A stretch of DNA of 64,000 nt from a virus, in the IMG/VR virus record IMGVR_UViG_3300008113_004623, positions 1-64,000 of that record; one strand, written 5' to 3'. The number at the start of each line of letters is the position of its first letter. Within the stretch, counting starts at the first letter, position 1. The translations under genes were made by a program, and so were the position numbers. Under the pieces are notes generated by a model. The model saw only the letters and a program-made list of their open reading frames with translations, was not told the origin of the DNA and did no database searches. Of the stretch, positions 1-64,000 are shown in pieces.

Positions 1-21
1 TCCTAAAAGGGTAGAAGCGTG

Positions 22-47
22 AAAAAAGGGGAACCGTAGTCCCCCTT
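22..47 (-). terminator. intrinsic terminator after ORF 51..368
   Basis: AAGGGG-loop-CCCCTT stem with an adjacent A6 run (U-tract on the minus strand), just past the stop codon. Confidence 0.6.
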
Positions 48-50
48 GTG

Positions 51-368
51 CTACTGCCACGTACCGCTGGCAAGTAGCTCGTCTATACTTACGTATAGCG
101 ATGGACTTGTCAAGAGGTAGTGCGTAGGCTCGTCTGTGTCTTCGTCTTTTTGAAGACGTAGTACACAGTCAGGGCCTGCTTTCTCGAAGTCATTGTATTT
201 TGCAGACAATGACTTGGACAGCCAGGCCACGATGGCAGTGTCTTTGTTACCATTCTGAGGATTGATAACAATGTACTTGTACTGGTTCTCACCGTTTGAG
301 GTGCGAACAGGCTTAATGAAAAAGCCTTGGCATTCCGCCAATCTTTTTCCGTCTAGAGTGGTATCCAT
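51..368 (-). CDS. hypothetical protein
   Basis: 105-aa ORF followed by a terminator; no recognised motif. Confidence 0.6.
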   Translation of the reverse strand: MDTTLDGKRLAECQGFFIKPVRTSNGENQYKYIVINPQNGNKDTAIVAWLSKSLSAKYNDFEKAGPDCVLRLQKDEDTDEPTHYLLTSPSLYVSIDELLASGTWQ

Positions 369-532
369 ATCCGTATAATGTTAGGGGGCGAGCCCCCGCG
401 CAAAAACAAGACGGGGTATAATAAATTGGTGACCCCCAACCACTCATAGACCTAATTAAGTCCTAGGGGGTAGAAAAATTTTGGCTTTAAACTGTTTTAA
501 AAAAATTGGGTGGGGGGGGGTAGGAAAAAAAT

Positions 533-739
533 TTAGGAAGACGGTGGGATGATTCTATTAAAGGTTTGGTTGTTTCTTGCTCTTATGTCTTTATGGGTAA
601 ATTGCCATAGTTCTCCGTTATCTAGGATTATGGTATAGATTGTGTCGGTTTCGTGGCCGTAGTCTGTGACTAGCCAGATTATGCCGTTTCCTTTGGGGGT
701 GGTTACTTCTAGTCTATTGTGGGGTTCGTATATGTGCAT
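533..739 (-). CDS. small phage hypothetical protein
   Basis: 68 aa, TPKG...DYGHE...GELW pattern; overlaps the end of 714..1406, consistent with an operon. Confidence 0.65.
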   Translation of the reverse strand: MHIYEPHNRLEVTTPKGNGIIWLVTDYGHETDTIYTIILDNGELWQFTHKDIRARNNQTFNRIIPPSS

Positions 740-1406
740 CTCTTTGGCATAGTTTAGTATAAAGTAGGGTATCAGTAGACCATTGTTTTCCTGTCCACCA
801 TTGGAATCCTTTGAATTGGGATTTGTATATGCAGGATTCTTCGTAGCCTCCTAGGAGATAAAGATATTTACAGCCTTGGAGTTTTGCTAGTTGGCATTCG
901 TACATCTGGGAGATATTACCTAAAGATAGTTTAGGTTCTTGGTAGTCCCATAGGAACTGATAGGATACAAATGCGGATTCTTCGTCCTGTTGGTAGACTT
1001 TGTGGATTAATGCGCCTATTAGTTTTTCTTCCTTGTAGTAGAGAAGTACAAAAAAGTCTTCTGTAGTTAAGAAGTCTTTTAATTCTATCTTACGCTGAAA
1101 TCCGTGCTTTCCTACGTACTTGGAATAAATAGGCTCTAAAAGTTCTATAATCTCTAGGGTTAATCGGTGACGACTGCAGCGAATACTTCGAGCTAGTTTT
1201 TGCGTAGTCTTACTGGCTTTATACTGAGTTAAGTCTAGTCTGACCGATCTCAAATTATACCAGTAGGCTCCCCATTCCACCCATCCAGCCTCTAAGTAGT
1301 CAATAAAGTCCCTGCCTTCAGCTATTCCCTTAGGATCTGAATAGATAAAGTCTTGCTCAGTGATTTTACCGAATCCTTCTATATGGTCAAAGACTACTTT
1401 TATCAT
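714..1406 (-). CDS. ATE1/Bpt-like aminoacyl-tRNA--protein transferase (GNAT fold)
   Basis: C-terminal FLWDY..KLSLGNIS..E..AK..GCKYLYL.G.....YKSQF resembles ATE_C; N-terminal YLEAGW...RSVRLDL..YKASKT resembles ATE_N without its cysteines. Confidence 0.7.
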   Translation of the reverse strand: MIKVVFDHIEGFGKITEQDFIYSDPKGIAEGRDFIDYLEAGWVEWGAYWYNLRSVRLDLTQYKASKTTQKLARSIRCSRHRLTLEIIELLEPIYSKYVGKHGFQRKIELKDFLTTEDFFVLLYYKEEKLIGALIHKVYQQDEESAFVSYQFLWDYQEPKLSLGNISQMYECQLAKLQGCKYLYLLGGYEESCIYKSQFKGFQWWTGKQWSTDTLLYTKLCQRDAHIRTPQ

Positions 1407-1423
1407 CTTAATCTATGTTATTT

Positions 1424-1441
1424 CAAATTTAACTATCTTTG
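1424..1441. promoter_or_regulatory. back-to-back divergent Bacteroidota-type -7 boxes
   Basis: TAAATTTG on minus (1431-1424) and TATCTTTG on plus (1434-1441) in the 42-bp gap between divergent ORFs. Confidence 0.6.
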
Positions 1442-1448
1442 TTCTTAT

Positions 1449-1928
1449 ATGGAGAATGTTTTATTATTAGATAGGGAAAGAGAAGAGGCTCTTATACAGA
1501 AGGTTTGTTTAGAGATATCTTCTTTGGTTAGGTTTGAGTCTATTAAAGACTGTGCGATTTTTTGCGTAGGTCCTAAGTACTCTAGTTCTTTGGCTATGCG
1601 GGTCGCTCACTCCTTAGTAGCTTCAGATAAACTTATTCCTAATATCATTTCAATCGATATTCCAAACGAATCAGATTCCGAAGAAATTAAAGAAAAATAC
1701 TTAGCTATGTTTACTGCTTTGGTGCCTATGTGGAAACAAAATGTAGCTCGTATTGTCTTGGTTTACGCCAAAGACTTTAACTATGCAGGAGATCTTGTAG
1801 GAGAACTCGTAACAGGAGGCTACACTAAGAATAGTTTGACTGTGGTTAAGCTGGTTTCTGCCTCCTCTGAAGGTATTGTTGGGGAAGTGTCTGACAAGTC
1901 TGCTAAGTTTTGGTGGCAAGCCGATTAA
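1449..1928 (+). CDS. degenerate phosphoribosyltransferase-like protein
   Basis: ATG 1449 follows the -7 box (the longer track start overlaps the opposite gene); alpha/beta pattern and C-terminal FWW resemble type I PRTases, but the PRPP loop is not canonical. Confidence 0.4.
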   Translation: MENVLLLDREREEALIQKVCLEISSLVRFESIKDCAIFCVGPKYSSSLAMRVAHSLVASDKLIPNIISIDIPNESDSEEIKEKYLAMFTALVPMWKQNVARIVLVYAKDFNYAGDLVGELVTGGYTKNSLTVVKLVSASSEGIVGEVSDKSAKFWWQAD

Positions 1929-1974
1929 GCCTTTAACTTAAAAGGTTAAATCTTTACTTTTTCCTCTAAAGACT

Positions 1975-2000
1975 TATATTTGTATAGTCGCCTTATGCGA
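1975..2000 (+). promoter_or_regulatory. -7 box plus 5' leader hairpin of the tail fibre operon
   Basis: TATATTTG at 1975-1982, then GTCGC-CTTAT-GCGAC. Confidence 0.55.
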
Positions 2001-2011
2001 CCCCAATACCT

Positions 2012-4150
2012 ATGCCTTATAGCAATCCCATAACTACTCAAGAACAACAGGATTTAGCAAGATATAATCCCTTACATCCTAGAGATGGCAGTGCCAATGA
2101 GTTATATATGCCACCTGCGTACTTTTTGGTACCTCCTGCAACACAGGCTGGACCTGTAAAGTGGCGATTGTTTGACGCAGCCTACATCTCTACGGGTATT
2201 ATTGACCCCAATAGGTTGGGTACGGGAGCCACTGGGGCAGGAAACCTTTACCTAGCTGATGACGGACAGTGGAAACCTGTTGCAGGTGGAGGCGGTGGAG
2301 GAGACATGTACAAGGCCACCTACGACACTGACAATAGTGGTATCGTAGATAAGGCAGAGGCTCTTACAACTTTAGGAAGAAACTCAACTGGAGCGACTTT
2401 GTACGAGGGTACGATTGTACGGATTGAAGGATCTACGGGAAACCGCCCCAATTTTGTAAAGGCTCAGGGAAACAATGACGCAAACTCTGCTCAGACTTTC
2501 GGGGTAGTTATGACTGATATAGCAAACAACTCAGACGGCTATGTTTTGGTTCAAGGAACTCTTCATGACTTAGACACAAGAACAGGAGCAGGAGGTGCTA
2601 CAAATCCATTTACAGACGTAACTTTAGCAGATGGAGATTTGCTTTATCTTCACCCTACAATCGCAGGGTATGTAACCAATATAAAACCTTTAGCTCCTCA
2701 GCACTTAGTTTACGTAGGAGTAGTTACGAGGACTTCTCCGACTAACGGAACAATCGTTTATCGTATTCAAAACGGTTACGAACTATACGAACTTCACGAT
2801 GTAGCTCCTCTTCCTTACATTAATAACGGAGTCTTATACCGAGATACCGCTACGAACCTTTGGAAGTCAGCTACCATCTCTACTCTTTTAGGCGGCACTC
2901 CCTTACTGACTGTACCTACCTTAGCTCAAGTTACTACAGCAGGAAATACAACTACTAATGCTATTACTGTTGGTGGGTTAAACTTGAGTAGCAATATTGC
3001 AATAACTACAAATAATGCTTATGGGCTAAATTATGTAACTTTTACTTCGTTAACATCAGGTCAAGGCATATCAGCAGGTTATATTCCAAACGGAACTCCT
3101 AGCGGGTTTGCTTACGTTTTTCAATTTAATAAATCAAGTACTGCTAACGTTAACGCTTTATTATTTGTTGGCGGAGGGGCTTCTGCTGCTGGATCAGCAA
3201 ACAAACATGTTATATCTACATCTGCTGATGGTACTGCTTTAGGTCAACCTTTAGTATTAAGAGTAGCACCTTCATCAACTTCATGGTCCCTAGTAAATGA
3301 CCACTTTACTATTTTTCCAACAGGAAACGTAGTTATTCAAAATGCATCAAGTTCTGCCACAGACGCAGGATACAAGTTAGATGTTAACGGAAGTGTCAGA
3401 TTTAAAAGTGCGGGCAGTACTTCAGCAACCAATGCGTTGTTATTGCAGAACAGTGCTGGTACGCAATTAGGATACATAAGCGATTCTGGACAGTGGATGG
3501 TTGGTACTGGAACTTCAGGTTCAGGTACTGACGGGACATACGGGCTGGATGTTAATGCAAACGTACTGGTTCGAGGACAACTGAGGTTTTTATCAAGTGG
3601 AGTATCAACAGTAATACAATTTCGAGGTATATCTGGAAATGGTGCGTATGACATACAAGGTGGTGACTATTCTACAACTGGTAATCATCCAGACGTAACG
3701 CGGATTCGTTTTACAAACACTGGTGTACATTGGCAAGGTGTCATGTCTTTTTGGACAAAAGACGCAAATACTACTACTATTACTGAACGTTTACGAATTG
3801 ACCAGTTCGGTAATATCGGTATAGGTACAACAGCACCTGCTTATAGATTAGACGTATATCAAGCAAATGTCAAAGTTCAAATTAGAACAACTGCAGAAAA
3901 CCAAAATGCTTCTTTATTTTTTGGAACTAATTTCGATGCCGCTTCTTTGCCCAAAACAGCAATTATAGCTCAAGGATTAGGTAGTTGGTCTAGAGCAAAT
4001 CTTCATTTTTGTTTAAGTACCAGTGATGTAAATAATGCTGTTGAAGCGTCACTGTCTGATTCTAAAATGGTGATATTTAATTCAGGTAATGTTGCAATTG
4101 GTTCTACAACAAATGCAGGTTATAAGTTAGATGTTAATGGTACAAAATAG
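2012..4150 (+). CDS. long tail fibre, N-terminal part
   Basis: Gly/Thr-rich; GDMYKATYD, TLAQVTTAGN and repeated GNV.IG...GYKLDVNG modules; ends abruptly inside a module. Confidence 0.75.
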   Translation: MPYSNPITTQEQQDLARYNPLHPRDGSANELYMPPAYFLVPPATQAGPVKWRLFDAAYISTGIIDPNRLGTGATGAGNLYLADDGQWKPVAGGGGGGDMYKATYDTDNSGIVDKAEALTTLGRNSTGATLYEGTIVRIEGSTGNRPNFVKAQGNNDANSAQTFGVVMTDIANNSDGYVLVQGTLHDLDTRTGAGGATNPFTDVTLADGDLLYLHPTIAGYVTNIKPLAPQHLVYVGVVTRTSPTNGTIVYRIQNGYELYELHDVAPLPYINNGVLYRDTATNLWKSATISTLLGGTPLLTVPTLAQVTTAGNTTTNAITVGGLNLSSNIAITTNNAYGLNYVTFTSLTSGQGISAGYIPNGTPSGFAYVFQFNKSSTANVNALLFVGGGASAAGSANKHVISTSADGTALGQPLVLRVAPSSTSWSLVNDHFTIFPTGNVVIQNASSSATDAGYKLDVNGSVRFKSAGSTSATNALLLQNSAGTQLGYISDSGQWMVGTGTSGSGTDGTYGLDVNANVLVRGQLRFLSSGVSTVIQFRGISGNGAYDIQGGDYSTTGNHPDVTRIRFTNTGVHWQGVMSFWTKDANTTTITERLRIDQFGNIGIGTTAPAYRLDVYQANVKVQIRTTAENQNASLFFGTNFDAASLPKTAIIAQGLGSWSRANLHFCLSTSDVNNAVEASLSDSKMVIFNSGNVAIGSTTNAGYKLDVNGTK

Positions 4151-7100
4151 TAATTCTTCTGGATTTAGTGGCATTGAATATTTAAATCAATCTGGAAACG
4201 TAAGAGTATTTACTGGGTTTAATAACAACAATGGAACAGAATTTAGATTTAATAACATAGCTACAAATGGTTTTATTCAATTTATAATACCAACTGATGC
4301 AAGTAGTTATGTAGATTTTGGTTCGGGTTATAGTGGAGGGGTTGTCACAAATTCATTGTTTAGATTTAGAAGTAATGGTAATGTCCTAATAGGAACAACT
4401 ACAGACACAGGACATAAACTAAGAGTACAAGGAACAGTATCAGCAGTATTAACTAATGCAACACATACAAACGCAGTATACTACAATACAACTACAGGAG
4501 AACTTACTTATGGTGCTTTGCCTGTAGTTGCTACTCCTACATTGCAACAAGTAACTACAGCAGGTAACATAACCACAAATGCAGTAAGGGTAGAAATTGC
4601 ATCTGGCGATGGGTTATTTTTAAAAGCAGCAACTAGTGGAGTTTCGTATCCTTTAATTATGGCTGCTGATTCAGCAGGAAGAGGATTTGTTATAGGATCT
4701 AGTGCATTAACTTTTACTAGTAGAGCAACCTACGGTGTTCAATTTAACGTAAGAAGCAATTATAGTGAAATACAAGCATATACTAATATATCAATAGGAA
4801 CTCCTTATCCATTTATTATAAATCCTACTGGAGGGGATGTGTTGATTGGTACTACAACGCTTTCGGGATATAAACTTGATGTAGTAGGAAGTACTAGAGT
4901 TTCAAGTTTATATATAAATTCTACAGCAGGTATTGATATTCTAGGCTTAGGAGGTATTTCAAGATTAGGATTTCCATCTTCTGCAATTGTTTTAGGAGCT
5001 GCATTTACTACAGCTCGGTTGTTTATACACGATGCCAGTTCTGTAACAATTACAACAGCATCTTCTTTTTCAGCTGTAGCAAGTTCCTTATTAACTATTG
5101 ATTCTACTACTCAAGGTTTTCTACAGCCTCGCATGACCAATGCACAGGTACTGGCAATCGCTACGCCTGCAACAGGATTACAAGCATACGATACTACAAA
5201 CAACAAGAATCTTTTATACAACGGAACAGCTTGGCAAAACATAGCTACCGAATCTTGGGTAACAGCACAAGGTTACTTAACTTCAGTTACAGAAACAGAC
5301 ACACTACAAAGCGTTACTAACAGAGGAGCTACAACTACTAATCCTATTACAGTACATACTTTATACATAGGTAAAGGAGGAGGAAATGAAGAAACCAATA
5401 CAGCCGTAGGATACAATGCTCTTGTAAGTAACACAGTTCCTTATTATGGGGCAGGATTTAGAAACACAGCATTTGGATACAACGCACTTACTGCAAATAC
5501 TATAGGTTCCTACAATACAGTTATGGGACGGAGTGCAGGTGCATCTAACACAACAGGAAATGGTAACACATTTATAGGAGAAGGAGCAGGAGAGCAAAAT
5601 ACAACAGGAGGTAGTAACGTATATATTGGAAATACTAGTGGGGGAAATCAAACTACTTCTCAGAATACTTACGTAGGTTCATCTGCTGGTTATAGTGCAG
5701 CTGTAGGAACAGGTTACAGTACTTATATAGGCTATTTAGCAGGACACGCTACAACAGGTGGAGATAATGTTTTCTTAGGACATAGAGCTGGTTTTGGTTC
5801 CACTAACAGTAACTGGTTTATTATAGGCAACAGAAACAATGCAAGTTTAATTGAAGGTAACTTCTCTACAGGTAACGTAATGATTGGTACCTCAACGGAT
5901 AGTGGTTATAAACTAGATGTTAATGGAACGACTAGAATTTCAGGAAGCTTAACTGTAGATACAAATACTTTATTTGTAGACGCTGCTAATAATAGAGTTG
6001 GTATAGGTACTACTAGTCCCGATTCTCTACTTACTGTCTCAGCAGATAAGTTTGGTACTCTTGGAGGATCAATATCTGTGGTTAATAGTTCAGAAGGAGG
6101 CGGAAGCGTTTCAGGTATTTTTATGGGTAGTTACGCTCGTAAGACTGCTATTTTCTACAACTGGACAGCTAACTACGGACGTGGAGAGTTAATTTTTGCA
6201 ACTAATAACGTAGCTGATGCAAGCAATGCGTGGATTACTGATGGCAAAATGCATATTAAAGCCAACGGAAACGTTACTATTGGAACTTCAACTGATTCAG
6301 GATTTAAACTAGATGTCAACGGTAATACAATTATTCGTGGCAACTTGTCTATGACCGATGCAACTAACCGTTACATCTACGGAATTAACGGAAACTACAT
6401 CAATTTATACAACGGAGGAACAGGTGGTGTAGAAATTTACGGATTGAACGGAACTGCAGAAAACAAAGTTTACGGAGCACTTAGAGTAACAGGAAACTTG
6501 ATTACTCAAGGTTCATTCAGTATGAACGGAAGTCTAGACATCGGTAGTAACAATAGTGTATATGCTATGTCTAATGGTATTACTTTGTATAGAGGTTTTG
6601 ACGCAAGCATGCAGTTCTATCTAGGGCACCCAACAGTTGGAGATTTCCTTTGGGATTACCCCGCAGGCACTACACTTATGACTCTTAGGCGTGGAGGAAA
6701 CTTGCTTATTGGAACAACTACTGATAGCGGATATAAGCTCAACGTAAATGGCTCGTTTAGATCTAACGGAGATAGTTATGTAGCTTCTGCTAATGGTCGT
6801 GTGTTTGGTTTTGACGGATTAAGTGCAGGCCAAACTTTACACTTCCAATACGGAGGAGATTCTAGTCACCGTATAAGTACGACTCACGGCAGCGCAGCAC
6901 AGATGGATGCATATCACGGATTAATTATCCGTACTAGTCCTGCAAGTGGAGGTAAGGCTCTTATTGTTAACCAAAGAAACTCTGCCCACTTTATCCAAGA
7001 GTGGCAAGAGAACGGCACGCAGAAAGCCTACATCAACTCTCAAGGTAATCTTTACTTAGCCCAACTAGATGCGGGAGCAGACGGTCCCGTAATTTCTACA

Positions 7101-7217
7101 AGTGGATTACTAAGTAGCGTGGCTGGGTATACAGGCACAGTAACAATCCAACAACCTGCTCCTTTGCCTCCGATTAACATTGATGTTCAAAATGGTATCA
7201 TTGTTAACGTTTTTTAA
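4131..7217 (+). CDS. long tail fibre, C-terminal part
   Basis: same GYKLDVNG modules; NTAVGYNAL/NTFIG beta-helix repeats; continues the previous ORF in the +1 frame. Confidence 0.75.
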   Translation: MLMVQNSNSSGFSGIEYLNQSGNVRVFTGFNNNNGTEFRFNNIATNGFIQFIIPTDASSYVDFGSGYSGGVVTNSLFRFRSNGNVLIGTTTDTGHKLRVQGTVSAVLTNATHTNAVYYNTTTGELTYGALPVVATPTLQQVTTAGNITTNAVRVEIASGDGLFLKAATSGVSYPLIMAADSAGRGFVIGSSALTFTSRATYGVQFNVRSNYSEIQAYTNISIGTPYPFIINPTGGDVLIGTTTLSGYKLDVVGSTRVSSLYINSTAGIDILGLGGISRLGFPSSAIVLGAAFTTARLFIHDASSVTITTASSFSAVASSLLTIDSTTQGFLQPRMTNAQVLAIATPATGLQAYDTTNNKNLLYNGTAWQNIATESWVTAQGYLTSVTETDTLQSVTNRGATTTNPITVHTLYIGKGGGNEETNTAVGYNALVSNTVPYYGAGFRNTAFGYNALTANTIGSYNTVMGRSAGASNTTGNGNTFIGEGAGEQNTTGGSNVYIGNTSGGNQTTSQNTYVGSSAGYSAAVGTGYSTYIGYLAGHATTGGDNVFLGHRAGFGSTNSNWFIIGNRNNASLIEGNFSTGNVMIGTSTDSGYKLDVNGTTRISGSLTVDTNTLFVDAANNRVGIGTTSPDSLLTVSADKFGTLGGSISVVNSSEGGGSVSGIFMGSYARKTAIFYNWTANYGRGELIFATNNVADASNAWITDGKMHIKANGNVTIGTSTDSGFKLDVNGNTIIRGNLSMTDATNRYIYGINGNYINLYNGGTGGVEIYGLNGTAENKVYGALRVTGNLITQGSFSMNGSLDIGSNNSVYAMSNGITLYRGFDASMQFYLGHPTVGDFLWDYPAGTTLMTLRRGGNLLIGTTTDSGYKLNVNGSFRSNGDSYVASANGRVFGFDGLSAGQTLHFQYGGDSSHRISTTHGSAAQMDAYHGLIIRTSPASGGKALIVNQRNSAHFIQEWQENGTQKAYINSQGNLYLAQLDAGADGPVISTSGLLSSVAGYTGTVTIQQPAPLPPINIDVQNGIIVNVF

Positions 7218-7218
7218 C

Positions 7219-7248
7219 TTGATTTTTTAACATAAATAATTAAATTTG
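7219..7248 (+). promoter_or_regulatory. Bacteroidota sigma-A type promoter
   Basis: TTG(7219)-N19-TAAATTTG(7241-7248), 7 nt before ATG 7256. Confidence 0.7.
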
Positions 7249-7255
7249 TAGTATC

Positions 7256-7552
7256 ATGACTAAAATAGAAGACGTAATAGTTCCAAGCAGAGGTACTGGT
7301 AAGTACTTTGGAATTAAATGTTTGCAAATAGATATCGCTAAAAACACTGCGGTAGCTCCATCATTCTACTGGCACGTAAAAACAGAAGACACTCAGTTAG
7401 TATCTGACGTGGAAACTGTAGTTCCTGGAGTTACCATCCTTGACGGAAACTTGTCTATGACTCCCGAAGAATATGCTTTGTGGGGTACTGATGACTCTTA
7501 CGTAATTGACTGGGCTCTTGCTAAACTTGGTTTTGTAGAGATTCCCGAGTAA
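7256..7552 (+). CDS. fibre-associated small protein (possible assembly chaperone)
   Basis: GNL.MT.EEY..WG.DD..V..W....LG motif; located directly after the fibre. Confidence 0.55.
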   Translation: MTKIEDVIVPSRGTGKYFGIKCLQIDIAKNTAVAPSFYWHVKTEDTQLVSDVETVVPGVTILDGNLSMTPEEYALWGTDDSYVIDWALAKLGFVEIPE

Positions 7553-7584
7553 TTTTGAATAACACGTTTAATTAAACCAACCAT

Positions 7585-7854
7585 ATGTCTACTAAAAAAA
7601 TTGACTTAAACAAAGCTATCACAGATCTTGATGGCAAAGAAATTGAAGGTTCTAACTTAGGTAAGTTAGTTGCACAGGTATTGGCTTCTTCTAACAAAGG
7701 GGACGCTCTAAAGTACATGTCTTGGGCTTTAAAATTGCATGCAGGAGAAAGCTTAGAGCTAGATCCTTCTGATGCAGAGACCCTAAAGAATTTTGTAAAA
7801 GACCACGAGCAGTTAACTATCTTAACTAAAGCTCAGGTATTAGGCGCATTCTAA
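7585..7854 (+). CDS. hypothetical protein
   Basis: 89-aa ORF with AAACCAACC leader. Confidence 0.65.
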   Translation: MSTKKIDLNKAITDLDGKEIEGSNLGKLVAQVLASSNKGDALKYMSWALKLHAGESLELDPSDAETLKNFVKDHEQLTILTKAQVLGAF

Positions 7855-7856
7855 TT

Positions 7857-8132
7857 ATGGCTGAAGCAAGAATACCTTTGACCCCAGAAGAAAAGCAACA
7901 GTTAGAAGCTTTTCAAAATAAAGTACACCAAGTTATTATTGACTTAGGTAAGATTGAATTACAACTTAGTGACTTACTAAATGTTAAGGAACAAGTTAAA
8001 AAGGTAATGGCTGATGTTGTAACTCAACAGAACCAATACTTTGCTGACTTAGAAACCAAGTATGGGAAAGGCGGAGTAGATCCACAATCTTACGAGTACG
8101 TAGTTTCTGGAGAAGATTTAGAAGCAAATTAA
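7857..8132 (+). CDS. coiled-coil protein (possible fibre chaperone)
   Basis: heptad-like helix ending LETKYGKGGVDP. Confidence 0.6.
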   Translation: MAEARIPLTPEEKQQLEAFQNKVHQVIIDLGKIELQLSDLLNVKEQVKKVMADVVTQQNQYFADLETKYGKGGVDPQSYEYVVSGEDLEAN

Positions 8133-8152
8133 AAGCAAATTAAAAAAGTTTT

Positions 8153-8254
8153 TTGGCGATTACAGATATTCTATTATATTTGTATCACCATTCAACCTTC
8201 TGTTTTCGTTCTTTATTACCGCAAAAAGGCAGCACCCCCTAGTGCTGCTTTTTT
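8153..8254 (+). ncRNA. candidate ~65-nt small RNA with its own promoter and terminator
   Basis: TTG(8153)-N19-TATATTTG(8175-8182), no ORF, then AAAAAGGCAGCAC-CCCCTA-GTGCTGCTTTTTT. Confidence 0.5.
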
Positions 8255-8272
8255 GTTTGTATACGAGTCTAC

Positions 8273-8302
8273 TTGACTTTATTTATAAATTAACTATTTT
8301 TG
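8273..8302 (+). promoter_or_regulatory. Bacteroidota sigma-A type promoter
   Basis: TTG(8273)-N19-TATTTTTG(8295-8302). Confidence 0.7.
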
Positions 8303-8324
8303 TGAACAACCGATATTCTGTTAC

Positions 8325-8672
8325 ATGAGGGACATGAGATTTAGACCAGAGTTCATGGGCAACGGACACGCTGGCCAGGTCAAAGATCTTATTGTTAAAG
8401 GTCGCAGTAGAGTTACTCATTTAAACTTAATAGATTACAATGCGTTGAAATTTATGCAGGGTTCTATTGAGGGTATTTCTATTGACGGCAATCTTGCAAC
8501 AGTACAGGATGCTATTGGAGAGTTCCAGACTACTTTAGTGATTGACCAGCGTCTAGCTAGTTTTGACCTGAAGTTCTTTGATAAATACTCTACAGTATCT
8601 TACTTGTTGTATGACGACCTTGGAGAGCCTGGTTATCTACTAACAGAATTAGGAGAAAGACTTATCGTTTAA
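8325..8672 (+). CDS. hypothetical virion-associated protein
   Basis: 115 aa; first gene after the promoter; C-terminal YLLTELGERL. Confidence 0.6.
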   Translation: MRDMRFRPEFMGNGHAGQVKDLIVKGRSRVTHLNLIDYNALKFMQGSIEGISIDGNLATVQDAIGEFQTTLVIDQRLASFDLKFFDKYSTVSYLLYDDLGEPGYLLTELGERLIV

Positions 8673-8673
8673 G

Positions 8674-9981
8674 ATGGCAACAGTATTAGAAAGAAGAACC
8701 TCGCAACTACCCATACTAACTAGTCTTAGTGCGGTAGATTATATTGTCATTCTTAAACAGGGAGTGACAGGTCTTGCTTCTGTAAGCGAGGTAACTGCTG
8801 CTTCTTTTTCTGGAAAAACAACCGACCAACTAACTGAAGGATCTAACAATCTTTATTTTACGTCAGGTAGAGTTGTTCAAGAAATTCTAAACACGTTAGT
8901 AGCAGGTACAAATGTTTCCTTTAATTATAATTTAGGCACAAACAAAATTACAATTAACTCTACGGGAAACGTAATCAGCGTAAATAATAAGTCAGGTGCC
9001 GTTAGTTTAAACACAGATGACATAAGTGAAGGCTCGACCAATCGTTATTTTTCAGATGAAAGAGTAGACGACAGAGTTGCTGGTTTACTTCAGGCAGGAT
9101 CTAACGTATCTATAGTTTACGACGATAATCTTAACAGGATTGTAATTAGTAGTGTGGGTAACGTACAGAGCGTTAACGGAGCCGTAGGAAACGTTGTTTT
9201 AACTTCAGATAATATAAACGAGGGGACCTCGAATCTTTACTTTACAACAACTCGAGCTAACCAGTGGTTTACAAGCCAGACTACTACAAGTTTAGCAGAG
9301 GGCAATAATCTTTATTTTACACAAGCTAGAGCAGTTGCTTCTGTTTTAACAGGTTTAACTAGTCAATCAAACGTTCAGATTACTGCAACGGACTCTATTT
9401 TAGTTGCGTTTGGTAAACTCCAAACCCAACACACAACTCTTCTTAACTCTACAAACGCTCATACAGCACGCACAGACAATCCTCACGGAGTAACTAAAGC
9501 ACAAGTAGGATTAGATAACGTTCCAAACGTTAATACGACAAACGCAGATAACATTACAAGTGGGACTCTAGCAGATGCGCGACTTTCTGCTAACGTAACT
9601 CAACAAGGAAACACGTTTAACGTAGCAAATAAATTAGTTAGATTAGACGCTCTAGGAAAACTTCCTGCAATAGATGGATCTCAACTTACGGGCTTGGTTT
9701 CTCAAATTGCTAACCTATCGGATGTTCAGCTTACCTCACTAGCTCCTGGAGAAAGTTTAGTTTACAACGGAACCAAGTGGACTAACCAAATTACCACAGC
9801 AGATGTACGCCACGACTACGTAGGTGTCTACTCTTATTGTGGAAAGGCTCCTCAGTTAAGTTCTGAAAGTGCTGCTGTTTGGAAAATTAAAAGAATCCAA
9901 GTTTTAGCAGACGGAAACGTACTTATTACCCAAGCAAACAATGTGACCTGGACAGGTCGCCTAACCCATACATATTCATAA
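8674..9981 (+). CDS. tail fibre/spike protein
   Basis: repeated TD.L.EG..NLYFT..R, VQSVNG..G.V.L and NPHGVTKAQVGL fibre motifs. Confidence 0.75.
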   Translation: MATVLERRTSQLPILTSLSAVDYIVILKQGVTGLASVSEVTAASFSGKTTDQLTEGSNNLYFTSGRVVQEILNTLVAGTNVSFNYNLGTNKITINSTGNVISVNNKSGAVSLNTDDISEGSTNRYFSDERVDDRVAGLLQAGSNVSIVYDDNLNRIVISSVGNVQSVNGAVGNVVLTSDNINEGTSNLYFTTTRANQWFTSQTTTSLAEGNNLYFTQARAVASVLTGLTSQSNVQITATDSILVAFGKLQTQHTTLLNSTNAHTARTDNPHGVTKAQVGLDNVPNVNTTNADNITSGTLADARLSANVTQQGNTFNVANKLVRLDALGKLPAIDGSQLTGLVSQIANLSDVQLTSLAPGESLVYNGTKWTNQITTADVRHDYVGVYSYCGKAPQLSSESAAVWKIKRIQVLADGNVLITQANNVTWTGRLTHTYS

Positions 9982-9985
9982 AATT

Positions 9986-10282
9986 ATGCCTATACAATCA
10001 ACACAACCAACCATTGTAGACGGAGTAGAATATCCCCTTCTCCTTGTTAACTTAGCTATATCTCCTGTAGTACACGAAGGCGGTATTATTGGAGCATCTG
10101 TAGCTATGCGTTTAACTCCGTATAGAGAAGTAGGAGGAGCTATTGAGCAACTACCAGACCACGCAAAAGCCGTTTCATATTTTGACGTATTCAAAGAAGC
10201 TGAGACTGATCCTGAGATTGCTTCTGCAATTGAGAAGATCATGACTGGTCTTCAAGAATTTATTACAGATAAAGGATTGTAA
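9986..10282 (+). CDS. hypothetical protein (fibre module)
   Basis: 98 aa, closely spaced between fibre genes. Confidence 0.6.
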   Translation: MPIQSTQPTIVDGVEYPLLLVNLAISPVVHEGGIIGASVAMRLTPYREVGGAIEQLPDHAKAVSYFDVFKEAETDPEIASAIEKIMTGLQEFITDKGL

Positions 10283-10284
10283 GT

Positions 10285-11908
10285 ATGGCATTAAGGGTAG
10301 CACTAGCATCAGGAAATTGGTCAAATCCAGCAATATGGAATAACGGTGTTTTACCTGTTGCTGGTGATGTGGTTGCATCAAACGGATTTACTGTCACGAT
10401 TGATCAGAACATTACTGTAGATACGCTAACTAATACTGTACAAACTCCTGTTATTATTACCCCTGCAATGACTTCGAATACTGCACCAAGTGGTATTGTT
10501 ACTGCAAGCGGTGTTTTTGGTGGAGGATTTGAAGCTTGGCGTGCATTTGATAGGGTTTTTAATAACTGGTTAAGTGCAGGTCCTACGGGTTGGGTAGCAT
10601 ATGAATTTACAAGTCCTAAAATTGTACAGATTTATCAAATGGTTCCTCCTACAAACAATGCTCCAGGGTCTGTTCCAAGAAACTGGACGTTTGAAGCATG
10701 GGACGGAACGACTTGGGTAGTTTTAGATACGGTCACTGGCAATTCAGGCACGGCAACTGTGACAAGAACAACGACCAATACTACAGCGTATATAAGATAC
10801 AGAATTAATATTACATTAAACAACGGAGACTTAGCTTACACTGGTGTGACTGAGTTGCGTATGTATGAAGCTAATGACTACACGATAAATTCAGTAGCAG
10901 GGGGTGGATTTATTTTAAATAGTGGATATACGGTTAATGCGAATTTAACGGGAGGTGCTGTAGATTTGCTTACTTATACTAACATTAAATATTACAGGCG
11001 ACATTGTAAACAATAATGCAGGCATGGTCGTTAGGATTGCGAATACAGGAACTTTGAATATTATCGGGAATGTATATAATACAACTGCTAGTTATGGAAA
11101 CTGTTTAAATATTATTGCCAATGCTACTGTAAATATTACAGGTAATATTTTTACATCAGGCGTTTCAGTTTTTTCGAATCAAACATTAATTGCTGTTAGT
11201 GCTGCTTCCACGCTTAATATTGTTGGAAATGTAACACATATTTCTAGTAACAGCACTAGTTCTTCATGTATAGCCATAACTGCTTCAGCAACGATTAGAA
11301 TAACAGGCGTGGTTACTGGCGGTGATTTTAGTTCTTCTTGTAATGCTGTATCGACTAATGCAGCGTGTTTGTTAAATATCGTTGGAAGTATTATATCAAG
11401 ACCACCACCAAATGGAATAGGTCCAGCAGTAGTGTCTACTAATAGTAGTGCTATTAATTTGTTTTCAGGACCTTTTATTTGTAATAACTACGGCTTTGTT
11501 CCTTTTCAGTGCATCCGTATGCATTTAATACCGAACGTTACATCATACTTTGAATTCAGAGACGAGACCACAAATGGTGCGGTGTCTCCAGGAGCAATAG
11601 CACCCGCTGCAAGACTTGTTTCTCCTGGCGGAGCAGTAGACGCTCCAATTCCAGCCAATGTTCGCTCAGGCATTAGTTATGCCTCTGGAACTTTATTAGG
11701 AACAATGGCAGTACCTTCTCCATCAAACGTAGCCAACAATGTGCCTGTAGATAATACAGTAGGAACTGCAATACTAGATCCTAATGCAATTTGGTCTGTT
11801 CCTTTAGCATCTATCAATACTCTAAACAGTATAGGTCGAAGAGTTAAAAACGCTGCTACAGTAGAAACTACTGGAGCACAAATAGAAAGTATATTAAATA
11901 GTTTATAA
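10285..11908 (+). pseudogene. receptor-binding protein with discoidin/F5-8C-like domain, split into 10285..11016 and 11024..11908
   Basis: the two halves align with the N- and C-terminal parts of intact paralogue 11910..13592; frame changes near 10980. Confidence 0.65.
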
Positions 11909-11909
11909 T

Positions 11910-13592
11910 ATGGGATTAAGACTTGCTGTAGCTAATGGAAACTGGTCACTGGCTTCAACTTGGAACGGGGGTGTATTACCTCAACCTGGCGATGTGGTAG
12001 CATCTAATGGTTTTACAGTAACAATTGACCAAAATATTAACGTTGATTCGTTGACTAATGCTGTGACCAACCCTGTTAGTGCAGTTCCAACAATGACTGG
12101 GTACACAACTCCATCTGGTATAGTAACATCTAGTGGAGAATATAACACAGGTTCTTTAGCTTGGTATGCGTTTGATAACAATGGTGGTACTGCTTGGAGA
12201 ACTTCATTACCTCAAGTTGGATGGGTTGCTTATGAATTTACATCCTTAAAAACTATTACAACTTATGTAGTGTCAGGAGATGCTAGTTATGCTCCTAAAA
12301 ATTTTACATTTGAAGGATGGAACGGGTCATCGTGGATTGTTCTCGATACAGTAACAAATAATACATCTGGTACTATTACAAGATCTATTGCTAGTCCTGG
12401 CAGTTATATTAAGTATCGATTAAATGTTACAACAAATATTAGTGGAGGTGTTTTTACTGTAGTAGGTTCTTTAATATTATACGAAGGTGCAGACAGTACA
12501 GTAGCATCAGTAGCAGGAGGTGGGTTTGTGCTTAACTCAGGTGTGACTGTTACGTGTACTACTACTAGTACTATAACTAGTGTAGGAACAACTCTTATAA
12601 CGTATTCAGGATCAGGTACTTCGACACTAAATGCAAATTTAATTGGAGGTAATAATTTTAACTTACCGTGCGTTACATTTAGTGGTACAGGTACTTTAAA
12701 TATAACTGGATATGCTCTTGTAACTAATAGTTCGGATGGTTGCCCAACGATATTGCACTCAAGTACTGGGACGTTAAATTTTGTAGGAAGTATAACTACC
12801 AATTCTAGAAGTGGTAGTTCTGGCATAATTATTAGCGGTGCAGGTACTTTAAATTATACTGGAGACGTTTACTCAGGAACTTCAAGTACAGGTTCTGTAG
12901 GAATTAGAGTAAATGGTACTGCTGCTGTTGTTAATATGACTGGTAATTTAATTTGGCAGTCATCGGGAAGCACTTTTTCTAGTCCATTAGTTAGTTTAGT
13001 TTCTAACAGTTTTAATTTAACTGGAAATGTATTTGGAGGTTTTAATAATGGAATACAATCTTCTTCTAATTCTTACTTAAAAGTAATAGGTACAATTACT
13101 GCAGGTATTAGTGCTGCAGCTATTAGCTCAACTAGTAGCGGTGCTATTAATATTTTTACAGGACCTTTTATTTCACACCCAACAGGAATACAACCACTGT
13201 ATGTAGCCCGCATGCACTATCAACGAACCCTTGGTTCTTACTACGAGTTTAGAGATAACTCCACCAATGGTGCATTACCACCAGCAGCAAATGCCCCTAC
13301 AACCAGACTAAACTCTCCAGAAGTAGGATCTGATTTACCAGCAGTTGCAAATGTACGTTTTGGAACAACTTATGGTTATGGAAGTCTAACAGGAACTTTG
13401 CGTATGCCTCACCCTAACCAAGTAACCTATGGAGTAGCAGTAGATAATACTTTTGGAACAGCCGTACTTACAGCAGCATCTGTGTGGGATTACTTAGTAG
13501 ATAACATCACTACAGCAAACAGTATAGGATTGCGTTTAAAGAACGTATCTACTCCACAAACAGTTGGTTCACAACTTGCTTCTTTACTGTAA
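11910..13592 (+). CDS. receptor-binding/tail protein with discoidin-like domain and beta-helix
   Basis: AWYAFD...W...GWVAYEF...PKNFTFEGWNGSSW..LD...YIKYRLN, followed by TLNITG repeats. Confidence 0.7.
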   Translation: MGLRLAVANGNWSLASTWNGGVLPQPGDVVASNGFTVTIDQNINVDSLTNAVTNPVSAVPTMTGYTTPSGIVTSSGEYNTGSLAWYAFDNNGGTAWRTSLPQVGWVAYEFTSLKTITTYVVSGDASYAPKNFTFEGWNGSSWIVLDTVTNNTSGTITRSIASPGSYIKYRLNVTTNISGGVFTVVGSLILYEGADSTVASVAGGGFVLNSGVTVTCTTTSTITSVGTTLITYSGSGTSTLNANLIGGNNFNLPCVTFSGTGTLNITGYALVTNSSDGCPTILHSSTGTLNFVGSITTNSRSGSSGIIISGAGTLNYTGDVYSGTSSTGSVGIRVNGTAAVVNMTGNLIWQSSGSTFSSPLVSLVSNSFNLTGNVFGGFNNGIQSSSNSYLKVIGTITAGISAAAISSTSSGAINIFTGPFISHPTGIQPLYVARMHYQRTLGSYYEFRDNSTNGALPPAANAPTTRLNSPEVGSDLPAVANVRFGTTYGYGSLTGTLRMPHPNQVTYGVAVDNTFGTAVLTAASVWDYLVDNITTANSIGLRLKNVSTPQTVGSQLASLL

Positions 13593-13604
13593 GTTACACC
13601 TTAC

Positions 13605-13634
13605 TTGACTTATTTTTTTAAAACTTTATATTTG
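13605..13634 (+). promoter_or_regulatory. promoter of the lysis cassette
   Basis: TTG(13605)-N19-TATATTTG(13627-13634). Confidence 0.7.
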
Positions 13635-13656
13635 TTAACAATCAAAGTTAACATTT

Positions 13657-13962
13657 ATGAAATTATTAAATTCTATCGGAAAAGCATTTTCCAGCTTCTT
13701 CAGTTGGGTTAAAGCTTTCTTGGCAGATGCTGATGGGGAGGCTTCATCTAAAAGATTAAGCATGCTCTTTCTGGTTGCTTGTCTTGGATTTGGTTTTGTG
13801 GCTAGTGCTCTTACTCACGAAAGCATTCAGCCATCTGAGCACCTCACTGATGCGGTGGTTACAGTCATTCTTTTCTTAGCTGGTTTTACCAACGTAGACC
13901 GTGCTATTAAAGCATTTGGAGCTAAGAAAAACGACTCATCTTCAACTTCTGAAACTCTTTAA
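13657..13962 (+). CDS. holin-like membrane protein
   Basis: SSKR followed by two hydrophobic helices; upstream of the lysin. Confidence 0.6.
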   Translation: MKLLNSIGKAFSSFFSWVKAFLADADGEASSKRLSMLFLVACLGFGFVASALTHESIQPSEHLTDAVVTVILFLAGFTNVDRAIKAFGAKKNDSSSTSETL

Positions 13963-13964
13963 TT

Positions 13965-14204
13965 ATGGAAGGAACTATTGGACAAATCTTATTGTTTGCG
14001 GGATACAGAGTACCTATGTACTGGTTCTTGTGTGATGGTCGCTTATTGCCTATCCATGATTACCCTGCACTTTTTTCTATCCTTGGTACCAAGTATGGAG
14101 GAGACGGAGTACACAATTTTGCACTACCTAATTTAAAAGACGCTCAAGTAGAAGGTATTCATTATATTATCTGCTACGCAGGAGAATATCCTATGTTTGA
14201 TTAA
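13965..14204 (+). CDS. phage tail collar domain protein
   Basis: IGQILLFAG...W.LCDG.LL.I..Y.ALFSILGT.YGGDG..NFALPNL. Confidence 0.85.
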   Translation: MEGTIGQILLFAGYRVPMYWFLCDGRLLPIHDYPALFSILGTKYGGDGVHNFALPNLKDAQVEGIHYIICYAGEYPMFD

Positions 14205-14214
14205 TTTTACAATT

Positions 14215-14889
14215 ATGAATTACACTTTAGAACAAATAAAACAAGTTGTCCTAGATAAGGGCTATACTTGGTTTAACGACGACGAAAACAAAAGCTACGA
14301 TGTAAACATCATCGGAGTACGTAACTCTGCTACAGGAAGCGAAGTAACCAACTTATTTGATGACACTCTTACTTTGGCGTACAAAGAATATGGTGTATGG
14401 AAATTCCACCAATGGCAAGCCACTACAGAACCTGGTAAAAAAGGTATGCTTCAAGGCAAAGCTGTGGGCGGAGTTGCGTTTTTGGTTCCTGGACAGTATC
14501 GCAGATCTCACGCAATTGGATTACACCAAGGCAAATACGAGGCTTTACGTCAAGTAGGAAACCTTAAATTGTATAGAGACGGCAACAAAGACCTTGAGTT
14601 CGACAAAGACAAAATTACCGAGTGTTCTAACTGTGGAGTAAATATCCATATGGCAGGAGCAGACTCTACCTTTGTTGAGAACTGGTCTGAGGGATGTCAA
14701 GTGTTCAAGCGTCAAAAAGACTTCTTGCAGTTTATAGACATTATCAAGAAAGCTCGCCTAGTGCACGGCAACTTGTTCTCTTATACCTTACTAGAATCGT
14801 CTGATATCTTCCCTGAGCACAAAGCAGTAGGAGAGAAGAAGGATGAGGCACGTAAGGCGGCCAAGAAACCTGTAGCCAAAAAGAAGTGA
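14215..14889 (+). CDS. putative endolysin (His/Cys, L,D-transpeptidase-like)
   Basis: NIIGVR, FDD, TTEPG, LVPGQY and GVNIH...WSEGCQV motifs; next to the holin; start may be 14197. Confidence 0.65.
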   Translation: MNYTLEQIKQVVLDKGYTWFNDDENKSYDVNIIGVRNSATGSEVTNLFDDTLTLAYKEYGVWKFHQWQATTEPGKKGMLQGKAVGGVAFLVPGQYRRSHAIGLHQGKYEALRQVGNLKLYRDGNKDLEFDKDKITECSNCGVNIHMAGADSTFVENWSEGCQVFKRQKDFLQFIDIIKKARLVHGNLFSYTLLESSDIFPEHKAVGEKKDEARKAAKKPVAKKK

Positions 14890-14957
14890 TGGGGTCGTAA
14901 TACTTTTCATTGCTTTTTATTTTCAATTAGCCTATATAGGAAATCGCATTTATAAAA

Positions 14958-15263
14958 ATGGAAGAATTAAACGAAGATCTAAAATTCAAAATAAGCGTTA
15001 AGACACTTGCAGCTATTGTTGCAGGTGTTGCTACGCTTATCGGTGCTTGGTACGCATTTGATGCAAGCATTGATGCACGCATAGAAGAGAAAGTAAATGC
15101 TATGAAGCCAGGAAAAGGGTTCTACCAAGTAGATCCTTCCGATCCTGCTGCAAAAGAAACATGGCCTCCTTCTCGCCAAGAGTATCAAATGAAAGATGAA
15201 CTTGCTCGCCAAATGCTAGACCGACACGAAGAACGTATTAAAAGACTAGAAGATAAACAATAA
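14958..15263 (+). CDS. single-TM protein with coiled C-terminus (possible lysis accessory)
   Basis: hydrophobic LAAIVAGVATLIGAWY segment. Confidence 0.55.
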   Translation: MEELNEDLKFKISVKTLAAIVAGVATLIGAWYAFDASIDARIEEKVNAMKPGKGFYQVDPSDPAAKETWPPSRQEYQMKDELARQMLDRHEERIKRLEDKQ

Positions 15264-15267
15264 AATC

Positions 15268-15633
15268 ATGAAAACAATCTTAGGAATCTTTTCTCTATTT
15301 ATTGTAGCCATTGGGGCTGCAATCTTTACTACGGACAGTGCTCAGCCTGCTCCGTTTAACCCAGCGGCATCTAAATATGTGTTAGTACAGTTTAATGCTA
15401 GTTGGCACAGTTCTCCTAACGTAACTGGATTTGAAACAATCAAGTGGTGCGCTTATCAAGAAGTAGACATAGCTAAGAACCCCTTAGCAAAGTCCAAGCA
15501 TAAGATCCTCACCCTCCCCACTGTAATCTTTTTTAAAGACGGTGTAGAAGTAAAACGTTGGGAAGCTGGAATTGGAATGAAAGCATCATTTACAGCTCAA
15601 CAGATTGGTGCAGAAATTCAGCGTTTAAAATAA
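15268..15633 (+). CDS. exported thioredoxin-fold protein lacking CxxC
   Basis: N-terminal signal/TM; VLVQFNASW and I.TLPTVIFFKDG.EV.R motifs. Confidence 0.7.
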   Translation: MKTILGIFSLFIVAIGAAIFTTDSAQPAPFNPAASKYVLVQFNASWHSSPNVTGFETIKWCAYQEVDIAKNPLAKSKHKILTLPTVIFFKDGVEVKRWEAGIGMKASFTAQQIGAEIQRLK

Positions 15634-15654
15634 GGTAGTTTCCAAATATAGAAG

Positions 15655-15693
15655 TACCCTAGGCAAACAAGTTTTGCCAGGGTATTTTTATTT
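15655..15693 (+). terminator. intrinsic terminator
   Basis: TACCCT(A)GGCAAAC-AA-GTTTTGCCAGGGTA followed by TTTTTATTT. Confidence 0.7.
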
Positions 15694-15694
15694 A

Positions 15695-15997
15695 ATAGCA
15701 ATCTTATAGTACAGCAGTCTCGACAAGAAGGGAAGAGAGCGAATCCTACATTCCAATCAGCTTGTTTACCAAACGCTGTCGAAGCTACGCAGAGCTGTCG
15801 ACAATGAGTCCATATTGTGTCCACCCTTTTGCCTAGCCGTGCTAGGGTATGGCACTGTACCTTTCAAATAACTACCTTTTTTGACACTATCGGAGAAACC
15901 TCTGTTCACTTCTTTGAGTTACTAATACTATCCGACTTCTGGCCTGCTACTTCACAATCGTGCCCTCACAGGCGATCACCTGGTAAGATGGTGTCGC
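15695..15997 (-). ncRNA. candidate ~300-nt structured RNA
   Basis: GC-richer island with at least five hairpins, a minus-strand promoter-like site at 16030-16000, and no credible ORF. Confidence 0.5.
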
Positions 15998-16045
15998 TGC
16001 AATATTAGAAAGAAAATTCGAGAAGTGCAACAGGGTGCTGCACAA

Positions 16046-16309
16046 TTATTTTGTAGCGCGTGCTTCGGGTGCACAATCAGAAACCTGTGAGGGAAGTTCG
16101 TCTTCTAGCAAGTCGTCTACTGCCATAAAGACAAACTCGTATAGATACTTGTCTTTGTACGGCTGCTTGCCTAGAAATTTCTTAAAGGATTTATGAAGCT
16201 CAACTTTAAATGCTGAAATATTGCCTGCTATAACTACACCGTATTCGTCTAGTTCCTCTTTGAGGGCTGCAAATACTTCGTCCTTAGTTGGGAGTTTTCT
16301 TTTGAGCAT
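16046..16309 (-). CDS. hypothetical protein, probably near-leaderless
   Basis: minus-strand TATATTTG (16320-16313) lies 3 nt before ATG 16309. Confidence 0.55.
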   Translation of the reverse strand: MLKRKLPTKDEVFAALKEELDEYGVVIAGNISAFKVELHKSFKKFLGKQPYKDKYLYEFVFMAVDDLLEDELPSQVSDCAPEARATK

Positions 16310-16368
16310 ACACAAATATAAATTAATCTTTATTTTTTGCTATTAATATTTTATGTTATAACAAAGGC

Positions 16369-16725
16369 GTGCAACTACATCAATCCTACATAGACATCTT
16401 ATTACGTCTAGCTGGTCATAGACTGTCTGATTTGTACACCAGTATACTAGCGCACAGTTCCTACTACGGCACTATTAACAAAGAAATCAAAGACATGATT
16501 GCCATAGAAAACGAGACTTCTAGTCAAGTTATTTCCAATGCAATCACTAGGTTACGTAAATTAGGATTGCTAGAAAAGAACATCATCAACAAGAAATTGT
16601 CGCCTATGAATAAAGACAATGCTTCAATTACTTTGTTGTTGACTGTTGTTCCTCCTGCACCTGTTGCTACTTCTGCACCCGCTGAGTCTGTTATAACATC
16701 TAATGTGAATGTCGCTGTATCCTAA
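16369..16725 (+). CDS. putative winged-HTH protein
   Basis: IA....TSSQVISNAITRLRKLGLLEK; GTG start. Confidence 0.5.
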   Translation: MQLHQSYIDILLRLAGHRLSDLYTSILAHSSYYGTINKEIKDMIAIENETSSQVISNAITRLRKLGLLEKNIINKKLSPMNKDNASITLLLTVVPPAPVATSAPAESVITSNVNVAVS

Positions 16726-17260
16726 ACGTGAAATAAAATTCAAATCTCATGGATTGTTTTCTGGTATAGCTAGAAAAACAGGGTATACTGTGACGCAAAT
16801 AAATCAAGTATACACTTGGTACATTAATGAGGTGTTAGAACAATTAGGTAGTACTCCTGCTTGTCAAGTTTATTTAAAGGGACTTGGACTTTTAAAATTT
16901 GATGCAGGGTTATCGATTAGAAACTTAGCTGGATTTATTAATGGTCTACAGGTTTCTGTATCTGAGTTTATAGACGACAGTCAACCGCCTAGAGTAACCT
17001 ATAGTTACCTAGTTAACAGACACAAACTTCTTGTAGACGCTATTTATTCTTTCCGTGAGAGACTAGCTAAGCTAAAAAGTTTGGGAAACATCAACGAGAC
17101 ATACTACATTAATAAGTTGACTCGTTCAGAGAAACTAGAAAACCAACTAAATCAAATATATGAATCTATTCAAAGAATACCTGAGTATCAGCAAAAAAGG
17201 ACTACAGAACGCGGACAAGATTTTGTATGGACTGACGAACAAGGTAGCAAACCATTTTAG
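16709..17260 (+). CDS. HU/IHF-like N-terminal domain protein
   Basis: IARKTGYT..QI..VY...QVYLKGLGLLKF. Confidence 0.45.
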   Translation: MSLYPKREIKFKSHGLFSGIARKTGYTVTQINQVYTWYINEVLEQLGSTPACQVYLKGLGLLKFDAGLSIRNLAGFINGLQVSVSEFIDDSQPPRVTYSYLVNRHKLLVDAIYSFRERLAKLKSLGNINETYYINKLTRSEKLENQLNQIYESIQRIPEYQQKRTTERGQDFVWTDEQGSKPF

Positions 17261-17534
17261 ATTATTAAGTGATGAGAAAAAAGAAATTATTGCAGATCGA
17301 ATGGAACGTTGTCTTGGATGTCCCTACAATTCTCAAAATGCGAGACTATCCCAGGAATATGTCGAACTTACAGGAAAGCACTACGACACAGCCCGACCTG
17401 AGTTACACTGTTCGCTTTGTGGCTGCATCCTCGAAATCAAAACCTCGTCCCTTTCTTCGGATTGTGGTATCGTAGACTGGAACGAAGATAATCCAGATAA
17501 ACAACTAGAACCTAAATGGACTAAATATGAATAA
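17160..17534 (+). CDS. Zn-binding protein
   Basis: RCLGCP...CSLCGC.L..KT.....C...W. Confidence 0.65.
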   Translation: MNLFKEYLSISKKGLQNADKILYGLTNKVANHFRLLSDEKKEIIADRMERCLGCPYNSQNARLSQEYVELTGKHYDTARPELHCSLCGCILEIKTSSLSSDCGIVDWNEDNPDKQLEPKWTKYE

Positions 17535-17673
17535 CAACACCAAAACCCAAGGACAACAAAAACCTACCATTACTAACGGCTGTGGAGGCAAACAAGGCAC
17601 CAAGTGTGGCGTAGAACTTTACATCATGCCGCACGATGGTAAAATCAACATAGCGAAAGCTATTAAAAAGTAA
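17527..17673 (+). CDS. 48-aa hypothetical protein (not in ORF track)
   Basis: MNNNTKTQGQQ...AKAIKK*; fills the gap between flanking genes. Confidence 0.5.
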   Translation: MNNNTKTQGQQKPTITNGCGGKQGTKCGVELYIMPHDGKINIAKAIKK

Positions 17674-17680
17674 TTAGACA

Positions 17681-17896
17681 ATGGAAACCAACCAACCTAA
17701 GTCAACCTTCAATAAAAAAGAAATCATTGAGTCGCCTAAGACTTTTCAAGATGCTTTGCTGTCTACAGTAAAAGTTTTCTGGAAAGCAGGCTATCAATAT
17801 TCTCAGAAGGGTAAGAATGAAGATTTTTACTCTACGTTGTTGGAAGACTTTATGAATTTATCCTATCAAGAATTTTTAAAAAAATATGGCGAATAA
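17681..17896 (+). CDS. hypothetical protein
   Basis: 71 aa; overlaps the start of the next gene. Confidence 0.6.
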   Translation: METNQPKSTFNKKEIIESPKTFQDALLSTVKVFWKAGYQYSQKGKNEDFYSTLLEDFMNLSYQEFLKKYGE

Positions 17897-18200
17897 AAGA
17901 CAGACATACGTATCTGCGGAACTTGAGTGGGCTGAGTCAAAGTTAGCCGAGTGGAGAGATTACGTAGACAAGAATCCTATATCGGAACTAAAAGACCGTA
18001 TAGAATGGAAGCCAACTTCTAAGGGTGGAGCCATACCTATGGTTATTGCATCTATAGAAAGCCAAATCAAATCTCTAAGAGACACTATGAAGGAGTACCT
18101 TTCTTTACTAGAAGTCGTAGACAAACTTAGAGAAAAAGAAGAAGCTAAACAGGAGGCAAGAGGATCGCAAGAGATTAATGGTAAAATGAAAAACTTCTAA
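17886..18200 (+). CDS. helical protein upstream of terminase (possible small terminase)
   Basis: position and coiled C-terminus ending ARG. Confidence 0.5.
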   Translation: MANKRQTYVSAELEWAESKLAEWRDYVDKNPISELKDRIEWKPTSKGGAIPMVIASIESQIKSLRDTMKEYLSLLEVVDKLREKEEAKQEARGSQEINGKMKNF

Positions 18201-18201
18201 T

Positions 18202-20214
18202 ATGTATTTAGACAGTCCTGAATTTCTAATCAACGTTAAACGACTTCCAGACGCAGAGTCTGATGAGTACACTGCGTTTTGGCAGAACGAGGACAAGAAA
18301 ATCAATGAAGGAGTTACTATCAATGGATTTTATTTTTCGCCATTTATCTATTGGCATTTGAATTTTGGCGCATTATATATTGACGAAAAAGTTGGTAATC
18401 GGAATATTAGAAAACTAGGAAAGCCCCAATTATGGGACACTTACCTAGAAGTAGATGATGCAATCTACCGAGCCGAGACCCATTCAGAAGGAAAGAAAGG
18501 GTTAGTTATTGTAGGTAGTCGACGTATCTCAAAAACTATTTTAACTTCTTCGTACATTGCGCACAAAGCAATCACACTTCAGGGAGGAGACAATTTGATA
18601 TCAGCTCTAAACCAACCCGACTTGAATAACACCACTCAAGCCGTAGATTTGATATTAAGAAACCTCCCTGATTATTTTAGATTCCCCCGTATTGAAGATG
18701 ACTGGAAGCGTCAAGTAACTCTTGGTTACAAAGACAAGAAAACCAACGCACGACACGAGTGGTCCAAGATACACGTTAGAAACTTTGACGAAGGCAACAA
18801 CACGGAAGCAGCGGCAGGTCTTACCTTATCTTCGTTTATGCTTGAAGAAGCAGGTAAGGGTAGAATCCTAAACTGCTTGGCTGCGACTATTCCTTGTTTT
18901 GACTCACCGTATGGCTGGCGTTGTTCTCCTATTGTAATTGGAACATCGGGAGACATGACGAAAGCAGGAGACTTAGAGGAACTCTTCAATAATCCAGACG
19001 CTTATAACTTTCTTCCTGTAGCTGTAGAAGAATCAGGTAAGTCTTATGGCTTGTTTGTTCCAGGAACTAAATCACTTAAAGTTCCAAAAGAACCAACGCC
19101 TCTTGGACTTTATTTAAAAAAAGAAGAACCCTCCGAATTAGACAATATTACTATTTGGGTAGCTGACCAAGAAAAAGGTCACGAAATGATTATCAAGAAC
19201 AGAGAGCAAGTAAAGAAAGCTTCTGGTCTTGAAGCCTACCTAAAGGAAGTAATGTACTACCCACTCACGCACGAGGAGTGTTTTATGGAAATGTCGCAGA
19301 ACATTTTTCCTGTAGATCTTTTACAAGAACAACTCCAAAAACTAATAGCCAACGAAGTACGTGCAGATTTTGTAGAATTGTACGTAAAGCCTGATGGAAA
19401 GATTGCCCATAAGTTTACCGATAAAAAACCCGTAGAAAACTTCCCTACAAAGCCCGCAGACAACTTAGAGGGCGTGGTTCAAATCTGGGAATATCCTGTA
19501 CTAGATGCACCTTATGGTTTATACACAGCAGGAACTGACCCATATAAACAGTCACAAGCCCAGTACTCTACATCTTTGGGATCAACCTATATTTATAAGC
19601 GAGTACATAATATTTCTGGAGAGGGATGGCAAAACATTGTAGTTGCTTGTTATACAGGTCGACCTAAAAAGATTGAGACGTGGTATGAAACAACCAAGAA
19701 TCTTTTGAAGTTCTACAACGCCAAGACTTTGTGTGAAAACATGGACTATGGTTTTATTCAACACTGTGTTGAGAAGAACGAAGGTCCTCGTATTCTAGAA
19801 CGTACTCCCTCTTTCTTAACAGACATCCACCCCAACTCAATGGTAAACCGTGACTACGGTATCCACATGACTAAGGAAATCAAAGCGTACTTATTGGGTC
19901 TAATCATTGAATACATAACCGAAGTAATTGATGTAGAAAGAGATTCTGACGGCAATATTGTAAAAGAAAGACTAGGCGTAACAAGAATCTTAGATCCTCT
20001 TTTAATAAAAGAATTAATAAAATATACACCAAAACTCAATGTTGACCGTATTATTGCATTTGGTTTGACGCTTGCTATGACTAGAAGTCTTGCGAACAAA
20101 GTTGTCATTCATAGCAACACGGAAGATGATAGGATTCGGGAATATTTTCAAACCAAAAAAATTGCTAGTCCATTTAGGTCTGGCTCCTTAACACCATTTT
20201 CAAGATTTAGATAA
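18202..20214 (+). CDS. terL: terminase large subunit
   Basis: Walker A-like GSRRISKT, Walker B MLEEAGK, VIGTSG, nuclease AGTDPY and NVDRI. Confidence 0.92.
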   Translation: MYLDSPEFLINVKRLPDAESDEYTAFWQNEDKKINEGVTINGFYFSPFIYWHLNFGALYIDEKVGNRNIRKLGKPQLWDTYLEVDDAIYRAETHSEGKKGLVIVGSRRISKTILTSSYIAHKAITLQGGDNLISALNQPDLNNTTQAVDLILRNLPDYFRFPRIEDDWKRQVTLGYKDKKTNARHEWSKIHVRNFDEGNNTEAAAGLTLSSFMLEEAGKGRILNCLAATIPCFDSPYGWRCSPIVIGTSGDMTKAGDLEELFNNPDAYNFLPVAVEESGKSYGLFVPGTKSLKVPKEPTPLGLYLKKEEPSELDNITIWVADQEKGHEMIIKNREQVKKASGLEAYLKEVMYYPLTHEECFMEMSQNIFPVDLLQEQLQKLIANEVRADFVELYVKPDGKIAHKFTDKKPVENFPTKPADNLEGVVQIWEYPVLDAPYGLYTAGTDPYKQSQAQYSTSLGSTYIYKRVHNISGEGWQNIVVACYTGRPKKIETWYETTKNLLKFYNAKTLCENMDYGFIQHCVEKNEGPRILERTPSFLTDIHPNSMVNRDYGIHMTKEIKAYLLGLIIEYITEVIDVERDSDGNIVKERLGVTRILDPLLIKELIKYTPKLNVDRIIAFGLTLAMTRSLANKVVIHSNTEDDRIREYFQTKKIASPFRSGSLTPFSRFR

Positions 20215-20222
20215 CTACTACT

Positions 20223-22667
20223 ATGATAATCGAAGCTTTAAAAGAATACAATGATCCGCTAAATCATGCGTATTTTTATCCTCGACAGTTTATATCTCGC
20301 AAAGAAAAAAGCAGCGAGCAATTTATCAAGTCTACTTTAGACTACTTTGCTAATATTGCTTTTGCACAGTATAAACAGAATATAACCTTTAGGAAGAACT
20401 ACCGCTTATTTAACGGTGAATTTAACTTTGAAGACTATGTAAATCAACCAGAGTACAAAGAGATTATTGATTATCTAGCTGATGTACCTGACCAAGAGCC
20501 AGAGATACCTCAGTACCTAAAACACTACTCTATTGTAAATCCTCCAATTAACCAATTGAAGGGTGAATTGATTAATCGTCCACACAAGTATAAAGTAAAG
20601 GCTGTAGATGATGCAGCTGTAGACGAAGTAATTGACTTTAGAACTAATCTGTTAAAGGAATACTTTTTAAATCAACTAAAAAGCAAATTAGAAGGTACTC
20701 CTATTTCTGAGGAGGAATTATCTGCCCAGGAACAAGAAATCCAAAATAAAATTTTAGACTACACTTCTGTAGCGGAGGAGTGGGGTAATAAAACTTTAAA
20801 TGCACTTAAATATCATTTTAACTTTAAGGAAAAATCTCAGCAATCTTTCCTAGACTTTTTGATTACTGGAAAAGAGTTTCACCATTTCTATCCAGATAAT
20901 TCTCGCGTAGGATTTAACTATAAAGTAGAGAACCCATCAAACGTATGGTATCTAGCTAATCGTAATGCTATTTACACAGACGACTGCTGGGCAACAGGTA
21001 CAATTGAAGTTCTTTCTGTTTCTGAAATTGTATCCCGTTACCAATTAACTGGAGAAGAAATTGAGCATCTTGAAACTCGAGCTATTCAAAACTTACGCAA
21101 CAACGAATACTCTCCTTTAGCCCCTGCACTTCCAAACCCCAACGATCCTTTGTGGCAGCTTACCTTTGAAAACGTAGGTGACTTTGCTAATGGAGGTATT
21201 GACCATAACGTATTCTCATTTAACTCCCAGCACGCTTTCACAGTAGTTACTTGTTACTGGCAATCTAAGAAACGCATCTACAAGAGAACCTATTTAGATG
21301 AACAAGGTTTTCAGCAGGAGATGTTTGTTAACGAAGATTACAAATTTGACAAGCGTATGGGTGATGTTTCCTTAGAGGAAATCTGGATTAACGAATGGTG
21401 GAGAGGTATTAAGATTGGCGCAGACATTTACATTAATGTAGAGCCTTTAGAGTATTTACAGACCAGCCCTATTGTTGGGGTAATTAACACTGCTAGAAAC
21501 ACTCAAGGTAAGTCTTTCTTAGATTTATTAAAACCTTACCAAATTCTTTATAACATTGCAATGAACCAATTGTGGGAGTTGCTAGAAAAAGAAATTGGTG
21601 TTGTGTTCTTAGGCGACTTAAAAGTTGTTCCAAAAAAGGATACTCAAGATCCTATTGAGATGTTACTATGGAACGCAAAGAATCGTGGAACTTTATTTAT
21701 TGATACGTCTATAGAGAATACGGGAGGAGCTGTACAGTTCAACCAAATGACTCGCGTAGACTTGTCTCGTTCTGCTGAGATTCAAACTCGTATCCAGTTA
21801 GCGCAGACATTAAGAAACGAAGCCTATGAATTAATTGGTATAACTCGTCAACGTTTAGGAGGAACTCAACCTTCTGAAACAGCTACAGCTACCAACAATG
21901 CAATGATTCAATCCTTTGCACAAACAGAAACTTGGTTTGCTTGGCACGACACTATTCTACAGAAAGTTTACCAAACTATCTTAGATGTTACTCAATACAT
22001 AGAATTACAGAAGCCTACTTCTACCTTGAATTACTTAAACTCTGAATTAGAGAGTGTATTCCTTCAAGTTACAAAAGATGAGTTGCTTCATGAGTTGTTT
22101 GTGTTTGTTACATCTTATGCAGAAGATAAAGCAACTCTTGACCAGCTTAAACAATTGGCACAACCTGCTATGCAGAACGGAGCTGAGTTGATTGAGATGT
22201 TAGATTTATTTACAGCGTCTTCTGAGAGAAACTTACGTAAGACATTACAAGACGTACAGAAGCGTAAACAAGCAATGATGGAGCAACAGAACCAGTTGAA
22301 GCAACAAGAGCTAGCTCAACAGCAAGAACAATTCCAAGCTAAGATGCAGATGGATGCTGCTGAGAAAGCTGAACAGGCTCGTCGTGAGGATATGAACAAA
22401 GAACTAGACAGACAGAACCGCTTAGAAGTTGAAAAACTAAGAGGTATTGCAAATGAAGGTTCGTTCAATCCAAATGCAGATACAACTGATTTGTTAATAA
22501 AGCAGACTTCATTATCTCAACAAATCTCTAGAGATGCTTTTGAAAAAGCCAACAAGCGTCAACAGAACTCTTTAAAATCAAGAGAACTTGACCTAAAAGA
22601 GAAGGAGATTGATACCAACTTAGAGATAGCAAAAACTAATAAAAATAAGTACGATAGAAAAAAGTAA
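20223..22667 (+). CDS. portal protein
   Basis: 814 aa directly after terL; LIGITRQRLG, ETATATN and a C-terminal coiled coil, as in crAss-like portals. Confidence 0.88.
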   Translation: MIIEALKEYNDPLNHAYFYPRQFISRKEKSSEQFIKSTLDYFANIAFAQYKQNITFRKNYRLFNGEFNFEDYVNQPEYKEIIDYLADVPDQEPEIPQYLKHYSIVNPPINQLKGELINRPHKYKVKAVDDAAVDEVIDFRTNLLKEYFLNQLKSKLEGTPISEEELSAQEQEIQNKILDYTSVAEEWGNKTLNALKYHFNFKEKSQQSFLDFLITGKEFHHFYPDNSRVGFNYKVENPSNVWYLANRNAIYTDDCWATGTIEVLSVSEIVSRYQLTGEEIEHLETRAIQNLRNNEYSPLAPALPNPNDPLWQLTFENVGDFANGGIDHNVFSFNSQHAFTVVTCYWQSKKRIYKRTYLDEQGFQQEMFVNEDYKFDKRMGDVSLEEIWINEWWRGIKIGADIYINVEPLEYLQTSPIVGVINTARNTQGKSFLDLLKPYQILYNIAMNQLWELLEKEIGVVFLGDLKVVPKKDTQDPIEMLLWNAKNRGTLFIDTSIENTGGAVQFNQMTRVDLSRSAEIQTRIQLAQTLRNEAYELIGITRQRLGGTQPSETATATNNAMIQSFAQTETWFAWHDTILQKVYQTILDVTQYIELQKPTSTLNYLNSELESVFLQVTKDELLHELFVFVTSYAEDKATLDQLKQLAQPAMQNGAELIEMLDLFTASSERNLRKTLQDVQKRKQAMMEQQNQLKQQELAQQQEQFQAKMQMDAAEKAEQARREDMNKELDRQNRLEVEKLRGIANEGSFNPNADTTDLLIKQTSLSQQISRDAFEKANKRQQNSLKSRELDLKEKEIDTNLEIAKTNKNKYDRKK

Positions 22668-22716
22668 AGGCTAAATGTACACTTTAGCTATAATAATCAC
22701 GACTTTTTTTAACTTA

Positions 22717-22746
22717 TTGAATTAATTTTTTTAAATATTACTTTTG
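22717..22746 (+). promoter_or_regulatory. promoter of the scaffold-capsid operon
   Basis: TTG(22717)-N19-TACTTTTG(22739-22746). Confidence 0.65.
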
Positions 22747-22766
22747 AAATAACCAAACCAACCTAT

Positions 22767-23933
22767 ATGATCACAAATGACAATCCACTAGAGAGTCTAG
22801 AGTTCTTAGATTTATTATCCGCAGATGACCCAATTGATTCACCTGCTTATGATCCCAACAAAAATATCGCTCCCGATATTTTATCTGGCCAACCTCTAAC
22901 ACCTACCGATGATGTTTTAGACGACGAAGAGGAAGAAGATGAAACTCCTACTCCTCCCGCACCAAAAACACCACCAGCTAATGAGCCTCCTGCTCCATCA
23001 GATGAACCTGATGATGAACCAGAGCCTTTAGAAGAGGAAGAAGAAGATGACGATATTAACTACTTTGCTACTTTCGGTAAAGGATTAATTAAAGCAGGTA
23101 TGCTAGAACTTGAAGAAGGAGAAGATCCTGAGCAAGTAGAGTGGACTGAGCAGACTTTTTTAGATAAAATGGAACAAACCATTGAGAAGAAAGCTTGGGA
23201 TACTTTAGAAAGCATAGCAATGGAAACGTATGGCGAAGCTGGAGTTAAACTTGTTGAAGACTTATTTATTAATAAGGTTCCAGTCAACGAATACTTAACT
23301 ATGTTCCGCAACGAAGAAATTGTTTCTAATATCAACCTAGAAAACGAAGGCAACCAAGAAAGAGTACTTCGTTTATACTTAGCTAAGACTGGTATGGAAG
23401 AAGAAGAAATCGAAGATCAGATTGCTTATGCAAAAGATAACGATAGACTTGCTGCCTACGCTAAGAAATACCACGGTAAATTATTAGAAAGAATGGAACT
23501 AGAGCGTCAGACTATGGCTGAAGAAAGTGCAGCTAGAGTGCAAGCAGCTCAACAAAAAGAACAAGAGCGTCAACAAACTTACGCTTCTGTTTTAGAAAAA
23601 TCCATTAAAGAAGGATCTATTGAAGGTTATCCAATTAATGAAAACTCTGCGGGAGAATTGTTTGACTTTGTTTTATCTAAGTCTGTACAATTACCCAACG
23701 GTCAAAGGATAAGTGAGTTTGAATACAAACTTGCTACCATGCGTCAAGAGGATCCATCTAAATTTTTAGCTGTAGCTAGACTAGTTCAAAACAACTTAGA
23801 TCTAACTCCAATTAAAAAGAAAGGTGTGTCTGAAGAAACAAACTCAATTTTTAACGAATTGAGAACCAAAAACAAAAAGCCCGCCAAGAGCAGTAGGTCT
23901 GATCAAGACGTATTCTCTAGGTACTTTAAATAA
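22767..23933 (+). CDS. putative capsid scaffolding protein
   Basis: very acidic Pro-rich N-terminus and helical C-terminus; lies between portal and MCP. Confidence 0.7.
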   Translation: MITNDNPLESLEFLDLLSADDPIDSPAYDPNKNIAPDILSGQPLTPTDDVLDDEEEEDETPTPPAPKTPPANEPPAPSDEPDDEPEPLEEEEEDDDINYFATFGKGLIKAGMLELEEGEDPEQVEWTEQTFLDKMEQTIEKKAWDTLESIAMETYGEAGVKLVEDLFINKVPVNEYLTMFRNEEIVSNINLENEGNQERVLRLYLAKTGMEEEEIEDQIAYAKDNDRLAAYAKKYHGKLLERMELERQTMAEESAARVQAAQQKEQERQQTYASVLEKSIKEGSIEGYPINENSAGELFDFVLSKSVQLPNGQRISEFEYKLATMRQEDPSKFLAVARLVQNNLDLTPIKKKGVSEETNSIFNELRTKNKKPAKSSRSDQDVFSRYFK

Positions 23934-23953
23934 AAACATAATTTAAAATAACT

Positions 23954-25498
23954 ATGCCAAATCAAAACATTCCAAGAGTCAATGGGCGAGTGATAGCCAA
24001 CGCCCACATGACTAGTTCTTACTATTCCAAAAATGGTTTGAACAAACTTACCGACAAGAACTTTGTCGAGACCATGTTGCGTACTAAGCCCGACCAGTAT
24101 GACAAAATGATGATTCGTTTGTTTACAGACACTAAACTGTATTCAAATGATTTGATCGATCTTGTTATGAAGTCTGGCAAGCCTTTCATGGTAAACGATC
24201 CTAACGGTGTTTTCACCTACAAAATTAAGAAGCGTGCTGAACTTCCTAAAGTTGTTGCTGCTTACTCTGCTGGTACTACTTCAGCTTTGCCTGCAAAGCC
24301 TGGTATCGACGGACAAGAATTTGATGTAATTTTTGACAAGCAAGTATTTGCTGTTAACGATATCATCACTTCTCACCGTTACGAGCAAGAGGTTCAAATT
24401 CAGATTGTGTCTGAAGGTGAGCGTTTCCAAAATGCTTTCCGTTACCGTTGCCGTGCCGCTGGTGCTAACTCTGCTGATTTCGTAAGCTCTCGCTTCTTGA
24501 CAGTAGGGGTTGAGTACTTCAAAGTTGGTAACGTATTGGGTGAGTTCTCTACCAGCTTCTCTGGTTTAGGCTTGTTCGATGGTCACTTGGAAGTTATGGC
24601 TGATGTTCTTAACCAATATGGTGTAGAGCACACTATCACTGACTGGGCTGATGCTACCAAATTAGGTGCACAAACTGATGCTTCTGGTAATCCTTTGGAC
24701 ATCACTTACTACTCTGTAACTGATCCTATGGCTGAAGGTGAGAAAACCAAAATCGTTGGTTGGGAACCTACAGTATCTAGATTGCTTCGTATGGAGATGT
24801 TGCGCATGCGTGCAAACATGTTGATGTGGGGTCGTCAAGGTAATACTAAAGATGAGAAGGGCCGTCCTACTCGTTTGAAGCCAGGTTTGTGGCAGCAGTT
24901 GCACTTGGGTAACGTTATCTACTACGATCGCGGTCAGTTCAGTTTAAACTTGTTGCGTTCTGCAATTGGTGACTTGTTCTACAACCGTGTTAAAGTAGCT
25001 GATCGTTACGTTAAAGTATACACTAACCGTGCAGGTATGGAGTTAGCTTCTTCTGCAATGCGTAAAGACTTCAACAACTCTAACTTCATGTTGTCTGCTG
25101 ACAAATTCATGGATGGTAAAGATCGTTTGAAGCAAGGTTACGCTTTACAGTTTGACCACTTCATGACTACTGAGACTGGTCCAGTTGAGTTCATTGAACT
25201 AGAGCAATTGAACGAGCATGCTACTTTCTTAGAGTTAGGTCCTAACAAGAAAGTTCCACCAATTTTCATCATCATGGACGTGAGCAACGAAGGTGGCTCT
25301 AACATCCGCGAGGTGAAATTGTCAACTCGTCCTAACATGTACTATCAGTACATCCCTGGTTCAGTTGGTTTCGGAAGCCAGCAGACTGTAATTGCTAACA
25401 AAGATCCTTATAGCACTTACATCATGAAAGACTTCTGCGGTATCTTCTTGGAAGATCCAACCAGAACTGTAATCATTAAAGAATACCCACGCCTCTAA
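23954..25498 (+). CDS. major capsid protein
   Basis: 514 aa; strongly biased codons (TTC/AAC/CGT/GGT); LMWG, PGLWQQL and GIFLEDPTR motifs; synteny. Confidence 0.88.
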   Translation: MPNQNIPRVNGRVIANAHMTSSYYSKNGLNKLTDKNFVETMLRTKPDQYDKMMIRLFTDTKLYSNDLIDLVMKSGKPFMVNDPNGVFTYKIKKRAELPKVVAAYSAGTTSALPAKPGIDGQEFDVIFDKQVFAVNDIITSHRYEQEVQIQIVSEGERFQNAFRYRCRAAGANSADFVSSRFLTVGVEYFKVGNVLGEFSTSFSGLGLFDGHLEVMADVLNQYGVEHTITDWADATKLGAQTDASGNPLDITYYSVTDPMAEGEKTKIVGWEPTVSRLLRMEMLRMRANMLMWGRQGNTKDEKGRPTRLKPGLWQQLHLGNVIYYDRGQFSLNLLRSAIGDLFYNRVKVADRYVKVYTNRAGMELASSAMRKDFNNSNFMLSADKFMDGKDRLKQGYALQFDHFMTTETGPVEFIELEQLNEHATFLELGPNKKVPPIFIIMDVSNEGGSNIREVKLSTRPNMYYQYIPGSVGFGSQQTVIANKDPYSTYIMKDFCGIFLEDPTRTVIIKEYPRL

Positions 25499-25515
25499 TC
25501 TAGGCGGTCTCTGAC

Positions 25516-25537
25516 GGGGGAGCCTTAAAACTCCCCC
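25516..25537 (+). terminator. GC hairpin after MCP
   Basis: GGGGGAG-CCTTAAAA-CTCCCCC with a weak U-tail. Confidence 0.5.
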
Positions 25538-25575
25538 ATTAGGGATAATAGATTAAAAAACAAAAAAAACCAACC

Positions 25576-26514
25576 ATGACTAAAGACATATTAAAGGGAG
25601 TACGTATAATCCGCCCTTACAAAAAAACGATCTCTAATCCACGTACATTAGAAGGATCACTGGCCCAAAACGGCTACAACTTTATCCCAGGAACTGCTCG
25701 TAAGTTTTACCCAAGAGTAGATTCTAGAGGGGTGATAAGAACAGGACTCGATGAAAACTCTCCAAAGTTGAAAGGAATCCTGGACTTAAAAACAAGGGAA
25801 CAAGAAACTGCACGAGTTAAGCAATTGAAAGAGTACTACGAATCTTTGCTTGACGAATCACTTGAGCCCAACAGCACGTTCTATGAAGAAATAAAAGAAA
25901 ATGGAATTAATCTCGAAGATGGAGATAACATTTTTAACATGGAGAATCCAAGAGACGCAGTAAATTTTTACTGGTTAATGGAGACAGAAATGGTTGCACC
26001 TAGTTTAGATGCAATTGAGTCTGGCGAAATTGATGGGTCTATGGTAAGATTCTACGTGTTTGATGGTACTGTCGAGACTAAGACTACATTTGAGCGCAAG
26101 AAGCGTATTAACAGTGCGATTGCGGCTTTGGATAAAATGAGCCAAATCAAACGTAAAAAAGTACAAAAGCTTATCGGCTTAGGACTTGCTAATACGTCTT
26201 CCGAGGAAGAAGTTTATAATGCAATAGATGAATACTTACGTACACCATCTACCGCATTAGGACTTGATCCTATAGAAAACTTTATGAGAATCATGAATTA
26301 TAGTGATGACATGTTAGATGCTAAAGCTGTAATCAAGGATCTTATAGACACCAACATTGTTCGAGTAAAAGGCTCTGTTGTATACGAAGGTGAGCATGTT
26401 TGGGCTAAGTCACTAGAAGAGTTTGAGCTCTTTATGGTAGACCCCAAAAACACCGTAGAATACGAAGCTTTCAAAGACAAGTTAAAACAAAAGTTAAAGA
26501 TTAATACCTTATAA
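25576..26514 (+). CDS. conserved crAss-like protein downstream of MCP
   Basis: RTGLDE and L.DGDN.F.ME.P motifs; synteny. Confidence 0.65.
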   Translation: MTKDILKGVRIIRPYKKTISNPRTLEGSLAQNGYNFIPGTARKFYPRVDSRGVIRTGLDENSPKLKGILDLKTREQETARVKQLKEYYESLLDESLEPNSTFYEEIKENGINLEDGDNIFNMENPRDAVNFYWLMETEMVAPSLDAIESGEIDGSMVRFYVFDGTVETKTTFERKKRINSAIAALDKMSQIKRKKVQKLIGLGLANTSSEEEVYNAIDEYLRTPSTALGLDPIENFMRIMNYSDDMLDAKAVIKDLIDTNIVRVKGSVVYEGEHVWAKSLEEFELFMVDPKNTVEYEAFKDKLKQKLKINTL

Positions 26515-27230
26515 TGATACCTGTTCAAGAGTTGATATACGAGTTTAAGTTGATGATTAATAAAGTTAATCGTCAAGATAATGTTGATATTCCTATTGAG
26601 GATATCATCATCTATCTTAATCGTGCACAACTCTCTTGGATTAAAACAAAAATTAATCCAAACAATGTATACAAGACAGGGTATGAGTCTATTCGGAAGC
26701 GGATTGATGACCTACAAGTTTTAAAGGTTTCCAATCTTCAACTTCCTGTTACAAAATCGAATGATTCTTATCTAATTGGGTATGAGTGCCCATTAGACCA
26801 AGCACCAGATTATATGTTCTACGTATCAAGTCATTGTTTAGCTAGCAGAAAAAAATGCGAAAAAAACCTTGGTATTGATTTAGTAAAACAAGGAGACATC
26901 CGCACTATGTACTTTGATTCAAACTTTAGCCCTTCATTTGAGTGGAGAAGCACACTGGCTACCATTGGCGATGATAAGTTGCATGTATATACTGCGGAAG
27001 AATTTACAGTAAAAGAAGTATATCTTACTTACTTACGTTACCCGAAAACTATTGATGTAGACGGTTACGAAAAGTTAGACGGTACACTTTCTCAAACTGT
27101 AGATTGTGAACTTCCAGGTTATACTAAATATGATATAGTAGATTTAGCTGTAAAATTTGCTGCTCAATCTAATGACAATCAAGCTCAGGCTGTTTTTGCA
27201 GAAGATAGAATTATTAAACACTCAGAATAA
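26514..27230 (+). CDS. tail ring/tubular (head-tail connector) protein
   Basis: YLNRAQ, GYESIRKRIDDLQ.L, YLRYP, CELP...IVDLAV. Confidence 0.75.
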   Translation: MIPVQELIYEFKLMINKVNRQDNVDIPIEDIIIYLNRAQLSWIKTKINPNNVYKTGYESIRKRIDDLQVLKVSNLQLPVTKSNDSYLIGYECPLDQAPDYMFYVSSHCLASRKKCEKNLGIDLVKQGDIRTMYFDSNFSPSFEWRSTLATIGDDKLHVYTAEEFTVKEVYLTYLRYPKTIDVDGYEKLDGTLSQTVDCELPGYTKYDIVDLAVKFAAQSNDNQAQAVFAEDRIIKHSE

Positions 27231-27242
27231 AAATAAAATAAC

Positions 27243-28559
27243 ATGAATCACAAAATCACACAAGTATTCGTCCCTACCTCAGTAGATACTTCTCTAGGTA
27301 CCGACGGATTAGGAAAACAAGTGATGGGTATTTACAACCCTAGCACTTATGCTAACATTGGTGGTACTGCAGCTGATGCAGACTTCTTGGTAGCTATCGG
27401 TTCTGCTGCTGTAGGTAGCAAATACGGTTCTTTCAAAAGTTCCCCCATCAAATTGTCTAACATCATCTCTACTCGTAAAACTGTAGCTGATACTACTGTA
27501 CAACAGCAGATCACTTACATCGGTTACGATGAGGTTAACGATTCTAAGTCTCCCGTATTTGGTTGTGACGAAGAGTACACTTTAACCATCAAGATTGATG
27601 AGTATTGGTCTAAAGGCGTATTCCAGCCTATGATTCAGGAATCAGTACGTGTTAAAACCACTTGCTGCACTGAATGTGGCGGAAACTGCGACGCTTTAGG
27701 TTGCTACCCATTCATGATTGAATTGGTAAACAAAGTGAACAACAATCCTTTGTTGAGCAAGTATGTAAGTGCTGCTATCGTAAACAAAGGTACTGCACCT
27801 ACTTACAAGTTCCGTTTGGTTCTTCCTGATCCTGGTACAGACCCAACTACTGCTGTACGTGCCGCTTATGCTTCTTATGTAGCAACTGCTGCTACTGACA
27901 TCGTAGTTACTTCTGACACCGACGGTGACGGTAACGACACTAACATCATGTATGAGTTGACTTCTAACGTAGCTGCTATCAATAGCGGTGCTCAGGAGTT
28001 ACCTCCTTACAATGGTATTGCTTGGGAAAAATTCGAAGCAACTGCTGGTTCTGTTACTGCTTGCGGTATCAAGTTAACTGGTAAAGCTTTGGATGCTTTC
28101 GGAAACGCTTGCGTTCCTGATGCAGTTCCTTACGTGTTCAACTTGGTTCGTTTCCAAGCTGTAGTTCACAAAGGTCCTTTCACTACTATGGATTTTGACT
28201 TGCCTTCAGATTGCGGAAACTGGTCTGTAACTAAGGTTCAAGACATCAAGTATCCTGTAGGTGTTGGTACTGCTATGGCCGAGTTCGAGCGTCACCACTT
28301 CACTAATAACTTGCCTGCTACTGCAGATGCTCGTTACTACTGGAATCCAATCTACAACGAAGATGCTAACCAGTACTTGTACGTTAACTCTTCTACCACT
28401 TATGACATGTACGAGATTACTTATTTGGAAGATTCTCCTGTAGGATTCGAGAATAAGACTCGCAACACTCATTCGTTGGTTGTATTGGCTGCTGCTGGTG
28501 TAACTGCTGCGGTAACTACTGCGTTGAACAACGTATTGCCTACTGCTCTCCACGTGTAA
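27243..28559 (+). CDS. abundant structural protein (auxiliary capsid/decoration)
   Basis: MCP-like codon bias; Cys cluster CCTECGGNC; synteny. Confidence 0.65.
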   Translation: MNHKITQVFVPTSVDTSLGTDGLGKQVMGIYNPSTYANIGGTAADADFLVAIGSAAVGSKYGSFKSSPIKLSNIISTRKTVADTTVQQQITYIGYDEVNDSKSPVFGCDEEYTLTIKIDEYWSKGVFQPMIQESVRVKTTCCTECGGNCDALGCYPFMIELVNKVNNNPLLSKYVSAAIVNKGTAPTYKFRLVLPDPGTDPTTAVRAAYASYVATAATDIVVTSDTDGDGNDTNIMYELTSNVAAINSGAQELPPYNGIAWEKFEATAGSVTACGIKLTGKALDAFGNACVPDAVPYVFNLVRFQAVVHKGPFTTMDFDLPSDCGNWSVTKVQDIKYPVGVGTAMAEFERHHFTNNLPATADARYYWNPIYNEDANQYLYVNSSTTYDMYEITYLEDSPVGFENKTRNTHSLVVLAAAGVTAAVTTALNNVLPTALHV

Positions 28560-28566
28560 TCTACTT

Positions 28567-28592
28567 AGGGGGAGATAACACTCCCCCTTTTT
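28567..28592 (+). terminator. intrinsic terminator
   Basis: AGGGGGAG-ATAACA-CTCCCCCT followed by TTTT. Confidence 0.7.
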
Positions 28593-28613
28593 AACCTTTA
28601 ACCCAAAAAATAA

Positions 28614-29060
28614 ATGAAAGATTTAATCTTAAAAACTGGAACATACGTAGAGTTAGTTACAAACAAGAACACCCAGAGTAAAGCTGTCCCTGGCGCTTCT
28701 TTGGAGAAGTTTGTAGTTAACCTATTGAAGAATCCAACTTGCTGTGCCAAGTTTGTTTCTTTATCTAAAGGTGTAGTTACTCAAAGTGGAAGTATTACAA
28801 CTGCTGTTACTCTTAACCAGCCTGCTGGTGAGATTACAACTGTAAGTGCTACTATTGCTGCAGGTGCTATGTCTACGTTTACGTTGAACAATAGCTTTAT
28901 TAAAGCTGATTCTGTAATTCTTGCTGTAGTAAATGATACTACTGGTTCTGGCTTAATTGCTGTACAAGTAGATAACATTGTAGCAGGTTCTTGCTCAATT
29001 TCTTTAGGAGGCGTTGTTGCAAACACTGGAACTGTAACTGTTGCTTTTGCAATTTTCTAA
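28614..29060 (+). CDS. small structural (head-fibre-like) protein
   Basis: VTQ..SITTAVTLN..AG.ITT...FTLNNS.I beta-sandwich pattern. Confidence 0.6.
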   Translation: MKDLILKTGTYVELVTNKNTQSKAVPGASLEKFVVNLLKNPTCCAKFVSLSKGVVTQSGSITTAVTLNQPAGEITTVSATIAAGAMSTFTLNNSFIKADSVILAVVNDTTGSGLIAVQVDNIVAGSCSISLGGVVANTGTVTVAFAIF

Positions 29061-29070
29061 ACAACTTAAT

Positions 29071-29097
29071 AGGGGAGAGAAATCTCCCCTTTATTTA
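29071..29097 (+). terminator. intrinsic terminator
   Basis: AGGGGAGA-GAAA-TCTCCCCT followed by TTATTT. Confidence 0.7.
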
Positions 29098-29102
29098 AAC
29101 CT

Positions 29103-29615
29103 ATGCCAAACATTAAACTAAACTTAGAAGTATATAAATCAAAGGACTGTGGCAGCATGGCTGTACTTGATACGTCCTACTATCCAGTACCACCTGATAC
29201 TGCTAGTATCACTATTGATGTACCAGGTTATGATACTCCGTACAACTTTCCTTTTATCTTAAACGAGATAAATATTTTAAACGCTTATTCGTTTGGCCTA
29301 GTTGCAAATGATGAGGACAGCGCTCAGTATCAATTACCTGACGGTGTTTATCATTTGACTATTACTACTTGTCCTGACTTAGGATTAAATAGTAGATTCC
29401 ATCTAAGAACCTGTAATATTGATTGTCGCTTAGCTGCTCAGTGGGTTAAGTACGTTGACTGCTGCGACGATGAAAAAATGTTATACTACTTAGATAAAAT
29501 TGACTTCTTGTTACGGGGAGCTGAAGCTCAAGCCGATTTGTGCAACCCAGAAAAAGCCACTGAACTTTATAGAAAAGCAGATGACTTACTCAGAAGAATT
29601 GAACTTGACTGTTAA
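29103..29615 (+). CDS. Cys-rich structural protein (tail hub-like)
   Basis: DTSYY and LPDGVY motifs; helical Cys-containing C-terminus. Confidence 0.6.
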   Translation: MPNIKLNLEVYKSKDCGSMAVLDTSYYPVPPDTASITIDVPGYDTPYNFPFILNEINILNAYSFGLVANDEDSAQYQLPDGVYHLTITTCPDLGLNSRFHLRTCNIDCRLAAQWVKYVDCCDDEKMLYYLDKIDFLLRGAEAQADLCNPEKATELYRKADDLLRRIELDC

Positions 29616-29769
29616 GAAGAAACTTGCTAATGCTGCCTACAAAGAGTTGCAGCATATCAAGTATCTGACTAAACCATATCATAAAAAGTCTAGAAAGTAC
29701 GCAAGCTTTCTTAGATATCAACATTGCTTAGATTGCGCACAAACTTTAAATTTTAAAACAAAACACTAA
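29581..29769 (+). CDS. small basic protein
   Basis: MTYSEELNL... with C-terminal CLDC; ATG 29581 preferred over the track start. Confidence 0.5.
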   Translation: MTYSEELNLTVKKKLANAAYKELQHIKYLTKPYHKKSRKYASFLRYQHCLDCAQTLNFKTKH

Positions 29770-29770
29770 C

Positions 29771-30325
29771 ATGGCTAAATGTTGTCAAACAAATAACTGC
29801 GTAGAACTAACACCATCAGGGTGTGTTCGATACACTGGTACTCCTACCGAAGGAGGACTTATTGATAAACAGGACTACTGTGATCCTTATATTAATGATA
29901 TCATTAAGTTGTTTGATGACAACTTAACCTCATTAGATGTTCGAGTAGGTATAGATAAAACCGCATTAGACACAGCTAACACAGCTTGTGGTACATCGCC
30001 TGTTATCAATACTAACACTATAACAGTAAAAGACGATAAGTATTATTCGTCTGAGGTAGTTCTTAAACTTGTAGGAGTAATCTGTGAACTTCGTTCTAGA
30101 TTAAACTATTTAGTAAATGAGAACATCAACGTAAATTCAGGCAATCTTCATTGGGAAGATTTACCATTGAGTCCTGATTTTAAAAATTGGATGCAACAAA
30201 ATGGATATGCCGCTTGTTTAGGCAATGATCCTTGCGATCCAACTCAACAGATTCAAACTCTAGGAGTATTACTTCAAGCTTTAATTAAAAAGATTTGTGA
30301 GTGCTGCGAGGGCACTATTCAATAA
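29771..30325 (+). CDS. Cys-rich structural protein
   Basis: C..LTPSGCVRYTG and TLG.LLQALI.KIC motifs. Confidence 0.6.
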   Translation: MAKCCQTNNCVELTPSGCVRYTGTPTEGGLIDKQDYCDPYINDIIKLFDDNLTSLDVRVGIDKTALDTANTACGTSPVINTNTITVKDDKYYSSEVVLKLVGVICELRSRLNYLVNENINVNSGNLHWEDLPLSPDFKNWMQQNGYAACLGNDPCDPTQQIQTLGVLLQALIKKICECCEGTIQ

Positions 30326-30333
30326 AATAAACT

Positions 30334-32250
30334 ATGGGACATTGTACTGATTGTTACGGATCTTCAGTTGTAGCCCCTTGCAGTGATCAAGGTTGCTTAT
30401 CAACAAACTGGGCTAAGTGTATTACTTACTCAGGTGTAGACTTATATTGCGCAACTGGCGCACTTGGAACTATTAGCATTTCTGGTACTGCTGTTGTGCC
30501 TGGAACCACTACTACGCACTCAAATGTATCAGGAGTAAACCTTACTGGTTCAGGTGTAGGTGCCACTTTTGACGTAGTAAGAACTGCAGGAAGTAATACT
30601 TACACAGTAATTATTGCCAACAGAGGTTCTGGATATGCTCCTTTAAATCAGATTAAAATTTTAGGAACTAGTGTAGGAGGTGCTTCTCCAGCTAACGATA
30701 TTACGTTAACTGTACAAACACTAAATGCAGTTATTCCTACAGGAGCTAACTTAGACACCATTATTACTACTTTCCACAATGCTTTGTGTTCTGCAGTAGT
30801 TGGCGGTGGCGGTGTAGATTACTCTGCATTAAACTATTCTTGTCTTCGTCAAAACGGAGTCTTGACAGGAATTGGAACTCCGATTACCACTGAAGCTCAG
30901 TTTGTACAGTCTGCATCTGCTGCAATGTGTGCATTAAACACAACGCTTCAAGATTATGATGGACAAATTATCTTAAATAACATCGAAGGAGCCATACCAG
31001 GTTTACCTGCAACTTATAACTTAGATCAGTATTTAACTTCTCTTACTTCTTATGTAAATACTATTAGAAGTTATGTAGAAATGGATACTGTGTTAGGTAA
31101 TCCTTGTATTAGCTATCCTTTTTCAGCAAAGCCTACTTCTGATTTAATTTCTGATTACATTAATTGGATTACAAGTAATATGTGCGGCATGCACACTTCT
31201 TTAAGTGGATTTGCAGCTACAACAGCTACAACAGCAAATAACTTAAAGACATATATCTCTGGAGTTGGTGCAGTGCCTGCAAACGTAAACACGTCTTCTC
31301 TGCCTGGTGGATCTGCAACTAGTACTGCGTCAGCAGCTATTAGTTTGCTTGTTTCTCAAGTAGCTAGTATTAATGGAACTTTGTTAACAGTACCAACTGC
31401 AAACTATGCATTAACTTGGGCATCTTGTTTTCCTAGTTCTTTCCCAGCTAACTCAGTATTTACTGGACAAACTTGGAACTATACCAACACAGCAACTACT
31501 TTACAAACTCAATTAGATCGTATAGTAGCAGTTCTTTCTACGCTAAACATAAAATTCGACAATACGAAATTTACCATTACTGCAGGATCTTGTGGTCCTA
31601 CAATTGGTTTAGCTGCAGGAGTTGCATTTACTCCAGCTAGTTTGAATGCTGCTGTATTAAACGACCTAGGAGACGTAACTATAACTTCACCTTCTAACGG
31701 GGATATTTTAACCTATGAGTCAGCAGTTTGGAAGAACAAAGCAATTACTGTAAAAGTAAACGGCTCAACTGTTGGAGTTACTAAGACTGTAAGTGCAAGT
31801 GAGGTTGCCTTTGACTTAGCTTTAGTTAATAATACTCCAGTTATTTATCCATTGATTGGTGCAAGTTCTGCTGAGTTTGCCGTAGTTAATGCTACTAGAT
31901 TCCCACTAGGAGGTCAACCATTCCCTTACGCAGTTTTGCACGGAAACATGGTAACTCTACATGGAGTACTTCAGCTTAATATGGTAAGCTTTACTTGGAA
32001 TCACTTAGCGTCTAAGTTAGTAGCTACATTACCAGCAGCAGTAAGACCTGCTTCAACTGATGTATACTTTAATGCAGAACTATACATTAAAGTAGGAGCA
32101 AACTACTCTTCAGTTTATACTAGAGCTACTGGACACATTACACCTGGTGGTAATTTAAATCTAAATTTAATGAACCCTGCAGGAGGTATTGTACTTACTT
32201 CAGGAGATTTGATTGAAGTAGTAATAGGAGGCGTTACCTACGCTATATAA
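30334..32250 (+). CDS. Cys-rich fibre/spike protein
   Basis: CITYSG N-terminus, LNDLGDVTITSPSNGDILTY...WKN, and C-terminal VTLHG...ATLPAAVRP (gp53-like) motifs. Confidence 0.65.
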   Translation: MGHCTDCYGSSVVAPCSDQGCLSTNWAKCITYSGVDLYCATGALGTISISGTAVVPGTTTTHSNVSGVNLTGSGVGATFDVVRTAGSNTYTVIIANRGSGYAPLNQIKILGTSVGGASPANDITLTVQTLNAVIPTGANLDTIITTFHNALCSAVVGGGGVDYSALNYSCLRQNGVLTGIGTPITTEAQFVQSASAAMCALNTTLQDYDGQIILNNIEGAIPGLPATYNLDQYLTSLTSYVNTIRSYVEMDTVLGNPCISYPFSAKPTSDLISDYINWITSNMCGMHTSLSGFAATTATTANNLKTYISGVGAVPANVNTSSLPGGSATSTASAAISLLVSQVASINGTLLTVPTANYALTWASCFPSSFPANSVFTGQTWNYTNTATTLQTQLDRIVAVLSTLNIKFDNTKFTITAGSCGPTIGLAAGVAFTPASLNAAVLNDLGDVTITSPSNGDILTYESAVWKNKAITVKVNGSTVGVTKTVSASEVAFDLALVNNTPVIYPLIGASSAEFAVVNATRFPLGGQPFPYAVLHGNMVTLHGVLQLNMVSFTWNHLASKLVATLPAAVRPASTDVYFNAELYIKVGANYSSVYTRATGHITPGGNLNLNLMNPAGGIVLTSGDLIEVVIGGVTYAI

Positions 32251-32253
32251 GAT

Positions 32254-32322
32254 ATTGACAGGATTTAGGTTGGTTTCCCCTGTCTAATGCTGAAATGAGC
32301 CTAGGAGACTAGGCTCTATCAG
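32254..32322 (+). promoter_or_regulatory. tandem hairpin element (16-nt loop hairpin plus GAGA tetraloop hairpin)
   Basis: GACAGG/CCTGTC enclosing ATTTAGGTTGGTTTCC, then GAGCCTAG-GAGA-CTAGGCTC. Confidence 0.6.
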
Positions 32323-32334
32323 TTTAAGATAAAC

Positions 32335-32364
32335 TTGACTAAAAATGAAATTTAAGTATATTTG
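32335..32364 (+). promoter_or_regulatory. Bacteroidota sigma-A type promoter
   Basis: TTG(32335)-N19-TATATTTG(32357-32364). Confidence 0.7.
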
Positions 32365-32378
32365 TAATACGTAGAGTT

Positions 32379-32845
32379 ATGCTAACTAATGCAGAATTAA
32401 TCGCTAGAGTTAAAAATGCTATGATTTAAGTTGTAATGTACGAAGAACTAAAAATAAACTTCCTAAAATAGAAGAAGGATTATATTCCTACTTTATTCAG
32501 GGGGTATTTAATACTTCAAACTCTGAAGAGTTGTTTCCAACAACAATCAGAGATTTCATCAACCACAGTCGCCTAAGAGTTAAAACGCCAAAGAAATTCT
32601 ACACAATTCGTAATGGTTACTTATATGTACTAGACCCTGACGTAGAGTCTGTGAATATGTATGCCTACTTTACTGAGTCAATTGAAGATGCTGATGGATC
32701 TGAATGTCTTAGTATGTACGATAAAGAATTTAAGATTGCTTCCTATTTAGTTGATCCTTTAATTCAGTTGGTTAATCAGGAATTAATTAATTACCATAAG
32801 TTACCAGTTGAGCAAGAGGATAACAATAGAGATGAACAAATTTAA
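32379..32845 (+). pseudogene. tail ring protein gene broken near 32420
   Basis: MLTNAELIARVKNA stops at 32429; a second frame open from 32414 reads CYDLSCNVRRTKNKLPKI...NGYLYV...EDNNRD. Confidence 0.65.
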
Positions 32846-32847
32846 TT

Positions 32848-33300
32848 ATGGAAGTTAAGCCAAGAGCACATTACAAAACTTTAGTATCCGATATAAACTG
32901 CACATCAAAAGTCGCCTACCGAAAGTTTTTAAAAGACACACAACGTTCTGACATTACATTTGAGATGTTTTCAAAAATCCCGCCTTTAGTGCATGAGGCG
33001 ATGATTGAGAAAATAAAGTCTGGCCCATATGCGGTTAATATTCCTAATCTAGGAGTATTAAAGCTATTAAAGCTAATTCCTATTTTAAAAGGACATGCAT
33101 TAATAGATTGGGGCAGATACAACAAAACTAAGGTGTGGGCTCCTCATAGAAATAATCATTCCGATGGTTACATCTATAAAACCCATCTTTATACATACGC
33201 AAAGAAATACCCCAAGTTAAGTTTCTTTGATTTCCAAGTTGCTCGGAAACACCAAAGAGAATTAGCTCGACTGATAAAAAATAACGAACTAAACCGATGA
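32848..33300 (+). CDS. IHF/HU-like protein of the crAss-like tail module
   Basis: IPNLG.L, IDW, N.HSDGY motifs; basic. Confidence 0.6.
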   Translation: MEVKPRAHYKTLVSDINCTSKVAYRKFLKDTQRSDITFEMFSKIPPLVHEAMIEKIKSGPYAVNIPNLGVLKLLKLIPILKGHALIDWGRYNKTKVWAPHRNNHSDGYIYKTHLYTYAKKYPKLSFFDFQVARKHQRELARLIKNNELNR

Positions 33301-34133
33301 AGTACGAAAATATAAACTTCATATCTTCTGAGCCTCTAATTGCCGAGGTTAAACAAGAACTTAAAAGTTACTTTGAATCAGGAGCTATTTCTGAAATTTT
33401 AATACCTACATTTATAGATCAAGCATTACGCAAGTTAAAGGTGATGGTTTTAAAACCTGAAGATGTAATTCTTCACTTTGTTAATTATAAGTCTGAATTA
33501 CCTTGTGACTTTGCTTTACTTGATCGTGCAGTTCTTTATGATTCAGATATTACTTTTTCTTCTGGAATGACTTCTTTAAAAGGGTATTGGTATCGTTCTT
33601 ATGAAGTTCTTGAAGGGTGCGTAGACTGTAATCCTAAGACAGAGTTCTTTGAGCAGCTAATGATTCCTACTCCTGGGTTTAAAATAACAATGAAGAAACC
33701 TAAGTGGGTAAGAGTTTATCACGGATCTAAATCTTTGTGTACTGAGGGCTGCCCAAACTTAAACGAGCCTGGTCCTGAGATTATTCAAATTCATAATAAC
33801 AAAACCGTAAGTTCTTCTTTTGAAGAGGGCTGTATACACGTAAGATATTTTTCTCGTCCTGTTGACGACGACGGTATTCCTACAGTTCCAGAAATTTTGG
33901 AAGTTGAAGAATACATAAAAGCTTATTTAAAATTTAAATTCTTTGAAATCTTATGGCACTCTCAGATTGATGAAAGTGCTGCTCAAGTAGAAAAGAAATT
34001 TCAGTACTACAAACAAGACCAACTTGCTAAGTTACAGGCTGCATTTTCTTATCTGCTTACCAAGACCAAACAGCAAATTGCTGATAGCGTAGTAAAGGGT
34101 AGAAAACAATTCGTTAAATACCACATTAAATAA
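33297..34133 (+). CDS. tail tubular/ring protein
   Basis: NYKSELPCDF, SFEEG.I...Y, DDDGIP.VPE motifs; directly before the muzzle gene. Confidence 0.7.
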   Translation: MKYENINFISSEPLIAEVKQELKSYFESGAISEILIPTFIDQALRKLKVMVLKPEDVILHFVNYKSELPCDFALLDRAVLYDSDITFSSGMTSLKGYWYRSYEVLEGCVDCNPKTEFFEQLMIPTPGFKITMKKPKWVRVYHGSKSLCTEGCPNLNEPGPEIIQIHNNKTVSSSFEEGCIHVRYFSRPVDDDGIPTVPEILEVEEYIKAYLKFKFFEILWHSQIDESAAQVEKKFQYYKQDQLAKLQAAFSYLLTKTKQQIADSVVKGRKQFVKYHIK

Positions 34134-37100
34134 TGGAAAACAAAGTAAATCAGAATCTCATAGGACTTAACCTTGACGCAATTACGTGGCAAGTAAAAGA
34201 CAATCAAATTACTTGGGCTTTAAATGCAAACATTCAAGCCCACGATGGAGATTCTATTACTTATACCAACGAGCCTGGTAACACTTCTTGTTACGATTTT
34301 ACAGAAGGAGAATTAGCAGGATTTAAAGTTGTTGGATTTACTAACATTGTTGAGCAGTCAAAAGTTATTTTATTTCTTACACACCCCGATGGACGTTCTC
34401 GCATAGGGCAGATTACAGCAATTAACAACGCCTGCTTAGATATAGAGATAACTGAAAAGGACTGTGGCTGTAAAGAAGGAACAATCATAACAGAGAATAC
34501 TGTATTTGAAGACTTACCTGAGCCAACTGTTTCTTTAGAGTGTCCAGCTGGATTTACTTATAATCCAATTTCAAAGAAGTGCGAACAAATCGCATATAGA
34601 GCATTGAACACAGAGTTACCAGGTGTTCCTGTAATTGAAACTTGTATAGACGGTGGACCTTGTGGAGTTGTTTCTACTCACGGATGTAACTATCCAAGAG
34701 TATATGGCGATACTTGGACAGCATTAGATCCTAATAGTTATTCATCTATTTACTCAACTTTGAACCAGTCTTTCTGGGTTCCTAATGGTGCGGGTGTGTT
34801 TAATGTCTCTACTTATGTAAAAGAGATTGCTGTACAAGCAGACTTAAATCCTTCAGGTGGAGGATGTCGAACCTGCCATACTGTGTCGCACGGGTTTATT
34901 GGATTCACAGAAACAGTATGTATTCCTGAAACTAAAAAATATTTCTTAGGAGTTGCGGCCGATGAATCCTTGCGTATTACTGTAGATGGTGTTGTTATCT
35001 TAGATATTCAAGCAGGAACAAGTCCAACTGAATCTGCAAAAAGATTATTTGCAAATTATCCAGGAAATCCAGCTGTAGATAATGGTTCGACTATGTGGTC
35101 AACCTTTAATATCTTTCCAGTTGAGTTTACTGCAGGTAGTCACTTAATTAAGTTTGAGTATAGAAACAGTTTAGGTATTGGGATGTTTGCGTATGAGTTA
35201 TACGACATTACTTTAGCTGAACTTACAAGCCCTTCTTTAACAAAAGCTACATTACAAAGTAAAAGAGTTATTAGTAATGGCCAGCCTATTAGTTCTCAAC
35301 CTAAACGTCCTACTACTGCTAATCCTCCAGGATTAGGTGGTTTGTTTACTGAGTTGACTAGTGCTTGTCCTGAAGGTTACACACTAGTTGCTGATGAAAA
35401 CTGTCTTGTAAGATGTAGAGGAATTATTTATCAAAATCAAATTGAGATTACTTCTGAACCTACTTGCTGTAAATACGAAGATCTCGTTGTAGATGATTGC
35501 TTATCATCTTGCGAAGATGATTGTTATGAGTATGTAGTAGGCTTTAAAGCTTCGGGCATAGCAGTAACAGACCCTACTACTGGGGAAGTTATAGTTATAG
35601 GGGATCCATTAAGCACAGTACAAAAAACATTTAGTTACACTGACTGTGAAGGAAACTATGTTGAGGACTTTATTTTAGCTACTAACAAAAGATTCAAAGC
35701 AAAGAAAGGTACTTTAGATTTAAACCACCCAAGACTAGTCGTAATTCAAGAAGTTCTTGTAACAGGACAAACGCAGACTTTTTCTAAAGATAACTGTTGT
35801 TTAAACTTTGATATTGCTTTTCCTGTAAACGCAGAATACCGCATAGATGAGTGTGAGACTAAAATTTATTATATCTCTAGAAACAATCCTCCTAGATATT
35901 TTTCTGTAGAATATCCTTATGGTAGAGATGCTTGTGGTGAAGCAAGAACTTGTATTAAAGAATCTTGTGAGGACTCTAAAATCTTTGCTGACTTTTGTAT
36001 TCCAGAAGTACATGTAACTGATGTAAATGACGGAGGACAATTAAAGGCAGGTGTTTATTCTTTTGCTATTGCTTATGCAGACGAACAAGGAATTGAGCTT
36101 ACTGAGTATTGTGATCTTACTAATCCAATTCCTATTTATGAAAGATCAATTACCGAACAAACTGAGTATGTAACCTCCAAGTCGGTTAACTTAAAAGTTT
36201 TACATAAGACTAAGATATTTGAATACTTTAACGTAGTAGTAGCTGAGACAGTTAACACTGTTACCAATTATCATTTAGTAGGAACTTACAGAGTTAATCA
36301 GTACGCAGACACAGACCAAGTTATTTATACAGGAGATTATAAATCTACGTTCTCTTCCATTGTTCCGCTTATTCGTGGTCCCCATTACGAAACAGCAAAC
36401 ATTATTGAGAAGCAAAACGACATTCTAATGTTAGCTGACTTAGAGGAGTATCCTAAATATAACTTCCAGCCCTTTGCTTCTAAGATTAACCTTTTGTGGG
36501 AAACTGTACAGATGCCTGCAGATGGACAGTTTGATTACTCTTCTCCTGAAGTTGCATACTTCTTCCGCACTTATCAGCGTGATGAGGTTTATGCTTTTGG
36601 TATTAAGTTCAGACTAAAGAACGGTAAGTATACAGATGTATTCCATATTCCAGGAAGAAAAGCCAACTCAAATGATTTAATACTAGAACAAGCTGCAAGT
36701 AATTTAGATGTCTTTGTTGGAGAATCTGATTGTATATTCCCAAGTGAACTTCCTCGTTGGCAAGTATACAACACTGCAAGTGCTGGCGTACCTATATCTA
36801 AAGACGAAGATCTTTCTGATGAAATTGAAAAACAATATAACTGTGCTATTAAAAACCATAAGCAAGGTCAATTTGCTTACTGGGAGTCTACCGAAGTATA
36901 TCCATGCTACGATGAGATATGGGGACAGTCTACCGATCCTAACGCACCTTATTACGACCCAAATGCCTTAGCAGGTAAACCTATAAGACATCATAAGTTT
37001 CCTGACTCTGCTAAAGTCCATATACACGACAAGCAGATGGCGCATGATGGAGAGATAGATCACACAGTAACCAACGACTACAACTCAACCATCTATCCTA

Positions 37101-40100
37101 TTGGGGTACGTATAGACGAAGCTGCTTTGACTTCTTTGTTAAATCAAAAGAAAGCAGACGGAACTTATGCATACACTGTTTACGATCCTATTAAAAAGAC
37201 TAACGTTCCAATTAAAGACGTTATTTGTGGATACGAACTGGTGCATGCAACTCGCGTAGGTAACAAGTCTGTTATAGCAAAAGGTCTTTTATATGACGTA
37301 GGTGTATTTGAAGATAACTCTGGAGATGGTCCTATCAAGAAATACTACTATCCTAACTACCCATACAACGATTTATTTGCTGATCCCTACTTGATGAATG
37401 ATTCAAGATGGTATCAGGAAAGTGAAAAGGTATTGGAAGAAGACGGTTCTACTGGCGTAGGTGGTGTAGGTGGATTTGCCAATGTTCCTATTATCGGTAA
37501 CAACAGATACACTTTCTATTCTCCCGATACATCTTTCCAATATCCTAAGATTGGAACAGAGCTTAAATTAGAGACCATTGAGTTTGGTAAAGTACTAGGT
37601 CACTTTATGCCAGTGGCTGAACACCCTCGCTATAGATTCTTAAAGAAACAAGCGTTTATTGACGCAGGTACTTTGGCTTCTCTTATTTCTTTTGAGCAAA
37701 AATCAGAGACTGAAGCCGACATTTCTGTTACCGTAGGAGGTAGAAACCGAAGTGCATTTACTGCTAGAATAGATAAACTGTTTACTAACGAACAATTATT
37801 CTTGGATATAGCCGAGAAACTTATTCCATTTGTAAACTTTGCTTATCAGTATAATTCAATTGCTACTTATAACCAATATGTTGCAATAGACCCACTTAAC
37901 CTTCCTTCCATACATAGAGGAAAGTCACGTAGGTTTCACAATAGACTTAGAGAAACTTCAGTTTATCTTAAACTAAGAGATTATCTTCCATTACACTCTA
38001 CTCAGATTATAGATAATAGTCGTTACATAGCCTCGAATCATGCTTCTAGTAATCCACAAGATTTAACTGAAGACAGATTAACTAGAGCCTATTACTCTTC
38101 AGTAAAACGACAATTCCCTAATCAGTACGGTCCACTTGAAAACTTACGTTATGTAAACACAGGTTATCGTCAAGATATTATCACACATGCTGGGGGTTCA
38201 GTAAGTTTATCTTATAAATACTATCCTGCTTTTGGAGGAGATACTTACATTACACCTTTTGCTATTAAGCGTAAACATTCTTTCTTTACAAGAAACTTAG
38301 TTAACCTTCCAGCCAAAGCCGATGAGATGCCATTTGACTACTGGTTATTTCCTAACTTAGGATATCCAAAGTTTTTTATTGGGACCAGTTCAAATATGGA
38401 CAGCTTAAATTCTGGAGACATTGCTGCGTTTATTGCTGGTATTGCTATTGCTGTGGCCGCTAGTTACGGCTTCACTGCTACAGGAGGTTTAGCTGGCGTA
38501 GGAAATTACTTAACTCAAATTACTACCAACTACGTTTTTATGAATGGTGCAGCTCCTTTTATTACTTTAGGAGTTAATGCTATTTGGAGCAAGTTTGTTA
38601 AGAAAACATCTTTAGACAAAGCAGAAAATACCAGATATCATAAAGACGGTATTTTTTATACAGCGTCTTATGGTATTCCAATTTTCTTTGTAGAGTCTGA
38701 CGTAAACCTACACTTCCGTCACGGTCGTGATTTAGACAAAGAGAACTTCTACCCTAACGTAGGTGGAGGAGTTCCTGATGACTGGTTGCAAGAAGCTACT
38801 GTACCGATTAAGTTTGATAACTACTATCACTACAACGCGACTTACTCTGTACAAAATATGTCGCCTAACCAGCCCTATCGATTAAAGTACCCTAACTTAG
38901 AGTGTATTATTAATCACCAGAACAGAGTAATCTATTCAGATCAGGCTAGTGATTCTAATCTTACCTCAGACAAGTGGTTAGCTTTCCGTCCAGGAAACTT
39001 CTACGACTTCCCTAAACAAGGTGGCCGCTTAATTGATTTAAATGCAGGAGAGAGCGAAAGAGTGTATGCTCGATTTGAAAATACCACTAAAGTATACAAT
39101 GCTCGTATTGTATTAAGTTCTACTTCTCCTTATCAGTTAGAGATAGGCAACGCAGATATGTTCAAGCAGAAGCCTGTAGATTTGTCTGCTACTGACTTAG
39201 GATATATTGGATCTCAGCACAAAGCGTATGTACGTTGTGAGTACGGAACATTCTGGGTGGATGCTAAACGTGGTCACGTTTATCAAATCACTGGACAAGG
39301 ATTTAACGAGATTAAGTCTGAATTAAACTATAACTGGTTTAAAGAAAACCTACCATTCCAAATTCTAAAAGACTTCCCTGAAGCAGACGTAGATGTTCCT
39401 TCATTGGGTATTGGAATTATTATGGGCTGGGACGAGCGTTTTGAGCGTATCTTTATAACTAAGTTAGACTACAGAGTAAGACTTCAGTACAGAACAGGTA
39501 CTACTAAAGTAGAATACATAACCGATAGACTAGACCCTGACTATCGCTATTACGTTCTTAATACCAACGGAGTACGTACACGTATTGACTTTAGTCAGAA
39601 AGAATACTTTGAGAACAAGTCATGGACTGTAGCATATAGCCCAAAGATGAAGAACTTTATTTCTTTCTATTCTTTCATGCCTAACTTCTTTATTCCTCAG
39701 TTGGGACACTTCCAAACTATCATAACTACTCCACTAGGATCATCTTTGTGGAATCATAATTTAAGCCCATATATTTACCAAACTTATTACGGTAAATTAT
39801 ATCCTTACATTATTGAGTACTTAATAAATAGTTTGCCAATCAACTCGTCTGTAACTAGTATATCTTTAATTCAAGATATCCAAGAGTACTATTCTAAGTA
39901 TGAATACTATTCTTTGGGTACAGCAAATAATAAAAACACAGCTAACTTTACAAAAGCAATTGTCTATAATCGTGAACAATCTTCTGGAATTATTAATTTA
40001 ATACCTGAAGTTTTTGGTAACACTAGACAAAAGATTTTGTATCCAAGAATGACCCCTACTGGTATTGAGGCTCTTCTTTCTAGGAGAGAAAACAAATATA

Positions 40101-40357
40101 CCTTTAATGGTTTCTGGAACATAGCAGCGCAGTCAAACGGACAATCTTTATGGACTACTAAGTGGGAAGATCTACAGAATAATTATTTTATTGATAAGTT
40201 GCCAAACACAAAAGCAATTAGGAATCTAAGTGTTGCTTATCAGAAAAATAAGATAAAGGCAGATTTCACAAAAATTAGATTGATTCAAGACAAGTACAAT
40301 AGATATAAATTTGTAAACAACTTACAGATAACTCAAATTAATAACACTACCTTATAA
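34133..40357 (+). CDS. tail stabilisation/muzzle protein with PA14-like insertion
   Basis: GLNLD...WALNA, YQRDEVYAFGI, IRHHKFPD, GGDTYI, GYIGSQH, FWVDAKRG and SWTVAYS...ISFYSF.P motifs. Confidence 0.8.
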   Translation: MENKVNQNLIGLNLDAITWQVKDNQITWALNANIQAHDGDSITYTNEPGNTSCYDFTEGELAGFKVVGFTNIVEQSKVILFLTHPDGRSRIGQITAINNACLDIEITEKDCGCKEGTIITENTVFEDLPEPTVSLECPAGFTYNPISKKCEQIAYRALNTELPGVPVIETCIDGGPCGVVSTHGCNYPRVYGDTWTALDPNSYSSIYSTLNQSFWVPNGAGVFNVSTYVKEIAVQADLNPSGGGCRTCHTVSHGFIGFTETVCIPETKKYFLGVAADESLRITVDGVVILDIQAGTSPTESAKRLFANYPGNPAVDNGSTMWSTFNIFPVEFTAGSHLIKFEYRNSLGIGMFAYELYDITLAELTSPSLTKATLQSKRVISNGQPISSQPKRPTTANPPGLGGLFTELTSACPEGYTLVADENCLVRCRGIIYQNQIEITSEPTCCKYEDLVVDDCLSSCEDDCYEYVVGFKASGIAVTDPTTGEVIVIGDPLSTVQKTFSYTDCEGNYVEDFILATNKRFKAKKGTLDLNHPRLVVIQEVLVTGQTQTFSKDNCCLNFDIAFPVNAEYRIDECETKIYYISRNNPPRYFSVEYPYGRDACGEARTCIKESCEDSKIFADFCIPEVHVTDVNDGGQLKAGVYSFAIAYADEQGIELTEYCDLTNPIPIYERSITEQTEYVTSKSVNLKVLHKTKIFEYFNVVVAETVNTVTNYHLVGTYRVNQYADTDQVIYTGDYKSTFSSIVPLIRGPHYETANIIEKQNDILMLADLEEYPKYNFQPFASKINLLWETVQMPADGQFDYSSPEVAYFFRTYQRDEVYAFGIKFRLKNGKYTDVFHIPGRKANSNDLILEQAASNLDVFVGESDCIFPSELPRWQVYNTASAGVPISKDEDLSDEIEKQYNCAIKNHKQGQFAYWESTEVYPCYDEIWGQSTDPNAPYYDPNALAGKPIRHHKFPDSAKVHIHDKQMAHDGEIDHTVTNDYNSTIYPIGVRIDEAALTSLLNQKKADGTYAYTVYDPIKKTNVPIKDVICGYELVHATRVGNKSVIAKGLLYDVGVFEDNSGDGPIKKYYYPNYPYNDLFADPYLMNDSRWYQESEKVLEEDGSTGVGGVGGFANVPIIGNNRYTFYSPDTSFQYPKIGTELKLETIEFGKVLGHFMPVAEHPRYRFLKKQAFIDAGTLASLISFEQKSETEADISVTVGGRNRSAFTARIDKLFTNEQLFLDIAEKLIPFVNFAYQYNSIATYNQYVAIDPLNLPSIHRGKSRRFHNRLRETSVYLKLRDYLPLHSTQIIDNSRYIASNHASSNPQDLTEDRLTRAYYSSVKRQFPNQYGPLENLRYVNTGYRQDIITHAGGSVSLSYKYYPAFGGDTYITPFAIKRKHSFFTRNLVNLPAKADEMPFDYWLFPNLGYPKFFIGTSSNMDSLNSGDIAAFIAGIAIAVAASYGFTATGGLAGVGNYLTQITTNYVFMNGAAPFITLGVNAIWSKFVKKTSLDKAENTRYHKDGIFYTASYGIPIFFVESDVNLHFRHGRDLDKENFYPNVGGGVPDDWLQEATVPIKFDNYYHYNATYSVQNMSPNQPYRLKYPNLECIINHQNRVIYSDQASDSNLTSDKWLAFRPGNFYDFPKQGGRLIDLNAGESERVYARFENTTKVYNARIVLSSTSPYQLEIGNADMFKQKPVDLSATDLGYIGSQHKAYVRCEYGTFWVDAKRGHVYQITGQGFNEIKSELNYNWFKENLPFQILKDFPEADVDVPSLGIGIIMGWDERFERIFITKLDYRVRLQYRTGTTKVEYITDRLDPDYRYYVLNTNGVRTRIDFSQKEYFENKSWTVAYSPKMKNFISFYSFMPNFFIPQLGHFQTIITTPLGSSLWNHNLSPYIYQTYYGKLYPYIIEYLINSLPINSSVTSISLIQDIQEYYSKYEYYSLGTANNKNTANFTKAIVYNREQSSGIINLIPEVFGNTRQKILYPRMTPTGIEALLSRRENKYTFNGFWNIAAQSNGQSLWTTKWEDLQNNYFIDKLPNTKAIRNLSVAYQKNKIKADFTKIRLIQDKYNRYKFVNNLQITQINNTTL

Positions 40358-40365
40358 CCTATACC

Positions 40366-40746
40366 ATGAAAGAAAAAGAAATTTTTACAACAGTTAAGCC
40401 CGAGCTAGTTATCGGACAACTGTTTCAGTCTAGGGATACAATCCACATTGCACATCTCCAGACTCTTTCTTACGCAGAGCATAAAGCTTTGAATGAGTAC
40501 TATGACGGAATTTTAGATTTGACTGATAGTTTGCTAGAAGCCTACTTTGGTACTATCGGCAAACGAGTAAATTTTAAAATTCCTGGTTCTGAGTATGTAA
40601 ATCCTCAGCAACATTTAAAACAATTAATGGATTACGTTAAAAAACATCGCGTAGTATTTGGAATGGAGAATACCCATCTTCAAAATATTATTGATGAAAT
40701 AATCGCTTTGATTGCAAAAACATTATATTTACTTACATTATCATAA
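40366..40746 (+). CDS. ferritin/Dps-like four-helix protein (DUF5856-like)
   Basis: H..HLQT.SYAEHKAL..YYD.I..L.D...E...G and LQNIIDEI...I.KT.YLLTL. Confidence 0.75.
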   Translation: MKEKEIFTTVKPELVIGQLFQSRDTIHIAHLQTLSYAEHKALNEYYDGILDLTDSLLEAYFGTIGKRVNFKIPGSEYVNPQQHLKQLMDYVKKHRVVFGMENTHLQNIIDEIIALIAKTLYLLTLS

Positions 40747-41654
40747 TGGGACGTTTACAAAAATCTTATTCTACCTGCATGGAATGTGGAGGTAAAATGA
40801 AAATGAAGTCTGGAGGCAAGTGGATACAGTCTGCTATTAAGAATCCAGGTTCATTTACAAAACAAGCACAATCTGCTGGAATGTCTGTTCCTGCATTTAG
40901 AGACAAAGTACTTGCTAACAAAGAAGACTATTCTTCTACTACTGTTAAAAGAGCTAACTTAGCTAAGACACTTTCTAAAATGCGTAAAGGTCAAGGTGGT
41001 ATGGATTTCAAAGATCCAATGGGGCCAGATCGTATGATGGCAGAAGAAGCAATGAGTAATGAAATGGACAATACAATGGCTCCTGCAATGGAATCAGAAA
41101 TTGCTTTATTAGATCCTAATCTTGAACAAGCTAAAGCTACTCTTAGCAACTTGGAGAAACAAGCCGAAATGGAAAGTGTTCGTAAGTATCAACGTATGCT
41201 TAACGAAAAGTATGGCGCTGATTTAGTACCAGACGGAGCGTGGGGTCCTAAAACTCAAGCTGCTTACGAGAAGTTTGTTTTAAACAAATCAGCTAGTAGA
41301 CCAAAAGAAGCACCACAACCTGCATTTTGGGACAGATCTTCTGAACAAAGATTTAATACTCCAGCCAACATTATGCCGACAACAAGTCGTCCTTCTCTTT
41401 CTACCTATCTTAGTGCAGTGCCTCAAAAGAATAAAGGTTTTGATAAAGCAGTAGCAGATCTTCGTCGTATGCCTGTATCAGGTTATGGAACTGATTCTCA
41501 GCCTGAAACAAAAACTCAAACAGTAGCTCAAGCACGGAAAAATTTATCAAGCAGTCCTTTATATAAAGCAGCTACAAAAGCAAAAACTCCTAGTCTAAGT
41601 TCTTTCTATATTAATAAGACTGGATCTAATGCCTCTCCTATTAAAATTAGATAA
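40746..41654 (+). CDS. basic cargo-like protein with peptidoglycan-binding domain
   Basis: KWIQSAIK.PGSFT...KRANLAKTL domain; V...Q..LN......DG.WGPKT..A PG-binding motif. Confidence 0.65.
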   Translation: MGRLQKSYSTCMECGGKMKMKSGGKWIQSAIKNPGSFTKQAQSAGMSVPAFRDKVLANKEDYSSTTVKRANLAKTLSKMRKGQGGMDFKDPMGPDRMMAEEAMSNEMDNTMAPAMESEIALLDPNLEQAKATLSNLEKQAEMESVRKYQRMLNEKYGADLVPDGAWGPKTQAAYEKFVLNKSASRPKEAPQPAFWDRSSEQRFNTPANIMPTTSRPSLSTYLSAVPQKNKGFDKAVADLRRMPVSGYGTDSQPETKTQTVAQARKNLSSSPLYKAATKAKTPSLSSFYINKTGSNASPIKIR

Positions 41655-41660
41655 TCATCA

Positions 41661-44600
41661 ATGGAAATTAAGTCTCTTTATAAAAAATTTTTAAAGTACA
41701 GCAAGCCTACTGCGCCTAAAAGTAAGGTTCAATCTAAGAAAATAGATATGAGCAAAAGAGGTTTATGGGACAAAAACAAAAACAAAGTTATTGTTCCCTC
41801 AAACCGTATTACTATGAAAGGCCCAAAGGGTGAGCAAGATTTTTTTAAGAGACCTGTATTAGCTACTGGGTTGCAATCGGGCAAACAAGTCTTGATGCAA
41901 CCTGGTAGAGAATATTATTTTCCAAATGATGAGCAGGTGTTTGAAAAACGCATGCAGGATGGTGGAACAGTTCAAACTAATATGCTTCAACCTATTAAGA
42001 AGGACGAAGAATCTCTTCCAATTATTTTAGAATCTTTGTTTTCTCAATTTCAAAAATCTAAAGAAGAGTTTGGTGTGGAGCCAGAAGAATCTGAATCTAT
42101 GGGTACTCCGTCTTTACAAGATGGAGCCTTAGTAAAAGACGAAGACATTAGAATGGACCCAATTGAGATTAATGCTGAGTTACCTCCTTGGTATATTCGT
42201 TATCCTCGAAAAGCGTTAAGAGCTGCCAATGCCAAATTAGAAGATTGGGGTGCACAATATGCCCAAAAAATTTCTGATGCAACTGGTGGTAAAGATTGGT
42301 ATAAAGAAGCTAATCCTTTTGGAAGTCTTGCTTTAGAGTTTTTAAATGCACCTCAATATACAGCAACTTATGGTGTAACTGGTAAGGTACAGACACCTTC
42401 TGAAGCAATGGATATTCAAAATCCTTATGGAGCTTTTGCTATAGATGCTATAACAGATCCTATGAATTTAGTTGGTGTAGGTGTATCTAGTAAAGCTAGA
42501 AACATATTTAGTCAAGTTCCTGATCGACTTAATAGCTTAGGGAGAAAAAGAGGATTAAGAAATTCTAGTCCATTAGTTCTAGAAAATAATCAACTGCCTC
42601 CTCCTCCGTTTAAACTTAAATTTATGCCTGACGGTTCAATACAATCTATTAATAATTTGGATTTAAATTATATACCAGGTTCTTACAGACCTGATTATGC
42701 AGAAACTGCTTTTAAATCAAAAAATATATCAGGACTAACTAAAGAAGAAGCTTTAGCTAAAGTATCTGCTAAAGATAAAGATGTTGTTTCTAAAATGTCT
42801 GAAACTGATTTTGAACAAACTGTTTTAAAACCTACGGGAGAAATTGTCTCTTATAAACCTTCTTTAAGTTTAAATTTAGGCTTTAATCCTACTACAAGAA
42901 ATTTATCTTTACAAGATACAATTCCTATGACTCCAACTGAGTATACTAATATTTTTAATTCTAGATTAGATGTACTTAATGATATAATTGCTAAAAATAA
43001 TAAATCAGGAATAAATTATACTGTTAAAGAACTATCTCCTTCAGGGGCATTAAGATTTAATACTCCAGCTCAAGTAGAAAAATTAGGTTTAACAAATAAT
43101 ATGATTGATGACTTAACTCGCAGAGGTTATATAGATAGTAAAGGTAATATAGATCCTCGTCTGCAAGATTATGTTGATCGGTGGGGTTCTAATACTAGAG
43201 ATATTGCAGAAGGAGAGGCAGTCTGGGGCGTACAAATAAATCCTGGGTTATGGCAAGGTGAAGTACAAGATATTGCAAATGTTGATTATTTTAAAGCTAT
43301 CCCAGGGTTGAATATGAATAATACAACTGCTAGTGTATTTTCAGATGCTATGCCAAGAAGAGGTACAAATACTTATAAAAGCATAAACGAATACCTTAAA
43401 AGAATGAATCTTGGTAGAGTAAAACCTGGCTTTAATTCCCAAACTCAATTTTCTAGCGGACTTTGGCAAGATGCTATAAAAAAGGGAAATGCTTTTGGAT
43501 ATTTTGGTAATCCAACAACTGTGTACGGTTCTATGAGAACTGTAGCACCTATAGGAATTGGTGCAGCAGCAGGAGCATCACAGTTACAGAATAATAAACA
43601 AGGTATGCAAAGTGGGGGATTTAGTTATACACCTCCTTCACGTAGAGCATTTACAACATCATATCAACAACCTACAAGGAGTACATCAGATAATACAAGA
43701 GTAGTAACTCCTAATGTATCTGATGCTACAAGAGCTATGGTGGCTGATCAAAGAGCTAGGGAAGCTGCAGCAAAAAGATCGGGAGTTATATATGCAGGAA
43801 CTCCTGAAAGTGATTATGAAAAAGCTAAAAAAGCTGCGTCATTTGTAGAGCAATCAAAACTAGCCGATGGCTTTGCTACTCCGCTAGATTATGTATTAGA
43901 TACAGTTAATCCTACTCAGTATGTATTTAATGCAACTGATTTAGTAGGTAATCAAGTATCTGCTGTTAAGAATTTAGCACAAGGAAATTTTCAAGAAGCG
44001 GGTTCTGATTTATTAGAAGCACAGATGAATGCATTAAGTCTTGTACCAATAACTAAAGCAGCAGCTCCAGTATTAAAACCAATATTAAAACAAGCAACCC
44101 GTTATGGGGATGATGTGATACAAACTTCTAAAATAGCTGGTAGACCAGCTTTACCTAAGTATAAAGATGTCTATCGTGCAGAACACGCAGGATTTAATCA
44201 AGTAGCAACTCCTCAAGACATTACAGGAAGATGGGCTGCTAATAGTGCAGATGAGGCTAGCTATTATGTGCAAAATTTAAAAGACCCAACAACGGGAAAA
44301 GTGATGAATGCTTTTTCTGGAGAACAAGTTCCTGTAAGAATTATGAAACAAAGAGTTCCTGAGTATAAATACAATCAACAATTTGCTGAGGGAATGCCAG
44401 AAGAGGCTAGAATAATGAGCATGGGTCCTGGCCGCTTATCAAGGACCGAACTAGATCAAGTACTAGGGCCAGGTGCAACAAAAAGATTTGAAACAAATCA
44501 ATTTTCTAATCAAGATTTAGCAGCAATGCAAACGGCTCCTTTTTTATTTAATCCTAATGAAGGTATCTTAGATGCAGGAATAATAAATAATCTACGACAG

Positions 44601-44825
44601 GGTAAAAATACATTAAGTGGTAGAGCTTCTGTATTTGCTACTCAAAATCAAGCAGCTGATTATTTATTAAATCAAACTAAAAGTAAACAGAACGTATCTT
44701 CCCTAAATAAATATCTACCATTTAATACATTTCAAATGGGTGGTATGTCTATACCAGGAGTAAATGGAACTGTAGTAGCATCTAGTCCTTCACTTTATAA
44801 AAAATATAAAACTAAAAAGAAATGA
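41661..44825 (+). CDS. modular cargo protein with GNAT-like and ADP-ribosyltransferase-like domains
   Basis: modules separated by MQDGG/MQSGG/FQMGG; see findings. Confidence 0.55.
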   Translation: MEIKSLYKKFLKYSKPTAPKSKVQSKKIDMSKRGLWDKNKNKVIVPSNRITMKGPKGEQDFFKRPVLATGLQSGKQVLMQPGREYYFPNDEQVFEKRMQDGGTVQTNMLQPIKKDEESLPIILESLFSQFQKSKEEFGVEPEESESMGTPSLQDGALVKDEDIRMDPIEINAELPPWYIRYPRKALRAANAKLEDWGAQYAQKISDATGGKDWYKEANPFGSLALEFLNAPQYTATYGVTGKVQTPSEAMDIQNPYGAFAIDAITDPMNLVGVGVSSKARNIFSQVPDRLNSLGRKRGLRNSSPLVLENNQLPPPPFKLKFMPDGSIQSINNLDLNYIPGSYRPDYAETAFKSKNISGLTKEEALAKVSAKDKDVVSKMSETDFEQTVLKPTGEIVSYKPSLSLNLGFNPTTRNLSLQDTIPMTPTEYTNIFNSRLDVLNDIIAKNNKSGINYTVKELSPSGALRFNTPAQVEKLGLTNNMIDDLTRRGYIDSKGNIDPRLQDYVDRWGSNTRDIAEGEAVWGVQINPGLWQGEVQDIANVDYFKAIPGLNMNNTTASVFSDAMPRRGTNTYKSINEYLKRMNLGRVKPGFNSQTQFSSGLWQDAIKKGNAFGYFGNPTTVYGSMRTVAPIGIGAAAGASQLQNNKQGMQSGGFSYTPPSRRAFTTSYQQPTRSTSDNTRVVTPNVSDATRAMVADQRAREAAAKRSGVIYAGTPESDYEKAKKAASFVEQSKLADGFATPLDYVLDTVNPTQYVFNATDLVGNQVSAVKNLAQGNFQEAGSDLLEAQMNALSLVPITKAAAPVLKPILKQATRYGDDVIQTSKIAGRPALPKYKDVYRAEHAGFNQVATPQDITGRWAANSADEASYYVQNLKDPTTGKVMNAFSGEQVPVRIMKQRVPEYKYNQQFAEGMPEEARIMSMGPGRLSRTELDQVLGPGATKRFETNQFSNQDLAAMQTAPFLFNPNEGILDAGIINNLRQGKNTLSGRASVFATQNQAADYLLNQTKSKQNVSSLNKYLPFNTFQMGGMSIPGVNGTVVASSPSLYKKYKTKKK

Positions 44826-45289
44826 GTCAAATGATAAAACGTAAAGACGGGTCGTATTCAAGACGCGGACTTTGGGACAACATTAGAGCTAATAGAGGCA
44901 GCGGCAAAAAGCCTACTAAACAAATGCTAGCGCAAGAAAAAAAGATTAAAGCAGAAAGCAAAAGCATGAAGTCTGGTGGACGTTTATACCAAGCATATAA
45001 AAGTGGAGGCACTATTCCTCACACTACTAAAGGCCCTAGAGCAAACTATCGCCCAACTAAATCAGGTGCAGGAATGACAGCTAAAGGAGTGGCCGCATAT
45101 AGAAGAGCTAATCCAGGTTCTAAATTACAAACAGCAGTAACAGGTAAAGTAAAACCAGGCAGTAAAGATGCAAATAGGAGAAAGTCTTATTGCGCACGTT
45201 CTTTAGGTCAGTTGCGTCAAGCTTCTGAAAAAACTAAGAACGACCCTAACTCAAGAATACGTCAGGCAAGAAGAAGATGGAAATGTTAA
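44822..45289 (+). CDS. very basic protein (DUF6321-like)
   Basis: GAGMTAKG...YRRANPGSKL...RRKSYCARS...NSR...ARRRWKC. Confidence 0.65.
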   Translation: MSQMIKRKDGSYSRRGLWDNIRANRGSGKKPTKQMLAQEKKIKAESKSMKSGGRLYQAYKSGGTIPHTTKGPRANYRPTKSGAGMTAKGVAAYRRANPGSKLQTAVTGKVKPGSKDANRRKSYCARSLGQLRQASEKTKNDPNSRIRQARRRWKC

Positions 45290-45313
45290 ACATTAACTTT
45301 TAAAATTAATACT

Positions 45314-45463
45314 ATGGCAACTAAAGCAAAATCCACTAGTGTTTTGTCTGCATTTAAAGACAAACCTAAAGTAAGTAGACCTGGCATTCACGCTAAGACT
45401 AAATCTTCTAAGTTAAAGCAAAGTAAGAACTATCATAAAGCATATAGAGGGCAGGGGAAATAA
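45314..45463 (+). CDS. 49-aa basic protein (not in ORF track)
   Basis: MATKAK...RPGIHAK...SKNYHKAYRGQGK*; followed by a terminator. Confidence 0.7.
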   Translation: MATKAKSTSVLSAFKDKPKVSRPGIHAKTKSSKLKQSKNYHKAYRGQGK

Positions 45464-45497
45464 TCCCTTGCTTTTTTTACTTTATAAACTATATTTG
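45451..45497 (+). promoter_or_regulatory. terminator overlapping the promoter of the cargo/RNAP operon
   Basis: GCAGGGGA-AATAA-TCCCTTGC followed by T-run; TTG(45468)-N19-TATATTTG(45490-45497). Confidence 0.65.
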
Positions 45498-45558
45498 TAA
45501 TTACCTATAATATAATCAGTTATTAACTTTCAATGTTATAACTTTAAAAATTAAACTA

Positions 45559-48372
45559 ATGTTAAGGCATTCTTTATATAAAAAGTTTGGTAAAAAATAC
45601 CAGGTAGGAGGTGAAAAAGACCCCGCTGCCCCATTTAAGGCACCTGCTCCTTTTGGAACATATACTACCCCCAATCAACCACAAGGAACTATTAGTACTC
45701 CTGATGCATCTTTTGCTCCTGGAGTATTTAGTAATGAAAAAGCAGACAATACCTTTACGCCCTTTCCTGCTCCGTTAAATATATTTGATGTTAATCAACA
45801 AACACCTGAACCCGAACAGGGTCCCTTAACCCAACAAGAAGTAACAGAGCGTGCTATTACAGTTGACCCTATGGCAGAAGTAGAACCTAAAGAAGAAAAA
45901 AATAAAAATGGAAATTTTTCTGATTACGCTACTTTAGGACTAGCTGGAATTTCAGGAGTTCTTAATTATCAAGATGCATTAAAGCAAGATCAAAAATTTA
46001 AACAATCTATTCAGCAGAGAGATAGTAAACCTGTATATGACTACAATTGGATGTACGGTAGGACTACTTCTGGTGGAACAGAATATCAACCAATTATTAT
46101 GGCAAAACAAGGTGCAAACATTCGTAGGCCACTAAATTCATTAGAAACAGCTAATGTTGAAATTGAAGGTGGAGAATTTTTAATTCTTCCTGATGGCACT
46201 ACTGAAATAGCAAAAGGTCCTTCCCACGCAAAAGGCGGCATTGATACTATATTACCTGAAGGAACAAAAGTATTTTCAAATCACTTACGTCCTGCAGACT
46301 TACATAAAATGCCTGCGCCTTATAAACAAATGTTGTTAGGTGGATATATGGAAGAAGGTGGAGAAGTAGAAGACTTAGGATTAGATTATCTAGAAGACAT
46401 GTTGGAAGATTCTGGTAAGTTTAAAGGTAAAGATGCTAAGAAAACTTTTGCAGAAATTGCTAAACGATACGACTTAAAAGTTTACCAAGATGTACTTAAT
46501 AATCCATTTGCTTCTGCTGTAGATAAAGAAACAGCTCAAGTAATGATGCAGCGTAACGCTAAAATTCTTGACCAACTTTTCCGCGATCAACAAATTCTTA
46601 ACGGTAACTCTAATGGGGAGCCTATGGAGGAAATGAAAAATGGTGGAATAAACAATCCTGGTTTTAAAGCTCTTCCTGCTGAAGTTCAAGCTAAGATACT
46701 TTCTAACATGCAAACTGGTGGGAGATACAAAATCCCAGAAGGAAGTAGAGTAATTGCAGAATCCGATTTAGCTAATGCTCAACCTGGAGATTATGTACGA
46801 TTTGCAAATGGTACAGTAAAGAAACTTACCAAGAAAGATGTACAAACAATTGACAAAGGATTTAATAAAGACTTCTCTGTAATGAAACAGCGTTGGGATG
46901 ATCCTAGTCTTAATCCAGTTAAAGACCAAATGTGGAACAGGTACATTCAAGCTAATCCAAACACAAAGATTAGCAAACAACAATACCTAGATAACTACAT
47001 TAAAACACAAGAGCAGTTATATGCTATTGACGCAGCTGCTGCTAATAACCCTAATATTGACTTATCTAACCCAGAGTGGGATAGAACTTCAGGAGGTGCT
47101 AAGAATAAGCGATATAAAGAACTAGCCAAACAATTAGGATTACCTGAACTTACCGAAGATCAGATTTCTCAGTTCCAACAAGGATATAAAGACCTTGCAA
47201 CAATTCAACAAGATCCTCAATATCAAGCAGCCCTTGCTGATTTTGATTTAACTCCTAAAGGTGTTGGGGACCAAATGTATTTAGGAAAGGCCATTTCTCC
47301 AGCAGATGCTATCTTAGGCAACACTACTGTAAGACAGCTTCAATATTTAAAAAATAGAGAACAAGTTCCTACTTACCAATACGAAGATGTACCAGAAAAC
47401 ATGCCTCCTGGTCAAGCTTATGACTTAAATGTTAGCGGTAGACGTGGTACTTATAGAGGCATGCCTTATCCTGTAAGTCAAGCTATCCCATCCGCATATG
47501 CACTAGCACAAGCACAAGAAACTTTTCCTTATGCTATTCCTGAAGTAGAAGCTCCTTACATAAGACCGCAGACTTTAAACATTCAAAGTCAGTTGCAAGA
47601 TGCAGATAATAATGCTATTGCTGCAATGCGTTACGGGGCAGATCCTAACTTAGCATATATAGCAGGACTTGATGCAAAGCAAAAGTCTTTTGAGAATAAA
47701 CAAAACTATGATGCAGATGCACGAGCTAAAGCAGATATGTATAATGCAGAAGCTAAGATGCGTGCTGATTCAATAAATGCTCAGATGTTTAACCAAGTAT
47801 ACAATGATATGTACGCTGGTGCAAAGTCTGCTCAGTCTGAAGAAAAACAAAAAGCAATTGCTTCCTTAATTACTAATCGTAATAAGTGGCAACAAGACGA
47901 AAACTTAAAAGAGTTTTATTTCAATAACTTTGTAACTAATTACGATTTTGATGGTAGAAATCCGAGTTTAACTATGGATGCTACAGGAACAAATCAGTTT
48001 AGTATTACAGGAGTAAAACCTACTCAGTCTACTCAGTCTACTCCTGCTACGCCAACTACGCAGTCTGCTAACGCTACTACAGCACCGTCTACTGCTTCAA
48101 CAACAACTCCAACTCCAGCTACAACTTCTACGCCTACTACTACAGGAGTACCTGTAGATTCTACATTTAGAGCTTCTTTAAATCCTAATCTACCGCCTTC
48201 TATGCAGTATGGAGTAACTAATCCTGCATTGCCTGATTTAGGTACGCCTGTAATGAAGACTAACTTAAATCCAAACTTACCATTATCTATGCAGTATGGT
48301 ATGGAGATGGGTGGACAATTAGAGACTTACTTGAATCCATTCAAAAAGAAAAAAGGTTTCAGAAAAAAATAA
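45559..48372 (+). CDS. ejected cargo protein
   Basis: VEIEGGE...GPSHAKGGI...VFS motif, a hydrophobic helix, xxGG motifs and a Thr/Pro-rich tail. Confidence 0.65.
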   Translation: MLRHSLYKKFGKKYQVGGEKDPAAPFKAPAPFGTYTTPNQPQGTISTPDASFAPGVFSNEKADNTFTPFPAPLNIFDVNQQTPEPEQGPLTQQEVTERAITVDPMAEVEPKEEKNKNGNFSDYATLGLAGISGVLNYQDALKQDQKFKQSIQQRDSKPVYDYNWMYGRTTSGGTEYQPIIMAKQGANIRRPLNSLETANVEIEGGEFLILPDGTTEIAKGPSHAKGGIDTILPEGTKVFSNHLRPADLHKMPAPYKQMLLGGYMEEGGEVEDLGLDYLEDMLEDSGKFKGKDAKKTFAEIAKRYDLKVYQDVLNNPFASAVDKETAQVMMQRNAKILDQLFRDQQILNGNSNGEPMEEMKNGGINNPGFKALPAEVQAKILSNMQTGGRYKIPEGSRVIAESDLANAQPGDYVRFANGTVKKLTKKDVQTIDKGFNKDFSVMKQRWDDPSLNPVKDQMWNRYIQANPNTKISKQQYLDNYIKTQEQLYAIDAAAANNPNIDLSNPEWDRTSGGAKNKRYKELAKQLGLPELTEDQISQFQQGYKDLATIQQDPQYQAALADFDLTPKGVGDQMYLGKAISPADAILGNTTVRQLQYLKNREQVPTYQYEDVPENMPPGQAYDLNVSGRRGTYRGMPYPVSQAIPSAYALAQAQETFPYAIPEVEAPYIRPQTLNIQSQLQDADNNAIAAMRYGADPNLAYIAGLDAKQKSFENKQNYDADARAKADMYNAEAKMRADSINAQMFNQVYNDMYAGAKSAQSEEKQKAIASLITNRNKWQQDENLKEFYFNNFVTNYDFDGRNPSLTMDATGTNQFSITGVKPTQSTQSTPATPTTQSANATTAPSTASTTTPTPATTSTPTTTGVPVDSTFRASLNPNLPPSMQYGVTNPALPDLGTPVMKTNLNPNLPLSMQYGMEMGGQLETYLNPFKKKKGFRKK

Positions 48373-48378
48373 TTTACT

Positions 48379-50037
48379 ATGATTTCGCATAAATCCAAAG
48401 GATTTGTTTATCCAGACTATATCTCTCCTCTACCAGCAGATGAGTTCATTAAGGGCGCACTGCTTAAACAAAAAATGTATGATGAGGGTATTGAGAAAGT
48501 TCAACAGCAACTTGACGCATACGGCCAGATTAGAAAAACTCTTCTGAAAGAAGAGGATAAAGCTTACTTTGACCAAGAGGCTACTAAATTAGTTTCTGCA
48601 TTAAACAAAAATGCAGGATTGGATTTTGCTAATAAGAATAATTTGAGATCAGCATTATCTCTAGGTAAAAATCTAATTAATGATCCCGTTATAGCTACTG
48701 CTGCTGAATCAACTGCTACTTATCAAAAGATGATAGAGGAGTATAACAAACTCGATCCTAAGAATAGAAGTTCTGTAAATGATTACTTCTTTATGAAAGA
48801 CATTAACAATTGGTTGAAAGATGGTAAGTACGGCAGTAAACTAAAGTATAACCCTTATACTGTTTATACAGACGAGCATGTAAAACTTTGGAAAGAATTG
48901 TCTACCTCACTTAAACCCGAAGAACAAGAGTTTCCTGTATTTGATGGAGCTAGTGGTGAATGGATTGTTCAGAAGAAATACTCAGGTGTAACTGCACAAA
49001 GATTTAGAGATGCTTATATAAACGGACTAAGCGCACAGGCTAAGAATCAACTAGAGATGGAGGCTCGTTACTCCTTAGAGACAGGAGATAGAAATAAAAT
49101 TACTAGTTTCTATAACCAAGATTTAAACAATAAAATAACTTCAACAACTTTAGAATTAAACCGATTAAACGAGGAAAAACAAAAAGTTGCTGCAAAGTAC
49201 GGCTCATCGTCTCCAGAAACTTTAAGACTAGACGAACAAATTAAGAGCATAAATGCTACAAAGGTATTTTATGAAAACAAACAAGCAGGCGAACTAACTG
49301 ATGGTGATTTAGTATCTTTCTTAAAAGATGATAAAATACTAGATGCTGCTGGAGCCTTTGCCTATAAGAGTGAAAGTTCTAAACTTGAGGCAAATCCTTA
49401 CGTAGTAGATTACAAGAGAATGCAGAATAACTTAGCGGAATATCAAGCTAAGGCTCAAATTGATATTGCTAAAGAAGAAGAATTAGTTAGACGCGGACTA
49501 AAAGACGGATCAACAAACGGAATGTTAAGTCCAGGTGCCTATCTGCCAGATTCTAAGTATGAAAAAAATCCAGTTATTCAAGACTTTAATCCAATCTACG
49601 GACAAACTAGAAGTATAGAAGAAGCTGCTTTAATTCAAAATGGGCTTGTTAAGTTTTCTGAAGGGAAAACTGTAGAACAAGCACTGCAATCAATAATGGA
49701 TGAAGGTAAACTATCAGGAGAAGACAGACGTGATATTAATGAGATGTTCTTACCTTCTGGGTTTTTAGAAAGACGCCCAGTAGCTGAACAACGTGAACGT
49801 CAAGCAAGAGGACAAAAATTAGTTGAGGAGATGTTTTGGAAATTTAAAGGCATGTACGACTCATTAAAAGGAAATAGATCAATTAAACAAGGGGATGAAA
49901 GTTTCTCTTTAAATCCATCTAGCACTGTATCTGTTTTAGAAATGACAGGCGGTGTTAGGGATATGAGTGTTGCTTCTTTATTAAATAGAGATGGAAGTTA
50001 CTTGTCTCAGATTAAAGAAATTAAAATTAAGAAATAA
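48379..50037 (+). CDS. ejected cargo protein
   Basis: YISPLP...KQ.MYDEG...VQ N-terminus; helical; precedes the giant genes. Confidence 0.6.
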   Translation: MISHKSKGFVYPDYISPLPADEFIKGALLKQKMYDEGIEKVQQQLDAYGQIRKTLLKEEDKAYFDQEATKLVSALNKNAGLDFANKNNLRSALSLGKNLINDPVIATAAESTATYQKMIEEYNKLDPKNRSSVNDYFFMKDINNWLKDGKYGSKLKYNPYTVYTDEHVKLWKELSTSLKPEEQEFPVFDGASGEWIVQKKYSGVTAQRFRDAYINGLSAQAKNQLEMEARYSLETGDRNKITSFYNQDLNNKITSTTLELNRLNEEKQKVAAKYGSSSPETLRLDEQIKSINATKVFYENKQAGELTDGDLVSFLKDDKILDAAGAFAYKSESSKLEANPYVVDYKRMQNNLAEYQAKAQIDIAKEEELVRRGLKDGSTNGMLSPGAYLPDSKYEKNPVIQDFNPIYGQTRSIEEAALIQNGLVKFSEGKTVEQALQSIMDEGKLSGEDRRDINEMFLPSGFLERRPVAEQRERQARGQKLVEEMFWKFKGMYDSLKGNRSIKQGDESFSLNPSSTVSVLEMTGGVRDMSVASLLNRDGSYLSQIKEIKIKK

Positions 50038-50055
50038 CATAAGTAATTAAGAGGC

Positions 50056-53000
50056 ATGGCAAAAAAAGTAGATAGTTCTTTTAACTTTTTAGGAATAGAT
50101 CCTCGCTTAAATGTAGGAGACCCCAACGTTGTTAAGGCAGCAGTAGACCAATCCATTAATAGTAATCCTGTTTTATTTAATGCTTATCACACTAAGGAAA
50201 TCCTAAGACCACAATTAGATGAAATAAGAAGAGAGAAAGAAACCGAACGTTTACGTAATATAAACGTAAACTCTTTTAATTATCTTGCTAAGAAGGCGGG
50301 GTACGACGAAGGTTATGCTTCTAATCTTTATAACAGAATACAAGACTTACCTAATTTACCTGAGCAACAAGCAACTGCTGCCTACAATGAATTAGCAAAA
50401 GAATTAGATGATTTAAAAGAAAAAGGAACTACTTCTTCTTTTGGTGGATTTGATTACTTATCTGATATAGGTGAAGGTCTTTTTGAAGCTGCGCGAGGTG
50501 CAACTAATATTAGCCATGAACTTTTTGGTGGAGCTAAGTACACTGACCCACAAGAATGGTTAGGTAAAAATAAAAATGACCAAACCGCACAAGCTGTGCT
50601 CGATGAGTTATTTACTCCCTCAGACATTTATAAGTATGCTAAACGTGTATTAGATAGTAAACAGAAAGAAGTATCTATTAATAAGTTTAAACAGAACTTA
50701 GGTGATGTTGACGGAGTTTTGCAGTTACTTGAATCTAAATCAAGAAATTTAAATAGTGGAAATAGTTTTGATGACTTACTACTTCCTGTATTAGAGAATC
50801 AATTTAGAACACCTGGTTCTGATTGGTACCGAGATGCCGAAGGAGAGTTAAGTCCTCAGTATGTAAAAGAATTTCAAAACTATGTTAAGCAAGGTTTTCA
50901 AGAAAAGTTTGATGATCAAAGTTTTGTAACTAACATTTTAAATAAACCTGCTCGTTACGCAAAGTATGATTTAGAAACAGAAGCACTTAATGACTACAAG
51001 ACAGTTCTACAAAAAGGATTGTTTGACTTAGTTGATGAGCGTAGACAACTTCTTGATGAAGAAAAACTTGTAAAAGATAGCCCAGAAGACAAACAGTACA
51101 TCAACAAAATTGAGCGTATTAATTCTCAATTAGACAAACTAGTAGCAAGAGAAAAAAGTATTGATAAAGTATACGGAGTATCTGTAGGAGACCGTAGTGG
51201 ATTTTTTAAAGCTACTTTAGGCAGTGGCTATATGGCTTTTAGAGATTTGCGTGACTTTTTAACTCCAGATTATTTTCAAGGCCCTGAGTCTGATGCAAAT
51301 ACTCAAGTTATTAGAAATGCTATGTATAAACCTGAAGTACTACGATATGATAAATACGGAAATCCTGTATTATCAAATCAAGTATTTTATGAAAGTGCTT
51401 CGGGTACAAAAGCAAACTGGCGTGGCTTTTTTGAGTCTGGTGGGGCTATTGTAGGTGACATGGCACCTGCTATTGCTACGGGGTCTATACTTGCGCGTGG
51501 AGTTTCTTCTGGTTTAGCTCTTGCAGGAACTGAAGCAGGCTCTGCAACATTAGGTGCTAGAGTAGCTTCTACAGCAGCAAAGACTTACGATAAAGTAAAC
51601 AAGTACGGAAGTCTTCGCTTAGCAGATCGTATTTCTACTTTTGCAACTATCTATGCAACTACTAATGAGCGTATATACGAACAAGAAAAGAAGTGGGGAG
51701 GTAATGCTGAAGAACGGGCTCGTTATTTAGCAGTAGCTGAAGCCGCATCCGAAGCTATAGGTTTTCCTGATGTAGGAATATTAAAGTTAACTCCATTTAG
51801 TAGAGGATTAGGTGCGGCCAGTAAAACAGCTGCAGGAATATCTTTAACTAGATCTGAGTTAGCGAAGGCATATTTACGTGGAGGTTCTGAATTTGCTAAG
51901 ACTGCAGTTAAAGCCAACTTAGTAGAATCTTTTGAAGAAGAAATGGCTTTACTTGGAGAAGCACTTGTAAGTCACGCCTACGCAGATGAGTATGCTCGTG
52001 TAGGTAGAGAACAAACAGAATTTACTGGAGAAAACATAATTGATACTTTTGTTGAATCATTTAAAGGAGGTCTTCTTTATAGTGGTTTAATGACAGGCAT
52101 GAATCATTACAGAGCTACTCGTAAGAATGCTTTGTTAGATCAGGCTGAATACGAGGCCGCAAATAATCCAGAATTATTTAAAGCTAAGTTGAAGGAGATG
52201 CACCAAAAGAATCCTTCAGAACTTTCTGAAAAGCAATTAGCAGATGCTATTGTAACTATAGATAATCTTTCTAACACATTTAAGTCTCTGTCTCAAATAG
52301 ACAACTTAAAAGATTTAAATACCTTTTTCGATGATGAAGATGCACGCAGACAACTATTCACTAAAGCTAGGCAGCGTGATGTTCTACGTTCTATTGACTT
52401 TGATAGTTTGACTCCCGAACAACAAGAAGAATTTACTAAAGCTAAGTTAGGAGGTAAGATTACTAAAAAAGCAACTGCTGAGTATAATAAAGCTCGTCAA
52501 CAGGTAAGTGATTTCTTAGCACAAACCGAGGGACAAACCCTCAGTAAAGAACAAACACAAGAGTTTGTTGCTTTGCAGTTAAAAGCAGCACAACTTCGCA
52601 GTATTGCTAATACTATTGATTTACGTAAGCTTACTGATTCTCAGATGGAAACTTTGGCTTCTATGGGAATAATAGAAGATAAAGACTTTCAGTTTACCCA
52701 AGAAGATTTGGATAAAATGATTGCTGAAGTAGATACTGATATTCTTAAAACAGAGAAACGCGCTTTTCAATATGCTGAGATGACTAAGGCGGAGAAAGCA
52801 GAAGCCATCAAAAAAGCTTACGATAAAAAGATAGAAGCTATTAACCAGGTAGAAGATCCTACGGTTTTGTTCGAGTCATTAGTAGCGTTAAAAAAAGACT
52901 ACGAATATTTAGAAAAAAATGCTTATGGAGTAAATCCAGAAGTTCTTGCAAACAAAGCATCGCTTTTAGATGCTTACCAACAAAGATTCGATGCTCTAAC

Positions 53001-56000
53001 TCAACGCGATGCCTCTGGTGCTAACTTGTTTGAAGCAAGTCTCCGAGAACTAGATATTAATAAAGCTATTACTGATTATAATATTTATGAATTAGTAAAG
53101 TTATCTTCTCGACTAGATCAAAACAAGGATCATGTTGACAGTGCTTTTGCAGAGAATTTAAACGAAGAATTGTTAAATGCTCAAGCACAGATTATAGAAA
53201 ATATACAAAAACTACAGGGAGATCAAAAAATACAAGCTTTAGCTAAGATTATGGATCAAACTGTAAAGTTTAATACATTTACTTATTTTGACCAAAAAGC
53301 ATTTAGTGAATTTATTACAAGTTATACTTATGGCTTAGATTCAGAAACAAACGAAGAAGTAGAGCAGACTATGACTGTTTCTATTACTCCAGAAGAATTT
53401 GAAAAAGTAAGAGCCGAAGTTATTCGGATGCGTGGTATACGTAAGAGTAACTCAATGGCAGCCACTGGTCGTGTAGATAATGTTAGTGTACCAACTGAAA
53501 GCGAAGAGCAAGAAGATGCTATGCGTACATTAGCTCGTAATGTTGCTGCAGCATCTAGTGAGTTAGATGATGATGGTTTTTCTGAAAAATCTGCTTTAGA
53601 AAAACAATACACTGATTCCTTCTTAAAAAACAAAGAAGTAACAGAAGCAGTTCAAGCTTTAAAAGATAGAGTATTTTCTTTATTTAACGAAGGCAGCGCA
53701 CGTGCAGCATCTGTTCTAAACGCATTTAATACCTTACTAACAAATAAAGATACTATTTCTTTTGACGCACAGCTTCAGCAAGTAAAACAAGCTCTTAAAG
53801 CTGAAATTGATGCACTACGAAATGTAGATAAAAACTCTAAATCTGCCAGAGCACTAGAGGGAGTTTTGCTAGAACTAGATTTGTGGACTAAGGCAGCAAA
53901 GAAAATGGTTATTCAAAATCCTGCTGCTAATTTAGGTGACTTAACTAATTTAGAACCTAGCAGAACAAATGTTGTTGATCTTCAAAATGATGTTTTGGAG
54001 GAAGAGTTTGGGGACGAGTTAACGCCAGCACAAGTTCAAACTAAACAATCTGAGATTGACCAACTGAATCAAGAAGCTCAACGTAGACGTTCTCGTCTAC
54101 TAGACTTAACTAGTCCAGCTAGAAGTAATGGAATAGAAGTAACTCCAGATAATGTCATAGTAACAGATCCTGCAGTAAAACGTAGAGTTGCATTTATTGA
54201 TGCACTTTCTACGATGGCAGATACTAAAGTTAAGATTCTAAACAAACGACAGTTTTTGCGTGAGTATTTAGCTAGCAAGTATCCGCAGAAAAACCAAGCA
54301 GACATTGAGCAAGACTTAAAGAGTCTATTAACGTTCTTTACTAATATACCTCAAGACATAGTAGACAACTGGGATACCTTAACTAATCAAGATGAAATTC
54401 TTGCTTCGGTGCATCAGTTACTAGGTAAAGAATTTTTTGATAAAGGGCAGCTTAGATACTATGTAAAGAACAAAGCTCAAGGATTACTAGTTAATCCTGA
54501 AGTTATAATGACTGCCGCAAGTAAAGACGGTAAAGTTTTATTACAGGACTCTTACCCGCTTGAGTTAAGTTTTATTCAGAATACGGGTGAAGGCAATACT
54601 AAAGAGTTTTCTACTGTACCGTGGAGATTGTCAGGACGTATACAAGGAGAATCTACAGACGTTAAAATCTTACCTGGAGATATTATTGCTGCCCATACCG
54701 AAACTTTTGCAAGCAAAGAGTTATTACAAGAATTTTTAGGAAAGAATGATAAAAGCGTATTAGTTGACTATGAGATCAGTGAAGGGGTTCTTACTAATAA
54801 AGATTCTTTTAGCACAATGGCAGAAGTTGAATCTTCTGATATTAAAAACGCTAGTCTTAAAGATTTTTCAATTCCAACACAGCCAGGATCTCGCGTAGCA
54901 GGCAGACGCTACAAATTTAATTTAGGTCGTTTGTACTTTAACAATAATGGTAATCCTGTTATTTTACAGAACAATAAACTTAACGAAGAGGAAATACAAG
55001 CAATAGCTGAGTTAGTATTTAATCCTCCAACTGGAAATATTAGTATGAGCCAGTTAGATGAGGCTTTATTTGATCTAATTAACCAAATCGATAAGAACAA
55101 TCGTATTGTATTCTTCCCAGCAGAGGCGCTTAATCAAATTCAAGCTGACGGTAGTTTAAAAACTTTTTACGAACAAATGTTAGTACCTTCATTAGTTCAA
55201 GAAGTTAACGGCAAACGTAAGTACCAAAAGCTCACAAAAGAACAATTCATTAAAGAGTTAGGAAACTATTACTATAAAGTAAGTCCAACTTTCTTATCTG
55301 GGGGCGCACGCTTTAACGAAAGCATTACTCGTTTCCAAATGAAAGACGGTGTTCCTGAAGTATTAAAACAGCCATACTTAGACTATATTAAAGAAACACA
55401 TCAAGCTCCTATTAATAGTGAGGGAAATGTATCTACTGTAGTTAATAAGATTGTCTATCCAAGTACTACTGACTTAGCCGCACAAACTAAAGCTTTAAAT
55501 CTACAAATCAAGAACGACCAACAACTAACCAGTAAAGGAAAGACAGTAGGAGGCGTTAATCCAAATAGTAATGCCCGAAGTTTAAATCCAACTGCTCCAC
55601 AGTTAAATAGAACTGCTTCAGCTACTTTGAATATGATTCCCTATGCAGAGATTAACTCTTTCTTAGCGAAGTTTGGTATTCCTGTAAAAATTGGTTACTC
55701 TGAAGAAATTTATAACCAATTAGTATTAGCAATTAAAAAAGACCCAAGTATTCTAAGCCTAGTAACTGCTCGCATCGAGAATAACCAGGTTGTTACTTCT
55801 GAGTATGATGGAGGAAATACTAAAGGAATTAACTTACTTATTGGTTCAGTAACTCTTCCTAATGGTCAAAAATATAAAGTGTTTTTTAAACCTGATGAGC
55901 AAAGCGCAGGACTGAACTTAAACATCAATAAAATTGAGGGAGGATTTACTGCAAGTGTGAAAAACACTGATGTTCCTAATCCTACTCCTTCTAATGCTCC

Positions 56001-57204
56001 TAGAGTTCCCTCAGCTGTAGCATCAGATGTTGTAAATAAACTTAGTGCTTTAAACGAAAAAATTCTTGTTATAGATCCTACAGATGAAAAATTCTATATA
56101 GAAGTAGATAAAAACGGGCAAAGAATAGGTGATAAAAAATATCCTAGAGTTTCTAGTCTTACAGGTAAAAGAGAATTTAGCAATAAGACCGCAGCAAATA
56201 GAGGAACTATTATTGATTCTTTACTTAGAGAATTTATTAAGGGGAATATTAAAACGGAAGGCCAAATGATGCAGGCTTACAAAAAAATTAAAGAAACTAA
56301 CCAGTACCCTACAGATACTTTTACTGTTCCTTTTATTTCTGATTTATTTGCTACCTTTAATGGATTTGTTCAAAGTAATCCTAACTTAGTCTTTATTGCC
56401 GATTTACCTACTTTATGGGGTACTTTTAATGGCGTAGATCATGCGGGTACTATTGATTTACTAGCAATAGATAATACTAATGGTAAAGTTTATATAATAG
56501 ATTTAAAAACATCTACACAAGATAGAACAGATACTACTAATAAATTCTACGAAAGTTATACTTCCGCAGATACAATTCAACAATCAGCTTACGCAGAAGC
56601 GTTAGCACAACGTACAGGAATTGTAATAGACGGATTAAAAATTTTCCCAATTCAAGTGGAATTATCAAGAGAGACTCAAACTTATGAAAGTGCTATAGGT
56701 AACAAAAGAAATTCTGGCTATATTTATGAGTTGACTCCAGATCCTAAGTATTTCCCATCAAAGACAACTCCTCCTATAAAAAGTCAAGTACCTTCCAATA
56801 TTAACGTAGAGTCAGTCACTTACCAAAATAGTCAATATACAGTTCATTTGTCTAAAAATCCTTTTTCAGGATTAAATGAGATTGTGCAAATCTTTAATAA
56901 AGATAATGCAGAGATTGATGTTAACAGTACTACAGGTAAAAACGTAGCAAGTCAATTAGACTGGGGAAAGATTAATCCTAGTGCGCCTAAGAAAATGTCT
57001 CCTGCAGACTTAATGGATGCAGCTAACCAAACGCCTCAGGCTCCTGCTGCCCAAAAACAAACTAAACCTTTATCTGCTGCTGTATTTAATTCAGAAGAAG
57101 AAAATCAAGGTAAACAAAATAAAGACGCCTGTGCTAATCCTACCGATAGATTCTCTCAACAAGGTACTACAAAGGTTCCGAGATCTATTAGAAAGAAACC
57201 TTAG
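50056..57204 (+). CDS. giant virion protein with C-terminal PD-(D/E)XK nuclease-like domain
   Basis: 2382 aa; Gly/Ala hydrophobic region; YPRVSS...RGT.ID...AGTIDLL...IIDLKT...QQSAY. Confidence 0.7.
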   Translation: MAKKVDSSFNFLGIDPRLNVGDPNVVKAAVDQSINSNPVLFNAYHTKEILRPQLDEIRREKETERLRNINVNSFNYLAKKAGYDEGYASNLYNRIQDLPNLPEQQATAAYNELAKELDDLKEKGTTSSFGGFDYLSDIGEGLFEAARGATNISHELFGGAKYTDPQEWLGKNKNDQTAQAVLDELFTPSDIYKYAKRVLDSKQKEVSINKFKQNLGDVDGVLQLLESKSRNLNSGNSFDDLLLPVLENQFRTPGSDWYRDAEGELSPQYVKEFQNYVKQGFQEKFDDQSFVTNILNKPARYAKYDLETEALNDYKTVLQKGLFDLVDERRQLLDEEKLVKDSPEDKQYINKIERINSQLDKLVAREKSIDKVYGVSVGDRSGFFKATLGSGYMAFRDLRDFLTPDYFQGPESDANTQVIRNAMYKPEVLRYDKYGNPVLSNQVFYESASGTKANWRGFFESGGAIVGDMAPAIATGSILARGVSSGLALAGTEAGSATLGARVASTAAKTYDKVNKYGSLRLADRISTFATIYATTNERIYEQEKKWGGNAEERARYLAVAEAASEAIGFPDVGILKLTPFSRGLGAASKTAAGISLTRSELAKAYLRGGSEFAKTAVKANLVESFEEEMALLGEALVSHAYADEYARVGREQTEFTGENIIDTFVESFKGGLLYSGLMTGMNHYRATRKNALLDQAEYEAANNPELFKAKLKEMHQKNPSELSEKQLADAIVTIDNLSNTFKSLSQIDNLKDLNTFFDDEDARRQLFTKARQRDVLRSIDFDSLTPEQQEEFTKAKLGGKITKKATAEYNKARQQVSDFLAQTEGQTLSKEQTQEFVALQLKAAQLRSIANTIDLRKLTDSQMETLASMGIIEDKDFQFTQEDLDKMIAEVDTDILKTEKRAFQYAEMTKAEKAEAIKKAYDKKIEAINQVEDPTVLFESLVALKKDYEYLEKNAYGVNPEVLANKASLLDAYQQRFDALTQRDASGANLFEASLRELDINKAITDYNIYELVKLSSRLDQNKDHVDSAFAENLNEELLNAQAQIIENIQKLQGDQKIQALAKIMDQTVKFNTFTYFDQKAFSEFITSYTYGLDSETNEEVEQTMTVSITPEEFEKVRAEVIRMRGIRKSNSMAATGRVDNVSVPTESEEQEDAMRTLARNVAAASSELDDDGFSEKSALEKQYTDSFLKNKEVTEAVQALKDRVFSLFNEGSARAASVLNAFNTLLTNKDTISFDAQLQQVKQALKAEIDALRNVDKNSKSARALEGVLLELDLWTKAAKKMVIQNPAANLGDLTNLEPSRTNVVDLQNDVLEEEFGDELTPAQVQTKQSEIDQLNQEAQRRRSRLLDLTSPARSNGIEVTPDNVIVTDPAVKRRVAFIDALSTMADTKVKILNKRQFLREYLASKYPQKNQADIEQDLKSLLTFFTNIPQDIVDNWDTLTNQDEILASVHQLLGKEFFDKGQLRYYVKNKAQGLLVNPEVIMTAASKDGKVLLQDSYPLELSFIQNTGEGNTKEFSTVPWRLSGRIQGESTDVKILPGDIIAAHTETFASKELLQEFLGKNDKSVLVDYEISEGVLTNKDSFSTMAEVESSDIKNASLKDFSIPTQPGSRVAGRRYKFNLGRLYFNNNGNPVILQNNKLNEEEIQAIAELVFNPPTGNISMSQLDEALFDLINQIDKNNRIVFFPAEALNQIQADGSLKTFYEQMLVPSLVQEVNGKRKYQKLTKEQFIKELGNYYYKVSPTFLSGGARFNESITRFQMKDGVPEVLKQPYLDYIKETHQAPINSEGNVSTVVNKIVYPSTTDLAAQTKALNLQIKNDQQLTSKGKTVGGVNPNSNARSLNPTAPQLNRTASATLNMIPYAEINSFLAKFGIPVKIGYSEEIYNQLVLAIKKDPSILSLVTARIENNQVVTSEYDGGNTKGINLLIGSVTLPNGQKYKVFFKPDEQSAGLNLNINKIEGGFTASVKNTDVPNPTPSNAPRVPSAVASDVVNKLSALNEKILVIDPTDEKFYIEVDKNGQRIGDKKYPRVSSLTGKREFSNKTAANRGTIIDSLLREFIKGNIKTEGQMMQAYKKIKETNQYPTDTFTVPFISDLFATFNGFVQSNPNLVFIADLPTLWGTFNGVDHAGTIDLLAIDNTNGKVYIIDLKTSTQDRTDTTNKFYESYTSADTIQQSAYAEALAQRTGIVIDGLKIFPIQVELSRETQTYESAIGNKRNSGYIYELTPDPKYFPSKTTPPIKSQVPSNINVESVTYQNSQYTVHLSKNPFSGLNEIVQIFNKDNAEIDVNSTTGKNVASQLDWGKINPSAPKKMSPADLMDAANQTPQAPAAQKQTKPLSAAVFNSEEENQGKQNKDACANPTDRFSQQGTTKVPRSIRKKP

Positions 57205-57239
57205 TCCATAAGTCTATTTTTATAATTTTTTAATTAACT

Positions 57240-57247
57240 TATATTTG
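57240..57247 (+). promoter_or_regulatory. -7 box upstream of the RNAP gene
   Basis: TATATTTG 15 nt before ATG 57263; no clear TTG. Confidence 0.5.
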
Positions 57248-57262
57248 TATTAAAACACGAAC

Positions 57263-60200
57263 ATGATTTGCCCTAATTTTAGTAATCCTAGCATAAGAAA
57301 AGATTTTTATAATCTTGTTGGTATTGTAGGCGAAGATTTTGCCTATTACCTATGGGATAAGAATAATGGACTACCTCTTACTTTACAAGCAAATCCAGCT
57401 AATCTTAATGAAGCAATTGCTAATCCTTTATTTGAAGCTTTGGATGAACAGTTTAATGGTAATTCTACTAAAGCTACTTTAGGAGTAGCTATTACGTTTA
57501 GTAGTGCTTTTCAGAAAAAATACGTAGGATTTAACCGAGCAACTCCTGAGCGTCAAGTACAGTTAATTAATGACTACATTAACAAGTTAGATATTACACT
57601 AGAGCAAGCAACTCAAAATTATATTAAAAGAGCAAATCAAATTAATAGAACATTTAAGAGAGCTGTTAGTGTAACACAAGAAGCTGTAACTAGAGAAGAT
57701 CTTAGTAAAGACCCTAACTCAGTAATTAATCAAATTGAAGATGTTACTGCTCAAGACAGGACTGCTGCTTATGAGTTTTTAAAACGTAACAAGATTGCTC
57801 AGAATATTCGCTTTACGAATGCTCAAAAAGTAGTTAACTCAGGGGCTTATGCACAATGGACTAAACACGGTTTAACTTTATTTAAAGGCTCCGACTATAC
57901 GGACATTTATCACGAGTCTTGGCACGAGTTTACACAATGGTATCTTTCTCCGATTGAAAAAGCATTACTATACAATACTGTAAGAAATAGAGAAGGGACA
58001 GTTACTATAGGCGACTTAGAGATACCTTACTACAGTCTTACTAATAGACAAGTAGAAGAAGTACTAGCGGAAGAGTTTCGTGCTTATTCTATACAGCGTA
58101 ACAGAAACGAAGCGGTTGCTGCAGAACCTCGTATTAGAAACTTCTTTGAGAGAATGTATGATTTCTTAAAGTGGCTTTTCTTTGGTCCAGAAAAAACAAA
58201 AAAACCTGAATCTACTTTTGAGTTTGAAAATGTTTCTGCAATGTTTAGCGCTTTATATGAAGGTAACGTAGATTTATCTCGTAGAGCAGAAACAAACATA
58301 GTAGAAGATTCTTTAAATAGAAGTACAGCTTTAACCTTGCCTATCTTAACGGATGAAGGTTTACAAGAGATAGAGTTAAGCCCTTTAGTCGGTGCTGAGG
58401 TTATAAGTTATGTAAGCTATAGTATCTATAAACAGATGCGTGATCAGAATATTGGCATGAGTCTTTTATTAAATCCTGAGCACAAAAAGAATTTAATCCC
58501 TCAATTATATACAGCAGTTAGAGCAGAGTTAAATGATGTATTAGATAACTTAGAGATAAAAATAGAACAAGCTGAAACATCTAACAACATGGCTGCTTTG
58601 GAAATGTTAGAAGACCAGTACGCTAATATAACTGCACTAGTAAACGAAGATGAAGCCTGGAACCGAGTAGTTGCCCTACATCAAAGTACAACACAAGGCG
58701 AACTCTTTAATATAGATGCGGATGTTACTGTTTCTGTAGAAGAGAATATAGAAAACAGAATAGACGAAGCTCCTGCAGAAGAAAAAACTAGAAACGAAGT
58801 TCAATACGGGGATAAGTCAAATGTTAACCCACTTGAGTTGTATGATCCTTATGTTATTGAGTTAATTAAAAGTTTACCTGACCTAGTTAATATTAACGGC
58901 CAGGTTGTCCCTAGTACGGGCAGCACTCTTGGTTTACCAAAAAACGGAAACTTCAAACATAATAAAAATCTTCTTCAGAACATTCTATCAGGATCTACGT
59001 CTTATGAAGATGCTATTCAGCGATTAATAGAAGCTTCTTCCGTAAGTCCTCAATTAACTTATTTAATTCAATTGCTTCCTAGTCCTGTTAGTGAAACTCT
59101 AACATTAGACGAGATTACATTAAAGAATCAGTTTATGCAGGCCTTGTCTATGCCTCGCGTAGATCCTTATTCTGTAAAAGCAATTGAAAAAACTGAAGAC
59201 ACTACAGTCGATAATGTTATAACATCTAAGAAAGTTATTCAGTTTAATACTTTCTACATTAGTACACTTACCCAAGACGCACTTCTAGAGTACTTAGATA
59301 ATGAGTTCCAAATATCTGCTGCTTCTGATTTTAAATCTGAAACCGATCAATCAACTATAAAACAAAGAAGCTTTGTTAACAAAAGCATAAATGGTTTAGA
59401 GTTTGCTACATTCTCTACAGCTTCTGTATTAGACGCATATAAAGATATTGATAGCACTACTTCCTATAAGACATTATTTGAATTTATGAATGATGCTTTT
59501 GGAGTGGACTTATATCAGGGAATTAGCGAGCAATACCTATTTGATAAGCGTGGTGATATTATCATTGCTAACTCTCCATACACAGAGAGCCAATTAAACG
59601 CACTTACGCAGGTTATTGTAGCTTCTTATAATAAGATTAAGTTATATCACTTAATTAACAATTTAGAAGGTAAGTCACCTATAATTAATAAATTAAAAAA
59701 TGAAGTTCCTTCATCTGTAGAAACTCCTGCTAAGACCTATATCTCTGATGTAAAGAAAAGTTTAGTTACAGCATTAAACACTTTAAGCAATAATTTTAAC
59801 ACACTCAACGCAAAAGACCAAGAGCAGTTTAAAGAGATAGTTGATCTATTTACTAATTCTATAAAAAATAACAATAATCTCAGAACTGAAAGACAGATTC
59901 TTTTCAGAGCTATTGAAAACTATTACAATAAAGTAGTTAAGTCTGCGTCTTACTTAAACGACGAGAACAATATGGAGTGGTCTATCCGTGAGTGGCAGCA
60001 TGTTGTAACCCAAGCAAGCAGTATTAATAATGCCAGAACTCTAGCTGACTTAACAGGCCATTTAAACCCAGCTACAAATAACTTTGTTGGTGTGTCTAAG
60101 TTACTTGCAAAAGCATTTAGCCAAGAGACAGGCGAGCGTAAGTTAAACAGAGATGAAGACAATGTTCTTTTTGAGTTAGTTAATATTTCTGGATACTCTA

Positions 60201-63200
60201 CTAAAGTAGAAGGGAAGAAAACAATTAACTTAAATCCTGACGATAAATTAATCCAAGATTTTATTGGGTTCTTAAAAGACGGCTTAGTTGAGAATCTTCG
60301 GTTTGGTGCAAAATCTACTAGTTTAGGAGTACGTGTAAACGGTTCTAGAAATGAAAGATTGTTCTACGACAGAAGTCGTTTTAGCTACTCAGCTGACACT
60401 GATATAGTTAGACTAGACCCAAAGGTAATGGATACCTTTTTAGACTACTTACGTTACGAATTGAATCGTATGTTTGATGATCGTGCAGAGTCTACTGAAA
60501 AAGAGAAACGTGGATTTGATTTAATCATTTTAAAAGACATTCTGCCTAACAAGGTTCAAGAGTTTAAAGACATAATTAAAAATTCAACCCAAGATAAAGA
60601 AACTACAGTCAACAATATCATTAATCAGATTAATACTGTTAATCGAGCAGAGTTTGATACAGCAGTTACTTTATACTTTAATGAGGAAGTAAGAGCATTC
60701 CGCACCGATTTAGAAGAGATTATTGGAGAAGGAGATGCTAAGTTTGCTGAAGTTTTTGGAACAAAAGAAAACATCAATGAAGTAATAGCCGACTATGTAA
60801 CCCACTACTACACGCAACAGATTGAGTTTTTGCATTTATTTGTAGGAGATCCTTCTAACTTCCAAGTTAAAGGAGAAAACTGGCGTGAATTATTTAAACG
60901 TTTAGGTGCTTCTATTTCTCCAGGTAAACAACCTTTAATAGATTCTCAATTCTTAAATTCATTTAATAACTCACCTAATGGATATTTAGGCAGAGGACTT
61001 GAGCGTTTATACAAACAAAGTCAAAATCCTAATGCAGAAGCCCGCGTATACGATGAAAACTTTACTTACGTTCAGTATAAAGATGTAAAATCATTTACAG
61101 AAGGTCAAGCAGAAGTATATCAACGCGAGTTAATTGAAGGTTACGCTAATTGGTTATCTAGCCAAGACAAGGCTAAAAAGCCTATTGAAGCTTACAGACA
61201 AGAAGCTGCTGATATATTTAAGACTACTATAGATGGTGTTACTACTCAGAAAAAGGAAGCAGACGGTCAAGCCTATGCAACTTTAGATTTTGTAAGGTTC
61301 TATCTAAACTCTATAGGAGAATGGACACCAAAACAAGAAGCGGCCTACCAACACGAACTAAAGGTAGCCGAAAAGATCCTAGAATATAGAGCAACTCCGA
61401 CAGAAACTAAGTTAACAGAACTTAGAACTTTAATTCAAAATTCAAATGCAGGTATATTATTGTCTTTAAAGTTAGGGTACTGGGGTTCTCCAATTGATAA
61501 TCCTAATTATATTACGTTAGGTAAGTACTCGGTAGCTCCTTTGATTCCGTCAACATTATTTGAAACCGATTTAGAAGATCAAATGTCAAATATGTTAATA
61601 GGTGGGGTAGACTTTATTACTTTTGATTCTGGAAATAAAATGGCTTTGCCTGTTTCTAGCTTAGATTTTTACAAAAAAGAAGGCAAGGGCAATGAAGAGC
61701 GTCTAGTTGTTAATGATATTCCTCAAAAGAATATTGTTACTTTTCCTATAAGCGGTTTACGTAGACAGCAATATATCGCGCCTAAGTTTAAAGAAGAAGC
61801 TACTTTGTCTACACAGTTAGTAAAACTTGTATTCTCTAATTTTTATACTAATGGTGAGCTTAATGAAAACATAAGTAAAGTAGCAGGCTTACCTGAAAAG
61901 ATTGATAGATTACAAAAAGCTTTCATCAATGATTTATCAGTAATTGTAGAGAGCGAGAAAGCTAAAATCTATGCAGCTATTGGTGCAGAGTTAAAGGGTG
62001 ATAGAGTAACTAGCATTGACGCAGAAGCATTTTCTGATTGGATTAAAAAAGAATTTGACAAGAAAGATGTTCCCCAGTCTGTTTACGATTATTTAATTAT
62101 TGAAAACAATAACTTTAAGTTTTCTTTAGACGTAGCTCCTCATAGAGCTTTGTTTGAAAGTGTACTTGCTTCTGCTTTATCTAAAAGAGTATTACGTCCC
62201 AAGATGTTTGGGGAAGCACTTGTGCAGGTTTCTTCTTTAGGCTTTAATCAAGCAGGAACTCGTTTTACAAACCCTACTAGAGAACAAGTAAGGAAATACG
62301 GTAACAGTGGTCTAAGAGATTATGGTCGTATTGTAAACGGCAAACATCAGCCTGCAGATATTAAAATTGCTTTTAACTCAAAAAAGTACGGTGCTTTATT
62401 AAACTTAGATTACAAAGGTTCAAAAATTGAAACTCTTGATAGACTAAACGAAGCTTTACTAGACGATGCTTGGGTAGAACTACACTCAAATAAAATTACC
62501 TTAGTAGGTGTTCGTATTCCTGTACAGGGTTTAAACTCTATGGAACACTTTAGAGTAAGACAATTCTTACCAGAAGTTGCAGGACCAATTATTATTGTGC
62601 CTCCATCACTTGTAACTAAATCAGGATCTGACTTTGACATAGATAAATTGTTTATGTACGAGCCTGAGTTAGACTCTGAAGGTAACTTTATTGAAAGAAC
62701 TCCCGAGTTTGTTAAAAATCCTAAAGCAGTATACCAGTACATTAGAGCAAAGAAAATTTTAATTACTGAGCTAAAGTCTCTTAATACTATTTTAGAGAAC
62801 AAACGCCAAGAGTTTATCAGAAACAATGGTTCAAATACTGTAGAAGCAAAAGTATACGATAGTTTGATTGCTAGTAATGGAATGTTAATTCGTCCATTAA
62901 AGAATCGCAAGAAAGAACTAACTGATGGAGAAGAGAGCACATTGTTGGATGAAGTAACCTTAGCTACATTTTCATTAAGTAAGTTTTTAGAAACTCAAAA
63001 AGATAATCCAGAGATTAAATCTTTACAAAAAAAATTAAAAAAGACTCAGGAACTTTTGGCTTCGTTTAAAGGTTACTCTATAAAGTCTGCTAAAGCAGGT
63101 GCTTCTAATGGTTTAATTCAGACAATTAGTGAGATTTTATCTGAGCCTGCTATTATGCCGCAGTTTTTACAGCCTAACGACTCTCCTATTCTTAAACAAC

Positions 63201-64000
63201 TATCAGAAGACTATAAGAATAACTACGGAGGCGGAGGATCAACTATCACTTCTACTTCTGTATTTTCTCCAAGAACTTCTATTAAGATTTTTAGAGAGAA
63301 TGCAACTGGTAAGAAAGCACTAGGTATTGACGCAAAAACCAACGCACTACATAAACTCTATCAACAAGTAGGATTACAGTATACTAACCCTATTGCAAGA
63401 ATGTACTTATTAAAATCTAATAAGACAGCGGATGGACATATTATTTTAGGCGGCTTGTATGATGCGAACAACGAGTACTTAATCTCAGATATTATTAATG
63501 AGTTTATCAACGGACACGTAGACATTGAGAAAGAGGAGTGGATTAACTTCTTTAATGCAGATAAAAACAGAACTAGCGTAATCTTACAGATGGTGCTTAG
63601 TGGTACTCCAATTAAAGATGCTGTGTTAATTGCTAACCAACCTATTGTTCAACACTTTTTAAAATCTAATAAATTAAGCGAAACTGCTCAGTTAATCGGC
63701 ATTGAGCGAAAATTTATTAGTACTTATATTGCTGAAGGATTGAGAAAAATAGGAATGAGTTCCGTGATTGTTAGATCTGGAGGAAAATTTTCTTTACAGG
63801 GTACTATTGAAAAGATGCTTAAAGAAAACTTATTCTCTAAAGCCTTAGACAATTTATCAGAAGCTAATTTTACTCCGTCTGTTGAGAACACGAAGGCCGC
63901 TTACAATAAAATGTTTCAAGAAGCTAATTCTAAGAATCAAGGTGATTTAGCAGCCCAACTAGTATTTCTAAGCCAATACTATGTAGCTAGTGTAATGAAT
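57263..64000 (+). CDS. virion RNA polymerase polyprotein (zincin-like protease + two-barrel RNAP), truncated by the window end
   Basis: starts MICPNFSNP; in-frame HESWH (~57911-57925), DGQAY, GVRIPVQG and SGSDFDIDK (DFDID at 62630-62644). Confidence 0.88.
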   Translation, partial: MICPNFSNPSIRKDFYNLVGIVGEDFAYYLWDKNNGLPLTLQANPANLNEAIANPLFEALDEQFNGNSTKATLGVAITFSSAFQKKYVGFNRATPERQVQLINDYINKLDITLEQATQNYIKRANQINRTFKRAVSVTQEAVTREDLSKDPNSVINQIEDVTAQDRTAAYEFLKRNKIAQNIRFTNAQKVVNSGAYAQWTKHGLTLFKGSDYTDIYHESWHEFTQWYLSPIEKALLYNTVRNREGTVTIGDLEIPYYSLTNRQVEEVLAEEFRAYSIQRNRNEAVAAEPRIRNFFERMYDFLKWLFFGPEKTKKPESTFEFENVSAMFSALYEGNVDLSRRAETNIVEDSLNRSTALTLPILTDEGLQEIELSPLVGAEVISYVSYSIYKQMRDQNIGMSLLLNPEHKKNLIPQLYTAVRAELNDVLDNLEIKIEQAETSNNMAALEMLEDQYANITALVNEDEAWNRVVALHQSTTQGELFNIDADVTVSVEENIENRIDEAPAEEKTRNEVQYGDKSNVNPLELYDPYVIELIKSLPDLVNINGQVVPSTGSTLGLPKNGNFKHNKNLLQNILSGSTSYEDAIQRLIEASSVSPQLTYLIQLLPSPVSETLTLDEITLKNQFMQALSMPRVDPYSVKAIEKTEDTTVDNVITSKKVIQFNTFYISTLTQDALLEYLDNEFQISAASDFKSETDQSTIKQRSFVNKSINGLEFATFSTASVLDAYKDIDSTTSYKTLFEFMNDAFGVDLYQGISEQYLFDKRGDIIIANSPYTESQLNALTQVIVASYNKIKLYHLINNLEGKSPIINKLKNEVPSSVETPAKTYISDVKKSLVTALNTLSNNFNTLNAKDQEQFKEIVDLFTNSIKNNNNLRTERQILFRAIENYYNKVVKSASYLNDENNMEWSIREWQHVVTQASSINNARTLADLTGHLNPATNNFVGVSKLLAKAFSQETGERKLNRDEDNVLFELVNISGYSTKVEGKKTINLNPDDKLIQDFIGFLKDGLVENLRFGAKSTSLGVRVNGSRNERLFYDRSRFSYSADTDIVRLDPKVMDTFLDYLRYELNRMFDDRAESTEKEKRGFDLIILKDILPNKVQEFKDIIKNSTQDKETTVNNIINQINTVNRAEFDTAVTLYFNEEVRAFRTDLEEIIGEGDAKFAEVFGTKENINEVIADYVTHYYTQQIEFLHLFVGDPSNFQVKGENWRELFKRLGASISPGKQPLIDSQFLNSFNNSPNGYLGRGLERLYKQSQNPNAEARVYDENFTYVQYKDVKSFTEGQAEVYQRELIEGYANWLSSQDKAKKPIEAYRQEAADIFKTTIDGVTTQKKEADGQAYATLDFVRFYLNSIGEWTPKQEAAYQHELKVAEKILEYRATPTETKLTELRTLIQNSNAGILLSLKLGYWGSPIDNPNYITLGKYSVAPLIPSTLFETDLEDQMSNMLIGGVDFITFDSGNKMALPVSSLDFYKKEGKGNEERLVVNDIPQKNIVTFPISGLRRQQYIAPKFKEEATLSTQLVKLVFSNFYTNGELNENISKVAGLPEKIDRLQKAFINDLSVIVESEKAKIYAAIGAELKGDRVTSIDAEAFSDWIKKEFDKKDVPQSVYDYLIIENNNFKFSLDVAPHRALFESVLASALSKRVLRPKMFGEALVQVSSLGFNQAGTRFTNPTREQVRKYGNSGLRDYGRIVNGKHQPADIKIAFNSKKYGALLNLDYKGSKIETLDRLNEALLDDAWVELHSNKITLVGVRIPVQGLNSMEHFRVRQFLPEVAGPIIIVPPSLVTKSGSDFDIDKLFMYEPELDSEGNFIERTPEFVKNPKAVYQYIRAKKILITELKSLNTILENKRQEFIRNNGSNTVEAKVYDSLIASNGMLIRPLKNRKKELTDGEESTLLDEVTLATFSLSKFLETQKDNPEIKSLQKKLKKTQELLASFKGYSIKSAKAGASNGLIQTISEILSEPAIMPQFLQPNDSPILKQLSEDYKNNYGGGGSTITSTSVFSPRTSIKIFRENATGKKALGIDAKTNALHKLYQQVGLQYTNPIARMYLLKSNKTADGHIILGGLYDANNEYLISDIINEFINGHVDIEKEEWINFFNADKNRTSVILQMVLSGTPIKDAVLIANQPIVQHFLKSNKLSETAQLIGIERKFISTYIAEGLRKIGMSSVIVRSGGKFSLQGTIEKMLKENLFSKALDNLSEANFTPSVENTKAAYNKMFQEANSKNQGDLAAQLVFLSQYYVASVMN

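Follow-up and report, generated by a model that had tools for sequence, protein, structure and literature searches.

Results

Organisation of the locus

The window analysed here is a stretch of 64,000 nucleotides from the start of a virus record of 100.5 kb in IMG/VR (IMGVR_UViG_3300008113_004623), which represents a genome that is 86% complete. Within it, a 412-nt intergenic gap (15634-16045) lies between a thioredoxin-like ORF on the plus strand (15268-15633), assigned by a weak Pfam match below the cut-off, and an acidic ORF of 89 amino acids on the minus strand (16046-16315). Tail-collar and endolysin-like genes are found upstream of the gap, and the packaging operon follows downstream on the plus strand, with TerL (phrog_6681) at 18202-20214 (+). 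Among cultured phages, this TerL is nearest to those of Leptolyngbya phage Lbo-JY46 (39% identity), of two Cellulophaga phages and of crAss-like phages (~30%). The active site of the thioredoxin-fold ORF (15268-15633) reads W-C-A-Y-Q and has a single cysteine, not a CxxC pair. The 89-aa ORF matches no Pfam or PHROG family and gave no fold lead, its Atlas model being poor.

The original prediction described this gap as a GC-rich island of hairpins with its own promoter on the minus strand, and took it for an undescribed structured phage RNA or, alternatively, for an element acting as DNA, for instance an origin. All of the sequences that it quoted are found where it placed them; the enrichment in G and C is modest, with a content of 0.45-0.47 against ~0.32-0.40 in the flanks. 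The Rfam scan that it proposed, carried out with Rfam 15, found nothing at the gathering score anywhere in the window, nor at E<=10 between 15400 and 16400, and ARAGORN found no tRNA or tmRNA in the window; the original prediction, too, had recognised neither in the island. The 100.5-kb genome as a whole has no tRNA gene by RF00005 search, and carries a phage tmRNA gene at genome positions 75544-75892 (+), beyond the window (Rfam RF00023, 84 bits).

Covariation identifies a non-coding RNA on the minus strand

Relatives of the locus were gathered by using TerL as an anchor, which yielded 52 IMG/VR loci. An nhmmer search with the gap sequence matched 39 loci, 29 of them from the TerL set and the others repeats of two contigs already represented; at the loci containing TerL, the match lies 2.0-2.6 kb upstream of it and in constant relative orientation. 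Alignment of this clade shows near-identical blocks that alternate with indel-rich variable stretches, and compensatory changes are obvious by inspection.

The covariation check on relatives, which had also been proposed, gave a strong result. From 25 minus-strand clade sequences (alignment A2), RNAalifold derived 46 base pairs in 11 helices. In this alignment 97.7% of the cells are paired, as against 84.8% in shuffled alignments and 26-43% when the partners are shifted by 1-3 columns; compensatory change is seen at 30 of the 46 pairs (2-7 in the shifted-partner controls), and the covariation score is 0.434 versus 0.198. Alignment A4 holds 87 matches to a covariance model (R1), 80 of them distinct, and was fitted to that model, so that its counts lean towards structure: among the 80 distinct sequences 96.8% of the cells are paired (30-45% with pairing partners shifted by 1-3 columns), 35 of the 46 pairs show compensatory change, and there are 602 double-change cells, compared with 157 in shuffles.

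Read on the minus strand, the pairs include 106 G.U cells and 6 A.C cells, and one helix (P4) holds an invariant G.U. The large excess of G.U over A.C identifies the minus strand as the one that folds. Single-sequence folding gives z -0.94 on the RNA strand and z -2.19 on the plus strand, and thermodynamics alone would therefore have favoured the wrong strand; the folding energy of the RNA strand is within the range of chance, and the evidence beyond chance is the covariation.

Overlapping short ORFs of 68, 47, 63 and 32 amino acids exist in this sequence, and any one of them might be taken for the true gene of the locus. No open frame is shared by the relatives, however, the longest open stretch measuring 39-92 codons in frames that differ between sequences; the lengths of the RNA vary modulo 3, and there is no 3-base periodicity, as variable columns are about equally frequent in each of the three phases (44/69, 43/66 and 50/69). 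We therefore consider a protein-coding explanation to be barely conceivable; to the original prediction, too, these ORFs looked non-coding. Our analysis shows that the minus-strand stretch ~15996-15645 is non-coding and that its fold is kept by selection.

Architecture of the RNA

The predicted transcript of ~350 nt occupies 15645-15996 on the minus strand, its ends being placed by the promoter box and a terminator hairpin, and its fold comprises two domains; all of the elements described below are on this strand. Domain 1 (15883-15995), defined by RNAalifold and pair counts, is a four-way junction and is the part shared by all members of the wider family discussed below. It is closed by P1, GACAC/GUGUC (15995-15991/15887-15883), and contains the hairpins P2 (15990-15987/15980-15977) and P3 (15973-15969/15946-15942), the junction sequence CAGAA (15941-15937) and P4, GUCGGA/UCCGAU (15936-15931/15894-15889), from which a single A leads back to P1. 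Inside P4 lies an exchangeable arm (15895-15930), in which AGUA and GAA flank the hairpin P5 (15919-15917/15910-15908).

An A-rich linker (15861-15882), seen in alignments A2 and A4, joins domain 1 to domain 2 (15709-15860), which is closed by the long-range helix P8 (15860-15854/15715-15709). Within domain 2 are P9, CCAUA/UAUGG (15852-15848/15814-15810), the hairpin P10 (15846-15841/15837-15832), a conserved internal loop that carries the invariant GUGGACA (15831-15815), the hairpin P11 (15803-15793/15786-15777), whose length varies between relatives, and an insert (15776-15716) limited to the window and two related loci (L002 and L003). The window coordinates of P10 and P11 were read by eye, MAFFT having misplaced their 3' arms. 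Compensatory changes in A2 are found at 4/7 pairs of P8, 5/5 of P9, 3/5 of P10 and 4/4 of P11, and in A4 at all pairs of P9, P10 and P11 and at 6/7 of P8. A conserved 3' motif, UAUAAG (15703-15708), comes after P8 in the two-domain forms and is located 10-20 nt past domain 1 in most of the short forms.

Four of the six hairpins in the original prediction are kept in relatives. CCTAGC/GCTAGG (15832-15846) corresponds to P10 and TCGGA/TCCGA to P4, each with compensatory changes, while TGTCGAAGCT/AGCTGTCGACA (15777-15803) takes the place of P11, a covarying hairpin of variable length, its exact pairs in the window having been read by eye. The fourth, at 15972-15997, is retained in part: its inner CACC/GGTG covaries as P2, whereas its outer arms GCGA/TCGC are unsupported and give way across the family to the pairing of GACAC (15995-15991) with GUGUC (15887-15883). 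The proposed ACAAT/ATTGT clashes with helix P9, CCAUA/UAUGG, and is unsupported, and the candidate CAGC..GTTT/AAACGCTG falls inside the insert limited to the window, L002 and L003.

Three further candidate elements were considered and rejected. The block TATAGTACAGCAG (15705-15717), which might be read as a plus-strand promoter, is the 3' strand of P8 together with the tail. A tertiary contact in which UGAGG of the P3 loop would pair with CCUCA of the arm loop is lost, as judged by eye, in L011, in L012 and in type B arms, and a pairing of the P2 loop with the 3' tail is seen in the window only.

Putative transcription signals

A putative -7 box, TAATATTG (16000-16007, -), ends 4 nt before P1, and a -33-like TTG (16028-16030, -), read from the sequence, is placed 20 nt upstream of it. 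The box has one mismatch to TAnnTTTG, which we take to be the -7 box of Bacteroidota promoters. In such promoters a -33 TTTG stands ~19 nt upstream of the -7 box, and the 20-nt spacing of the TTG observed here is typical. This is the minus-strand box to which the original prediction had drawn attention; although the window's own copy carries the mismatch, the position is conserved, with TAnnTT(T/C)G located 4-7 nt ahead of P1 in 41 of 45 two-domain relatives. The short forms have other -10-like boxes at the matching position, a difference that would point to other hosts. Across the window there is no enrichment of the full two-part promoter pattern (3 found against 2.5 expected), and for this reason the argument for a promoter rests on positional conservation. 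The location of the box just before P1 places the predicted start of the RNA at P1, at positions 15996-15993.

At the other end of the transcript, a hairpin at 15654-15685 is common to both strands and thus to the RNA and the thioredoxin-like gene that converges on it. We infer that it serves as the terminator of the RNA; a terminator scan calls a plus-strand terminator at 15662-15678, and the minus-strand tail of the shared hairpin is only moderately U-rich. A second hairpin, followed by a U-rich run, is predicted at 16025-16043 (-) from the MFE fold and the sequence. This putative terminator of the 89-aa ORF, which lies directly upstream on the same strand, would be likely to separate that ORF from the promoter of the RNA.

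A widespread family with an invariant junction

Pattern scans and the covariance model located domain 1 in ~20 further viral contigs and in at least 80 metagenome loci, which raises the count for the family above 100 loci across IMG/VR and JGI metagenomes. The names of the records suggest that the carriers inhabit lakes, the sea, the rumen and soil. Many members are short forms of 115-170 nt that have no domain 2 of the window type, and some carry other 3' domains, as in L293, which runs for ~310 nt to a terminator of its own. Downstream of the short form in three contigs, and on the same strand, we observed ~850 nt with no ORFs (L255:4200-5000, L258:3800-4690 and L259:4650-5540); these stretches may hold further RNA domains or genes.

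Cultured phages and bacterial genomes yielded little. A blastn search at E<=10 against 50,697 GenBank records of cultured phages returned chance matches only, and the covariance model found no match near TerL in Cellulophaga phage phi17:2 or Lbo-JY46. In the GTDB bacterial genomes the 118 16-mer matches are at the level of chance, and just one of them, L172, also matches the covariance model; it comes from a metagenome-assembled genome, where its contig measures 3.6 kb.

The sequences GACAC, YAGAAGUCGGR and YCCGAUAGUGUC are near-invariant in domain 1. Across 42 representatives P1, P4 and the junctions hardly change, apart from a switch between A-U and G-C at the sixth pair of P4 in 11 of the 42. 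Some 25 nearly invariant nucleotides cluster at the multi-helix junction, while the peripheral helices vary freely. An invariant junction surrounded by variable helices is typical of small ribozymes, in which phages are rich, and the presence of the family in many unrelated phages would also be consistent with a self-cleaving or otherwise catalytic RNA, in which AGAAGU and GAUAGUG would form the active site and the arms would stabilise it. Against this, no Rfam ribozyme model matches at E<=10 and no cleavage-site signature was seen. The likeness to the hairpin ribozyme breaks down on topology: that ribozyme has a loop A (AGAA opposite A/GUC) between helices H1 and H2, with G+1 unpaired, and although our RNA contains AGAA and then GUC, it lacks H1, and the would-be G+1 and U+2 of the cleavage site sit in the covarying P1. 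We regard a ribozyme as the main rival explanation, though an unlikely one.

The exchangeable arm displays the opposite pattern of conservation. It is in every case a hairpin with covarying stems, and three types occur in the clade. The L002 sequence is 94% identical to the window outside the arm, yet the arm itself (~L002:4500-4560) is wholly replaced, and both alleles are present in metagenome contigs, the window type in L262 and the L002 type in L281. Judged from these sequences, the swap looks like the exchange of a cassette by recombination. The arm was also considered as a guide, a role that we reject on the grounds that there are few arm types, that these are structured and have covarying stems, and that the genome holds no second copy.

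A variable arm would likewise be compatible with an RNA that serves a reverse transcriptase as template or partner, as in retrons, DGR, DRT or UG27, and Bacteroidota phages are known to carry RT-linked arrays of structured RNAs (bioRxiv 10.64898/2026.09.22.753630). The RNA described here is nevertheless single-copy in the 100.5-kb genome, with no second copy or repeat of any part; this genome, at 86% completeness, has no match to RVT_1 (PF00078), and no reverse transcriptase was noticed among the neighbouring genes examined. A link to reverse transcription is accordingly highly improbable.

Genomic context and accessory status

The RNA adjoins the terminase genes of three unrelated TerL families, namely phrog_6681 in the window and L097, phrog_9 in L084, and phrog_2 in L100 and L292. 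The RNA and the terminase run in the same direction in L097, L100 and L292, so that its orientation relative to the terminase is reversed between L097 and the window. In L337 it adjoins an endolysin-like gene, and in L097, L329 and L293 it is within or beside tRNA arrays on the same strand. L097 is a phage contig of ~100 kb with a single array of 18 or more tRNA genes (5786-10303, -); the array stops ~430 nt before the RNA of this contig, which is followed by the terminase operon on the same strand. The cultured relatives phi17:2 and Lbo-JY46 have a large tRNA array just ahead of the packaging operon (817-4284 in L254 and 1628-6168 in L253, respectively), and the phi17:2 array is opposite in strand to TerL, as is the RNA in the window.

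In 14 of ~22 clade loci a homologue of the 89-aa ORF precedes the RNA core by ~110 nt, and in many relatives the ORF and the RNA form one inverted island. The ORF is missing at loci that have no RNA, and it is missing also from L003, which bears the RNA. We considered its product as a partner of the RNA and rejected this assignment, because the protein has no family or fold lead and L003 has the RNA with no such ORF; no protein partner was found.

The covariance model has no match in L008, whose TerL is 94% identical to that of the window, or in 12 other TerL relatives. The corresponding slot is empty and only 110-150 nt long in L008 (4025-4136) and L036 (3949-4097), where both the RNA and the 89-aa ORF are absent. 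The unit is an inverted, self-contained accessory island that has been gained and lost.

The absence of the island from close TerL relatives argues against an essential role as a pac or cos site or an origin. Packaging sites of these kinds are classically found immediately ahead of the genes for the small and large terminase, which is where the island lies, and a signal acting at the level of DNA, whether for packaging, for replication or as a folded single strand that initiates it, would also allow for the wobble pairs, since G.T can form in folded single-stranded DNA. Such a signal would have to be dispensable to L008 and the 12 other relatives, however, and it would not account for a promoter box that is conserved right where P1 begins at its 5' end, for copies that sit in tRNA arrays or by lysis genes, or for an orientation that flips with respect to the terminase. 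The origin-like DNA element entertained in the original prediction fares poorly on the same evidence, as the pairing is strand-specific and close relatives have the packaging genes with no island, and we hold a DNA-level signal to be very improbable.

The same location directly upstream of the terminase genes, in three unrelated TerL families and with shared orientation in L097, L100 and L292, could also reflect control of the terminase operon in cis, by a co-oriented leader or, where the RNA is inverted, by divergent promoters or transcriptional interference. In the clade of the window the RNA faces away from the operon and has its own putative terminator; elsewhere it stands beside endolysin or tRNA genes, and there are relatives with the operon and no RNA. 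Antisense control of phage genes was rejected as well, as the window contains no complementarity of >=12 nt beyond that found in shuffles. Regulation of the operon in cis is thus improbable, though less so than a DNA-level signal.

Comparison with known RNAs

A search of 17 family-bearing loci with Rfam detected tRNAs only, and together with the results for the window this shows that the family is absent from Rfam 15. The conclusion of the original prediction, that the island encodes an undescribed structured phage RNA on the minus strand, is thereby borne out by covariation, the position of the promoter box, the lack of an Rfam match and the lack of codon-like conservation.

The closest analogues are the GOLLD and ROOL RNAs and the T4 RNAs rnaC and rnaD, and the RNA is a member of none of these. 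The T4 rnaC and rnaD (species 1 and 2) are stable, non-decoding RNAs in a tRNA cluster and have no known function. The likeness, drawn by description only, is that of stable RNA genes in the neighbourhood of tRNA genes; the RNA described here differs in having a putative promoter of its own, in usually standing alone and in residing in a phage with no tRNA genes. GOLLD is often found near tRNA genes and in prophages (PMC5737381). Like GOLLD and ROOL, our RNA is phage-borne and stand-alone, has a covarying multi-junction fold, occurs near tRNA genes and is obscure in function (PMC5737381; bioRxiv 10.1101/2024.12.08.627333), and it shares with them an occurrence in lake and rumen metagenomes. 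In contrast to these RNAs, which measure ~580-800 nt and have multiple junctions and pseudoknots, it is 115-350 nt long and is built around one four-way-junction core; its sequence is far more strongly conserved, and it matches no Rfam model.

Domain 1 also resembles tRNA, in that its four-way junction is cloverleaf-shaped and the 5 bp of P1 could stack on the 6 bp of P4 to give a helix near in length to the 12-bp acceptor/T minihelix; in addition, the RNA is found in slots where related phages have tRNA arrays. It has, however, none of the T-loop and D-loop invariants and no CCA by eye, and its junction linkers and arm sizes differ. Short motifs of E. coli 5S rRNA look similar to the RNA. A mimic of 5S rRNA was nonetheless rejected, as the alignment to Flavobacterium 5S (L341) scores within the shuffled range and there is no Rfam match at E<=10.

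Finally, a survey of IMG/VR published in 2023 reported 8,495 unnamed structured-RNA candidates of 29-151 nt (PMC10690425). Our family has in common with these candidates the intergenic IMG/VR source and the evidence from covariation, and is set apart from them by description, as they are short (29-151 nt) and unnamed; a fragment of the family may be listed among them (PMC10690425).

Discussion

Our study reports on a structured RNA encoded on the minus strand of a phage genome and on the family to which it belongs. We propose that the host RNA polymerase would read the RNA from a dedicated promoter of Bacteroidota type, with the first base of P1 as the start, and that transcription would end at the hairpin shared with the converging thioredoxin-like gene, giving a stable, free-standing RNA of ~350 nt. 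Taken together, transcription from an own promoter, a stop at the shared hairpin and a free-standing product of this size are very probable.

The more demanding question is what such an RNA does. A junction that is invariant across hosts and habitats, combined with arms that are exchanged, fits either a site where a conserved protein docks or the core of a catalyst. We favour docking, in which the invariant junction would present a surface to a conserved protein and the RNA would act in trans as a scaffold or decoy, directed at the translation or tRNA apparatus of the host or at an anti-phage nuclease. Given the company of tRNA arrays and tmRNA and the accessory status of the island, the most plausible target would be the machinery of the host for translation, tRNA or defence, and the RNA would then be grouped with the genes for tRNA and tmRNA found in like slots. 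The link to tRNA genes holds in some contexts only, and the phage of the window has no tRNA genes. As a specific account, drawn from location and the pattern of conservation, a protein-docking scaffold or decoy of this kind is a possibility that we put forward tentatively. A bolder version, in which domain 1 represents a new functional class of RNA with an activity of its own, either as a new ribozyme or as a tRNA-shaped decoy, appears to us rather doubtful. The explanation as a whole, that of a selected, structured minus-strand RNA with a predicted promoter of its own and a role in trans, we consider probable.

Few widespread and well-supported classes of structured RNA are still undiscovered, and the phage RNAs GOLLD and ROOL proved to be structurally unprecedented. 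The present family is well suited to biochemistry, with a core of ~115 nt, ~25 invariant nucleotides, clean covariation and hundreds of variants, and comparative tests are aided by natural minimal and extended forms and by presence and absence among near-identical phages. If the RNA were a decoy, it would be an accessory gene, present in phages of several bacterial phyla, that neutralises a conserved factor of the host, such as a defence nuclease directed at tRNA or a protein of translation control. The accessory status of the island and its association with tRNA and tmRNA genes point to RNA-based takeover of the host or counter-defence, of which few examples are known.

Follow-up and report, generated by a model that had tools for sequence, protein, structure and literature searches.

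Small RNAs (sRNAs) that derive from the 3′ untranslated regions (UTRs) of protein-coding genes and act by base pairing are known from enterobacteria, where CpxQ, SroC, DapZ and MicL are of this type. The c4 RNA of temperate phages controls immunity through the ant gene; it is encoded 5′ of its target and excised by RNase P, and its loops block translation of phage genes. For icaR the 3′ UTR pairs with the 5′ UTR of the same, single monocistronic mRNA, on the Shine-Dalgarno sequence, and inhibits translation. Of the phage-encoded sRNAs known, most belong to phages that infect Proteobacteria. In Bacteroidota, a phylum that to our knowledge lacks Hfq, the crAss-like phages rank with the most abundant phages; in the literature we found no description of a phage-encoded sRNA from crAss-like or Bacteroidota phages, and no report on post-transcriptional control in crAss-like phages.

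We describe here a two-hairpin element from an uncultured freshwater crAss-like phage. The window, the 64,000-nt stretch of DNA that was analysed, covers the first 64 kb of an IMG/VR virus record of 100.5 kb. Like CpxQ-type sRNAs, the element is found in the 3′ UTR of a protein gene with which it shares a putative intrinsic terminator, and it has a short, conserved, single-stranded candidate seed just 5′ of the terminator hairpin that is complementary to the initiation regions of several mRNAs. It differs from them in being encoded by a lytic-type crAss-like phage and apparently aimed at that phage's own head genes, in carrying its seed in a hairpin loop, and in having candidate targets that lack Shine-Dalgarno sequences. 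With c4 RNA (P1/P7, RF01695) it shares a transcription unit with targets and the use of a loop that would pair at the ribosome-binding region; unlike c4 it is a 3′ UTR with a terminator, and its candidate targets are head-assembly genes. As in icaR of Staphylococcus aureus, a 3′-UTR motif would pair with an mRNA initiation region, but here there are several candidate targets, some of them on other transcripts. It would join other phage sRNAs (reviewed in PMC12197685) as a phage-encoded base-pairing RNA of the lytic cycle; among these, the PreS RNA of lambda is described as acting on the host replication machinery (bioRxiv 10.1101/2024.10.31.621285). GibS of Bacteroides thetaiotaomicron pairs across an initiation region that lacks a Shine-Dalgarno sequence, as is proposed for the element, and differs from it in being transcribed from a promoter of its own, in having a 5′ seed that is long (30–50 nt) and unstructured, and in being a host gene that regulates metabolism (PMC7366714).

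The two-hairpin element and its setting

The crAss-like gene layout of the genome, giant ORFs included, is evident from the ORF list and from profile matches: PHROGs identify the terminase, portal and major capsid protein, and Pfam identifies tail ring proteins 2 and 1 just 3′ of the element. Promoters are of the TAnnTTTG type and Shine-Dalgarno sequences are absent, for which reasons the host is very probably a member of Bacteroidota. No near or cultured relatives were found in the phage collection (the best protein match was at 26% capsid identity), a DNA pattern scan of the viral set for more diverged copies returned the same clade only, and a scan of the genome collection gave chance matches only and therefore no clue to the host.

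The element follows a 638-aa late gene (30334–32250, + strand) that probably encodes a tail fibre; its product has a Cys-rich start and a variable C-terminus and found no match in Pfam and PHROG searches. Hairpin 1 (32257–32284, + strand) is predicted by folding to pair GACAGG (32257–32262) with CCTGTC (32279–32284) around an open 16-nt loop, ATTTAGGTTGGTTTCC (32263–32278), and its stem can be extended, with one bulge, to 32254–32288. Alignment of lineages delimits a loop core, UUGGUUU (32270–32276, + strand), as the candidate seed. Hairpin 2 (32289–32325, + strand) consists of a long GC-rich hairpin (32289–32323), capped by the GNRA-type tetraloop GAGA (32305–32308), and a trailing UUU. The two-hairpin fold has a free energy of −27.9 kcal/mol (z = −3.5), none of 200 shuffles folded as well, and z ranges from −3.5 to −4.9 across four lineages. 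The loop of hairpin 1 is open in both the minimum free energy and the centroid folds.

Judged by its form, hairpin 2 is the intrinsic terminator of the late operon. Its counterparts in relatives combine a GC-rich hairpin with a U-tract, and for one of them (L018) the terminator scan makes a call; in the window only UUU follows the stem, a T-run too short for that scan, which made no call. Behind it stands the promoter of the next operon, that of the tail ring proteins (32335–32364, + strand), composed of TTGACT, 16 nt and TATATTTG; it scores 10/12 in the promoter scan, is invariant in all relatives, its box is of the Bacteroidota TAnnTTTG −7 type, and the gene that follows matches Pfam CrAss_Ring_2. 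In all lineages the element lies 3–10 nt 3′ of the stop codon of the 638-aa gene or its counterpart. This placement just after a stop codon, with an invariant promoter behind, shows that the late structural operon has its 3′ UTR and terminator here. A 3′-UTR location with a terminator shared with the coding gene is one hallmark of 3′-UTR-derived base-pairing sRNAs, and a conserved single-stranded seed, also found here, is another. Between the stop codon and hairpin 1 there is no TAnnTTTG box, the spacer being only 3–10 nt and the upstream coding sequence unconserved, so that an independent gene with its own promoter, of the GibS type, is not what the locus resembles. No Rfam family (c4, RF01695, included) reached its gathering score at the element in the window or in the loci of six relatives, the best sub-threshold match being SpF41 (E = 0.39), whose 21 bits fall short of the required 52, and we found no paper on the hairpin element.

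Two further possibilities gained no support. A function on the − strand is discounted by the lack of any ATG 3′ of the motif on that strand and by stem wobbles that fit only an RNA of the + strand. A pseudoknot of the loop with the linker or with downstream sequence can be drawn in one subgroup only (GGGUU with AACCC) and is not conserved.

Close relatives were represented by 48 IMG/VR contigs with capsid identities of 81–98%, which we refer to as the window's genus. The element is present in 44 of the 44 that reach the site, as well as in about 35 metagenome contigs, and it is conserved where the 3′ end of the upstream gene can no longer be aligned. Each of six close genomes checked has one hairpin copy. 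The stem and loop of hairpin 1 are kept, with GGUUGGUU (32268–32275) as the invariant block of the genus; GGUUGGUU and GGTTGGTT are each unchanged in more than 60 unique copies. Four pairs of hairpin 2 are changed on both sides (RNAalifold), and departures from pairing are G-U only, never A-C, which fits an RNA made from the + strand. Its tetraloop is always of the GNRA type among close relatives (GAGA, GAAA, GUGA, GUAA or GCAA); beyond the genus, the terminator has such a tetraloop in the distant lineage L347 (19613–19650), and the other lineages have loops of 6–7 nt.

Alignments of the ring and capsid proteins led to 13 distant crAss-like lineages that carry the element, with capsid identities of 31–66%; to the alignment reference, G067, which is itself 66% identical to the window, 12 of the 13 show 31–35%. 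At the same locus all 13 have a hairpin with a 10–18-nt loop and then a strong terminator. The stem sequences of hairpin 1 are wholly unlike among them and all still pair, at least 13 different stems being seen, for example GUUCA/UGAAC, GGAGG/CCUCC, UGAGU/ACUCA, GCUGG/CCAGU, UAGUG/CACUG, CUUGA/UCAAG and UCUCC/GGAGA. In four rows that align flush, five of five pairs are changed on both sides with 100% pairing, which none of 500 shuffles matched. While stems vary in this way, UUGGUU is invariant across 19 aligned lineages, so the loop is conserved in relatives near and far, as the earlier note's reading demanded; the sole variant of the core that we saw is AUGGUUU, in L347. A small covariance model of hairpin 1 (R1) recovers part of the family together with some antisense leader sites and was not used for counts.

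Complementary tags at start codons

The core of the U/G-rich loop, with its lineage-specific flanks, is the Watson-Crick complement, as sequence comparison demonstrates, of an A/C-rich tag of the form AAACCAA(C/U/A)... that occurs in the short leaders, devoid of Shine-Dalgarno sequences, of a few phage mRNAs. The hairpin and motif sequences quoted in the earlier note were all found where it had placed them, and its estimate that fewer than one such 9-mer would be expected per 64 kb agrees with our count: AAACCAACC is present in six copies in the window against 0.70 expected, and none of 100 shuffles reached six. Five copies are on the + strand, at 7574, 17685, 18609, 22755 and 25567; the single − strand copy, which is the sole antisense 9-mer, is the hairpin loop itself (32268–32276). 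A seventh copy in the 100.5-kb genome (76910–76918, − strand) lies 14 nt before an ATG and is sense relative to the − strand gene module.

Enrichment at starts, on which the idea of a regulon depended, is clear genome-wide. AAACCAAC is the top enriched 8-mer at −30..−1, occurring in 7 of 99 genes against 0.23 expected (p < 0.001, with a first-order model of the upstream regions themselves as background), and is thereby level with TATATTTG, the Bacteroidota −7 promoter box. It occurs 18 times in the genome, 15 of these in the sense of transcription and about nine within 20 nt of a start codon. Over six close genomes, tag 8-mers outside the hairpin number 42 in the sense and 7 in the antisense orientation.

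When target sites are predicted between −40 and +6 relative to start codons, the scaffold-like gene ranks first in the window. Its tag, AAACCAACCUA (22755–22765, + strand), is an 11-nt perfect complement of the loop that ends 1 nt before ATG 22767 and lies 8 nt after a TACTTTTG promoter box. On the other side of the capsid gene, AAACCAACC (25567–25575, + strand) adjoins ATG 25576 of a 312-aa gene. These two genes carry a complementary leader tag in nearly every lineage, and the capsid gene between them never does. Among 20 lineages, the leader of the gene before the capsid gene outpairs the capsid leader with the lineage's own loop in 18 of 19 and that of the gene after it in 20 of 20; their pairing with the own loop also exceeds that with shuffled loops (18 of 19 for the former leader, 18 of 20 for the latter), and the two genes are in the top three of their locus in 12 and 13 of 20 lineages. 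The tag adjoins the AUG in the window's genus and lies 16–24 nt upstream in distant lineages. For the scaffold-like gene in several lineages it comes 8–9 nt after a TAnnTTT(G/T) promoter box and is therefore at or near the 5′ end of the mRNA. Some lineages have the hairpin with only weak tags at the flanking genes (L341, L346 and part of L343 and L344), and the L347 loop variant has a single central mismatch to both leaders. In the distant lineages L333–L337 and L343–L345 another conserved box, (A)ACUACAU(U), closes the tagged leaders and directly precedes the AUG.

The product of the gene before the capsid gene consists of helices only and has a disordered, acidic N-terminus, features that fit a scaffold. 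The 312-aa protein encoded after it is highly conserved; searches of Pfam, PHROG and PDB sequences gave no match for it, and a half-confident structure model (pLDDT 60) gave no fold match. Between the capsid gene and this gene, at 25505–25566, we noticed a GC-rich hairpin (GGGGGAGCC..CTCCCCC) that looks like a partial terminator; if it is one, genes from 25576 on would depend on read-through, which may bear on the stoichiometry of the flanking proteins relative to the capsid protein.

The remaining sites are less secure. Overlapping 11-nt complements, GGAAACCAACC and AACCAACCUAA (17683–17700, + strand), occupy codons 1–7 of a 71-aa ORF (17681–17896) and give the best predicted duplex of the genome (−18.9 kcal/mol); the motif is in the same place in most of the genus and missing from the G067 orthologue, and is therefore genus-specific. 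Another AAACCAACC (7574–7582, + strand) stands 2 nt before ATG 7585 of an 89-aa gene. At 17140–17152 (+ strand), AAACCAACUAAAU is found 7 nt before ATG 17160, and the motif and the ATG are kept in several relatives; the frame from this ATG has a weak PHROG match, and its standing as a start is uncertain because it lies within ORF 16709–17260. The earlier note had listed this motif as a start site, which holds for the motif and is doubtful for the start. Of the regulon that it proposed, the two genes flanking the capsid gene stand as conserved targets, and the sites at 7585, 17681 and 17160 are genus-specific or uncertain. The internal copy that it reported is indeed present (18609–18617, + strand), 415 nt into the terminase large-subunit gene where it encodes LNQPDL; some members of the genus retain it and others have lost it, hence it is probably a coding coincidence and probably not a target.

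Two side observations concern the tag. With ATG 17160, the AACCAAC tag inside the 183-aa ORF 16709–17260 opens a 124-aa overlapping frame (17140–17534), which may be an overlapping gene or an internal start. In L009 (12790–12810) and at the same site in L046, both close relatives with a loop identical to that of the window, a 15-nt insertion (ACTAACCAACGCTAA) with an AACCAAC tag is found between the terminator and the next promoter.

Joint change of loop and tag across lineages

Loop and tag differ together between lineages. Loops with G-UUGGUUU go with AAACCAAC and loops with A-UUGGUUU go with AAACCAAU. In G067 and G068 the loop reads UUUAUUGGUUUU where the window's genus has ..GGUUGGUUU, and the ratio of AAACCAAC to AAACCAAU (C to U) at starts is 22:5 in six genomes of the genus versus 1:10 in G067 and G068 together (Fisher p = 6e-5). 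The switch is seen at the same orthologous genes, namely the scaffold-like gene, the post-capsid gene and the 85019 homologue. Several versions of the loop, with G, A or U preceding UUGGUUU and with differing 3′ flanks, each have matching leaders, and some lineages have perfect complements of their own: a 14-nt perfect loop complement ending 1 nt before the ATG in G067, a 13-mer in L337 and a 12-mer in L335.

That loop and leaders would co-vary in relatives had been put forward as a check on the antisense idea, and across lineages they do. In an own-versus-cross comparison of 16 lineages, a loop finds a longer perfect complement in its own locus than in those of other lineages (p = 2e-5, longest complement); by duplex energy the same 16 lineages give p = 0.005, and the comparison restricted to the 11 distant lineages gives p = 0.008, permutation values that overstate the number of independent events because the lineages are related. 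Start sites account for about 5% of positions; in eight genomes, 38 of the 88 perfect complements that are 9 nt or longer and on the sense strand are found there, and in seven of the eight the longest loop complement is at a start. G068 tested alone against shuffled loops was not significant (p = 0.105).

The own-versus-cross comparison gives no signal inside the window's genus (p = 0.31), for the reason that the loop core never varies there; it is invariant even in sublineages with few perfect tags (G003 and G004). Seed-target complementarity with co-variation, a further mark of 3′-UTR-derived base-pairing sRNAs, is thus found between lineages and is negative within the genus. In four of six whole genomes of the genus, start regions pair more favourably with the own loop than with shuffled ones; the predicted duplexes are short (9–14 bp) and A-U rich, coding sites of like energy exist, and in two of six close genomes the duplex energies do not cleanly separate start from coding sites genome-wide. 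On close relatives alone, the antisense idea would be no more than plausible.

A more distant relative marked as a provirus, G069 (record L309; GC 42%), has a recurrent but different tag, (U/A)UAACCC, at about 15 of 62 starts, and a hairpin complementary to this UAACCC tag was not found in it; leader tags can therefore exist without this hairpin RNA.

Predicted mode of action and rival readings

The hairpin structure, the conserved loop, the position of tags at starts and the joint change of loop and tag are each established at the level of sequence. That the loop pairs with the tagged leaders we consider likely, and we lean, with some reserve, towards an antisense 3′-UTR RNA that pairs with these leaders and probably represses their translation. 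The 3′ UTR of the late operon, behind the gene at 30334–32250, would fold into the two hairpins, the second being the terminator, and the hairpin with its terminator would act either as a regulatory RNA, about 70 nt long and derived from the 3′ UTR, or while still forming the 3′ end of the long mRNA. The duplex would cover or abut the AUG in the window's genus; in distant lineages it would form 16–24 nt upstream, a distance at which we assume that a bound 30S subunit can still reach it, and blocked 30S binding is thus the most likely effect. With the build-up of late transcripts, translation of the scaffold-like and post-capsid proteins would be turned down in comparison with that of the capsid protein, which has no tag. 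GibS offers a precedent in Bacteroidota for an sRNA that represses its targets by pairing at an initiation region without a Shine-Dalgarno sequence (PMC7366714).

Loop and tag might instead have independent functions, with their complementarity incidental or indirect: the tag would be an enhancer or an unstructured leader, and the loop a protein site, bound by a host or phage RNA-binding protein or by a nuclease, or the partner of a host RNA. Translation initiation in Bacteroidota relies on unstructured leaders and A-rich upstream positions (PMC6847099), and the invariance of the loop in sublineages with few perfect tags, the lack of covariation inside the genus and the G069 tag family without a hairpin all suit such a separation. 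It leaves unexplained, however, the joint change of loop and tag flanks across lineages and the private 12–14-nt perfect complements abutting start codons. The capsid gene, moreover, is never tagged though probably the most heavily translated, so the tag is not a general mark of strong translation, and we regard independent functions as unlikely. As to the loop's possible partner in the host, a role as mimic or decoy of 16S rRNA was rejected, since none of 30 16S genes sampled across Bacteroidota contains GGUUGGUU, AUUGGUUU or UUGGUUU.

The pairing itself could take place within a single molecule, the 5′ tag of the transcript from the scaffold promoter contacting the 3′ loop of the same late mRNA of about 9.5 kb, so that a 5′–3′ contact would control translation or decay as in icaR with no free small RNA involved. 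In several lineages the mRNA would start at or close to the tag of the scaffold-like gene, the hairpin closes the same run of co-directional genes, and 5′ of hairpin 1 there is no room for a separate promoter. Several tags are nevertheless on other transcripts, four of them on the opposite-strand replication module of the window's genome, and a terminator after the capsid gene would stop many transcripts short of the hairpin; we find action solely of this kind quite improbable, with the proviso that action in cis and action in trans would look alike in sequence. In a related reading, the loop could close the 9.5-kb late mRNA into a 5′–3′ paired circle. A motif that works as DNA is harder still to credit. 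Here the tags would be double-stranded sites of a phage DNA-binding regulator and the hairpin copy one more site in opposite orientation, with loop and tag changing jointly as the specificity of the protein altered; a shared protein would likewise produce co-variation at the level of clades, and some tags do lie just downstream of promoter boxes. Yet the reversed copy is always in a hairpin loop with co-varying stems that tolerate G-U and not A-C, many tags mark start codons that have no promoter close by, being internal to operons or preceded by terminators, and in both gene modules the tags keep to the sense strand (15 of 18 8-mers in this genome, 42 versus 7 in six genomes).

Bacteroidota ribosomes make no use of Shine-Dalgarno pairing. 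Pairing between hairpin and AAACCAA tag might accordingly serve the opposite end, the hairpin acting as an adaptor that brings tagged mRNAs to the ribosome or protects their short leaders. We give this little credence; if true, it would be a stand-in, supplied in trans, for the contact between Shine-Dalgarno and anti-Shine-Dalgarno sequences, marking a private set of phage messages.

The element forms a new RNA family, compact and easily recognised, with internal evidence of its partner; covarying stems, an invariant seed and co-varying targets are the evidence that usually precedes experimental confirmation of a riboregulator. Antisense repression, if confirmed, would make it the first phage-encoded base-pairing regulator in the crAss-like group, as far as we found, and an example of antisense control at a leader tag of non-Shine-Dalgarno type, with a possible role in head assembly through the ratio of scaffold-like and post-capsid proteins to capsid protein. 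For annotation of uncultured crAss-like genomes, the tag can mark true start codons and the hairpin the end of the late operon.

Some minor observations on these genomes may be of use. At 8153–8254 the window contains a TATATTTG promoter standing by itself, an unstructured RNA stretch of about 35 nt and then a terminator; complementarity to the AAACCAA tag or to the hairpin loop is absent from this unit. The window has no tRNA genes in array, and arrays of up to 11 tRNA genes occur about 8–10 kb upstream of the capsid gene in distant lineages (L336, 11–1484; L345, 179–1458; L335, 2263–2410). Tail ring protein 2 is encoded by a broken gene in the window (32379–32845): compared with L008, a 98%-related contig with an intact 213-aa gene, about 175 nt are lost after codon 14 and the frame is shifted, so that only the C-terminal 104 codons (32531–32845) stay open, reflecting either a defective genome or an assembly error.
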